A program made the position numbers and the translations under genes. A DNA stretch of 63,668 nucleotides, counting the filler, from Atractiella rhizophila (Eukaryota), in NCBI GenBank assembly GCA_021432655.1. It is 7 parts of 6 records of this genome, joined end to end, with 100 filler letters (N's around TTAATTAATTAA, not from the genome) between each part and the next. Parts side by side here need not be neighbours in the genome. Positions count along the whole stretch, not along the records: positions 32,652 to 38,237 come from MU272063.1; 6 more parts are not named here. The stretch is one strand, 5' to 3'. Below are positions 1 to 63,668 of the stretch, one piece after another; the stretch's first letter is position 1; each line of letters starts with the position of its first letter. The notes beneath the pieces were generated by a model. It was not told the DNA's origin. It searched no databases and saw only the letters and a list, made by a program, of their open reading frames with translations.

Positions 1-822
1 GTATCTCTCCTTACTCCACTAATTCGTCTCTTATGATTGTTACTTTACTCTCTTGCATCTTCGATGTTTGTTTATGGTATCATTGGTATTTCATGTTTAT
101 ATAAGGCCTATCGTACAGCTATGTAAATTCAGACTTGTTCCCAGTCTCAACTCGCATCCAGCACTCCCGCATTTCTAACCTTAACCTTTCCGTATACGCC
201 GTATTCACAATTACAAGCACCTTGTTCAGTGATGCAAATTATCATCCAGATTCGCTCGCCTCTTGTTTGAGATAACACCTTGCACTGATATTATACTGTC
301 AAGTGCATTTCGCTGCAAGTTGTGCTAATTAGAAAATCTTCAAAATTATAATTTTGAACATCGCTACGCTCGATGCTTGAGAAGGGAAAGGATAATGCGA
401 GAATAGGCATTATCGTACTTCAGGGGATTCAGGTCCAATTGGCGTGTATCAAATCATGACAATTCTATATTGATTCCTGCTAAATTCTTGCATCACAACT
501 TCTTCAGAAGAGTAAGTAGCTCATGAATCCTTGATCAAACCAGTTGGTGCTGTCAGCGAAGCCAAGGAACGTGCGGCTGAACTGCCAGGAAAGCTCCAGC
601 GTATTCATCCCTTGGAGGTTTATCTCTCTCCTTAGTGATGGAGTATCTAGTGCTCTTGCGTAAAAACAGAGTGGGGAGAGCAAGAGGCAAATTGGAATTG
701 AGATCTTCTACCCGGTGAGTTTACATAACATCACGATAGCCCAAAGCCCAAAACCCAGATCTCAAACAAACGGTAACAGAAAGACACGACGAGAGAACCA
801 TGAAGGAAAGTCTATCAGAAAA

Positions 823-1550
823 TCATGATACACCGCGATCGACCATAAGAGGATCGCTCAGAAACCAACGCACAATGTCGCCCAGGTCCAAGGTGACGCC
901 AACTTCCTCCCTCTTCTCCCTCAGGTGGAAAGGAACCGCTTCCCTGTTCTTCCCTTCTACGTCGTCTATTATCACGAATGTTGTTACAGAGTGCCCAGGA
1001 TCGGGTTGAGAGTTCGACTTGGAGGTGGAGGTAGAAGGTTGGGAGAGAAAGCGGTCAAGAGAAAGGAGGGAGGAGAGCACTGAGGCGTAGGGTTGAACGG
1101 ACGCCAAGTTCCTGTTTCTCCTTTCAGCATGAATATATTTAGAGTAAAATCGAGAGATTATGTCGTACGGAAGGAGTGAGGATAGAGAGTGCAAGATTAT
1201 GAGCGTGGTCGTGGGTGGCTCGACAAAGGCAAGAAAGAAGGTGTCCCATAGCTCAAGTGTCCTCAACTCCCTGACTATACGCGTTGAATGAGCATAGGTA
1301 CATATCACATCAATGTAAAGAAGGAATAAATCAACATACTCTCTACACGATCCCATTCTTCCCTCCCCCATTGCTCCTCGATCCAACCGTGGTTCGGCTC
1401 ATCCTGCCTCAAAGCCTCCTGCAGACTCTGCAGCGATGGGGTAAGGATGACAGCTTTAGACGACTCTTCTCCCTTCGACGACAGATGTTCAAGCGCTAGT
1501 CTCAGAGGTAGGGAAGGGGAATACCTTCCAAGTTCTGCTTGGACGGTCAT
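823..1550 (-). CDS. Spliced hypothetical protein, possibly a RecA/RAD51-paralogue (SWSAP1/Shu-like)
   Basis: ORF 1305-1550 joins ORF 823-1386 through a GTATGT...ATAG intron. Motifs YSPSLPLRLAL, KAVILTPS and LIILHSLSS resemble remembered fungal SWSAP1-like proteins (not searched). Confidence 0.45.
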
Positions 1551-2317
1551 TCGCTCGCGTCGAGGTGATCACGTGCTGTTGATAATTCTGTCTCGTCTGA
1601 AAAAGGTTGCAGGAGAAGGCCGAAAGTGACCACGTGTGAGATTGAGATTTTGCCCAGCAACGCTGCAAGCGGATGCATATCCAACGCAATGTCCTTCTGT
1701 TGATTGTTTTATGTCAGTCATTCTTCCCTTCCCTGCGGTCGCTACCCGTTATCAGTCTCTATCCGTTTTACGTTCTCCTCTAAGAGTCGGTCTCCCCGTT
1801 GTTTACGCCCAACCATCTCACTTTCGACTCGTAGTTGCACCTGTCAAGTTGGGCAAAGTTGGACATTTATTACGGCATCCGACGTTATTAAGGTATTTCT
1901 ACGGCGGTATAAGGGTGCTATTCATTGGGCAGGATCCTCAGCATTTTGACGAGATATCCATTCAGCAAGGAACTCAGACTGACAGAAAGTCGATAGATTG
2001 ATAGGTGAGAACATTCTTTCCTCTGCAATCGGACGTGGGTGGAAGAGAATTTCTCATTATGCCTTCTTCGATCGATGCGTTGGCCATTTCCTGCCTCGTG
2101 TGCTATTGTGGGCTGGCATAGACTTTACTTTTCTCTCTGCATACCTGTTTGAGCCTCAAAATCCAACGGTCTTTCCACTTCCCGTTCTTTACACAACGCA
2201 CAACGAACAACGAACACAATACCAACCTTTAGCTATACCATCATCGTACGTTTCTCCTTCTTTCTAAGCTTCTTCAAATGTTGGAATAATATGTTGGTTA
2301 TGGGGCAGTAGGAACAA

Positions 2318-4723
2318 ATGTCTTCCAGCGAACCTTCTTCCCCTTCGACGACGTACCATGCACCTCTTGCCCGCCCTCGAGCTCCCTCCCCACCTTCACG
2401 TTCACCATCCGTCCTGCTTCCTGCGATCTCACCTCCATCACCGACCGCTTCTCCCTCTTCTCCCTCGCAACATTCGACTTCAACTCCCTATCGGACCCCT
2501 CACCACTCCCTCAGCGCCTCCGACGTCTCCCAAATCTCTCTCGATGCCTTCGTCTGGAACCCGACCTCGGCCATCCACTCTCCCAATCCCTCGCCTCACA
2601 GACAGAGGGTGGTTGAACGTCCATCAGCCCAAAAAGTCCAAACACCACCTCGTATCTCGCAATCTGGAATGAGTTACTCTACTCCCATGAGCATGTCCGC
2701 GTCGACGAGCAGCAATGCGACCCGCATCCGTTTTCCAAAGCTCATGATGGACAAGACGCCGAAAGGGTTTCCGTACGCTGATACTACGGTGTTGGATGGA
2801 AGTCCGGCGAGTGTGGAGAGGTGGAGGAGGGAGGGAGAGACGCAAGAGGGAGATGAAGACGTGGACCTTGATTTCACTGGCGAGGTGCCAGGTTTGTCGT
2901 TCTCCAATTCCGTTGGACCGACACCGAAGAAGCGACCGAGCGTGATTGGTGTGAGGTTGACGTATGGAGAGGAGGACCTGTCGGATCCGCGGTCTTCGAC
3001 TCGGTTGGTGTTTGAGGAGGAAGAGGTGGGGAGATTGAGGAGCTTTGTTTTTCCTTCGGGTGGAAGCGAAGAGGAGAGGAGCAGAAGCGCTCCTACCACC
3101 CCTGGTTGGATGGAGGGAAGGGAGAGAGTGCAGAGCCAGACTTCGAGCATGGGAGTGGGGATGGCGAGCGGGATGGGAATGGGAATGGCTGGATTCTCCA
3201 TGGACGAATCGTCACGTCGAGAAAGAGAAGAAGTAGAAGAAGAAGGATGGGTCTACGCACCAACCGCTCCAATCTCTCCTTCCGCACTTGCTATGTCCGT
3301 CGACTCGGAAGATGAGGGAGGGACATTCGGCAGGGCGAGGGGAAAGAAAGAGAAAGAGAAACTCAACAGAAGATCCGGAACTTGGACCATAGGAAGCTTC
3401 TTCAACTCTTCACAACACCTCGTCTCTCCCCGCTCCTCTAGACTCATGAACCCGACCCTGACGCCCACCCGCCCTTCGACTGGCGATCGTCCAAAACCTC
3501 CCTCCCCGGCTTCGTCCACCCAGACTCCCCTCTCTCCTCTCTTCTCCTCCCCTGACGCCGGTGACAGCGTGTTCAGCTCCCTCCCTGCAAGTCCCGAGTT
3601 TCGAGGCATGCAGCTCAATCCAAAGGGCAGGGGAAGCGGAACGCCAGGAACAAGCAATTGGGGGAGTTTTGGGAGCATTTTTGGGATTCCATGGTTAGGA
3701 CGCAGCGCTCTAAGCCCATCTAACCCTTCAACTCCACCGATGAGTATGAGTATGAGTATGGACGTGGATGGGTATGGAGGAAGGAGAGGACAGCACGTGT
3801 CGTATTCAATGGACGAGGAGGAGCACAGAAGGCGTAGGTGGGAGAAGTCGCCGGCCGCTTCTGTCGGACTTGGAGTGAGCATGAGGACGAGAGTGGACTC
3901 GGATGCGAGTAGGTCGGACGTCAATCTTTTGGAATCGAGAAGGGGTTCGAATGCCAAACCGCATGTCGGAGTCAGGTTTGAGGACCTGGTTGAGGTGGAG
4001 AAGAGGTTGGTGGAAGGGAGGGGATTCACGATGATTGGAATGGACGACATAGACAGTCTTCCAGAGTCTGGAATAGCTGGAGACGGAAATCGTCCTGGAA
4101 GCTTGTATTCCCAACGCGTTCGAGAAAGCGCTTCGAAGCTGAGGAGAAGATCGAATAGCGTCAAGATATCGATACCAAATGAGGGCTCGAGGCTAAGCAT
4201 AGCTGAATACCTGCAGAGAAGTGAGAGCCGGATGAGCGTCGCCGGTAGCGACGAAGAAGGAAACGTGGAAAAGAAAAGTGAGCGTGAGCGTGGATTACTG
4301 AAGAAGAAGAAGCAGCAGAGGTCGAGGAAGCTTTCAAAACGAATGTGGAGATGGAAGTGGAGGGAAGACAAGGAAACGGACTGGGGATTGTTGGACAGAC
4401 TGGAAGATGAGGGCAACATTCCTGCTCTCTGTTTCTATCTCGGTTAGTCCACCTTCATTACTTCGGCCTCTCTGATGTTGGAATCAGGTTTCTTCTTCCC
4501 TTGGTTCTGGCTCCTAGGGGCTCTCTACCTTCGTCCTTCAGACGGCGCACTCCCCGACTTCCGATCTCGCTCAAAGCCATATTTAATACCCGCCACAACA
4601 GAGAATCAAAAGCCAAAAGTGAATGGTTACGTCCTAGCATGTCGAATCGCTTCTGCAATCGCGACCTGCTGCTTCGCAACCCTTATCATCGTCCTCTGTC
4701 TCGTCGGCACTAAACATATTTGA
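2318..4723 (+). CDS. Ser/Pro-rich, largely disordered protein with a C-terminal membrane region
   Basis: 709-aa ORF. A 45-nt intron 4443-4487 (GTTAGT...ATCAG) removes the stop and joins LCFYLG to FFFPWFWLLGA...CCFATLIIVLCLVG (two hydrophobic segments). Confidence 0.75.
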
Positions 4724-5255
4724 CGCTTCTCCTCTTAGACCGTCACCTCATCAACTTTCGTGCGGACGCGGAGACGTCGCCCATACCTATCTCCTTATCT
4801 CGATTATACCAGTATCTGCCTCAAAATCTTCACCTCTCAAAATCTCCGTCCATTCATAGATCTTTCAACGGCCTCAAAATTCGAAGCAGTCTCATCGCAA
4901 CAAGTAACAAGCATGCAGGAAAGTCATGTCGTACCATTTATCGATCCTCTTCTCTTTCCGAGTACATTATTGTATCATTTTCTTCGTGATATCACATCAT
5001 TCCGTCAGCTGTTCCCAGTGGTCAAGTTGAATGTTGGAGTTCAAATTATACTTTGTTACGTTCCATCCAGAAGAAGTTGTCGGTTCTTGCTAGTTTCTAG
5101 TTCTTGGTGCGGTATGCAATCTATGCCTTCTTGCTCATGTCAAAAATGTCGCACTCTGCACCAGCAGAAATGAAATACAACAAGGGTCCTGATTGAGCTA
5201 CATCCTTTGATTCTACAAATACAACGGCTTCGAATTATTTCTTCACATTCTGGGT

Positions 5256-7638
5256 CTATCTCTTCGTAACCACGCCACTTCCGTAGCTAACACTTGAATC
5301 TCCGCTCCTCGTACATTTCGAGCTCTGGTCATATCTTGTCCACCTGATCTCCCATCCGTCCTCCTGTTGTTCTTCTTGTATGCTCGCGAGAGCAGCAAGC
5401 AAAACCCCAATTGGATGTCGTCCACAGATCGTGTTCTTGGTTTCCTTCAGATAGGCTTTGAACTCTTCGTGGGCTTCTCTCGCCGTCTTCGATGAAGAGG
5501 ATGAGTGGAGGGATGGAAGGGAAGAAAAGTATTCCCCCGTCTGAGGTGTCTCCAGAGAGACTTGGGGATTGGGGAAAGCGATAGCATTCATCCCATCGCG
5601 ATCTAAAGACGCAATGGATTGCCAGATGGGGGTTCCTTCTTCTCTTGGGGTGTAATCAAAACGTCGTCCCCTATGCTCATCATTAATATTTGACAGGGGG
5701 AGGAAGGTGGGACACGCCAATGACAAAAATCGCTGCTAACCACGGCAACCGTTCCCTCTTCTTGTAGATACGGCGCAAGGAGAGCGCCATATTCCTTCTC
5801 TTTCTCAAATGACACTGCCCCAACTACTATTGGAACTATTGGCGGAGGAGGGAGGTCGTGGATTTTAAAGATGTGGGCCAGATAAGGAAGGTGTAATTCG
5901 AGGGAGTGCTCCGCTTCGTCGTCCCTTTTGCTGAGATCCTCAAATTTCCCCGTTGAACGTAGCGATGAGATGACTGCAGAAGCATATGTTCATAGTCAAC
6001 AAAGGAATGCAGAAACAGATGAAAAAGGAAGGATAGCGCACTGGGGAGATCGAGGGGTAGGTCCCCAATTGGAGTTGCGTAGGAAGAGCATGCTGAAAGC
6101 ACACAGCCGGGAATGTAAACATGATGAGAAGGGCCAAGGATAAAAATCCTCTTTCTATCATCATGCGTGCATGTATTAGTTGTGAAGAAGTGACATCTAA
6201 TGATAAACGCACATCTTTTCCACTTCGAACGCGGCATATGCCCATGCTGCTGTTGGTCCAGAATAATCGTATCCAGCGTGCCTGCCGCATCATCAAGGTC
6301 ACACTCAGTATGCTACATTGAAAAAGAAAAATATTAATAGAGAGAGGGACCAACGGAGCAATGACCGCCTTGGTGCCAGGCACTGGAAAGGTAATTTTTG
6401 ATGCGGAAGTGGCGGCTAGGAATCCCGAGAGCATAGAGGAGAGACCCGATGCTGTATCCAGCGGAAGTGGGCAGAAATGACGATCAGTCCAACGGCTTAC
6501 AAATATCAGCAGGTAGGAAATGCTAATCGAAACAGGGAGAATTCAAGTGACAAGAGTAACACGTTAATCATATTAACTTGAAGGGAATGAACCAAATCTG
6601 ATGCTTTTCTGCTGAAAAGGACCTAAAGAAGGCATGACCTGACAATCCTCATACACGAGTCTTCATCCTGGTGCGGAACGGTTCACAATCATTCCAAAGA
6701 AGATCGAGCTCAAGGTGGCAAGAAGGATAGAGATTTACCAAGACTCCACCTCATTTACCCCCCAATTATCTGCAGGTTCCTCAAACATGCTGTGTCACAG
6801 CCGGGGATGAAATCTGATAAAGAGAACGGAGGGGGGATAATGTAGACCGGGACACAAATCAATAATCAGGGCATAAGGGCATTGAATGTATGATTGCTGC
6901 TTTGCTGCCGACTTTTCTTGTGCAACGCACGCCTTTTGATGGGAGGGTTGCAGCAATTATATGCTGTTTGATTGATCTGTCCCCATTGCATATGTACAGC
7001 TCTCTGATATTCCAATTTATGACACGTAATAATACTTCCGTGCAGGTCATGAAGTCATATATTGCGGTTTGATAAGGAGAGGAAACGAGTTCGAAATGTT
7101 CAGGTTATATAAATCCACATTAGCTGAAAATGAGTCGTGGAATGCCTTGCGGTGTGTAATACCATTTTGGCCACTTAGTCAAATGAATGTGACCTGAACC
7201 GAAGAGCTAGACGGACTCTGTATGCATATTTAGGATAGCTCAGGCTCAACGGTAGAGGTTACTTGCTGCTGTCAGAGTACTGAGGCAGGGGTGGGCTATT
7301 CCAGGTAGAAAGAAGGAAACAACCATTTTTTCAAGACCTCATACTCTCCAACGTAAAGTATTGCATCCCAAGGATGCACTTATGCTCTTCAAGAGAAGAG
7401 GCGGCAAAAAGTGATTTTGTAAACAGGTCGCCCGCTAAGCTGGCTGCTAGACTTAGCAAGGGACGTGACGAAATTCAAGCCATGAATAGTTGTGAGCCAT
7501 CACATAACATTCAGAGCCGCAAATCACAGAGCATCTATCGTCACCAGCGGTGCGAGACCAGAAGCATTGACGGAAGTGGAAACACGCACGAGAATCGCTG
7601 TACCAAGATCCAGCATGCGTCGCTCGCCTTGTAGCCAT
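5256..7638 (-). CDS. MHO1: MEMO1/UPF0103 family protein, multi-exon, with a 1138-nt first intron
   Basis: Motifs RRATHAGSWY, IFILGPSHH, YATPIGDL, VSSDFCHW, NTICGRHPI and SSVSY. Exon 1 (7638-7590) splices in frame to 6451. Confidence 0.95.
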
Positions 7639-7874
7639 ATTTCTGTTCAGCTTTCACTTAGGTCTTGCAGCACAGTTTGACACAACGCTATTGTCAGAGA
7701 TCTATATCATGCGCCAAAGAGATATCCTGGGTATACCTGATGACCTTCTTGTTGTCGGCGTCAACTAAACTTGGAGGTTTTTTTTGTCAACTCTAACATC
7801 CATGCAGGAGCAATAGTTTCTCCAACGGTTCCCCTCAATTTCCTCTTATCACACGGTTTTTATATTTCACTAAA

Positions 7875-10845
7875 ATGTCTATACTCCTACCCACGCTCCC
7901 CCCCTTCCCCCTCCCTCCCACTCGAATACTCGAGATTCCACTCTCATCCAGCACGAGTGAAGCGATCGAGATCAACCTCGACGAGCTCGACACCGACCAA
8001 GAGGCTTTGGATGAAGTTAGGAACGTGTTCACTACCGAGAAAGTTGGATGGGAGCTTTGGGTTCGCGTGGCCGTTGAGCTGTGGAGGAGAGGATTGGAGG
8101 CTGGGGAGATGATAAATGGAGCATTGAAAGGTTCGTCTCTTGCATGAAAGGAGGGATGGAGGAGTATATTTCGTGTTTATTGCTAGTTGCGTGATATTGG
8201 TTTCCAACGACCTGTGCACAACAGTCTCCTCTTTCCGCCTCACAACGACTTCAAAGTGTTCACTGTTTTCAACGTGTAGTGTGGAATTCTTTGTCCAATC
8301 CTAAATTCAGAAGGCAATACCGCGTCTGCACAGTATAACATAACATTGGAAGTCGGCGCTTCGAAAGGGAAGACTGGCATGCTTGTTCTAGTATAACCGA
8401 ACGGACCCATGTAATTGCACATAGAGGTGTCTAAGAGTTAGATCCACAATGGCTTACACTACATCTAATTTGCCTCTTGATGGCACAAACCATATGCTTG
8501 ATATGTAGCAATGTGCAGGTTCGCAATACAGAATTATACTTTTCATGACTTGTTGATGCGTGAGTAGAACGCATTTTCAAGCGCGACTGCGATTTTTGTT
8601 CTCAGCAAGAAGAATCCTTTCCTGTAAAGGCATGTTGGAGCTGGAAGTGAATTACTTTCGTAGTCAGGATCCGAGCACATTCAACAACAGCTGACGCGTT
8701 TATTGCATTACTCATAATCCAGAAGGTAGTGTTTCTTATTATCACTGCAGAGTTTATAAATCACTCAGGGACTTGTAACCTGCGTTATCATGTACTAGAT
8801 TCAAATATGAAGCGTACGACCATTGCATGTTCGTCTGAGCCCATCGTACGGATGTGCATTTCTGTCACGACACATTGTGCGGCTTCTGTAATACCCCCAA
8901 GAGTGTTCAATATCATACTGATCTACAACCACGTGGACCGCGTTCAAGTAACAGGGGAGTTGAGATAAGCCTCTCAGTTGATCATAGTACTATTTCTGCC
9001 TTAGTCTGATATTCGACGCTGCCAATCTTCTCCTTTCCTTCTCCCAGGCCGATGAACTGATTGTCTCCTCTCTTCCCAGCATTCCCACGTCCAGGCGAAG
9101 CACGGTTTTCTCTTCTTCTCGTTCAAATATGCTTTAGCCTTTCCCTTTCACGTGTAGCCCCGAGAGTCGTATTGGGGAGTCGCGCTCGTAAGTCTAACAC
9201 GACTCGCTCATACTGTGCTGATTGTGTCGTAGGGAGAGATCAGCTTCCATCGACATCGAACGGTCAGCCCCTTCGAACCAAGGATGAGTACCTCAGTGAA
9301 GCGATGGCGGCCATCGATCAAATCGAACTTACGATGGAGAACGTTTTCAAGACTGATGCCCGCTTCTTGGAGGCTAAGGGTAAGTTTCTGATGCCTGAAA
9401 ACAACTTTTATGATTGACGGACGACTTGTCTCAGGACAAGTTTTATTTGCACAGGGGAAGGTAGATGAAGCAGGGCGAATATGGGATGACATTTTACGGA
9501 AGGAGGGAGAGAGCCTGAACATTTGCGCTCTCTTCGGAAAGGTCCATTCCTACAACAACTTGTTTCCCTTTCATAGGGCTGACGGTGTGGCAGGCTCGCA
9601 CATTACTACTGAAACGATCTCCGAAACCAGCACTCAAAATTTATCAAGAATTATTACAAATCCTCCCACATCCATCAGATGCACGGTTTGAGCACTATCC
9701 CGATCCGCGATTGGGCATCGGCTTGTGCTTTTGGAACTTGGGGGACAAGGAGATGGCGTGGAAGGCTTGGAAGCGGTCTGAACTAGTGGTATGTCTCATA
9801 ACTTCGTAATATTGTGGCTGACTGCATTCTGCATTGGCTGGTATAAGAATGGAGGAGAACGTCGAGCTATACCTGCAATGGTCCTCATGGGCATTTCTTT
9901 CATCAACCATTCAAAGAGCAGCTCGGTGGGAAGTGAAGGAGACGCAGAAAATTGGTACAAAGATGGAATCACTTATCTCAGTGTTCGTCTTCTGACACTC
10001 TTCCAACTAAGTGGCGAGCTGAAGAGTCTATGATAATGTAGAAAGCTTGGAAAGCGAGCGGGAATTATTGTGCCAGTGCCGCAGCGGCGATGTCTCTCCA
10101 TGCCATCACTATCCACGAATTCGACAGGGTTAGTGATGTTCTCTTCATTATGCAAATCCGCTCTAAGTTTAAGACGTAGGCAATCAAATTCGCGGAACGA
10201 GCGATGCAGTTTTCGGACTCGAAGCACATCTCCAACGAAAGTCAGGTCTACCTTGCTCGTGCATTACATGGACAGGGACACATTGACGACGCACAGAAAG
10301 AATACAAGGTCTTTCAGTTTTCTAACTACTGATGTATCCATCACTGAAATGTTGGATCAGGCTCAAGCGTATAACCATATCATAGCCAACCTAGCAGTGG
10401 GCCAACGACTGGTACAAAAGCATGACTACCCAGCGGCCGTGAATGCATTCGAGAACATCTTCCGCCGCAACTCGCACTGCATCGAAGCCCTCCTCAACCT
10501 TTCCGCCTTGCACTATCACCAGACTTACTCCTCCATGTCACACACGGACGCTTCCAAGTGGCGAAAAGAGGCCAAATCTGTCTTCGAGACCCTCTTCCGC
10601 CTCGCAGACGAGGTCAAAGCCCTTAAACCTGGAGCAAACGTGCTACCTTGGATGGGAAAGGTGCGCCGGGTGATGGAGGAAGATCATGACTGGTGGGCCG
10701 AGGCTGGGCGATTGTGGACGGACGAAGATCCGGAGAAGGCGTTGAGGTATTATCGACAGGCGGAGAAGATTCGAAAGCAGAATGGTGCGGGTGGGCCGCT
10801 CCCGAGTCAATGGTTGAACAATATCGGCGTCTGTCTCTTCAAGCT
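7875..10845 (+). CDS. CTR9: PAF1 complex TPR subunit Ctr9, 3'-truncated by contig end
   Basis: N-terminal EIPL..EAIEINLDEL, TPR-like exons, PDPRLGIGLCFW, HIIANLAVGQ and LNNIGV. First intron is 8131-9079. Confidence 0.9.
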
Positions 10846-10945
10846 NNNNNNNNNNNNNNNNNNNNNNNNNNNNNNNNNNNNNNNNNNNNTTAATTAATTA
10901 ANNNNNNNNNNNNNNNNNNNNNNNNNNNNNNNNNNNNNNNNNNNN
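10846..10945. other. Artificial contig linker (N44-TTAATTAATTAA-N44); same linker at 21703-21802, 32552-32651, 38238-38337, 42208-42307 and 52945-53044
   Basis: Identical 100-nt design with stops in all six frames. Genes are cut abruptly on either side. Confidence 0.97.
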
Positions 10946-12073
10946 ATGGATACGAGGAGGCGCACTTGGAGACACGTTTTCGAATTTGGTAAAGAAGCCA
11001 TCCCAGCCTAGTTCCTCTTTGCTGGAAGCTGCGAGCACTCCGACGAACTGGTACATCCTACTCCGGGTGCAACACAAGACTGCAGCCTTCCTTCCACTTC
11101 CGCTCCCTGCACCGGTTCCACTGAGCGAAACTAAGCTCTCGCGTCCTCCCCAGCTCTCCCACCTCAATCCCACAACACTCTGTCTCTCATTCGCTGGCAG
11201 GCTAAAGAGAAGTTTATGATATTTATCAATGGCTCTCCCTTGCTGTCCCGGAAGGGAAGGGAAGGCAAACCCTCCTTCTTGTGGCACATATTCAGAGTCT
11301 ATAAAAGTGGACTCGAATATCTGTCCTGTGGTCGTACCAAGGAGAATTGAGTAGGTGGAGGGATTTGCGGAAGATGGCGCAACGAGAGGATTCCACCCAA
11401 CAGAGGAAATGACCAGACCGCGCGATTTCGAAAGTGGCTTCATCTTCCTGGTCGAGGCACTGGCAGAAGATACATTGTACCCCAGTGGTGTGTACAAATA
11501 GAAGTTGTCTCCCAAAGTTGTGGATATAAGCACATGTCGACCAGAAGGGTCAACGTGCATCTTGTACAGCTTTGAAACGTTCTTGTCCTCGCCATCTCGA
11601 GGTTGAACAATGGACTGACGGCGTGGATTCGGCGAGCGTGGTGGTGACCCATATATTCCTAACGGGGGAGGAAGGGGAATGTCGATATTCTCGACTCCGG
11701 ATGCGGAAAGGTCGATGCGTATCAAAGTGGGTGGTTTTGGAGAGGGAGAAGGCGATCCGAGTGTGAGTAGGTAGAGGATGTTGGATTGGCATTGGAGAGC
11801 GAAGAGGGGACTAGGAAGCGAGAACTGCACGTTTCTCCATCCTTCTTTCAATCATTACCAAGGGGCACAATGTTAAGGACATACCCCAAAGAGAATATGG
11901 GTTCTACCTGCGGTTCTGTAGGACGCAGCTCGTACTGACATGACCCTACAAGTTGGCCCATGGCACAGCAAGAAAGAAAGGCGCACCTGTGCATTCCTCC
12001 CTCCATCTACCAACTTATCAAAGCCAACATTAGGCAAAGCCTGAGCACTACCACGTCCTACGTACTGGTCCAT
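10946..12073 (-). CDS. VPS18: Vps18/Pep3 (HOPS/CORVET) N-terminal part, truncated by contig end
   Basis: PIFSL..NVQFSLP, MHVDPSGRHVLIST, GDNFYL, ISSVGWN, ILLGTTTGQIFE and TRSRMYQFVG match the Pep3/Vps18 beta-propeller. Start inferred at 12073 (alternative 12112). Confidence 0.88.
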
Positions 12074-12110
12074 TTGATCACTGACCTGCCTTGTAGAGCG
12101 GCCCCTTAGC

Positions 12111-13987
12111 ATGCCAGCTCCTCCAAAGAAGGAATGTTCAGGTAAGTTCTATGCCCCTAACGTACTCGACCACCAAGTCATGACAGGGGAACCTGTAGAT
12201 TTCGAGTCAGTTCCCGCATCTCCTCCTCCAACTGCCGACTATTACATCTTAGCAGAGAAGCGCATTTATTCCATCTCAAAAAAAATAAAAGCGGCGGGCG
12301 AGCATTGGGTTCGAACGGGACTGCTATCGCATCTGGATCAGTCCCTGGGCTCTCCAGCGTTGGGTGGGGGAAGTTGGAGTAAACATACCTTGAAGGCATG
12401 CTATACTGGTGGTACGTCCCAGCACGAGAGGTGGATCCGAAACGAGATTGTGAAGAGGAAGGCGGAGGGTACTTGGACCGCTGAAGAGAGGGAGAGGAAA
12501 CGGAAGAAGTGGAGCCTGGATTGGGAAGATGTGGTACCCGACAGCGATGGAGAGGTGGGGGACAATATATCCCTCACGCTTACTGCGAAGGAGAAGACAG
12601 TCAATCCAGGGACGATTGTTACCGTCGCGGCGACTGCACCTCATCCTCAGGAGGAGCAAGAGCTTGCCCCAGCATCTTCAGATGACGATATCCCTCTCAA
12701 CGAGAATGAACTCGTACGTCAACGCCGTCAAAAATCAAAGCGCCTTGCAGAGGCTCCGTCCTCTTCCCTCACTCCGATCTTCTCTTCACCCATCAAACTT
12801 GTCCCTCCAACAGTAACGACAGCCACTCCGCTGCTGCTCGCATCCCTGTCTACATCTCCGACACGACGCTCTAACCCCAAACCGTCGCACCGTGCTAGCA
12901 ACAACCAATCATCGCCTCTCTTCACCGTCCAAGAGGCAGATGAACACTCTCGCAGCCCAACTGCCTCTCCGATCCTCGCTACGCTCAAGGAAAAGGAAAA
13001 GAGCAAACTCGATCTCGACCATTCGCAGTCTATGTTTCGTACCCAAAGCGGGACGGAGTTGGAGATTGGCATGCTATCAGATAGGACGAGTACGACGCCT
13101 AACAAAAACAAGGGGAGAGTCGTCGGTGCAGGTAGACTCGCTCAATCCTCCTCCGCTCTAGAACAGGAAAAGGTGCGTTGTTTCTCTGTACTTGTTTCAT
13201 GTTTGAACAATGATGGCTGAACGAGTAATAGGAACGGACTGGCCGGGACTTGGGAGCCTCCCCATCACTCGAGACGGTCCCTTTCTCCTCCGCTCGCGAA
13301 AGTCAACCATCAACCACTCCCACTTTCATCCCACGTCTCCATCCCCAACCTCAAAATCCAGGTGGTGAAGGAGACGAGACAGCGCCATCGTTACCCTCTG
13401 GCTTGCTAAAGGAGGACGAAGAGGAGGGCGAGGGTATCACCCCAACTCGCCCAGCACCTGCGACTATTTCTTCAGATCAGGCGAAAGAGGAGGAGAAAAC
13501 TCTACTGGAAGAAGATGAACTCAAAACGCCACTGGAAGACGACGAGCTCAAAACACCTCTCAACACCGGGGAAGATGAGCTGCACTCTCCTCCGTCCCCC
13601 AAACGGTTCCTCTCCTCTGCCGCATCTTCCCTCGCCTCCTTATCTTCCCCAAGAGGTCATCCCGTACTCCCTCATCTCCTACCTTTAAATGAACAGCAAA
13701 GCCTCAGCAAATCTTCCTTCCGCAAGATCCTGGCCAGTCAAGGGAAAAAGCCAGATTCTTCCGTGGAGACGAACGCGCTAGCAAAAGGGGAGAACGCTTC
13801 AGGTCATCAAGATGGTGGGAGTGTGAGACATGGTGATGAGCGCGCATATGTCAAGGACAGTCAGGAAAGCCAACTCCCAGATCTCAGCGGTGTGAGGGAT
13901 GCCGATGACAGTTATTCACAGTTTATGAGTCAGATGCAAATGGGAGAAGAGATTGAAGGATTTTTGAATGGTGAAGTTGGTCTCTGA
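12111..13987 (+). CDS. Hypothetical protein, mostly Ser/Pro/Glu-rich and disordered
   Basis: ORFs 12111-13220 and 13250-13987 are joined by a GTGCGT...ATAG intron near 13172-13231. Probable in-frame intron near 12142-12186. Confidence 0.7.
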
Positions 13988-14152
13988 TTCTCTATTGAGA
14001 GCATTGTAAAGGAGAAAAAAGTGCTGAACTTTTAGCTGTCCATCCTGTGTAGTTGTATGACGATATTTGCATTAGCATAAGTATCTTATCAAATCAGCCC
14101 AAACAAACTCCTTGTCCAAATAGTTCCAATTTGAAGCTTGAAGGACAACGTT

Positions 14153-14859
14153 TTAATGCTCCTGTCCAGCACAAAACTCGGAATAGGCTTTCTCATCCAT
14201 GAGCTCGTCTGTCTCGCCCACCTCCGAAAGTTTGACTTTGATCAGCCAACCTATCAGGTTGCATCCAAGAGTCAGCTCACTTCCTGGAACAGAAAAGCAG
14301 GGAACAGAACGCACCGTCTGCTTCTGGCGACTTATTTAACACGCTCGTCTTCTCCGAGAGGACAGAGTTGACCTCCTCTATCGTTCCACTGACGGGGACA
14401 TAGACGTCAGAAGCCGCTTTCACGCTCTCAACGGTGCCGATGAAATCTTTTGCGGTTCAGTAGGACGTCAGCAAAGGAGCATAGACACGGAGCAATAGAC
14501 GAACCTCCTTGCTTGACCTCGGTTCCCTTCTCTGGCAATTCGATATAAACCACATCCCCCAACGAATTCTGCGCATACGTAGTGATGCCGACGGTCCCAA
14601 TCTTCGACTCTGTGTCGAATGAGATCCATTCATGTTCCTTGGAAAATTTCTTCACTAAAAGTTTGAGGTACCAGGCGCACGATCAACGTGAAGTAATAAA
14701 AACAGATATTTAATGCGCACCAATTTCAAACTGATGGGGTGTGGTGCGGAATGCCCTAATTCCACTGCCTGCGGCCGGAAAGTAAAGAGAGGACACCCTC
14801 ATAGAAGGCCACGTGCGGTGTGCCCTGGAAAGAGGACGAAAAAGCGCGCGAGTCGACAT
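14153..14859 (-). CDS. GCV3: Glycine cleavage system H protein, mitochondrial
   Basis: [23 protein letters not shown], lipoyl motif [22 protein letters not shown]. Arg-rich presequence; 4 exons. Confidence 0.95.
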
Positions 14860-15471
14860 GTTGAGTTTTCGTCGTTTTCAGAGGTGGTTGATCAGTCTCT
14901 GGTTTCAGTTGATTACCCGTGACTACATTAAGTCATGTGACAACCACATTGTGACAGTTGCAGTTACCATTCGCAATGATCCACGTGCAAGAAAATCTGA
15001 GTAGTAGCTCAGCTCGTTAAGGAGATGTGAGATACGAGCGTGTAAACTTGTAATTTTGACAGCAGAAAGTTGATCCAGTATGCCGGTTTAGTAAGAGTAT
15101 GGAAGATAAGGTTTAGACAGCATGCTTGAGTACCAGCTTACTGGGGTTCATAAGAAACATTCCTTACCCTTATTGCCCACCATTAATGCTCATTTCAGAA
15201 GTGGATCTAATTTTTCCGTCTGAAGCCCATATCGTGAATGCGAGAATGCAATGCAATCATGAAGAGTTATAACGTTAGCAACGGCGGGATGGCAGGCGGG
15301 ATGGAATGTTGTTCACGGTTGTCTCACTCAGGCGCAGGGTCTTACTGCCATAAAGCCACCATCACCCTTTCTCATTTTCTCCAGATTTCCACTCAGTAAA
15401 TATCTCACTGATACTTACAGCGTTCACTACTCAGTTCTGCACTGTGACGCGAATTGAGAAGGATTCGAAAC

Positions 15472-16119
15472 ATGCTCCCACCGATCTGCTACTTTTGCAA
15501 GTGGGTGCCTTGCAGCGAGGACTGTCTTCCGGTTCGTTTCTCTATCCAAACTCCCGAATAACAAGCTAACAACTAGGTTAGAGACTTTGTTATCAAAGAA
15601 GGCGGTTCCAGCAGTTGATGGAGAGGAAGAAGTCCGGCAAGGATCAACCACCTCTTCTGGGCACCACAGTGCGTTCCATCCCCTCTCCTGCTCTAATATT
15701 TAACGCTGACGCGCTCCTAGTTCGCTCCGCACAACACACGCCCACAGCTACGGCGCCGTGGCGAGTATCGTAAACTATCGACTGCCACCGCCGAAGGGGT
15801 TCCCAGGATGGATGGATCCTTGGCTCTGTCCCCTACCTCTACAGACGCCTCTTCGTCCTCCGGTATGAGTCGAAAGTCTACCATTACGATCAAAGACGAC
15901 GATGAATGCACGGCCCATTTGAAAGAGGAGATGGCGGCGTGGAGGAAATCGTTTCATGAGACGAAACACGAACGGTGGTCCATGCAGCAATGGTACGAGA
16001 TGAAAGAAAAAGTGGAGGAGATGCAGGAAAGGACGAGGAGACGGGAATTTGAAAAGAGTTCGAAAAGGAAGAACTTTTTGAGCAGGTTGTGGGATGGAAT
16101 GGCGAACAACTTGATTTGA
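15472..16119 (+). CDS. Small three-exon orphan protein
   Basis: In-frame splicing through GTTCGT...TTAG and GTGCGT...GCTGAC...CTAG introns into ORF 15808-16119. Confidence 0.5.
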
Positions 16120-16827
16120 TTCTCTGCGTTTCCACCCTCTACTTGTTCACCTGCCTGCTGTGTACTTTCGAATTTCTCCTTCCATTATCGATGCTAGTCT
16201 GGTCTGGTGATTCAATACGAGACACATCGCTCAGATTCTGAAATAATGCACCATTAGTTTCTCTTCCACTAGCCATGCCCTGGGTGTTAACATAGCAAAC
16301 CGCCTATCATGACAACTTTCGAGATAATTGCCGCTTACTATCCGTCACAACCCAGGGGGCTCAAGGAGACCCGTAGCGCAATTGCTAAGCTCAATCCTTC
16401 GTTGTGAGAAGCCTTCCAGAGTGATAACATGCAGACTTTGAGAAAGAAAGTACACATTAGGAGGACCAAAAATTGAGTGGAAGCGATGTCCTTCTGCATA
16501 TCGACGCTCCAGATGACGCGGTGTCCTCGATATGGACATCTCCATTTCTGAAAGTTGTGCGTTATGACGGAGGAGGCCCTATTTAGAAATAGTTGGGAAC
16601 GGACTCTCCAAAGTCTCATGTTGGTCACCACAACATGGGCATGAATCAGGTATCATTTATCACTCGTATGACTCTGCTCGAACTCATGAGAGCTAAAATA
16701 AATGGGCGGCGAACCGTGATCCCAGTCCTTCCTTGCGGTTGTTGTCCACCGCCCGAACATAGCTTGAACTCACTGCGCGAATCTACAATGAAATTGGACG
16801 AATTCTGAAGGAAAGTACGAAGCACGA

Positions 16828-17943
16828 TCAAGTGTGTTGCGCCTGCACCAGTTCGACCAGTACTCAGACAAACTGTAAGTGGGGGAGAATGGTTACAGAC
16901 CTTCAATTCCTCCATTCGTCCCTTGACTGTCTCCTTAACATGTGGCCAAATCTCGTCCGTCGTATTTCCCTTCACAATAATCAGCACTCCAGGTTTGCAG
17001 AGAAATAAGAGGGTGGACAAACGGTGAAAGTGAGCACCCTTTCCAGTCCACCAACCTTGCTTCCGGCATAGTGTTCCAGAAGTGTCTTATTCTCTTTATG
17101 GAAGTCTTTCAATCTCTTCCCAAAAATATTGACGTCGTCATCAGGCCGTTTTGTAAGAGACTCGCCAGTGACATCATCTCTTCCCTGGACCTTTGGAGGG
17201 TTGAATCTACTTTGCTTGTAAGTGGATGGTAGCGAGGAGAAAGCAGGCGAACGTGTGATTGTATACTCGGCCAGAAGGGGCATGAATCCATCTGTCTATT
17301 GTAATATCAATGCATCAGAATTCATCAACGAGAGAGAAAGGGGGGGTGCGAGAAATCACCCACTTTCTATTCGGTCCAGAATGACCGAATCGGGTACAAC
17401 GAGGTTCAGGATCAAGTTAAGGCCTACCCCGCGACTCTGCAGGAGAGAGTCTAGAGAACGCGCTTGGGAACCGTTTCGAGGATAACCATCTAGCACCCAA
17501 TGCTGTTTGTCCAGTGCAGCATGCAGAATTAGAGCTTTATCAATGGCAAGAAAGATTAGTCACAAACCTTTCCTTCTAAGACCGAAAGCTCCTTTTCCAC
17601 CAACTGGAGGATCACTTCGTCAGGCAGAAGAGCTGTTTCTCTGTATAAGTGTACGAGTAGAATGCCCCTGTCGGTCGATAGGAACGCACCGCCGCGTTTC
17701 ATGAATCCCTCTGCTTGCGCTCCTAACGCCGTCTTCTGTACAATCTGAGCTCTCAATAAATCCCCTACGCCAACGGTCCGTATTGGGAAGGCAGCCTGAC
17801 AGCGGGATATGAGCGTTCCTTTCCCTGATCCCTGGCACCCGAACAAGCAAATGTACATCATGATTACTAGACCAGGTGGAAGGGGAAAGACGAACAGGTG
17901 CACCAAGGATTATCATTCGAAGTGAAGAGAAGGAAGGAGCCAT
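16828..17943 (-). CDS. ADK2: Adenylate kinase (mitochondrial GTP:AMP phosphotransferase type)
   Basis: ILGAP/GSGKGT P-loop split by an intron, GDLLR, WVLDGYPRN, WIHAPSGRVYN, FNPPKVQGRDDVTGESLTKRPDD. Confidence 0.9.
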
Positions 17944-18745
17944 GACACTTGAGACACAATGTCAATATTGTAGGTCCAGACTCGGATAGATATATGTGCT
18001 GTGACGCTGCAGAGAGTGTTAGAACTTGTTTAGGTGCAGCATCCATTCATTGTCTGCCTACTGTGACGCCTAGTACTATAGGTCTTGGAATTCTTCCAGC
18101 TTGTGGGATAGTTACTAATTCTAATGTAAAAGGCTTGTAACAAGTTGTAACAAGCTAAGAACTTATCGACATCAATCGTGAACAGCTTGAACACAGAAGG
18201 TGAACCAGCTGGTTGGGGTAATAAACTCAAGGTGCATAATTCGCTCCGAACTCAATATTCGACCAGATGATTGACAAGCGAAAAGTTAATACTTTCGCTA
18301 GTGAAAAGGAACTCCTGTGATAAGTAAAGCGAGAAGCAGGAGGTGTAAGTGCATACCCTATAAGTGATATCCTGAAAGCTGAAATAACGTGCATGATTAT
18401 GTACTTGGGTATAACAACTAGTGATAAAAACGACATCAAGCTGATCAAGTAAACTGTAGACCATGATAGAACAACAATACATCATGAAAGCGAGGAAACG
18501 ACGACATGCAGACTTAAGTGCTAAGTTAAGTGGGAATCTTGGACAGCAACTGCAACATATGATGAATAACTGGAGTGTCCTTCGTCTCAAACGAAGACAA
18601 CATTGCTGAACAAATGTTTGAGAAAGCTGGGTAGTTTTGAGAATGCGAGTCCATAGGCAACAGGGAAGGATGATGAGTGCAGTTGCATGGCTGTGAGAAA
18701 GAGCAAAGAGCCCAGTGATAACAAGATGTAGGTCCAATCACGACT

Positions 18746-19490
18746 CTAGTCTATTTCCCGTCTCATCATCTTCATCCTATACAAAAGAAGAAAGTGACGT
18801 ACTTAAAAAGTTATGTGGGGCGGCATAAAGCTCCTTCATCTCCACTTCCAGCGCCTCAAAGTACCTCACCTCCTCCGGTTGATCCCTCTTCAGATCTTCC
18901 CAACGTCTCGTGCATGCCGCTGTCTTTGCGTTTCCAGCATAAAGACCTTCCTTGAATAGAGGTATTAAGGTACAACATTTCTTGAGGAGAAGGAAGAGGT
19001 CCGAATTGACCGGAATTGGTGCCTTGTGTAGCCGAGCGAAGCGGTCCACGAGGACAGGGATATCCATTCGAAACATGAAGTAAATATTGAGAGGTCGTTT
19101 CGGTTGAGGATGCCCATGCCTATCTTCCTTCAGAAAGACGCTTAGTCGATCTTCATTCTGATTTGTGCACTGATGCACAATATCTTGAGCAAAAATGCCA
19201 TTGATGAGGGCGGTTTTAGTAGGCACATCGTCAGAATCATCGATAATTGGATGTTGGATTGGCGAGCGTTCGCGACGCTGCCGTTTCTTGACAGGGTAGG
19301 TTGGTCGGCGACCTCGAACCCAGGAAGCTTCTGCAGGTGCGCGGTCGAGGAGAGTATGCGCGACTGACGATTGGTACGACGGATTGACAATGGACTGTCG
19401 GGAGTAGCCTGCGCTGTAACTGCATGTGGGATAATCAATAACGTGCTCGGAAAGCAAGTGGGAAAACGAACCCGATGACCGGAAAATCAA
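18746..19490 (-). CDS. HMG-box protein (5' end uncertain)
   Basis: PKRPLNIYFMFR...RRWEDL...EVRYFEALEVEMKELY resembles an HMG box with an insertion between helices. Confidence 0.7.
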
Positions 19491-20624
19491 AGCATTGTGG
19501 ACTGGGAGGGATGGATGGCCATCTGTGATTTGGAGCTGGATACCTGTATCTCGACGAGAGAGATGAACATTTCATGTTACGGTTGGAGGAAGAACCGTGT
19601 TAACATACGCGTCCTTTGGGTAGTACCTTTTCCCTTCACTTGGGCTCTCTCTCCGAGCCCTAAGAAGTCGCACATATTCAACGCTCGAATCCCGACTTTC
19701 CTCTTCTTCAGAAACAGACCTGTGATACAGAACAACTGAGTCGTTTAAAATATGAGGTGAGACTGGAAGAACTCTAACTCCGTAAACTCCCTATAGTCGC
19801 GCTTCTTTCCTTTCAAGAAGTCGACAGCTTCTTCAAGACACGGTACAAAAACAGATTTATCACTGTTCCCAAGCGATTCCTTAGTCAGTTGCGTCCTTCG
19901 GGCAATCTACAGCAAATACACACCTAAAAGGCCGCATCTTGATCGTCCAATTCGTTGAAGTAGTAGCCGCGATAGGCGTCAATAAAGGCGTAGGACTGCC
20001 AGGGGACGGTGAGTATGTGCCAGGTTGAGTGAAGAGTAGGAAATTGTTACGGGCTGCAGTCAGATTGTGATAGTTTATCTAAATCTAAGTCTTGAACCCC
20101 CTTCGTAATCTCAGATTGCGACTGAGAATTGACGACGTTGTGCATGGTGGGAGGCTATCTTGAAATGCTAGCCACAAGGGGGCAAGGATAAGTAGAGATG
20201 AGATTTACAAGGCGTAACCGAACGGGGTCGATGCGTGGAGATGCCTGACTTATCAAGCAACGAATGTACATGCATGGTTGCAGCTCCCTTTGTTCTCTCA
20301 CGTGGTACAGCTTGCAACAAGCCTTCCAAATCGCTGCGGATAAGGACAAAGGGATCTCACAACTGTTCAACAAAGGAGTTGCTTTGTCCATTCGAAGGGG
20401 ATAAAGAACGACAAGATTTATGGTTTCATTGGGCGACAATTCTGATCGAAGTCGCCGGATTGGGGAGGAGACAGAGCTCATCTGATCACTGTCCAGGTAA
20501 AGTGCCTGTCGTAGGGAGCAGCGGTCCGTTGCGACTGATTCAAAATGTGCAGAATTGGAGCTCAGGGCACCACACCGAATTGAATGCAAGAGGGGAAGGA
20601 CAGCTTCAATTACAACCTGCCGAT

Positions 20625-21653
20625 CTAAAGCTTCCCATAATCGAGTTTCGTCTCGTGCTTCTCTAAGTAGCACAAGGTGATCAACTCCAATCATCCAGGA
20701 CAACAAGGGAAACGGGACAACTCACTGGCTTCCTGGATTTTTCTCACAGCTTTATTTAGATCATCTTGTACGATCGCCGTCCGTTCATCTCGAATAGCGA
20801 AGAGACCAGCTTCAGTCGCAACATTCCTCAAGTCTAGTTTGTCGCTTTAGCTCTGCTGTTACCTAAGAGACGTTGAACGCACCAGCGCCGTTGAATCCTT
20901 CGCTTAACTTGACAATGGCCTCATAATCGATCTCCCCGCTCTTCTGTATCGGTCCACAATGAATCTTCAATATTTCTAAACGGGCGATCTCGTTTGGAAG
21001 AGGGATCTCGATCTTTCTATCTATCCTTCCCGGACGCATGAGAGCAGGGTCGAGAGTGTCTGGACGGTTGGTAGCCATAATGATTTTAGTTTTGCCGAGG
21101 TAGTCAAATCCGTCCATTTGATTTAGAAGCTGTTCCCACAGAATTGCATCATGTAAATTATTTCGCATAGCTGATGATCACACAGACGAACCTCCATCAA
21201 GGTCCGTTGAATTTCCCTATCTGCACTCGTCCCCTCACTGAACCTTCTGCCTCCAATCGCGTCAATCTCGTCCATGAAAATGATGCATGGCTCATGGTCT
21301 TTGGCATAGGCAAACATCTCCCTGACAACCCTCGCAGACTCTCCAATGTATTTGTCCACAATAGCGGAACTGACAACCTTTAGGAAATTTGTCTCGAGAG
21401 TAGCCGCGACAGCGCGAGCAAGCAAAGTCTTGCCAGTACCGGGTGGCCCGTAGAGTAAAACTCCTTTAGGTGGCTTAATCCCAACGCGATGGAACAGCTC
21501 AGGATTCTTTATCGGCAATTCGATGACCTCACGCAGCTCACGAATCTGCTCAGATAGTCCTCCAATATCGGCGAATTGGAGTTGCCCAGGGTCTTCTGTC
21601 GACATGTTATAGACAAGTGGGTCAACCTCGCGAGGAAGCATCCTGTTCATCAA
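20625..21653 (-). CDS. RPT4: 26S proteasome AAA ATPase Rpt4, 5'-truncated
   Basis: [63 protein letters not shown]-terminus KLDYGKL. Confidence 0.97.
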
Positions 21654-21802
21654 GGCATGCCATGAGATTACGAACCGTCAACGAGGGAGGGAGGGTATGA
21701 AGNNNNNNNNNNNNNNNNNNNNNNNNNNNNNNNNNNNNNNNNNNNNTTAATTAATTAANNNNNNNNNNNNNNNNNNNNNNNNNNNNNNNNNNNNNNNNNN
21801 NN

Positions 21803-23579
21803 CTTATTCCAAAGCATCAGCAACTCCCGTTTACAACATCAAATAATGAAAACTGGCATAATGCAGCTGGCGAGCCATTTCGTGGATCGGCTTCTTCTCT
21901 TACAACTGTTCTGAGTGTCCTTCCCGATATCTTCTTACGTAAAAACCTCCTTGCCAAAATTAAGAACCGCTCTCAGCCAGCTGACTCACCATCACGAGCA
22001 TTTCGGAAGAAGGTTATTGAGGCTGGTACCCACCACATCTTTCTTGTGGATCGGAATCTTCGCCTGGAAGAAATCTTATACTCTTCAAGCCAGCCTAAAC
22101 TGCTGGACGTCTTTTCGAAGCACGGGTTTGGATTGGTCAAGCGTGAAAAGCAGTATGTTTTCTGTATATGCTACTGGGAGTAGTACATTTATTGATATTC
22201 CATGAGTTTAGATTTACAGGAGTTGACCTAGATCGCTATAAAGCGAAGCGAAAGGAGCTTCTCCAAACTCTCAAACCAGATGATATTGAACACCCCGAAG
22301 TGATTGTTATGGCTGTTATGAATGGAACGGTTGTCATGAATGGTGAGCTTCCTGTGGACTCTGATGTTGAAATGGAGGTGTTTCCGAAGGCTGTAAGTCT
22401 TCTCTTTCCCAGTCTTCTCAACATGAGAATATATTCATATTGAGCTGTTATAGAAACCTGAGAACACTCCTTTACAACATTCTGCGATCAGTTCATCTTG
22501 CTTGCCAGAAAAGCGCACGGCAACCCAATTGGATAGTGAGGATGATGCCACTACTACGCTCGCCATCTCCTCCAAACGCCCTCATCTAAATCGAGAACTT
22601 TTGGAGCCAGATATCAAGCCACCTCATCTACCTTCTTTTTGGAACTTTATAAAATCGAACCAGTCCCCATCTTCCACAAGTATGGATGTGGAAGCACAAC
22701 CACCACCAGTTCCTCTGCCTACGAATGTCTCCCAATCTCGAACGTCACAAGCCTTTACTTCAGCAACAGGCACTTCGTTTGCAGATTATCAGGAGAAGAG
22801 TACAATTCAAATGTACTCTGATGCCTTCTGGCAGCTTGCAGCCTGCCGACTCCAGTTCAAAGCTACTTCTTCAATGACGGAGAAGCAGCTGAAGTTGTTT
22901 GCTGAGAACTATAATAACCCCCAGCTTATCTTGAACCCTGCGTATTACAATGCAGAGAAGGGTGTTCCGAAAGACAAAATCATTCGCGATGGTTTGGTGC
23001 TCAAAAACGGATTATTTGCAATCGAGAAGGAGGTTGCTAGTCGTATTCAGAGAATAGCCAGAGGAGACTGTGAGTTTGAACGCTTTATTGACAAGAAAAA
23101 GAATTTACCAATAGTGTTGAGCAGCCATCAAGCCATTCTGGAAACTTCAAACGACACTCCCTCCACCAGTGAAAGTGACATACATGAAGCCAACAAGGAA
23201 GGGCAACCTTGGAGCTGTAAAGACTTGTGGTCGATGCAAGAAGCAAAAGCATGGGTATGGTGAGAAGAATACAAACAACCACAAGCGCGATGTCTGTGAC
23301 GACAACTTTATGCATTGGTCCAAAGTTCCGTACCCACTGCCCAAGACCAACCTACGCAATGTCCCACTCTGCAAGAATATGTTGGGGAAGTGGAGCATAG
23401 ACGAGAATGCGGTAAAGAAGTTTCTCACGGATATCAAGGATGGGAAAGTGCCAGATGTTGATCAATCGGTGGAGATGGTCAACATGCGAGTTTTTATGGC
23501 AATGACATGGGTAGAGGAAAAGATGGACTGGGTTTTGACAAAAGAAAGGATGCATATTGAAGCAGGGAAAAGAAAGTAG
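21803..23579 (+). mobile_element. 3' part of a transposase-like gene (Zisupton/KDZ- or Mutator-like DDE family, inferred)
   Basis: Frame open from the contig start with TTSNNENWHN (resembles the third-catalytic-Glu motif). Intron 23070-23124 joins RIARGD to a CGRC...NHKRDVCDD...PYPLP Zn ribbon. A long repeat arm follows immediately. Confidence 0.5.
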
Positions 23580-23593
23580 TGGTTCACTTAGTG

Positions 23594-26125
23594 AGTAGTC
23601 AGATACGAATGGATATCTTTTGTGATTTTCAGTCTGGGACAAATAATGTACTAGCCTCCACTTTTGAAATTTTTATAAAGATCACGCCAACTATTCTAAA
23701 AGCAAAGGCAAATTTTGAGCTTTTATCGGATCAATTACAGCTGCAGTTGCAAGAGGACTGAATGCACTGTTACGGAGTCAGACAATGTAAATATAATGTG
23801 AGTTGATGCTCTGCTTTGTTAATATCCCCTCAATGCTAATAATTCTTATACATCGTGATAGCTAGCTCTCAGGCCTCGCATTCGATGTACTCACGCCTGA
23901 GATACAATGGATAATGACGAAGTAATATGGAATCATATGTTTGACATATATAGGGTGTGTATTTTTTCCTTCGCTTTTTTTTGATGTTTGCTCACTCTTA
24001 TTACGCATTATACGTCGTAATATTTAGCCCCCAAGCCCATCGCTCCTCCCCCTCACGTCTAAAATACAATGGATAATAGCGAAGCAATGAGGAATTGCGT
24101 TTTTGATGTATATGAAGTGCATGTTTCGTCCTCCGCTTTTTTTAATGTTCGCTCGTTCTCAATATACATTATACGTCGTTGAAGCTACATCTTAGGCCTC
24201 CCATTTGCGCCACTCATGTCTAAATTACGATGGATAATGGCGAAGCAATGAGGAGTTGCGTTTTTTGATGTATATGAGGTGCGTATTTTGTCCTCCGCTT
24301 TTTTTAATATTCGCTCGTTCTCAATACACATTATACGTCGTTGAAGATACATCTCAGTCCTCCCATTCGCGCTACTTACGTCTAAAATACGATGGATAAT
24401 GGCAAAGCAATGTGGAATTGCATATTTTGATGGATATGAGGTGCATATTTTGTCCTCCGCTTTTTTTAACGTTCACTCGTTCCCAATATACATTATACGT
24501 CGTTGAAGCTACATCTTAGGCCTCCCATTCGCGCTACTCACGTCTAAAATACGATAGATAATGGTGAAGCAATGCGGAATTGCATTTTTTGATGTATATG
24601 AGGTGTGTGTTTTGTCCTCCGCTTTTTTAATGTTCACTCATCGTTATTACATGTTATACAGGGCAACAACAGCATCATATACGTTGTGTTCAAGCGACTT
24701 AATAGGAAAACACTTTGGGTATTGATATCGGAAGGTGCGATTACATTTCAAGTTTCAACATACCCATATCTTTATTTATGTATTTTTCTTTTGCTTCAGA
24801 GACAGACACATTCCTTTTCATAGACACTGGATCAGTCTAAATTATGTCCATGATGAAGCATTAATCATTACTACGTTCTTGCATTCCATAATATTCGATG
24901 GCGACCACTTTTGTGTTTGCAGCCCGATGCGGCGCAAATCTCCCCGAAATTGAGCGCAAAACCCTCGGGGCGACCAGTTTGCCGATTGAGTGGAAGGATG
25001 GTCTCTTCTCTATTTCGAGCTTGCTCCAAACCTCCAGTGACCGCAGGAAATCCCCGACCTGAACAAAGTTCAAGGAGGGCCGGCAAACTGGTCGCCCCGA
25101 GGGTTTTGCGCTCAATTTCGGGGAGATTTGCGCCGCATCGGGCTGCAAATACAAAAGTGGTCTATTATGGAATGCAAAACATAGTAGTGATTAATGATTC
25201 ATCATGGACATAATTTAGACTGATCCAGTGTCTATGAAAAGGAATGTGCCTGTCTCTGAAGCAAAAAAAATAAAACAAATAAAGATATGGGTATGTCGAA
25301 ACTTGAATTCGCACCTTCCGACATCAATACCCAATGTGTTTTCCTGTTAAGTCGCTTGAACGCAACGTATATGATGCTGTTGTTGCCCTGTATAACATGT
25401 AATACCGATGAGTGAACATTAAAAAAGCGGAGGACAAAACACACACCTCATATACATCAAAAAATACAATTCCTCATTGCTTCGCCATTAACTATCGTAT
25501 TTTAGACGTGAGTAGAGCAAATGGGAGGCCTAAGATGTAGCTTCAACGACGTATAATGTGTATTGAGAACGAGCGAATATTAAAAAAAGCGGAGGACAAA
25601 ATATGCACTTCATAAGCATCAAAAAACGCAATTCCTCATTGCTTTGCCATTATCCATCGTATTTTAGACGTGAGGGTGAGGAGCGATGGGCTTGGGGGCT
25701 AGATATTACGACGTATAATGCGTAATAAGAGTGAGCAAACATCAAAAAAAGTGAAGGAAAAAATACACACCCTATATGTCAAACATATGATTCCATATTA
25801 CTTCGCCATTATCCATTGTATCTCAGGCGTGAGTACATCGAATGCGAGGCCTGAGAGCTAGCTATCACAATGTATAAGGATTATTAGCATTGAGGGGATA
25901 TTAACAAAGCAGAGCATCAACTCACATTGTATTTACATTGTCTGACTCCGCAACAGTGCATTCAGTCCTCTTGCAACTGCAGCTGTAATTGATCCGATAA
26001 AAGCTCAAAATTTGCCTTTGCTTTAGAATAGTTGACGTGATCTTTATAAAAATTTCAAAAAGTGGAGGCTCATTATTTGTCCCAGACTGAAAATCACAAA
26101 AGATATCCATTCGCATCCGACTACT
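23594..26125. repeat. Long imperfect inverted repeat: arms 23594-24984 and 25081-26125, 96-nt spacer
   Basis: ...ggggcgaccagtttgccg pairs with cggcaaactggtcgcccc... at the inner ends; agtagtcagatacgaatggatatct pairs with agatatccattcgcatccgactact at the outer ends. Confidence 0.95.
23866..24660 (+). repeat. ~161-bp tandem array (~5 copies in the left arm; ~3 in the right arm, ~25390-25860)
   Basis: The (g/a)gataat...aagc/taat anchor recurs at ~23910, 24071, 24232, 24394 and 24556. Reverse-complement anchors occur at ~25485, 25647 and 25805. Confidence 0.9.
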
Positions 26126-26939
26126 GTTAGGGCTGACACTATGTGCGGTCGCCGATAGGCGATGCGTCTGTAGTGGAGATAAACCTAAGGGCATGATATG
26201 ACATGAAGACTAACCTATAGTGGAGATAAACCTAAGAGAATACTCTAAGGTCACCTCCACTACTCTCTGATCTATATATACAAGCGGAATAACACTGCCA
26301 CAAAGCGTAGAGGAGAGCAGATGAAACATGCAAGAGAACTAAAAGGGGAAGTGACAGTGGGATTACGTGGAGTTAATAAGAGGAGGAGAGGCACAATTGG
26401 GCTAAGTGGTAATGTAGGTGCAAATGGGCGACGGGCGCCGATTTGCAGGGAACGCAAATGGGCGATAGGAGACGCAATCCAGCGAACGGGCGCCGATTTG
26501 CATAAGATGCAAACCTGACACCAACTTGGTAGCAGAACAGTTGTGCAAATGACGCTCCATTTACTATCATCGTCCATGCGTATCATCGTGCGACACGGAT
26601 GCGGAGGCAGAGTCTACATTACGAAATCGCCAATTTCATCGACTTATACAATGCTCCACAGCTACATAACCTCATCTCCTCTTTAATAAATGTCAACATG
26701 CACGTTATTACCATAACGGCAGCTTGAGATGTTTTTCTTCAAGATTTACAAACTGCCCATCCGGAATATTTCACTCCCGGCGCTTTTGCATGCACATTGG
26801 AAGTCATGCGCAAGATATTTCAGAGCGAAAATGAACTTCAAGCCATAGTACAACCATACTTCATTTGTCGCACGTGTGGACTATGCATGCAGCCTCAGTC
26901 CCTCTACCTCATAACCTCCTTAGATCCTGTTTTCGAGAT

Positions 26940-27409
26940 GCATGAGGAGCAGAAACTGCGCAAGAATGGGTAGAAGTCTTCCTCAACCATCAAATGCGCC
27001 AAGCTCTCAATCGTCAAATTTGCGGGTCTTGTGGAATCTTTGGGGGCGAATGTCTTATTCCTGCCTCTACTCGAACTTACGCTCCGCCTGTTTTGCATTT
27101 TGAATGTCACACAGCTATCCGAAGAACATTGCTTTCTCAACGCCTAGTAACTCTTCCTGTACGAATGGCCACAGATAGTCCGCCCACCTCCGTTCAATAT
27201 AAGCTTGCAGGAATTGTCTACTTTGGCAGATCACATTTTGCTGCTCGAATATTTGATGAGGACCTCATATATACCTATATGGACGACAACAGGAAGATGG
27301 AGGGACTGGTGGGAAACTGGTTCTTGATCGTCAATCCCACACTTTGGAAACTTTGCAGTTTCTTCACAGAAGATTAGCGATGGCCTTTGTATATATATTG
27401 GATGTGTAA
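26940..27409 (+). pseudogene. USP-like (peptidase C19-type) cysteine-protease remnant
   Basis: YKLAGIVYFGRSHFAARIF...YMDD resembles a USP His box. The expected ending (LAMAFVYIL) is in a different frame. Confidence 0.5.
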
Positions 27410-28787
27410 GCCCTTGACAGTGTCACCTCACTTTGAATCCATTGTACATGACCTAGATAATCATCTTTTCTTTCCATTCTGTAAGTAAAGGGTTGAGAAT
27501 TGGATTGGCTGAAAATACGCATCAACCCAGGAATGTCAGAGTTTAATACGACCTGAAGATATAAGGACTTGACTATGACTAATAGATATCATGCCTCCCT
27601 ACGTACTATCATACATCTCGGACAATATAACGTATCTCAATTCCCTAAACATACGGATATGAGAATAGTCTAGTAGATATGCCTCAGAAGCCTAAAGCAT
27701 CACCTTCAATGCCCATTGCCTTGTCATGAAACGAAGACACAATTATACTTCAAATTAACGACATTATAAACGACTTTGATAATCCAGTGACTATCCTAAT
27801 CAACTAACTGCATACCGTGTATATTTATCATCCCATAACTAACTCTTTTTTTGCAATCATTCACCCCACCCAATGTCTCCACCCACCTTTAGCCCATACT
27901 TGCTCCATAAAAATTAATAGTCGCATGGGAAAGGTAGGACGAAAAATGGATAGAATCAATCATAAGCTATACTAACATGTAGGGTATAAGCAATTGTGAG
28001 CATGGTTGGGAAAAGAGGTATCGGACCTAGCTACATCGCGTGACTATCAATCTCTCTGGGCTATGTACTAAAAATAGGAGCGGTCCAGGTAACCGAAGTT
28101 CTTGGCATGACTCATAATACTCATAATACATACTTTTAAGTGTTCATACCTCCTTCACCTTCACCAGACACGTTGAAAAGAAATAAACTCATATGTTTGC
28201 GCCTTAAAGAATTTTTAAGGAAATTTAGTTTGAAAATGCATTCAGTCCTTGACATGAGTCACTAGGGGGTCAAGCACATGCCCTAGTAAACGGGTTAGTC
28301 GGCCTGGGCAGGGATGAAGACCGTTGATATCCTTAAAATTGCTAGGAAAATCATCGAATTAATTAATCAAGCATTGTGCATTATGAATCCATGTTATAGC
28401 TTCAATGAAGTCGATTACATCTAACTAAAAGTACTAATGCAATATACTACATTGAAATATCATTGTTCTCAATTGTCATGCTGTTATAAAAGTCAGGTCA
28501 ATACAAAATTGATGTTATTGTCTTTATTCATCATAATACTCCATGAGATTTGTAAGCGACTCAGACTTGTTTGGCTCATCCTCAATTTTAAAATTTCAAT
28601 CCAACAGTTTGATCAGACGATTAGGAATGTTTCTTCAATATCTGTTTTTTTTTTGAACAGCCTTAATCCTCTTTTCCATTATCTGAGCTAATTTGTTTCG
28701 AGTGTTTGGTTGAAAGCCAAATGTCTCCTGTTGTTGAATGATATGACAAGACGTAGCGATTGCGTGAGTCAAAATACTTTTATGAGT

Positions 28788-30114
28788 TTATGACATGATT
28801 ATAAATGAGTAAGGACAAACGGAGAATGTGAACGATGATGGTCGAGATTTGTTCTCCATCTTTTTTCCTCGACTATACAAAGTTTTGGCTGTAGAAGTTG
28901 ATCCAGACCTTTTCCTAGGTGAAGACCAAGATCGAGAAGTCACGTTAACAGAACTACCGGCAGCATAGTCAATGTCGTTACATCTGTAGTCCCAGCTACT
29001 CAAGTATATGTAAGCAGACATGAACGGACAGCCCTTTATGCAGAGAATAAAAATTACGGACGCGCTCAAAGTGAAAACAACAGATGCAATATCGCCTGCT
29101 TTGTGTTTTTGATCTAGGTAGCAATACGGTATTTTCTTCCCATTAACATCGTGAAACGGCGATGGAGGAACTGGCAGGTGAAGCAGTTTTTGCATATATG
29201 CATCTTCCGGATCGGCAAGAGTAGCTATTGCCTATTGAACTGTTTACAATCATGTCAAGCATGATAATACACAAAGAGAGAATAAACAGATGCAAACAAT
29301 TTGGGGAGTCGACGTTCAATTTGATCTTGTCGCTATCTTCCTCAACCTCAGCCATAAGAGAAGCGAGCTCACTCGCTTTTTCAAAGGAAAATTGGTTTGG
29401 ATTTTCCTTGAAAGCGGCCCAGTCGAACATCTTCTTCGTTTTGAAAATGATAACACCTTCTGTCTCAATATATCTCGTCGTTGTGCGTGGCACAGATGCC
29501 CAATCTGTCACACCATACCCACGCGAACCAGAAGTGTTGTATAATTGAACCGAATGTTGATCAGAAACTGATTTTTGAATGAAGGACATATTCGACTAAA
29601 AACTCAGGCAAATAGTAACTTTCTTTATGAGAAATTAAAATAAAACTTGCCCACAGTGACAGCCAGGATCATCTTAAAGGTGTTTTGGCAAGCTTGGCAG
29701 ATTGACTGAGAGAAATACAAAATTTCAAAGACGTCAAAATTTCCTTGTATGATTTCTAATCCAACCCATGTGTTAATAATCAGTAAACTGCAAAAATAAA
29801 GAAAAGCAAATAACTTTAGTAGTGTTGGATCCCCGAACATATATATCAACATTACCATATGGTCCTAGCACCCGTGTTTTATGATCAGAAATTTCGCCCC
29901 ACGATACGTTGTAGCGTTCGCCTGAGGATTTGCTGACGAAGATTATGGATATACCATAACCATCAGCGAAGGTCTCGGTATCCACATCAAATTCAGATTG
30001 GAAAGTTGGAAGGTGGAGACTAAAAATGCCGTTCTCAAGGTCGTGAGACTTGGTAAGGAAAAATTCGGCAATATCATTGAGTTGAGAAGCATCTGAAGGT
30101 AAAAAACTATCCAT
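28788..30114 (-). CDS. Multi-exon or decayed hypothetical gene, possibly OB-fold and element-associated
   Basis: Three same-strand ORF blocks (GEISDHKTRVLGPYGN; FKTKKMF; PFHDVNGKKIP...GDIASVVFTL) separated by AT-rich intron-like sequence. Confidence 0.4.
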
Positions 30115-30263
30115 AATGTTTTCTTGTCCAACACGAAAAAGCGTCTGGCTAAGGAGGAGGAGGAGCGAAAACGGGCGGCGCTTGAAAGCAGGCGTCGACC
30201 GGCGGAGGAGAATTTGCCCACTCAGAAATCAGGTGTGGCGGCAAAAGGATCCGAGGTGGGGTT

Positions 30264-31168
30264 GTGAGGGCGCTATCAGACTATCTGGTGACTGTGACTA
30301 CTTTTATTTTGCCTGCAGCTTTGGGGGATCGAAACCCGTTCGCCGGTGCGCCGGTCGCCGAATTTGTAGTGCGCGACGGGAAAATTCGAATCGGCGAAAA
30401 GGAATTAGATGTGTCGAAATACCGGTACTTCTGGCCAGGTACTTGTGAGACCTATTCCCATGCTGCAGCGAACATCAATCTGGGCGAGCTGGAACTCGAA
30501 TTGGTCATCACGACTCCTCGTGCGAATCCGAGTATTCTTCCTACATTGGCGAGCATCGGGACGCAGAGATGTAGCATCTGTACTGGCAAGGTTCTGTGGC
30601 GCCTGTCAAAGCGGCGAAAAAGAAAGCCAAGGGTGACAATGACTCTCAGGTGTGCGACTTTTCTGCTGGGCATGTCGCAACTGCGTTCGGTCGCGTCTGC
30701 TCGCGCTGTCACAGTTCTCGAAAAAGGTGTGAGGTTTTGCCCTTGGGGTACCTGGGAGAGCTTTCGATGTTAGTCGTAATGTCGACTACGTTCCATCCTA
30801 AACGTGTTGACGACGGGAAGAAACGACCTTCGGCTTTGATCGAGAGCAACTACGAGAATATTTCGGACGGCGACGAGGATTCTCCTGTACAATCAATGCT
30901 GAGCGCCGCTCGGTTGTACTCTGAAGCGTTTAGCTTGGATTTTGCACAAACCATGCTCACGGCCGCCAGGTTAAATGCACAAGCAGCGGCGGACGCTCTT
31001 AAGGCTGCCGAGTTGCAAATGGAGTTGTACAAGAGGAGGCAGGACGATCGTGCTGCAGAGGATACGGCTAGCAAGGGTTCTGTGGTGGAAGGTGTGATCG
31101 CCGATGTGAACGGTAGGGTGAGTTCATCCGTTTTCGGCGATCCGTCTGACTATCTAGATGTTGTTTAG
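30264..31168 (+). pseudogene. Zn-cluster-like Cys-rich gene with an apparent frameshift near 30596
   Basis: RCSIC in one frame continues as VCDF...VCSRCHSSRKRC in the next frame; coiled-coil-like tail follows. Confidence 0.45.
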
Positions 31169-31335
31169 GCATCGTAGGGCACCTGACCCATCGCCAGCTG
31201 CAGAAAATGTGTCGTATCGGCGAAATTGAGTTTCGACTGGGCGACTTAAACCCTTCGTTGGCCCAAGAGGCCTATGATAATTCCAATTATGATGCATATT
31301 CCGTTTCTTCTTTGAGCAGCAGCGATAGTGAGGAG

Positions 31336-31500
31336 TAGGGATGGCGATCAGATCGCACCGTCCTGGACGTACGTGTCCGATACGTGTACCTTACCCGTCC
31401 GTCCCGCTTGACTGGTCTTTGGGACGATACGATACGATATGCCATCCTCCACGTCCCGTCCGGTTTCATCCAGAAAATCCGTCGTATTAGGGGTTACGGT
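31336..31500 (+). mobile_element. Possible hAT-type transposon end
   Basis: TAGGGATGGC start followed by clustered CCGTCC/GATAC motifs. The partner end is not seen. Confidence 0.35.
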
Positions 31501-31765
31501 GGAGAAGACGATATGCAGCTGGAGCCATGGGTTACAAAGGAGGACAGTGGAGACAGTAGTTCGAGAGTTACATACTCTCTCAATCCCGTGATCCGTGATT
31601 CCTTTGCAGCATTCTCAGATTCTTCAAAACTGACACATTGAGGCTGCAGCTTATGAAACAAGACGAGCACTCACGCCCATAACAATTCCTTCCTCTTCTC
31701 AAACATATAAACACCTTCGACTCTCTCCATTCTCGACGTCCTTGATTCAACCAGTCACAACTGCA

Positions 31766-32522
31766 ATGGCACCACAAGAGCGGAAAAAAAGTCAGCGGCA
31801 GCAGACTTTAAAGGATATGTCAAAGTAGAATAATGAAGATGGAACTGCGTTAAGCGAGAAGCGAAGGAAGAAAGATTTGGAAGCTGAGGAAGTGATTTTG
31901 CCTCTACCCGAAGCATTCTTGGGCACGAATAACATTCAAGGCTTTGCGGAATACCTGGATATGAGTTTGTCAAAGCTCTGGTGTCTGCTAGCTCAACGAC
32001 ACCTCAGCATGCCAGTGGAGTGAGCACATCTTTTGCTATCTGTCATTGCCTTAGATCTGATGCTGAACTTGGACATATATAGAAAATGTCAGATTTATAC
32101 AAGAAGACCCTTGCCCTTCTCAACTCAACTCTCAGGCAGAGGATAACGATGACCCCTTTCATGCAGCGTTCTCAGGATGGCGCCCTTCCTCCCTCAACGA
32201 TGTTGGATATCAAGACGGGCTCAAGATGTTTGCAACCCTGTGGAAACGCCTTCAGCACGTCACTTACGTTCCTGAGGTAACACTATGTGCCCGCAAAGCA
32301 TATCTCTGTGCGGCAGCCGAGCACATTCACGCCATCCTCCTACCGGAAGGCCTTGTGGATTTGCCAGGTCCCGACCAGCTATTTCTGCCCGATCAAGATG
32401 AGGATGGAGAAGGAGAAGATCTGAGGATGGAACCAGCGCCTGAAGAGATTAAAGCAGCTGAAGTTGCGCAGATTTTGCCATTGAAGATAGATAGCTCAAA
32501 GAAGAAAAACAAAAGGCGGAAG
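31766..32522 (+). pseudogene. Spliced hypothetical gene with an in-frame TAG at 31826 (or a later start); truncated by contig end
   Basis: MAPQERKK...MSK*NNEDG...SMPVE, then a GTGAGC...ATAG intron, then an open frame into ORF 32226-32603. Confidence 0.5.
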
Positions 32523-32651
32523 GTATGTTCGTCTGCATGTGGATTGTTGAGNNNNNNNNNNNNNNNNNNNNNNNNNNNNNNNNNNNNNNNNNNNNTTAAT
32601 TAATTAANNNNNNNNNNNNNNNNNNNNNNNNNNNNNNNNNNNNNNNNNNNN

Positions 32652-33020
32652 TCCCTCCCCACACACCCTCTCCGCCTCCTCTTTATCCCCTTTCCTCCCT
32701 CTTCTCCTACAAGACCTTCGCCCCTAGTCCCCCTCCCTTTCCAAGCGTCACACCTGCTAGTCTCCTCGCTCATGACAAATCGTTCGCTCCCATTTTCGCC
32801 ACTTCGTCCCTTAGATTCATTTGCGGAGCGAACATCCGCGGAGGGGACCCAGAAGTGGAAGGATTGGGAGAGTGGAGAGGAGCGGTTGAGACTGAAAAGA
32901 AACCCGTTCTGGAATTTCCATGGTACTGTGGTAGGAGCAGTGAGGATTGTGGAAGAACTTTGCTTCAGCATTCCAGAGCCTCAGGTCATCGACAAACTAC
33001 TGGAATTGGAGAATGAATGA
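32652..33020 (+). CDS. 3' end of an unidentified gene
   Basis: Frame is open from the contig start to TGA 33020. Confidence 0.5.
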   Translation, partial: SLPTHPLRLLFIPFPPSSPTRPSPLVPLPFQASHLLVSSLMTNRSLPFSPLRPLDSFAERTSAEGTQKWKDWESGEERLRLKRNPFWNFHGTVVGAVRIVEELCFSIPEPQVIDKLLELENE

Positions 33021-33339
33021 CGATACCCCTACTACCCACTGAGGCTCGGTCATCCAGACTTCAACTTGGGTTGTCTGGCGTGCAAATTCAACCTCATTCT
33101 GTTTTCCAGGAGCGTTCACATGGCCCACATGTAGACGTCTTCATCGGTGTCAGGGAGGTAACATCCACTAATCAGCGTCACGACAATAATCGGAAAAGCT
33201 ATACATCCACGCGGCGGAAGGATCGAAATATTGCATTGGCGATAGGGAAGATTTCAGAATGGAATGCAATTGACTTTGTCGATTTCTGCGTTGCAAGAAC
33301 CACAACTGTAGGAACACGCCTCATCAACAGTGCATTCAG

Positions 33340-36300
33340 AAATGCAGATGAGTTTGCTTCAATCTTGTCCACAAGCTCAGCAGACGGTTGGGCAGCGCGC
33401 CGGCAACAACTCGCCGTTCTGTGAGCCTCTATTAGTCACAATGTTTTTCCAGATGCGAATCAAAAACGTACACTTCCCAGTATGGCTAGCAATGAGATAA
33501 CCTTCAGCGTTTGAACATGTGTTTGAGACTTTTTTATGAGAATTGAAAGTCTTTCCAGTATCTGTTTACCAGCTTCGATGAGCCGGAAACGGCTTAAACA
33601 TAGCAAAGGGCGTACCGCATATTTTACCACAACAAAGACAGAGAATCTGGCTGGTCGATCCAGGAGGAGGGACGTAGAACCACGGCGCGCCGTTGCATTC
33701 ATCTGTCTCCGTCTGATGCCGCTGAACGTAATAGTCCCTAGCTTCGCGCTGACAATGAGGAAAATCCAGCAGGGCATGGTGGAGCGTATACCATACAGTT
33801 GTTTGCAACCTGTGCATATTGTACGTTCTCCTTGATGGTGCGTGCGCTGATGCCTAGGTGAACATCCGTGAGCTGCTCCATTGGAGTTTGCAATTTTGCA
33901 CCTCACCTGTATAATGTTACTGTGTTCAGAAAAGGAGTCAAGCATATGGGGCAAGTCGGGTACTCCTTCAGTTGCTCCTTAAGTTTTGAGGACACGGCAA
34001 ACCTTTCCTTCAAAGAAGGAATGTGACGGGATCGTCCGGTCTTACAAGCAGAGGAGGTGCTCTCGCTTCGATGTTGCTCATACTCATCTTCCAGCTCTAT
34101 AAAGACAGTGAGACTACTTGGAGTCCATCCACTGAGGAGTGGTTGCAAGTACGTTACGACTAGAAAAGAAGCAAGACAGTGAGACTACTTGGAGTCGAAG
34201 TTGTCAGACGAATAGGAACGGGTCTTGAGGGGAGCATCAAAGGGAGGAGGGATAGTAGGGATAGTTCTGTCAGCAGGGTTCAGAAGACCCACTGATCGAT
34301 CTAGGAAGTTTCATTTTTGTTCAAACTTACTAGCTAAAGAGTTTAATCTAACTATGCCGTTAATCCGATGAAACCGCTGAATTCGTGAGTTGAGTTGATC
34401 AAGACAAACAAAAAACGTGGGTTCGACGTTTGCTACGGATGGGAGTTTTACTATAGTTCAACACCACGCTGTTCCGCTCCTAAAGTTCATGTATATTGCA
34501 CTCGAGGCAGGAGTGTAAGTAACTTTAAATGACCACAACTCAACCGTACTTTACTCCTACTTACTTCCATTACTTTATGGTCAGTCTCGCGATGATCGTC
34601 CTCCGCTCCCTTTAGGTGGAGCGGCCCGAGACTACCGTTTACGGCTCATCCCCTTACAGGCGAAGGGTACGGAAAAGTCGCTGAGTGCGGCAGAAAGCTC
34701 GCGCCTGTATCAAGGAAGCGACTGAGAGCGAAGGCACTTACTTAGTCTTGGCGTATAGGTTGGATACCTGACTCAAATGCGAGCTTCAAGACCAGCGAAA
34801 AGACGTAGTTCGGAACCAGCGTCCAACTAGCTCTACGCTAACAATCTAGCCTCCAGAACGAAGTATGACTTGGTACGTGTTATTTTCAAACGTCAACTTA
34901 CATACTAGGCTGTAGAAGGATTCTCTGCTATAAGAGACAGCTTCCACGCTGTTTAAACGCTGGCGAATAGCAGAAATCTAAGAAATAGCAGCGAAGGGAG
35001 TGTCTTTTGAGCTGTCGGAGACCTCGCTAACTAACAGCTTACAACTCGACGGTAGTTTTTTAGACTCGACCTTAATAGCTCTACCGGTTACTCCGGTGCA
35101 TGATGACAGTTACTTGCCATTACTTGGAGATGTACGCTCCGTAACACGCGCGAGTACCTTTTGTCTGCCTCAGTTTGACAAGTTAGGTTTACTATAAGGT
35201 AGAATTACTATCTAGGTGCCTTGACGAGGCGCTATAGGTCTGCACTTTCAGTACGTCCAGGAACTCATACGTTTAAAAAGGCGCATTATTAGAGTATTAG
35301 TGTCATTCATGTAAATACCTATTTCTTGTAAGAGACAGGCTGATCGATTAACGGAGGCAAGCGATTTATCATACGACGAACCTTAAAGTTACACTATAAA
35401 CCCTGAAAGTAAGGAGAGGTTCGGACTGAACTGACTTACTCGGGCGAATGTCCATAACAACCTTCAGATGGAAGCGCCACGGCTGTGGTGAGAGCTTGCG
35501 CAAAGTCGTAATAATCCGCCGACCGCGTGTTGCTATCTCCAAGTACTTAATCCTCACTCGATCTATCTTCCCTCAGTTCCAGGTCAAGCTCTTTCGTAAA
35601 CACCTTCGCATTCAAAAAGTTCATTGCGCTTCGACTCGATTTCAGAACGTCCTTTCTTTCGTACCCATCTTTTGCCGCACCTGCAGGGGGTCCTGGTGCA
35701 GGCAGGAAGACGATCAAATCCTCAGAGAGACTACGTGGGTTGAAGATCCATGTTAGCTAGTAGTATTACTCGATGCTATATCTCGCATGGTCCGTTTCTT
35801 GGTAGTGTAAGCACTTTCTGGACTTTTTTACTGTATATTTCCTTTCACGTAAGCCGGCGCTTAGGGGTCTGAAAAAGGACTTTCTAAAAAAAGTCTACAC
35901 CCTAACCGGTCCAAAGGCCGCGCGGTCCCATTCTTGTTGAACGCAGGATGTGTTCAATAAATTGACTTGATCCTGTATGTGCGGCTCATGTTTGTAATCA
36001 ACTTCCTGCTCGCCCCTTTCCCCTCCTTATAGGAGTACCTACGGTGGAAACGGGAAAGGCAAGCTTTGTAGATCCCTTAAACTCTTTCATTCTAAGAATA
36101 GTAGTTATAAGTCCGTCATTGTGGCAAAGTCCGTGTATGCTTAGTGAGTACTACTACGACAAAGTGTAGAGACGAGTCGAACGCCAGCGCCAAACACATC
36201 CATAACAGAATGAGCCGAGAAAGCGTATAATTGAGACCTCGTTGGTAGATCGTTGCTTCCATTTACGCGCTTTTGTAGTTTGGGTTGCGAAATGTGGTGA

Positions 36301-36427
36301 CCTTACAGCATTATCGGCGTAACAGTAACGAGGTTTTATGGTTTATTTCCGCTTAACCTAAACAAGACGTACGCTTCATAGTAAGCCATGCAGTTGAAAC
36401 GCAGCTATAACTCGATTCAACGTAAGC
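33340..36427 (-). CDS. AT-hook plus six C2H2/C2HC zinc-finger protein; 5' exons lie in the mirror-reversed segment; both ends approximate
   Basis: Normal minus-strand exons give CPIC...LYRHQRTHH, CTGC...QRH...C and CLCC...NSH...C. The plain complement of 35652-36427 gives RKRRGRPP, CHLC...RKHIRITH, CSAC...RKH and WICSACEVSF, which splices onto ELEDEYEQH. Confidence 0.88.
34101..36427. other. Segment reversed but not complemented (probable gap-filling artefact)
   Basis: Its complement, read left to right, has phase-consistent GT-AG introns and joins seamlessly to the minus strand at 34100. It abuts the N gap 36428-36519. Confidence 0.93.
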
Positions 36428-37151
36428 NNNNNNNNNNNNNNNNNNNNNNNNNNNNNNNNNNNNNNNNNNNNNNNNNNNNNNNNNNNNNNNNNNNNNNNNN
36501 NNNNNNNNNNNNNNNNNNNCAGACTAAATTCCAAGGCCATTGATTCAGATAGATTCGAAACAAGGTCGATATATCCAGATATATCCCTGGACAGATCGAG
36601 ATGGACGAAGCGAGACTTCTCGGGAGAAAGGTAAGATTGAGTCAGAGATTACCGCAAGACTACAGGATAGTCTTTCTCCAGTCGGAGGCAACTCCCGCTT
36701 CTTCCCGTCTATCTGGAACAAATATAACATCTCTTCCTCTTTCGTCCTGCCCTTTGTCTGTGTTAAGAAGACCTTACCTTTATCCTGAGAACGAGTGGCT
36801 GATAACCCTAACGCAATCCCAATGTTGGGATTTTCGACCGCTCGATTCAACTGACAACATTCATGATTTTGGACAACTCAACGTTCCTCAACCACGTTCA
36901 ATATTACTGAATTGTGCCTATCAAGCGCACAAGTTCAGTCGGAGGTACATCACGCAAAGGGCCAGAGATTTCTCATCATAATTGCGCGCAATTTGTGAGG
37001 GACAAGGTCGAAACAGAGCCACAAGGACGAAAATTGTTGACGTGAATATGTCAACCAGATCCGCTAACCAGGACGCATTCGACTCGGAAAACAGCAAACC
37101 ATCATCACCGGATCACCTCTCGCATTCTCTTTCTCTCGCGCCTCAAAAGAC

Positions 37152-38237
37152 ATGGCCCATCCGTCCGTCATCCCGGATCCTCCCACCGACTTTGCGACTC
37201 CCTCAACTTCTTCCAAGGACCCTTTTCCTCCCGCGCTCGCACCGGTTGGAAAGGGATTGCCAGAAAACGATAGGCTCATGGCTCCTGTGACTAAGGTACG
37301 TACTCTCAATCTGCTGCTTTGCTCCTCTCGTTGATGATATCATGATCAACATCGACAGTTCATTCGCTCTTCCTCCCCGAAGAGGAATCCATCCTTCTTC
37401 AGGGTGCTTCGGTACATGCTCACCTCTCCAGTGGGCAGAGAGCCATTACTGGTTGGTTCTTCCTTCGAGGCTTCTCTCGAGCATGGTGATGACCAAAGTG
37501 TGATGGATCCAGCGATTCATCCAGTACACTCTGCGTTTCTACGTCTTCGTCCTTCTCTCCTCCTCTTCTTCCTCCGCCCAATCTCAAGGAACGGTGGCAA
37601 GGCACTCTACGCTCCGACTACTCCTCCTCGTCTCGCTCCTCTCCACCTTCCGCAAATTCCTTTCCTTCTCCCTCTTCTCTCCATCCTCTCCGCCTCCAAA
37701 GACGCCTCCGTCCACTACCGTCACCACAGATGCCTACTTCCCCACCTCAGGCACGGGAAGGAACCGTTCACAGAGTCTAGAGTCGATCGCGCAACAATCG
37801 GAGCGTCTACAGAAGAGACTAAGGCTGAAAGCATCTCTCGAATCCATGGGAGGATGCAGCGCCTCCCTGCTCTCCATCATCGAAGACCTCTCTCTAGTCC
37901 TCCGCCTTGCTCTCCTCCTAACCTCTTCCCTCCCTACCACCCTCGTCAATGGCACCCCGGCACCCAAGCCGCGATCGTTAGCACTGTCAGGGAAGTTAGC
38001 GGACGCGATGTTGTGCGGGAGCGCGTTCAGTAGTTTCTTCTTGACCCTGATGGAAATCCAAGAGCTGGATTGGTTCGTGGGACGAATGAAGAGGCGGATA
38101 GGGACTATAGAAGGTTATGCACTCGTCGATCCAGTCACTGGACAATATCGCCCTCTCCCGAAAGGACTCTCGCAACCCAACACGCCTGCACCCAGACCCA
38201 TCTTCGATTATAACGCCGCGGTCTTCTCCTCCGCTTC
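37152..38237 (+). CDS. PEX11/PEX25-like peroxisomal membrane protein, 3'-truncated
   Basis: Spliced LTSPVGREPLL..IQYTLR resembles the Pex11 GRDKxxRxxQY motif; helical hydrophobic body. Confidence 0.5.
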
Positions 38238-40307
38238 NNNNNNNNNNNNNNNNNNNNNNNNNNNNNNNNNNNNNNNNNNNNTTAATTAATTAANNNNNNN
38301 NNNNNNNNNNNNNNNNNNNNNNNNNNNNNNNNNNNNNTAGATTTCAGAAGGGACACGCCTCTTCCTGGAAGGTTTGGCGCTACTGCGTACGTCCCTCTGA
38401 ACAGATTCAATCCGTCCTCGCTACAGCTACACTATCAAAACGCGGGATCCATTCGCGGAAGCTCCCAATTCTACATGTCTCGATCAAGGACGTTAAGTCA
38501 GTTGCAGCTCACCGTCCCCGAAGAAGTGTCGGGCTCTATGTGCCGACAGTTACGTTGGCGCGAGTGATCTGGCAACGCGCGCCGCACTCAAAACGTTAGG
38601 GGAGCTGCTCGTCATCGTTTCAACTCATTACATTGCATACAGTAATTTGACCGGGAAGTCTGACCTTGCTCCTGCTCGTGAGCTCGTGATAAACAAGTTG
38701 AAGATGTTGAATACTAGTACGCTGTTCTTGTTAGGGCAACGTGATGTACAGGTACACCAACTGTTCCTGATTTATCTTTCTTATGCACTTACTTACCTTA
38801 GCCGCGGCTTTCTTCCTGCAATCAGTTGACCAGGCTGGCGACGACCGCGCCAGTTCGCGTCTTCTTTCAGTTACGCCGTGCAAAGTTGCGAAGACCGCGT
38901 TATTCGAAAGTTGAAAAGATACCCTCGAGTCTTGCTTTGAGCATTCGTTCGTCCACACGCGGGGTGGCAGCATTGTGGGATTGGGATTGCAACGTGACAG
39001 CTTGTAACCGCTTATGAGCTCGCTTTGAGGATCTGACCTCCTGACGAACAGAACAACGCAGGAGGACAGCTTGCCAGTGCATGTCACTTTGTGTACATTG
39101 TGGGACATCGATCAATTCAATGTGCTCAACCGCAAAGCGCAAAGTGTGCTCATTTCTGTCTCTTCCAATGTTACTGTATTTACCCGCCGGTCCTGGATCG
39201 CACGACGCGTGTATCTTCGCCTTTTCATCTGTCAGCTGAACTCGTTGATTGTCGACACGCGCAACTCCCTTTCTCCGAAACGAGCTGAGACGAGTTGCTT
39301 TTCTGAAGCTATCACGGAGTCAGCTTGGCGGTAGCACGAGACTCTATGTAGCCTGTTGACACTTTTACCGTCCCCGTCCACAGACAATTAATCGATTGAT
39401 CGATTACCAAGTACGGCGACCGGGAGAGCTAATGACAAACCTCTCGTTTCACCAGCCACCAGATCACCAGAGGCTCATACCCGGACGTTCCACGAGCTCG
39501 TCCAAGAAAAGCACGAAAACAGTAGTGTGCTTCTCTCCAGGTCTCCGACGGGGATCTAAAGTGAGAGGATGATTAGAGGCGTTTGCCCTGGTATGCTAGC
39601 GGCGACCGTGAAGGCTGTTGTGTTGCTGTTCTAGCGCTGAGCGAGGTAGACGGCCGAAGAACATACAAAGTAGGGATCGCCTCATTGGGCGTCCATTTCG
39701 AGAGATTTCCCTGATTTCCATGGCAAACTCATGGAGATGCTACCGAGATCAGGAGTGTACGGGAGTACCGCTGGTAGTAGTCCTCCGAGTCCGATCCTCA
39801 ATTCTCCTCGATTCGCCAGCTCGATTCGCTGAGTGTCGTATCCTCTCGAAGTATGAGACAAAGTACATTCGTACAGAGTGCGATTGCTGAGGCAACTTTC
39901 AAGTTCCCAAGGTTGTGGATGCATGTGTCCACTGTTCTTTTCCATGACAAGGCTTGATTGGGATTTGTTCGTCAATGTACGAAACACAGCTGCCAATAGA
40001 AGTGAGTCACCTCCGCGCCTGGAGACGTTTTTACGCTTGGTGGCATGCAGCACGACTCAAAGCCGCTGCTCCGACTGCATTCTTATCTCCCGAGCGATAC
40101 ACTTCGGCTTATTTCTCAATAGGTGCGTCTTAGAACTGGTGCCCGTTGCGCGAACGCTTCGCGGAGTTCGTTGCCTTGACTTGGCCCGTTCTTATAAAAG
40201 GTTCTCGCTCTCTTTCGTCCCTCCCCCAGTTTCTATCCAACCATCACTGTACTTCCATACCCACATTGCCAAACCACAAAGGACACTTTCACCTTCTATA
40301 CAGAGCC

Positions 40308-41261
40308 ATGGCCATCAGTAATAGCAACAACGACGCAAAATACTACGGACGTAAAGGTGCGTTCATTCAACTTTATTCATCGGTTGAGGCTCTTACAAAT
40401 GAGAACGGATTAGACATCTGCCTGCTCTGCGAACACACCGTCCATAGCTTGTTCCCCCTCCCTGCGAAAGTAGCCAAGCAAATCGCTCGTGCAACATCTT
40501 CCTCCGTCATAGGTGACTCGCCGCCAACCATCGGAGAATGGCTTGTAAGTCTCCAGTTGTTGTGATCAAGCTGGATGCTGACCTTTCTTGGAAAGGCTTA
40601 CTTCTTCTATCGAACCGCCCTCCCTCAAACAACCGTCTTCCACGCTCTTCACCTTCGTACGTTTGCGGTGTGGAAAATGAGATCGAGCTGACTGCCTCTC
40701 CGTGGTGATTAGTGAACCGTTTATCGGCTGTTTACTCCTTCTCCTCAGCAGAGATGGATGCGCCGCTAGCTCGATTGGTTCATCACCGGCTAATTTTCAC
40801 TGCCTTGCTCTTGGCCACCAAGTATAGCATGGACGACAGCTACTCAAATCGATCCTTCGCTATCGCATCCAAGTCTCTCTTCACTCTACGTGAAGTTAAC
40901 GAGATGGAGATGGAGATGATGAGCTCGTTAGATTGGACTCTGGTATGTCTACTTTTGTTCATCTTTCCCCCCGATAGTAACCTTGGGAATGTAGGGCTCT
41001 CCTGATCTGAAAGAGATCGTCGAAAGCTACATTGCGGAGTGGGAGGAGAAACTGATGCGGGATCGCAAGGCAGATTCACTTCATCGACAAGCCGCCAAAC
41101 TCGCTTCCTTACCCTCACGTTCGCATCACTCGAATCCGAATCCTAACTCGCATTCGAACCATCCTTCCTCCTTCAAGCGAAAGCGGTCGGGGAGCATTCT
41201 CCAGGCTTCTACGAGGCAGATTGAGTCGTTGGAGAGGCGCGGCCTCTGGGTCACGTCGTGA
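40308..41261 (+). CDS. Pcl/Pho80-type cyclin
   Basis: YRTALP..VFHAL, HRLIFTALLLATKYSMDDSYSNRSF, EVNEMEMEMMSSLDWTL; multi-exon. Confidence 0.88.
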
Positions 41262-41675
41262 AGAAACCTTTAGGTCGTAGTCTTGTTGGAATTGGTATTC
41301 ATTTGGATTTTGGGCAATTTTCGTCGTCACTCGTTTTCAAAATCGATTCCGTCGCATCATCGCATCTAGTCTGCTGCTTCACGTTTGTACGCTGGATTCA
41401 GACTAATACCCTTTTATTATCATTACCCTTCCGGTGCATACACATTTCATTCCTTGGGACATTCAATGGACTCTTCTGTGCACAATGGACACTTCATTCA
41501 TTCGCATTTGTTTGTATCACTCTTGACGAGTTCTTACTTGCTCAAAATCCTCACCGTATATCGATAATGTGAAATAAATACCGCTCCTGTTGTACAACAT
41601 CTGAGTTGCATTCACTTTAGTCCCGAATGAAGATCGTAATTTACACAATGACGAGTTTGCATACACATTCACAAA

Positions 41676-42197
41676 TCAACATGATTTCGAACCGTATTTT
41701 GACTCCTCCGAGTCGCTATCGCAGCCTTTCAGAAAGGCAATCGTCCACTCCCTCTTTGCACCCTTGCCTCTCTCAAACCCCATGGTTCGGAACGACGCAA
41801 AACTTGGTGACACCTTCCCGACAGCCTTCTCCTTCTCGGTCTTTATGCGTCCTTCTATCGACTTCCACTCCACTTCATACTTCTCCAATAACCGTCCCAG
41901 ATCCTCACCTTCCAAACGTAAGCGCCAATTGAGGGCTTGCAGCAGCTCCAGTTGCATCCCGTCGATTTGGGGAATGGTCCAAAACGACATTGAAGCTTCG
42001 CGCCATGAACGGGAAGAGAAAGAATTATCTTTCAGGTAGCTTGTTGAGAGGATAAGAGCGGAGAGGAGGAGTCGATGGTGGAAAAGAGGAGGAGGGCCGC
42101 CTTGCTTCGCATGATGTGATCGAGAAAGGCGCAGGAGGAGATGGATGGCGAAGAAGACGTAGGAGTTCGGTATAGATGTGCGATATAGTAAATGTGA
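41676..42197 (-). CDS. Second Pcl-type cyclin (last exon; 5'-truncated)
   Basis: YRTSIP, HHRLLLSALILSTSYLKDNSFSSRSW, IDGMQLELLQALNWRL. Confidence 0.82.
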   Translation of the reverse strand, partial: SHLLYRTSIPNSYVFFAIHLLLRLSRSHHAKQGGPPPLFHHRLLLSALILSTSYLKDNSFSSRSWREASMSFWTIPQIDGMQLELLQALNWRLRLEGEDLGRLLEKYEVEWKSIEGRIKTEKEKAVGKVSPSFASFRTMGFERGKGAKREWTIAFLKGCDSDSEESKYGSKSC

Positions 42198-42307
42198 CTA
42201 CAGTCGGNNNNNNNNNNNNNNNNNNNNNNNNNNNNNNNNNNNNNNNNNNNNTTAATTAATTAANNNNNNNNNNNNNNNNNNNNNNNNNNNNNNNNNNNNN
42301 NNNNNNN

Positions 42308-43123
42308 GAATATACTGGTTTGTTTCTTTCTTTCCATTTATCTCGCGATAGACTGCGGTACAGGTCCGTGGACACGCTTTACTACTTCCTTACCAATCGC
42401 AGCGGATTCCAACAATACCGATCTTGCGTTCACATTTAGGACGTGTGTCTTGTCCTCCATCCATCGTGGACCTTTGTAACATTAGAGCTACAGACCAAAC
42501 GCGTTTCTCCGCCTCGATGATGTCCGAGTTTACAAAAGCGACAAACCTGTAACTCCCCCTCTCAATCCCATCGATAACAATCTGTCCAAAAAGTCTTCAA
42601 ACGCTGGCCCTATCGCTGGCGGTGTTATTGGAGGATTGACTGCTGTAGCTCTCATCGTCGCTGGGGCTTTCTTTTACCGGAAGTATCAAAGGAAGCAGGA
42701 GTTACAAAGGAGAAGGATGGAAGCGAGCATAATGGCACAGGAGTTCGAGAAGTTTGCTAGTATGTCTGTCCTGACACAACTGCTGGGAAGAGCTCATATT
42801 TGGGCTCAGCAGGAAACGATGGTAGCACTGTTGCTGGTTCTCCATCACCGTTCCCTTCCGTAACGGAGCACGTCAGCAACACTCCTTACGGTGCGACCCG
42901 GTCGGATACTTCGAGTGTCCCACGATTCAACATGGTTCCAGAGCTTCAAACCACAAGTCCTCGACCTCCGACTGGGATGAGCGTCAGCAATCCGCATTTC
43001 CCGGATACATATAGCCAGTGGGATCACACCCCTCAGTCCTTTACGTCTGCAGCCATCTCGGGAACGAATTACGATCAAACGCAACCAGACTCTTACAGTC
43101 ATTGGGCACATGGAGCAAGATGA
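42308..43123 (+). CDS. 3' part of a single-pass cell-surface protein (Mid2-like transmembrane motif)
   Basis: NAGPIAGGVIGGLTAVALIVAGAFFYRK followed by a basic stop-transfer and a spliced Ser/Pro-rich tail. Confidence 0.75.
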
Positions 43124-43697
43124 GGAAGAGAGGATCGTTAGATAGAAGAATTCCTTCCTTGATGTTAAGCTCCATCTCGATTGATGAATGCGTTTGATAA
43201 TTGCTTTTTGTGAACTCGTGTATACACTGTTTCTGCCCAAGTTCATCGAAGTGTCGATTCTTACCGATGCATGCACTAGTTGACTTGTTTCGGTACTGAG
43301 CAATCGCACTCAAATCCGTTGATTGTAACTGTCAATTCAGCGGAATCATAGTCTTGACTGTCTTTCGATCTTCTCTAGGTAATATATTCATATACTTTAG
43401 TCCAGGGCTGATTGGCTTGCTAATCCAATTGCATGCAAACGAAGTTGCTTCTTCAATTCTTTACAAACCAACGTAAGACGTTGAGTCTGATGTCTGGGTA
43501 TATTACTGCTCCAGCAAAGACTGTGTGTCCCAGTGAGTAACAAAATATTAGATCCTGCTTTACTAAAACCTGCAAAGTCGCTGCTACCTGTATTCACGCA
43601 GCCAGCGGACAACAATGAGGGGGGGTCAAGATAAGCGAATTTCTGCGAAGACTTTATCATAAGAATACCGTTCTGAGTTCGAGCAAAATCAGTGCAG
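43047..43697 (+). repeat. 651-bp direct repeat, near-identical to 50007-50657
   Basis: Both run ctgcagccatctcggg...gagcaaaatcagtgcag with very few substitutions. Confidence 0.95.
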
Positions 43698-43933
43698 TAT
43701 TTATGCCTTCATATCAGTAAATGAAGGCCGTGCTTCCGACTCCACTATAAGTCCGTTCCTTCTTCCACTGCTGATGAGTTGAACGATAACGGTTAACCGC
43801 AGTTTCTTTGAGGTTCATTCTGACGATCCAGTTGCAACTCCCCATGGCCTCTGCGGCACTTTTGATTTCAGCGCCTATCAGCAGGAACAATATAATTACA
43901 TGGTACATGTAGTTACTTTGATCCCTTTCTGTT

Positions 43934-46184
43934 CTATCGTATGTGACCCCGGTATGAAGTTACCTTTTGCAAGATTTGATCCAACATTGACATGTCGTGC
44001 TCCGCCTTAATCAGCGCACCATCCACAGCCCCCTCTGGTCGCGACATAACTGTCCTATTCACGTTCATCGGATACTTCACCTCCCCAATCTTTCCCGCCC
44101 AATCACAAATCCACCAGCATCACCCTAACTGGATCAGATTGGGATACCAAGAGGTTCACATCGCGGACATCGCCATGCACTAAGCCCCGCTGATGCAACT
44201 CGTCAAGAATTCCGTTGATTCCATCCAGAACCGTAGGGATGCCGTCCTGATGTCGAATCGATGGTTCCTCTTCCAATCCATCACCACCATAAACCAACCC
44301 CGGCAATCTTTTCGAAACCACGAAGCGCTGGTGCGAACCCTTTCTCGGCGCATATTTCGTGAGCCTGCTTCGAATATCTTCGAACGGATTTCACACACAG
44401 TCGCATTCCTTTTTCTTGCTGTTCGCAGAAAAACAGAAGCTTTTCCCCGAAAGGTTGTCGCTCGTACTCGAAAGTTTGTGAAGTACCGTCCTTCAAACTA
44501 GTGAAACTCCTAGGATACTGGAATATTTGCGATTGCCATCCGGTGATCCTGATAAGTCTCTCTTGTGACTCTGGTTCAGGCTTCAGGTTCTGGTAGTATT
44601 CTTCGAGAGACGCCACCGCCTTCTTCAGTGCACCAAGATGACGAGCTACCTTTCGCCGGGTATCCTCGTCCGTCAAGTGGTAATGCAGAGGCAGACAAAC
44701 CGACAGTGTCTCCATTGGAGGACGTAAATCCCACGCAGCCCCAGCGAACGCGATGTATGGCCTACCCGCATCACAGCATTCCTAAGTCGCCTTGCAAGAG
44801 GAAAGTATTATACTTACCAATACAAATATCAGTATGCACGGTAATGGCGAGTGCTCGAACACGGTCGCCTGGTCCCTAGTTGAATCGAAGTAATACAATC
44901 CTGCCTGAGCGAAAGGGTCTGCCCCTTTACTACTGATTTCGTTTTTGAACTCCATAATGGCACATCGATGCTTCCCTACAAGTTTGTCTCCATCTCTCAG
45001 GAACTCGCCAGGTGTGTGGGATACCACCATTTTACACCCCATTCCGCAAACAACTCCATCACCGCGGCCGCTCGCGTAACTTCGAGAGGGTAGAAATCTG
45101 ACATCGTCGATGATAGCTCCATCACAAAGGCATTGTCAGCGGCCGTAATTTTCACAGTCGTCCAAGAAGCGGCCGAATACAGGATGGAGCAATGTTGTTG
45201 GATTCGTCGTCGTCGCCGAACGAGGTCGGTTGCCGAAGATTTGGTGCTTTATGGCAGATTGTCGCTTTGCAAACGCACTTGACTCGGCTCCTATAGATGG
45301 TGCAATTCTCACGTTATCTTCCAAGAAGCGGTGACGCCGTGCCCTGATACGTTGTTGCTCAGCTGACTGAGGAATTGCTGGAGGTTGAGATCGCAATGGT
45401 GCTAACCGAACGATTCAGGGAGGGCCAAAGATGAGAACGAGTTCCGAGTGGTGACTTACCAGAGGCAGGGGCATCGACAACGACATGGACGTGGTGTGGA
45501 TTTAGTGACTGCACGAAAATTTCGGAGAGCAGATCGGTGGAAAACCGCAACGGCTTGTCATGACTGGCACCCTTCAGTTTCTCTTTCAGGTTTTCGTCAT
45601 TGAGAAAATAGACTTGGTGAAGAGCTAGCAGTTCGGCGTGGATACCCGAGAAATAATGTGGGGTGTGTCTCTTAAATAGCCTCTTTGAGCTGTCCAACAT
45701 TTCTGTTGGCAGAGATATGGATATTAAGCACATTGCCGACGTCGGTACCTAGAATCCAATAGTTGAGACCTGTGAGGAAGATGTCGATGAATAAAATATA
45801 GAGAAATGAGATCGCACGGATATTGAGTGATTTATTGATGACGATGGTTCCTTTCAGATCAAGCTCCGAGACGACCTTCGATAATTCGACTTGCCGTCCT
45901 AGTTTATCCTAGTTGCGCAAAGACATTGTAGTGAGATGTTTGTCGTCCGGCCGAGCGACTTTATACAGATCGAACGTTGTTGCTGACATGTCGCGAAGAC
46001 ACTCTGAGGTCTCGGTCTTGATAGCATGTTGGAGCTGTTCGACAGTTTTCCTGCTAGAGATATTGATGGTGAACACATTGCCGACGTAACCCAACATTTG
46101 AGTGCTGCAATGGTGGCGGTGAGAAAATGTTGGTGAATGAAGTAAAATCGTACAAATATTGGGTGACCAACGAGCTCTTTTTCT
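43934..46184 (-). pseudogene. Crinkler-type gene: two ubiquitin-like header domains, PD-(D/E)xK nuclease, kinase; frameshifted (pseudogene or sequence errors)
   Basis: VFTINISSRKTVEQLQHAIK, second header ending VHVVVDAP, EFKNEI...PFAQAGLYY, APAL, VHGDVRDVNLL, and DFDWAG split by an extra base. The ATG lies at the far end of the reversed block. Confidence 0.8.
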
Positions 46185-48512
46185 GGCTAGCCTCGTCATC
46201 GAACGCTTAAGGATGAACCCCGCTCTCACACCCGATACACCCTGGCAGTTTCCACCTAGTAGATAAAGAAGCCGTAGAAACGGTAGACACCGTCGCAGCA
46301 GCTCTAATATCGATAGGATGGGCTGGCTTCCAACCTCAACATGCAGCAGTAAAGGAAAAGGCAGGGTGGCGGTCGGCTGGATTTGAAGACTGTTTGTTTA
46401 CGTTGTCTGGGGGTCCTAACTTCCCTACATAACCCTGCCCTGTGGTGTCCCCTCTGTAATCAAGAAGGAGGGAGGTGAAACTATTGTGACGAATGCGAAA
46501 CGATGTCAATGGAAACCTGTATGACCATATAGCCGGGTAGGACCGTCATTAACAGCAAGTGCGAATTCGTCCGAGGGTGGTGAGGAGATGCTGTGGTGAC
46601 GTTGGTATAAACGGGAGTACAAGCAGACTAACAGTAGATTGTCCGTCGCAAAATTAGCCAAGACATCTGGCGACTATTCCGTAACCGCTTATAGTGGAGC
46701 CGGAGCAGGTGCGGACGAATGGTAAAAAGAAGCACTGCCTTACGATATGAAAAACCACCGTAGGTGAACATTGAATCAATTGCAGTAAATGAAGGACAAG
46801 CAGGAAAGGGAAGGCAGGGAGGAGAGGTTGTTACTGCAAACACCTGTACTTGTCGTACGGCTTTCAATGCTTATTTCGCGAGTTACGAGGTGAGTGGTAG
46901 CGGAAGTGCTGATACTACCGGAGTGCGTAGCAGGAGTTGGAAGCTAGACCGAGATTGGTCGGCTCATGTGCACTTCTTGACCAAAGCTTCTTCTGGCTGT
47001 TGAACTTACAATCGCTCCGTCGCTACAAATTGGTTGAGCAGTTGTTAAAAGTTAGGACGGTGACCATTGGTTTCATTAGCGCTTCTGAACCTTGCCTCAC
47101 ATGTCCACGCAATACCCGGCATACTCAGAGTTTCGTCTTCTCTCTGCAACCATGCTACCTCCTAGACCTTCTAATGCCTCTTTTCATAGCGGTTAGAAAT
47201 TGGACTACAATTCGCTTCTAAAGTCCATTCAATATGTACTTGAATAATTGGCAAGGGTTGAACGCATCCTTGTTCCTTTGTGCTTTATAGTATATTAAGA
47301 GTGTTCAGTACAAACACGCGTTTATGAATTAGTTCAGTAGCGGGTGCAAAAGCTTAACCTGTACTATTACCACCGGGAATTTCCCTCATCTTGTGTAAAA
47401 GCTTATTGCCGCTCTTGAACTTCAGCGTCGTCTGACTTAATAATGACAAAGTAGCACTACAGACGTCATAACAGGAAGATCATTATAGCACTACAAGTTC
47501 GAAGTCGAAGTTTTCGTGACACCCCAACTTAGATGTAGGCGGTAAAATACAAAGTAAGTTGGTTAGAGACATTGTAGTACAGTGGCTTTGACGTTTTGTT
47601 CTCACTGAAGACTGAGTCTTAAACCTTGCAAATACGACCTTTCGGGTGCTTCTATGCGGATACATTCCTATCTCGAGCGTGGCACTAAGTGCTTTATTGC
47701 GGTAAAGTACGTTCTACGATAGCTAGTTCAATGATACATCTTGGAGAGAGTAATGGGACAAGGAGAGTAACGACGTTACGGTGAGTCTCACGGTCAGTGT
47801 TAAACTACAACAACGGCACTAGTATAGTACACTAGTATAAACTCTAGTTTACTCGCGATGTACGAACCTCTTTGACTTTTACTAGTTTGCGCCTACCACA
47901 CGGAACATCTCATATGGCAGCCACCCTCACTTTTCCCTTTATGATTTCTTATCCGGGATAGTCAAGGGGAACATTACAATTTCATCGTTTTCGTATTATT
48001 ACAACTCCTCGTAGTCGTTTTGGTGGCCGAGATACTCGAGGTGGAACTGACTCTTGAGGTCGACTTAGGGCGGGAGTCGACGGGGGTGAAGGCACACGTG
48101 AGAACAGTATTAAAAAAGTTTCACGCATGCCATGGGCTATGTAGGTACTGTCTCCCAACGTCGTAATGACGGTTAGGCAATTGCTGTCTTTAAAAGTATA
48201 AAAATGGTATAAGGTGTCTTGCTTGATACTCGCGCTCGCGCCTGTTAGAGCTCGAACTTACAACCGAAATGCCGGTTCTGGGAAGGGTGTGGAAAGTCCA
48301 GTGCTAAAGCTTCTTCCTTGCCAATCGTCCTGAATTTTCCGAATAGGTGTCGGTCTTCGGTGCTGGGGAGGTGCTGCACCTTCGGCCTTACAACCTAGAG
48401 ATGTCTTAAAGAACGAGACTGCTCCTCCTCGAGTCACTTAGTCAAAACTTGTTGCACGGTTTTGACTGCCCTGCTGATTTTAATAACCGACTCGACAAAA
48501 GACTTATACTGG
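46185..48512. other. Second reversed-not-complemented segment; holds a mirror copy of 50657-52001 and the Crinkler upstream region
   Basis: 46187-47510 read backwards matches 50657-52001 closely. Reversal gives ATG ACC AGA AAA AGA at the junction. It abuts a 25-N gap. Confidence 0.95.
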
Positions 48513-48537
48513 NNNNNNNNNNNNNNNNNNNNNNNNN

Positions 48538-49671
48538 TCCATCTGTCAGGAACTCGCCTGGTGTGTGGGATACCACCATTTTACACCCCATTCCTCAAAC
48601 AACTCCCTCACCGCGGCCGCTCGCGTAACTTCGAGAGGGTAGAAATCTGACATCGTCGATGATAGCTCCATCACAAATGCATTGTCAGCGGGCGTTATTT
48701 CGTCGTCCAAGAAGCGGCCGAATACAGGGTGGAGCAATGTTGTTGGATTCGTCGTCGTCGCCGAACGAGGTCGGTTGCAGAAGATTTGGTGCTTTGTGGC
48801 AGATTGTCGCTTTGCAAACGCACTTGGCTCGGCTCCTATCGATGGGGCAATTCTCACGTTATCTTCCAAGAAGCGGTGACGCCATGCCCTGATACGGTGT
48901 TGCTCAGCTGACTGAGGAAATGATGGAGGTTGAGATCGCAATGGTGCTAACCGAACGATTCAGGGAGGGCCAAAGATAAGAACGAGTTCCGAGTCGCGAC
49001 TTACCAGAGGCAGGGGCATCGACAACGACATGGACGTGGTGTGGATTTAGCGACTGCACGAAAAATTTCGGAGAGCAGATCGGTGGAAAACCGCAACGGC
49101 TTGTCATGACTGCACCCTTCAATTTCTCTTTCAGGTTTTCTTCATTGAGAAGATAGACTTGGTGAAGAGCTAGCAGTTCGGCGTGGATACCCGAGAAATA
49201 ATGTGAAGTGTGTCTCTTAATAGCCTCTTTGAGCTGTCCAACATTTCTGTTGGCAGAGATATGGATATTAAGCACATTGCCGACGTCGGTACCTCGAATC
49301 CAATAGTTGAGACCTGTGAGGAAGATGTCGATGAATAAAATATAGAGAAGTGAGATCGCACGGATATTGAGTGATTTATTGATGACGATGGTTCCCTTCA
49401 GATCAGGCTCCAAAAACACCTTCGATAATTCGACTTGCCGTTCTAGTTTGTCCTAGTTGCGCAAAGACATTGTATGAGATGTTTGTCGTCCGGCCGAGCG
49501 ACTTTATAGAGATCGAACGTTGTTGCTGACATGTCGCGAAGACACTCTGAGTTCTCGGTCTTGATAGCATGTTGGGGCTGTTCGACAGTTTTCCTGCTAG
49601 AGATATTGATGGTGAACACATTGCCGACGTAACCCAACATTTGAGTGCTGCAATGGTGGCGGTGAGAAAAT
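48538..49671 (-). pseudogene. Second partial copy of the Crinkler gene, between two N gaps
   Basis: Closely matches ~44990-46128 with substitutions and small indels. Confidence 0.85.
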
Positions 49672-50969
49672 NNNNNNNNNNNNNNNNNNNNNNNNNNNNN
49701 NNNNNNNNNNNNNNNNNNNNNNNNNNNNNNNNNNNNNNNNNNNNNNNNNNNNNNNNNNNNNNNNNNNNNNNNNNNNNNNNNNNNNNNNNNNNNNNNNNNN
49801 NNNNNNNNNNNNNNNNNNNNNNNNNNNNNNNNNNNNNNNNNNNNNNNNNNNNNNNNNNNNNNNNNNNNNNNNNNNNNNNNNNNNNNNNNNNNNNNNNNNN
49901 NNNNNNNNNNNNNNNNNNNNNNNNNNNNNNNNNNNNNNNNNNNNNNNNNNNNNNNNNNNNNNNNNNNNNNNNNNNNNNNNNNNNNNNNNNNNNNNNNNNN
50001 NNNNNNCTGCAGCCATCTCGGGAACGAATTACGATCAAACGCAACCAGACTCTTACAGTCATTGGGCACATGGAGCAAGATGAGGAAGAGAGGATCTTTA
50101 GATAGAAGAATTCCTTCCTTGATGTTAAGCTCCATCTCGATTGATGAATGCGTTTGATAATTGCTTTTTGTGAACTCGTGTATACACTGTTTCTGCCCAA
50201 GTTCATCGAAGTGTCGATTCTTACCGATGCATGCACTAGTTGACTTGTTTCGGTACTGAGCAATCGTACTCAAATCCGTTGATTGTAACTGTCAATTCAG
50301 CGGAATCATAGTCTTGACTGTCTTTCGATCTTCTCTAGGTAATATATTCATATACTTTAGTCCAGGGCTGATTGGCTTGCTAATCCAATTGCATGCAAAC
50401 GAAGTTGCTTCTTCAATTCTTTACAAACCAACGTAAGACGTTGAGTCTGATGTCTGGGTATATTACTGCTCCAGCAAAGACTGTGTGTCCCAGTGAGTAA
50501 CAAAATATTAGATCCTGCTTTACTAAAACCTGCAAAGTCGCTGCTACCTGTATTCACGCAGCCAGCGGACAACAATGAGGGGGGGTCAAGATAAGCGAAT
50601 TTCTGCGAAGACTTTATCATAAGAATACCGTTCTGAGTTCGAGCAAAATCAGTGCAGAAGCTGAAGCCTGAACATCACGATATTAATAGAAGGACAATAC
50701 TGCAGACACCACGATAAAACAGTTAATAATTCACACTGCTGACGACTTCAACGATAACGCCGTTAACCGAAAATGTGTTCTACTCCCTTTAAGGGCCACC
50801 ATTATCACGATCCAATTCGAAAACGTGCCCCATGGACTCTGAGGAACTATTTGAGCACAAACATGACTATCAGCAGGAACAATATGATATTTCGTGTTTC
50901 CTTGTTCCTACGCAAGTTGGGAACAGTTAATAAGTTCATGTATAACTTACCTGAAATCTTCGCTTAACA

Positions 50970-52470
50970 TCAAGTTAAAGATTGACGATACTTTTCTCCG
51001 TAATCTTCCAGATCCTCCATCTGTACCAACGTCTCTCTTCTGCTTTGGGACTCATACGGCCCATAACGCACCTGTACACTCCGTTCCAAGTCTTCGCGAT
51101 TACTTTGGTTACCAGTGGCAGGATTGAAATTGTTGACGAGTTGGTTAAACATCGCTGCCTCGCTAACATTCAAGTTGTCGATCTTCTTCGAAACCAGTTC
51201 TTCACGCGTACTCGGCTGGTTAGAGCCAGATCGAAGGTTGAGGACGATGCGTGAGGCCATCATAGTCGTGAAGGCGATGGTGAGCGGAGCATTGAGCGCT
51301 TTATTCGTAACGTTCGGCATGCTGTTCATGTCCACAAAAACACAACAACCGTCATTGTTGGAGAGGAGGAACGGAAGGGAAAGGACAAACAGGAAGTAAA
51401 TGACGTTAACTAGGTTACAAGTGGATGCCACCAAAAAGTATAGCATTCCGTCACGAAGAAAAATGGTAAGCAGGCGTGGACGAGGCCGAGGTGATATTCG
51501 CCAGTGCCTTATCAGCGGTCTACAGAACCGTTTAAAACGCTGGCCTGTTAGATGATATCAGACGAACATGAGGGCAAATATAGTTGCAGTCGTGTCGTAG
51601 AGGAGTGGTGGGAGCCTGCTTAAGCGTGAACGACAATTACTGCCAGGATGGGCCGATATACCAGTATGTCCAAAGGTAACTGTAGCAAAGCGTAAGCAGC
51701 GTTATCAAAGTGGAGGGAGGAAGAACTAATGTCTCACCTGTGGTGTCCCGTCCCAATACATCCCTTCAATCCTGGGGGTCTGTTGCATTTGTTTGTCAGA
51801 AATTTGGGTCGGCTGGCGGTGGGACGGAAAGAAAATGACGACGTACAACTCCAACCTTCGGTCGGGTAGGATAGCTATAATCTCGACGACGCTGCCACAG
51901 ATGGCAAAGATGCCGAAGAAATAGATGATCCACCTTTGACGGTCCCACATAGCCCACACTCTCGCCCCAAGTAGGAATTCGCATGCTACTGCTCGCATCG
52001 ACGTGTATCAGATTCATAGGGAAAAAGGACAGGAGGACATACAGAAGAGCACTGTGGTCGTCACAGGTTGAAAGAATTGAATCTTGTCGCAGACCTTGGG
52101 GTCAATTTCAATCCAGAGAAAAGTCATAAAGATGAGGAGGTCGATGAGACCACAGTAGCTTGTACGCAAGGTCATTGTTCTCCTCGATGAAAGTCCATTG
52201 ACGCACCGATTGATGAAGAAAACAACCCGGATTGGAGTCCAGCGCTCAGCCTTCCACATAGTCCTATATTCTTGTGGGAACGTGAGAATGAAATCGTAGG
52301 CGAAAACCGAGAAGCAGGCTGTCCATTGCGGTTAAATCAAATCAGAGAGGGCATCCTGAGATGAGAAAAATGTAAGATGAACCTGTTAGGTATGCGCGAC
52401 TTGCGGAAAGGATCTCCTCAAACGCTTCATGCTTCAAGGCCAAAGCAAGCTGCTCTTCTAGCGTTGCCAT
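50970..52470 (-). CDS. DUF6533-type multi-pass membrane protein
   Basis: AYDFILTFPQEYRTMWK...FFINRY, RVWAMW, IFLRDGMLYF, ASRIVLNLR; multi-exon. Confidence 0.88.
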
Positions 52471-53044
52471 GGCTGGAGGAATAGCTGAGCTAGACATAAC
52501 GTTTTCTGGTCGCACCAGACAGGAAGGTGGCGCGAGAATAGTGGAGCTAGCACGGGCAAAGGAGGAGTTGTGGCACCTGTATAAAGGGATGCGACCAAAG
52601 TCTCCAGTAACGGTGTTTGTTCAATCCGCATAAGACTCCAAATACCCCTGATCCTGAAAGTGGGGATACTCTTCGACAGCGAGAGGAAGGCATTACGATC
52701 TCTCGCTGCTCTGCTGTTCAACTGATGTGGAGTTCTCAACGGAGAGACATGCGCACTATCCGCATTCTATTCTCAAGGCGATGGCAGACAAGTCACGGAC
52801 AAGAAAGACGAGCATCAGTCTGATCAACTGGAGAATCATCGGCGGCGTCATGGGCTTCGATAATTCAAGCGTAGTTTGGCTCTGCTTTGACTCAATTGAG
52901 TTCCTGTACGGCGCTCCTATTCGGCCGTTAAACGCTTGATCCAANNNNNNNNNNNNNNNNNNNNNNNNNNNNNNNNNNNNNNNNNNNNTTAATTAATTAA
53001 NNNNNNNNNNNNNNNNNNNNNNNNNNNNNNNNNNNNNNNNNNNN

Positions 53045-53415
53045 TCCTCCGTCTCCATCCGCGGAGGAATGACTCCTTTCGGCCGCTTCAAAGGGCGGGA
53101 AGGACGCATCTTGTTTCCCTCCAACCACTTTCCTGGGCCGGGACGTTTCTGCATATCCGTCGGCGCATCCAATTGTGACGCCGAGGCTGAAGCTGCTGAA
53201 GTACCAGCGGAATCGGAAGTGGATGCAGTGGAAGTGGGAGTGGGATTGGAAGATACGTTTCCTCCAAACCGAATCTTGTGCAGCTGTGCGTCAAGGTCAA
53301 GGTCTGAATCTGAATCTGAGGAGTCGGGACGCTCCGCTTCAGCTGCTTGTCGCCGAAGGTCGTCTCGCTCGATATCTCCATCTTCCAAATCCGATAAATT
53401 CAGGCGGCCCATCAC
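53045..53415 (-). CDS. Unidentified gene fragment running off the contig end
   Basis: Acidic/Ser-rich open frame; upstream structure unresolved. Confidence 0.4.
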
Positions 53416-53836
53416 AAAAGAATAAAAAGAAGATGTCGTGTCTGCTTCAAGTTTGGGGAGAAAATTTTTCTGACGCAGGAGGGCGCTGTTGGACGGACGA
53501 CGGCGCTGCGCTTAGTGCTACCAAACTTTGTCTTGGTACCAATTGAGCATTCCCACGCGCTCCCGCGACGAGCCACAACACAGCGCACACTTCTTCGCGC
53601 AGTGTTCTGGGCCACCTTCACCTTCTTTGAACTGAGCTGACTTTGAAAATAACCTAAAAGTGGAGGAGGTTACAGAAGGTTGGATCTGATTTGTTAACTG
53701 CGCGTGAAGGAGAACGGGACAAAGATGCAATTACACAGAATCATCAATACAAATCAGACCAAAGGTAAATGTCAGGATTCCATAGCTTCAAAGCTCAGGA
53801 GCAGTGTCGGACTCCAACACTCCAACCCTGTCACCA

Positions 53837-54632
53837 TTAAGAAGGCGACCTGGACCGCCTACTGGCAGAGGATGAACTACGACGCCTCTTTCTAGGATTT
53901 CGAGTTGCCCTTCTAGAACGAGAGGCGGAGGAAGAAGAGTGAGAGCCCGAAGAATCACTGTCACTGTCACTGTCGCTCGAGGATCCACTAGAGTCATCAG
54001 AATCGGAATCGGAATCGGAGGAATCTGAGTCGGACGAGGAGGATGAGGATGAGGACAAATCAGCTCTGTGAGAAACTAGTTATTAGTGACGAAGAACACA
54101 GTTGCAAACCAAGCACGCACCTCTTTCGTTTCTTACTTTCTTGTGCCTCCCGTTCCTTTTCTTTCCCCTTCAGGATCTCGTCCGCCACTCCCGTCCTACA
54201 CAAAGTGTACTTTCAACCCAACATACCCTTTGCAGTGAGAAACGCTTACTTGTTTCTGAATTCGTCGGGGAGCTCGACACTCGGAGTAGTCTTTGCGACC
54301 TTTGGGTTCAAAAGTTGTTGGGTTCGACTAGGACGTGGTTTGTATTGCCTGGGGCAAGGTCATCAACCACTGTCCACAATGAAATGTAAAGAGAGAGGAG
54401 AACTCACGCAGTACTATTGCATTGATAAGTGAAATGCCCATACTGCTCGCATTTCTGGCATTGTGTATTCTTGCTGGCCGTCACGCCCTTGAGATTGTGT
54501 TTAGAGAACACACTCCCTGTGTCACCTCGTTTCTACAAAGTCAGGATGGTGAGTCTATCTCAGGTGATGGAGGGAAACAGGCCGTACGCCACCGAAGTAG
54601 TTCTTTCCCTTGGGAACATAGTTTCCGAACAT
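53837..54632 (-). CDS. CCHC zinc-knuckle protein with Ser/Asp- and Arg/Ser-rich tail (SREK1IP1-like)
   Basis: CQKCEQYGHFTYQC, YKPRPSRTQQLLNP, (SD)n tract, RRSRSPS. Confidence 0.85.
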
Positions 54633-55398
54633 CTCGTTGACTGGTCCTGGACAAATTGACTAGCGGAAGACCTGAGCTCGTGGTTGAGGACGGGAAGAGA
54701 TGTCAACTGCTGGAGGAGTGGGTGAAATGAGTGGAAGAAGTAGGGTCACTTAAGCTTCTTCCCGAATAATACTCCAACGGTCTTTACGGGCACCGATCGG
54801 ACCGACGGGCGGGCCGGAAGCCCCTCACGGTACAATTAAAACCCCTCCACAACTTCTGTTTTCTTCCAAAGCAATACTCGACACAAAATCCACATCTTTT
54901 GTTATACCGCACGCGGCGTCAAAGAAGGATAACATGGATGTTATTATGCGTATCAAAACGCTTTTCAGCTGCTCCTAAGTCTCGGGATGGATCAAGATGC
55001 TAATGATCACAACCCAAAACCAAAAACAGGTTGCCAAAACCCCCCCGCAACCCCAACCCCCGAAAACGCCGTAACAAAACCGCATAATGTGCTTTTATAT
55101 GAGTAACCGTGTTGTATGGTTATTTTCTTGTCTGAAGAGGATGGAGAGCTTTTCGGTGCATTGTAACCGCTGTATCTCACGTGTTTCCTTCCTCCTTCCT
55201 CCCAAGGAGCGTTTCTTCATTCTACGCACCCAGACCTACACCCATAAGCTCAACGTGACATTGTACGTCGGCACGCGTCCAGGCCCTTCCAAATTGCCCA
55301 GGTCGCGACCCATATCTCTTTAAAAAGTTAGCTTCTCGCGCGTCGTTTTCCAATCCTCTTCTTCACCCCACCCCCTTCGTTCTGTTTCAGAAACCAAA

Positions 55399-56238
55399 AT
55401 GCGCTTTTCTCCTTCTCAGACATCAAACAGCAAGGGAGATGTAAGTCTGATTGTTTCTTTAGAGATCACCCTCCTATCACTTTTGATGACCTTATTCTCC
55501 TTGTCTCTCCCTTGAATTTGAATGCGCGCACTGACTTCGAGATTTCCTTATAAGCTCACAAAGTTAACCATCAGCAATTTGGAAAATTTTGACAATTATC
55601 ATGCCCTACTGAGTTCGGTTCATGAGCAGTCGTGCCTGGAAGAAGAGTTGGACATGGTGAAGGACGAAGGGTTCTTGGGTATGTTCAAACGAGTTGGCAA
55701 TTGGATCCATAGAAATGTAAAGAGACCATGCCTGGAAGAAGAGTTTGACATGGTGAAGGACGAAGGGTTCTTGGGTATGTTCAAACGAGTTGGCAATTGG
55801 ATCCATAGAAATGTAAAGAGACCTTTTCCTCCACCTCTTTCGATGCCTGACCTTCACTGTTGACAGACGACAAGAATCTCTCGACGGGTCGGACACTTGC
55901 TTCGAGCAAACGAACCTAGAGTCGACACCATCGCAATTTCTCATCCTCGAAGCGTCGCATTCAGGTCCCCTTACGAAAGCGAGCGCTCTCTCGCAATGCA
56001 AAGTGTAATCGACGAGAATCTCCAGCAGCTCCTTTCACTCGAGGAGGCCCAACGTAGACGGCGTGCTCAGTCGGCTCAGGAGCTGGAGGAGTTGTTTGCC
56101 CCAAGTTCTTCAGACGGCTCCACTACTCCCATTGTGGGGTTCAATGAGGAAATGAGAAGAAGAAGTGAAGCGAATAGCATTTCTCACGACATGAATGACC
56201 TGAAGAAGAGGCTAGGGACGGATCCTTGCACTCGCTAG
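55399..56238 (+). CDS. Orphan spliced gene with an internal 96-nt tandem duplication
   Basis: ORFs 55522-55863 and 55897-56238 share a frame; a GTAAAG...CTGAC...GACAG intron spans the TGA. The start is tentative. Confidence 0.5.
55633..55823 (+). repeat. 2 x 96-nt tandem duplication
   Basis: tgcctggaagaagagtt...gtaaagagacc starts at 55633 and at 55729, with one internal mismatch. Confidence 0.95.
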
Positions 56239-56498
56239 GTTGCCTGGTGGGTCTTTAAACCTTTCCGTCCCCTCCAAAGGCGCTGACAACTATGACTACG
56301 TAGTTGACTTGCTCTGGTTCACGCCCATGCTTTCATGACTTGATACCGTGGCGTGGACCATGTTTATTTTCATGTTCGAACTTGAATTCCTCCTACCTGC
56401 GTCCGTGAAGGTTGTTCACTTTCTGAATGGATGCAATGTCATGCATTATGCTCGTTTCGGGGATAACGTAACCATTCGAATGAAGAAATTCCTTCATA

Positions 56499-57380
56499 TC
56501 AATCCACGTCTTCATCTATCTTGCCCTCCAGCACGGTGTCACCGGTCTCATCGAAGGTGACATTTTTCGGATGACCCCATGCTGGCTTGACTGCTTTCGT
56601 GTGTGAACCTTTGCTCCGCTCAACATCAGGCACTTTGAAAAATCGTGACACTCACCGAAGGCTACCAGCTTCCCATCGTTAGTGATCTCAGTTCTAGCAG
56701 ATTGGATGAGCGATCTTAATTCGGAAAACTGCCTGAGGACGAACCGGGTAAAGGCCATGGTCTTCCCCAAGTTTAGCAAGGAGGTCTCACAGATGATGGT
56801 ATCGCCTGGCTTTGAGCTTTTGAGATACCTGCTAACAATTTCAGAATCATCCCCTCCGAAAAGTAAAAGGGAGCCCAAACGTTGTAGAGATGTCCGTGGA
56901 GACGCCGGTCATGAAAAGACCTTTAGATGCCACTGACAAGGATCCCATGGTATCCACCAGACTCCCTATGAGTCCACCGTGTAATGTCTAACAGCATGAG
57001 CTTAGATATGAGGTGAATCCGAACGGCTGTAGGAGAAACCTACACCGAGCCGATTGACTACAGTCCAAGGTCAGAGTGTTTGATTATCACGCAACAACTG
57101 CCAATTGGGAACAGCGGAGACACACCATTGTAAGGCTCTACCTTGAGGGATGCTTTGACGTAGCCTGGCTTCGCAGAAATTATTTGAAGCTGTGTACGTT
57201 TGAATGTCAGCTCCGTGTTCCTTTCTGAGCAGACAGAAGACCAACATTAGGGAAACAAGTAGCATCATGCCCATTCGTTTTTAGGAATGAAGCCCAGACC
57301 TACATCAGACTATTAGAATATCGTTAGAATTTGAACGGCTCGAAACCTACCTGGCGCACAAATTTAGTAGAGGCCGTCAT
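56499..57380 (-). CDS. Hotdog-fold acyl-CoA thioesterase (PaaI/ACOT13-like)
   Basis: VDTMGSL, MTGVSTDI, YLKSSKPGD, LGKTMAFT, LVAFG/SHTK. Confidence 0.88.
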
Positions 57381-57894
57381 CTTTACTCTTATAGTTAAAA
57401 ATTCACAGAACCTCAAGCGCCGGCCCCAAGCTCGCAGCTAAGTCGTCGTTTAGGAGTCAGACTGTAAATGAGGAGCAGGTTTCTCAATCAGTCACACAAG
57501 CTAGAGAAGCGCAGTTTGTGCAGTTTTACTACCGAGTGACATTCGAACTTTTCTCAAAGTGGTAAACAAGCTAGTTACATCCAAGCATTTCATGAAATCA
57601 CGTGGCGACAATCTTCACCAGCAGCTTTCTGCTGAACTCTAGTATACTCCATCTTGGAATGGTCAGAGCCTTTCAAACTCCCCACGAGAAATCTTTCCTT
57701 CGGCATGCATCCGGCAGACGATTTTATATTCTCTTCTCTAAAGTCGATTGCGCCTCTTTGTATTCCCATTCCTTTACTCCTCCATCTCCATCACCAAAGA
57801 TTTGTCCCAGTCGCGCGAAAGCCATCGCTTAGGCTGACATTGTCCAATTCTCTTTCGATTCCCGATCGCTCCCCAGGTGATAATTGAATAATGC

Positions 57895-59059
57895 CTAGGT
57901 TACATTCGAATAGGTTACACCAAATGTCGCGAAACTTGACGAGATATTGTCGCAAGAAAACGAGCGTGTGTTCGTTCCAAGTTTCCGGACGGGCCTGAAT
58001 AGTGCGTGGAAACGAAGAGCTGCTGGATCAAACAGCACCTCAGTTAAGTTGCGGTTGGCTTGCTTCAGGCGTAACAAACACGTTTGGTGAAACCTTGCCT
58101 GCCTCAAATCTTCATTGACCAGGTCTTGCATTTCCTTGCCGAGTGTTCCAACGTGCGAGGGAGTCGCTGAGAGTGATTTCGACCATCTTCGATTGTGAGC
58201 ATTTCGGCAAAGATGACGAGGGATTTGAGCCTATAAAAAATGGGGCAATGACACTGGATTGCCAGTCGGGGATAGCAGCGATATTAGGAGATGCCTTCTG
58301 GTCATTGTTAAATAAACATTAGTAGGACAAAGATCGGGGTAGTGCAGTGTGTTAAAGGAAATTTGAAGGGAACCTGTTTACATCAAATTTGGTGTGCCGA
58401 AGTCGTTTTTCTGCCTTCATAGTGAGCATAACTATCCTGCAAATTTCACATCCTGCTCACGCTGTGGTTCATCAAAGAGCCACCGGTTTTCGGTGTCAAA
58501 AAATGTGAGCTGTAAGCCGTTTAATAACATATAAAACAGCTTCAATAAAAGGAAAACCGCCTCCCGCGTCGAGGCTGACTTCTTCGGAACTTTGCCACTG
58601 TTGACCTTGTCGCGAAGAGAATATTATTGCAGACAGATTGTAAGTGGATGAATCGGGAAGAAATGAGGAGGACACTGCACTTCCTCATCTCCACAATGAA
58701 TCCCTCAATTCTAAAGTCCTCTCTGTATTACAAAAGGTCTCAACCGCGAGATAGATGATGCGAGTAAAGACCTCGGCGGTCCGCCATGGGATACAGTAAC
58801 CTTGAACAAATGGCGGAACCTCCCAGAACTTGAACACGCCTAAAATAACGGAACAATGCTCCAAATGGATGTCTTTCGCTTCAATAAGCCAACGACACCA
58901 GCGTGTTTTACACTCAAGGCAACAAGATGCAGAACAGGAGAACACACCTTCAACAAAATTTGACAAATTGTTCAACACCATTTGTACAACAGAGTAATTA
59001 GAGGGCTTCAATCTAGCCTCAGTCTCGTCAAATTTTGTAGTGGTGATATTAAGCGACAT
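57895..59059 (-). CDS. Possible multi-exon hypothetical gene
   Basis: Same-strand ORF blocks 58685-59059 and 57895-58131; no recognisable motif. Confidence 0.3.
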
Positions 59060-59257
59060 TCAAGAATGCAATTGCGATAATGATTAAGCGAAGGAGTGAC
59101 GCACGTTGATGAAGACCTCGAACCGACAACCGAACTCGGTGATCTCATCAACGACGACCTCACGACTCGATTTCTTTCAGAGTCTCGGCGGCCCCCTCTC
59201 TGCCTACAGAAAGGGCATTAAGTTTCAAAAGTGTCAAAAGTTAGAAAGGTAGTTAAG

Positions 59258-61579
59258 ATGTTGTCTAATAGTACAGCACAAGTCAAACCGAAAAAGGAGT
59301 TTAAGTGCCCAGAGTAAGTGTCTTATCCCATGAATTGGGGGGAGGCCAATGGCTTGGTAGTTGCTCGAAATCGTACAGTCGGAAAGAGTTTGTGGAGAGG
59401 CATAGGCGTTTGCAGCGTATGCATCTTTACCTGAATCCTGTCCAATCTCATTGTTACTATCTAGACTTGGATGAGCGCCCTTTCGAATGTACTCAATGTC
59501 AATCGGCTGCATTTAGTCGTTCTGATCTTCTCAAAAGGCACCTGAAGACCTGCCCAGGCAAGGCGACGTTGAATCCTGACGGGAGCGTCAAGGTGCGAAA
59601 GAAGCGCCGAATTGCAAAGGATGCTCCGAGAGGCAATCAAGACTCTTCGGAGAGCCCTACCCAGCGGGAAGGTGAAAACACTGTGGGTGGCACATCCTGT
59701 AACTCAGGACTCCCACAAGTGTTGTCTCCAACAGCAGCCGATTTCTACGCGAGTCTCGACTTCCTCATTCCTAACTCATTCGATTCCACAAGCCTCCTTA
59801 CTTCTACAAATGTACCCTCAACATCCAATCTTTCTACCACTAGCTCGGAAACTCTTGAGCCTGGAGCAGTCTTCGCCTCAGACCTTATTGATAAACTGCT
59901 CAACCCCTCTGGCGAACCCGCTTTGACACAATTCGACGTAGCACCAGAGGATTCACCTGAGACTGCGAGCTCAGATCAACACCTCAATGTTCGAGATTGG
60001 AATCCAAGTGGTCCGCTGAGGTTCCAACCCGAGGATTTTACCCCCGATCTGCTCAACCTCAGTTCGACGGGCCTGTATCTCAGCCGTGATGATCCGGATG
60101 AGGACAAAGAAAAGCAGGCGGCGGAGAAATACATGAATGCTTTGGCGGCTTTTAATCCATCGACAGCAAGAGCGAAGACTTTGGCTGCTTGGGAACAGTG
60201 GGTGAGCGGACAGGTGGAGGAAGAGCAACAGCAACAAGAAGAACAGGCGGCAGACTCCCCATCACGAATGAAGGAGCCTTGCATGATGCCAGATAGTGCA
60301 TATGTAGGGATCGACTCCAATGTTACAAGCAAATATTACATTCCTCCAGAAAAGGTGTGTTTGCTTTCTCGTGTCTCCATGAATGTTTATTGACCCTGTT
60401 CGACAGTTTCTCAAAGGCGAGTTTGTCGCTTTGGCTCTGTTTCCTTACTCATGTCATGCCAACAGCTTACGCCTTCCATCAATGGTCCATCCCTGCCCTC
60501 CCCGTCCTCTCACAGTACGCAAAACTCGCAGTCACCGCTTTCCTTCCTGCTATCCCTGTGGCGCATGGAGCGAGTCTGCGAATGGCAGAAATGGACACAC
60601 ATTTAGCTTACGCAATCGCCGTCGCCGGTTCGTCGATTTCCCTCACGCTTGGCCCTCTAAAACTAACAACAAAACAGGTGCATTATTGGCCGCGACACCA
60701 GAAGGGAGCTTGTTCGGTGATCAGATGTTAACTGAGAAGCGAATATATATGGTGCGCGACTTTTCGGCACCAGGAACGAGTTTTGCTGTCAAGTTCGCTT
60801 CTCTGCAAGCATAGTTGGTCTACCAACTCGTCGGATTTGGACACAGAGAGGCACATCATAGGTCGATGGGTCATACATTTCACGGCTCCGCGGTAGGTCT
60901 TGTCGGCGTAAGATTCCGAAAGCTGACAACAGTTTAGGTCATGATGATGCGCCAATTGGGCCTAATAGCCATGGTGAAGAAACAAGAAAACGAGTTTCTC
61001 CCTCCTCTCTATACATTCGCCAACACTGATTTGGAGCGACGCTGGAAGAACTGGATCGATGTTGAAACGTGGCGTCGCGCCGCTTTCCTCGTCTGGCTTA
61101 GCGACCTAGAGTGCGCTCTGCGCTTCGAACAGGCCCCTCTCCTTCCCCTCGCTGAGCTCAGCCTCACCCTTCCCGCGCATGACGATCTATGGAACGCTGT
61201 CTGCCCCACAGCTTGGGCTGCCAGTGGTCCAACGTACAAGCATCCGCCAACCTTCCCAGAAGCACTGCAGCTGCTCTTGTCGGACTCCTTTCCCTCTGAT
61301 ATCAATACATCTCCCCTGTTCCCCATGGGCTCTTTCTCTTTTATGCTCATATCGCGCACGCTTGGATACATGATGCGCTCAATCGAAGATTCAATTCAAA
61401 TAGGAGGCCCGTCGAGGTGGTATGATCTAGTGAAGTTTGTCGAAGTCGGAGGGACATATCAAGAGACATTGAAGACGGTACAGAGGGCTTTCGTACGTTT
61501 AGAAAAGTTTCGAAGTTCCTCCAATTCAACACGAGTGTCGGAACTTAGCGAGGAATGGATACAAAATATTGCTGCTTGA
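59258..61579 (+). CDS. C2H2 zinc-finger transcription factor with fungal-specific TF domain
   Basis: Spliced FKCPDCSKSYSRKEFVERHRRLQH and RPFECTQC...FSRSDLLKRH; WKNWIDVETWRR...LPAHDDLW. Confidence 0.9.
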
Positions 61580-61756
61580 AGTGCTTGCACTGTGTGTTGC
61601 TGTTCACGGTTTACTGTCTGAGTTGTCTATTAGTACAAGTGTACTTAGCATAAATTTAACGTGCTAACAAAACATAGAATCGCCTTCACTTCTCACCAAA
61701 CTGCTGCACTTTTCAACATTCTGATTGAAGTGGCAGTTTTGAGCTCCGATTGCCAA

Positions 61757-63668
61757 TTAAGTTCCTCCACCGCTTCGCTCGACAGGAATCCGCTTTCCAA
61801 ACCACTGCTGCTTCTTGTCCTTCTCATCCGAGCTTGGGTCCGGTGTCGAATCATCTGTTTTGTAGTCCTTCATAAGGCGTGAGAACGCGCTGTGAAGATG
61901 CACTTCCTTCACTCCAGCAGCAATATCCAAGAAGCTAAGCGACTTCGTTAGAAGCATACTCTCCAACGAAATACGGCTCACTCTTTGAACTGAAGAGTAC
62001 CTTCACTTCGACCAGCAACCTCCTTGATGATATTCTCCAGCTTTTCCTAATGCAGCCCATCAGTACCTATTGCGGAAAGGATAATAACCGCTTACTTTCG
62101 TCAAGTCAGTGAATCCCATGCGGCTCATCACCTTCTCAAGATCCTTTGTGCTAATTCGGCCATCGTTATCCACATCGAAGTCCTTGAACTTTCGGACGAG
62201 ATATTCCATCTCGTCATGACTGAACAACGCTCTGCTGATGCTCAAGTTCTGCTCAGTGACCGTCTTCTTCCAGCTCCCCGACTTGACTTGATCGTAAGTT
62301 ACATTCTGGAGAGAGGTCGGCAATCCCATGGATTGTAAGAAATCGCGAGAATCTTCGAATTCCTTACGTTGGCGCTTCTTGTCCCATCCAAGCTCGCCTG
62401 CCATGACTTCGATCACAGTTGGCAGAGCTTCAAGCGCGGCTTGAACGTTCAGGAAGGAGAGACGAGTACGACGCGCAATGATGTCAGTGGCAGTAGCGGC
62501 AAATTCTCTCCGAACGGCGTAGATAATTTCTTCAATAAGGAAGGGATAATTGGGATCTATCCTCGTCCCATGGACGGGCCATCGCTTTCCAGTTGGATTG
62601 GCCATAGAGCAAACTGTCCAGGCTCGATCCCCATAAGTGTCAGCCAGATGTTTGGCTACTTCTGTTTCGAGACCGAACTGTTGAATAAGCTTGATATACA
62701 TCAGCTTCGACCATCCATGTGATCCTAGCAGTTGGATCTCCTTCGTCTGACAGGAACGCTGAGCCTCGAGCTTGAAGGCTTTGAGTGCTGCATCCACCGT
62801 CTCCTCCGACATCTCTCGGTACGTCGTCCACTTCCCTCCCGCGATGGTGAGAAGGCCTGATGGTGACAGGTTGATCATATGGTTTCTGACCAAGGATTCT
62901 GTATTTTTCGCGTCTGGGTCACGAACTAAAGGTCGAATACCGCTCCAAGCACTGAGGATATCGCCTTTCCTGACCTTGATATCGGGACTGAGGTAATGTT
63001 TGACCTCGTCAAGGATCCAGTCGACCTCTTTCTCTTGAGGTATAGGATGTTGTTCCACAGTCGTCAGAGCATCCGTCGTGCCTGCGATTGTGTTCCCCAG
63101 CCAAGGCAGAAAGAAGATAACGCGTCCGTCCGAGGTCGAAGGATCCAAGAGACCCATTTTCCCAGGGGAATAGTAGTTGGGCAGAGTGATGTGAACACCA
63201 CTCGAGGGAGCAACAATCTCCATGCAGGACGGGTCATCCATCTTTCGGACGCCGTCTGAAAACGGTCCAGTCGCATTGATAATACCCTATCAACTCATGA
63301 GTGGGCGATGTGATGCAGATTCGTACTCACTTTTGCCTTGACATCCCACTCTTCGCCTGTAAACACATCCCTCACTCGAGCGCCACATAATTTAAGCTCG
63401 CCCACTTCATTGGGTTTCTTGTGCAGCTGAACGACTTCGCAGTGATTGACGGCTACGGCGCCATGATGGATAGCAGTCGAAACGAGAGCCATATTCATGC
63501 GAGAGTCGTTATGTTGACCTAGATGAAGTTGGATTAGTTGAATAACTCAAGTTAGAGGACAGCCGCACCATCATAATAAACCAAAGCTCCCACCAAGCTA
63601 TCCTTCTTTAACATAGGAAACTGCTCCAAAGCTCGTGATTTTGAAAGAAAATAGGATGATTGCATGTT
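61757..63668 (-). CDS. GUT2: Mitochondrial FAD glycerol-3-phosphate dehydrogenase with EF-hand tail, 5'-truncated
   Basis: YYDGQHNDSRMN, INATGPFSD, SSGVHITLP, DGRVIFFLPW, SAWSGIRPL, IAGGKWTTYR, ARRTRLSFL, DVDNDGRIS. Confidence 0.96.

What the first reader, a model, noticed from the sequence alone, without database searches (positions are those of the whole stretch)
34101..36427. 2.3 kb of mirror-written sequence hides the 5' half of a gene
Seen: neither strand of this stretch reads as coding, but its plain complement does. Exons 35652-35698, 35749-35928, 35973-36087, 36132-36196 and 36252-36386 have GT-AG introns with consistent phases. The last intron (GTACGT...GCTAAG...cattcg) is completed by 'atag' from the true minus strand at 34100-34097 and rebuilds a zinc finger across the junction (WICSACEVSF-ELEDEYEQH). 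Inference: no known mechanism reverses DNA without complementing it, so this is most likely a gap-extension software error. It would silently truncate gene models and may recur across the assembly.
Basis: partly seen in the sequence, partly recalled or inferred. Interest (0 to 1): 0.75.

Follow-up and report, generated by a model that had tools for sequence, protein, structure and literature searches.

The report
Backwards-written gap extensions in fungal assembly
A 2.3-kb stretch beside an assembly gap was written back to front by software, hiding half of an ordinary zinc-finger gene; it is a recurring data error in this fungal assembly, not biology.

Summary
Confirmed, and it is an assembly artefact. 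Contigs of two public runs (one sample) leave the window at 34103 and continue into the exact reverse of 36427 onward. A gap-free second copy in the same assembly matches the reversed block at 98.3% over 2,228 columns, and its annotated protein P0001 crosses the junction. The hidden gene is an ordinary multi-C2H2-like zinc-finger gene. The error recurs: a second, unreported block lies at 46186-48512. Beside 10 of 44 gaps in 74 small scaffolds I found such blocks (7 of 38 after dropping three pre-selected scaffolds), and all 10 were confirmed against normally written copies. Blocks lie on both sides of gaps and carry about 4 times more one-base indels than their flanks. This points to a long-read gap filler that complements minus-strand extensions without reversing them; PBJelly is my guess (about 60%, untested). 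The scan had already noted such blocks elsewhere in this genome. Nine paper searches found no published description.

The parts
34104..36427 (.). Mirror block 1 (2,324 bp): gap-extension sequence written reversed, not complemented; base 36427 truly follows 34103
   Evidence: Loose ends behind 34103 equal the reverse of 36427->36398 (X2 30 of 30 letters, X1 29 of 30); reversed block 98.3% to C74 and 97.5% to C863; best junction after 34103
36428..36519 (.). Residual gap of 92 N; C863 holds 132 bp here, and the C74 copy lacks about 230 bp around it
35609..35651 (.). Upstream 43-nt GT-AG intron, read on the plain complement; the exon before it has lost its annotated ATG through a one-base deletion private to the fill
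   Evidence: P0001 N-terminus
35652..35698 (.). Exon on the plain complement (in-frame ATG at 35662)
35749..35928 (.). 180-nt exon on the plain complement; P0001 omits 18 codons inside it
35973..36087 (.). Exon on the plain complement, first half of C2H2 finger 1
36132..36196 (.). Exon on the plain complement
36252..36386 (.). Exon on the plain complement, last before the junction
36387..36427 (.). First 41 nt of the 48-nt junction intron; the last 7 nt are 34103-34097 on the true minus strand
   Evidence: the same 48-nt intron is contiguous in C74 (L006 6159-6206)
33907..34096 (-). First normally written exon of the same gene
   Evidence: an intron-skipping contig of run X3 covers 33906-34097
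33480..33853 (-). Remaining normally written exons; introns 33906-33854, 33791-33742 and 33615-33562; 3' end of the frame approximate
   Evidence: CT..AC skips at these places in runs X3 and X4; model matches P0001 at 305 of 328 aligned positions
46186..48512 (.).
   Evidence: Mirror match to window 50657-52000, 94.5% over 1,347 columns; reversed block 97.1% and 99.4% to gap-free C46; best junction after 46185
48513..48537 (.). Residual 25-N gap at an overfilled extension
   Evidence: the reversed block repeats sequence found further right in the same scaffold

Best explanation
It is a software error made while extending contigs into scaffold gaps. SHOWN: the true DNA is the left flank up to 34103 followed by the plain reverse of 34104-36427. 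SHOWN: the same operation, an in-place reversal of a stretch that touches an unclosed gap, explains 10 blocks, 4 left and 6 right of their gaps. INFERRED (about 85%): the blocks are consensus sequences from a long-read gap filler. When the local consensus came out on the minus strand, the program complemented it but did not reverse it (the complement of the reverse complement is the plain reverse). Extensions that came out on the plus strand would be correct, so only some gaps are hit and neither side is favoured. Short reads cannot map to mirror DNA, so its long-read indels stay unpolished. INFERRED and partly RECALLED (about 60%): the program is PBJelly. The extension probably stalled here because the copies differ by a roughly 230-bp indel with an internal repeat. 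The hidden gene is an ordinary ~330-350 aa protein with two canonical C2H2 fingers and four further CxxC motifs, probably a nucleic-acid-binding regulator (inference), from a small family of paralogs.
For: Reads: loose ends behind 34103 match the reversed block (X2 30 of 30 letters, X1 29 of 30), and the 24-letter X1 loose end before 36520 equals reversed 34233->34210. X1 and X2 are one sample and may be the source of the assembly. Copies: after in-place reversal, flank plus block form one 3,686-column alignment to gap-free C74 at 98.2%; three paralog loci cross the junction at 73% only after reversal. P0001 residues 2-177 match the reversed block (E 7e-63); as written, only residues 151-328 get hits. 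Recurrence: 10 of 87 gap sides score at least 22 bits, against a null maximum of 15.5 bits in 3,360 anchors from 42 gap-free scaffolds. All 10 have mirror BLAST matches to normally written DNA, nine at 97-99% and L015 at 78% to a paralog. In-place reversal gave one alignment across the junction in 7 of 7 blocks where the copy spanned it. Error profile in 9 blocks: 30 one-base indels in 11,174 columns against 13 in 20,402 flank columns (p 5e-6); substitutions equal (12.6 against 12.2 per kb); 22 of the 30 are insertions in the block. Three-way at block 1: 7 private one-base indels in 1,440 fill columns, 0 in 1,721 flank columns. PBJelly extends flanks into gaps it cannot close, leaves overfilled gaps and defines gaps from 25 N (PMC3504050 passages; PMC7757076; PMC9635638). 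Two of the 10 blocks sit at gaps of exactly 25 N.
Against: The software was not identified by any test; that PBJelly writes 25 N at overfilled gaps, and has a complement-only step for extensions, is my recall and may be wrong. Three of 9 blocks show no indel excess (L030 0 in 473, L036 1 in 1,425, L014 1 in 1,190), and the normal left flank of block 2 has 8 one-base indels in 3,887 columns. Two-way comparisons cannot say which copy carries an indel. L017 has a 25-N gap with no mirror block, and overfill was not seen for L036. I did not show directly that correctly oriented extensions exist. Only Logan contigs were laid, not raw reads.
Confidence: 0.85

Rival explanations
1. Same artefact, different program: a short-read gap extender or an in-house patching script reverses some extensions.
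For: Three of 9 blocks are nearly free of indels; block lengths of 0.5-2.3 kb are within reach of iterative short-read extension.
Against: Pooled fourfold excess of one-base indels, mostly insertions, with equal substitution rates. Both gap sides get the same operation (4 left, 6 right), whereas a walk-direction bug should favour one side (inference).
Confidence: 0.11
2. The reversal was made after assembly, in scaffold or AGP formatting, submission or the scan's own data handling: minus-oriented components were complemented without reversal.
For: The window was reformatted (a linker replaces the 1,252-N gap of C884), so downstream handling exists.
Against: The held genome has the block as written (L011, 100% identical). 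Blocks have a gap on one side only and join gap-free DNA on the other, so they are parts of contigs, not whole components. They carry their own error profile.
Confidence: 0.035
3. Real mirror DNA made by an unknown biological mechanism.
For: None found.
Against: Run contigs continue into the reversed form; all 10 blocks touch N gaps and none was seen in 42 gap-free scaffolds; substitution rates equal those of the flanks. Templated synthesis is 5'-3' and antiparallel, so it gives reverse complements, not plain reverses (established knowledge).
Confidence: 0.005

Closest known systems
PBJelly flank extension and overfilled gaps (English et al. 2012, PMC3504050; also PMC7757076, PMC9635638; passages read)
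   Same: Long-read consensus is added to a contig end and shrinks a gap it cannot close; overfilling duplicates downstream sequence, as at block 2; 25 N is the program's default minimum gap size.
   Different: None of the passages read describes extensions written reversed without complementing. The known faults are overfilling and low base accuracy (PMC8848313). That this assembly used PBJelly was not tested.
Biological inversion or ordinary mis-oriented contig
   Same: A block lies in the wrong direction and breaks a gene.
   Different: Inversions are reverse complements and remain visible to BLAST and six-frame translation. This block is a plain reverse: no as-written hit outside itself.
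P0001, 'hypothetical protein BT69DRAFT_1317730 [Atractiella rhizophila]' (name as given by the protein search)
   Same: 305 of 328 aligned positions identical to the repaired gene model, across the junction; its contig length (120,084) equals that of C74.
   Different: P0001 has 18 extra N-terminal residues from an upstream exon whose ATG the fill has lost, and lacks 18 codons inside the 180-nt exon.
C2H2 zinc-finger proteins (Pfam PF00096, PF13894)
   Same: Two canonical C-x2-C-x12-H-x3-5-H motifs; PF00096 E 1.5e-4 and PF13894 E 1.9e-3 on P0001.
   Different: Scores are below the curated cut-offs (22.5 against 25.2 bits; 19.2 against 27); the other four CxxC motifs are not canonical C2H2.

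Membership tests
Gap-filler extension artefact (PBJelly type) | Block touches an unclosed N gap | tested here: met
   10 of 10 confirmed blocks; none in 42 gap-free scaffolds
Gap-filler extension artefact (PBJelly type) | Block is the true continuation of its own flank | tested here: met
   One alignment across the junction after in-place reversal in 7 of 7 blocks with a spanning copy; loose ends at block 1. L007, L014 and L015 had mirror matches but no spanning copy.
Gap-filler extension artefact (PBJelly type) | Long-read error profile (one-base indels, insertion bias) | tested here: met
   2.7 against 0.64 per kb pooled, p 5e-6, 22 of 30 insertions; not seen in 3 of 9 blocks
Gap-filler extension artefact (PBJelly type) | 25-N gap left where the extension overfills (rule recalled, not found in print) | tested here: inconclusive
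   Block 2 is overfilled and has 25 N; L036 has 25 N but overfill was not seen; L017 has 25 N and no mirror block
Gap-filler extension artefact (PBJelly type) | The assembly was processed with PBJelly | not tested
   The history of this assembly was not examined
Gap-filler extension artefact (PBJelly type) | The program reproduces the error on known input | not testable with these tools
   No access to the software or raw long reads
Biological inversion | Block is the reverse complement of the ancestral sequence | tested here: not met
   No blastn hit on either strand as written; 98.3% hit only as a plain reverse
Real genomic DNA as written | Sequencing data continue across the junction as written | tested here: not met
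   Contigs of X1 and X2 leave the window at 34103 into the reversed form
C2H2 zinc-finger protein (PF00096) | C-x2-4-C-x12-H-x3-5-H motif | tested here: met
   Two motifs, at model residues 96 and 226
C2H2 zinc-finger protein (PF00096) | Reaches Pfam gathering score | tested here: not met
   22.5 bits against 25.2 on P0001
C2H2 zinc-finger protein (PF00096) | Binds zinc and nucleic acid | not testable with these tools
   Inference from motifs only

The most novel reading that the evidence does not exclude
A widely used long-read gap filler has an undocumented bug that writes minus-strand extensions as mirror DNA. Many public hybrid assemblies of fungi, plants and animals would then carry kilobase blocks that are invisible to BLAST, annotation and polishing, and that cause false gene losses and truncations. 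A simple k-mer orientation scan anchored at gaps finds them (10 of 10 calls confirmed here).
Probability: 0.5. Interest if true: 0.6.

Novelty: not a real feature. Interest (0 to 1): 0.3.

Why it matters
No new biology: the DNA as written does not exist and the gene is ordinary. It matters for data quality. In an unselected sample, 7 of 38 gaps (18%, Wilson interval 9-33%) and about 1.1% of 635 kb of small-scaffold sequence are mirror-written, and the blocks hide coding sequence. Odd-composition or hidden-gene findings beside gaps in this genome should be checked for this first. If the cause is a common gap filler, the same blind spot exists in other assemblies and can be screened cheaply.

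Tried and rejected
Read depth: all 12 bins from 34148 to 36391 have zero depth in 4 of 4 runs, and X1 and X2 cover the other 18 of 30 bins. A hole in contig cover proves nothing alone, so I rely on the loose ends; X4 is too sparse (10 of 30 bins) to inform. No RNA holder was listed; X3 and X4 contigs skip introns of the gene, but they are not on record as RNA, so expression is not claimed. The best share of words was 0.44, not used as evidence. My early RING-finger reading was dropped once the introns were placed. A homolog search with the unspliced frame 33463-33978 found nothing among 684 candidates. Pfam on five single stretches gave nothing above cut-off. The 57-71-bit Markov hit in gap-free L027 (1054-1680) is a tandem repeat with no mirror match, a false positive; L027 is outside the 74-scaffold sample. 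Gap sides at 14.8 bits (L047) and 10.8 bits (L017) are under the null maximum and were not tested. Junctions at 34098-34107 were compared and only 34103 needs no extra gap. Motifs of Rap GTPase and MTHFS (recalled) were not found in the L036 block. Literature: nine searches listed no paper on reversed, uncomplemented assembly blocks; passages of PMC6191289 and PMC7872254 were irrelevant and PMC5518131 had no matching passage. The rule that PBJelly leaves 25 N at overfilled gaps was not found in the passages read.

Full report
Setting. The window joins several small scaffolds of a 51.5-Mb eukaryotic assembly with 1,998 contigs. The finding lies in scaffold C884. Linkers of N and a short spacer mark scaffold ends and also replace one long gap. 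The one protein hit carries the name Atractiella rhizophila, a basidiomycete fungus, as given by its source.

The observation. A held-out Markov model trained on the rest of the window prefers the reversed reading in exactly two segments, 34088-36527 and 46139-48542, each ending at an N gap. As written, none of the block's 2,305 20-mers occurs in the other fetched DNA; reversed, 1,914 do.

What the real DNA is. Four public runs from at most three samples were laid on 32652-38237. Contigs of X1 and X2, which are one sample, fit up to 34103 and go on with letters that equal the plain reverse of 36427 downward (30 of 30 and 29 of 30). A 24-letter loose end before 36520 equals the reverse of 34233-34210. 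The assembly itself holds two normally written copies. On gap-free C74, left flank plus reversed block align in one piece of 3,686 columns at 98.2%; on C863 the reversed block aligns at 97.5% to its last base; three paralog loci cross the junction at 73% only after reversal. The best junction is after 34103, so the block is 34104-36427 and the junction intron has 48 nt. C863 has 132 bp where the window has 92 N, and C74 lacks about 230 bp there. That length difference, with an internal repeat, may be why the gap stayed open (inference).

The gene. The repaired model matches P0001, the annotated protein of the C74 copy, at 305 of 328 positions. It has two canonical C2H2 motifs and four further CxxC motifs. 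Pfam zf-C2H2 scores E 1.5e-4 but stays under its cut-off. About half of the coding sequence (177 codons of my model) lies in the mirror block. P0001 starts one exon earlier; the fill has lost one base of that start codon, which C74 and C863 both keep. The likely function is nucleic-acid binding (inference). The gene is not missing from the assembly; the window copy is a damaged duplicate.

Recurrence. Block 2 (46186-48512) mirrors window 50657-52000 at 94.5% over 1,347 columns and, reversed, matches gap-free C46 at 97-99%. I scanned the first 10 kb or less of 74 scaffolds of 9.4-11.4 kb: 44 gaps and 87 gap sides. Ten sides scored at least 22 bits; the null maximum was 15.5 bits in 3,360 anchors from the 42 gap-free scaffolds. 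All ten were confirmed by mirror BLAST. Five were confirmed against copies found by searching with the normal flank (98.4-99.4%), and five among loci already in hand (L015 only against a 78% paralog). Dropping the three scaffolds I had chosen because of this finding leaves 7 of 38 gaps (Wilson 9-33%) and about 6,965 of 635,024 bases, 1.1%. Four blocks lie left of a gap and six right; no gap had both. Large and mid-size scaffolds were not sampled, so these rates must not be extended to the whole assembly. Short blocks under about 400 bp would be missed.

Mechanism. Shown: each block is the plain reverse of the true sequence and touches a gap; in 7 of 7 blocks with a spanning copy it also continues its own flank. 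Inferred: a plain reverse results when a minus-strand consensus is complemented but not reversed, which explains why both sides are hit alike and only some gaps. The fills look long-read derived: 30 one-base indels in 11,174 columns against 13 in 20,402 flank columns (p 5e-6), 22 of 30 insertions, with equal substitution rates. At block 1 the three-way comparison gives the fill 7 private one-base indels in 1,440 columns and the right flank none in 1,721. Against this, three of nine blocks are almost free of indels and one normal flank is indel-rich. PBJelly extends flanks into gaps it cannot close, produces overfilled gaps and counts gaps from 25 N (PMC3504050, passages; PMC7757076, PMC6240028 and PMC9635638, passages). 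Block 2 is overfilled and ends at exactly 25 N. That PBJelly writes 25 N in that case, and that its output step has a complement-only branch, is recalled and comes from no call. I put the artefact at 99%, a long-read filler with a strand bug at 85% and PBJelly at 60%.

Rivals. A short-read extender is possible (11%) but fits the indel excess poorly. A formatting error after assembly (3.5%) would flip whole components, whereas these blocks are gap-bounded on one side only. Real mirror DNA (0.5%) is contradicted by the loose ends and by the strict link to gaps.

Known and new. Nine full-text searches (listings and abstract starts seen) gave no paper on this error. The library lacks most subscription papers and all software trackers, and no supplements were read. 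PMC8848313 (passages) documents low accuracy of PBJelly fills but the word 'reverse' does not occur in its main text. Four earlier notes of this scan describe backwards-written blocks on other pieces of this genome. They are unchecked AI notes and no support, but they show the scan has met this before. My L036 block (2,164 bp, with a 425-aa P-loop frame on the complement) may be the 2.2-kb block of one of them.

Verdict. It is not a real genomic feature. Biological interest is low; the value lies in a systematic, easily screened assembly error that may reach beyond this genome. Interest 0.3.

Noticed in passing
window 46186-48512: Second mirror-written block of almost the same length (about 2,327 against 2,324 bp), left of a 25-N gap. 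The other blocks run from 473 to 2,164 bp, so the equal length is probably chance.
   Followed up: yes
L007 7063-8713, L014 7235-~8463, L015 ~1770-2377, L016 1183-2440, L030 8302-8774, L036 1061-3224, L040 2247-2905, L070 4738-5311: Eight more gap-adjacent mirror blocks in other scaffolds, all confirmed by mirror BLAST.
   Followed up: yes
L036 1061-3224 (G000:C869): The complement reading holds a 425-aa frame with a P-loop motif and a 189-aa frame before it; it looks like an NLR-type gene hidden by the same error.
   Followed up: partly
window 34104-38237, L006, L007: Three copies of the locus (C884, C863, C74). In the fill each has 9-13 private substitutions in 1,440 columns, whereas in the right flank C74 has 30 and the others 6 and 2. 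This suggests haplotype-mixed consensus or more than two haplotypes; unexplained.
   Followed up: partly
window 35842-35895 (complement): P0001 omits 18 codons here, which implies a 54-nt intron with a GA rather than GT donor. The window, C74 and three paralogs share the same non-GT context; a non-canonical intron or a retained one.
   Followed up: partly
window 34104-34209 and gap 36428-36519: An indel of about 230 bp between copies, bounded by a 6-bp direct repeat and holding a short internal repeat; absent from C74, present in C863.
   Followed up: partly
window 43047-52000: Duplicated segments in one scaffold: 44989-46128 with 48538-49671 (95.8%) and 43047-43896 with 50007-50888 (90.6%), probably allelic contigs scaffolded in tandem.
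   Followed up: partly
window 23594-26125: Inverted repeat of about 720 bp (93.9%) around a ~160-bp tandem array; could be a transposon end or satellite.
   Followed up: no
window 55633-55823: Near-exact 95-bp tandem duplication (98.9%).
   Followed up: no
L008, L009, L010 (C74 104-113 kb, C59 118-127 kb, C1419): Clustered paralogs of the zinc-finger gene, three per 10 kb in C74 and in C59, with the same exon layout.
   Followed up: partly
L027 1054-1680: A tandem repeat that fools the orientation scan; screens should mask such repeats.
   Followed up: yes
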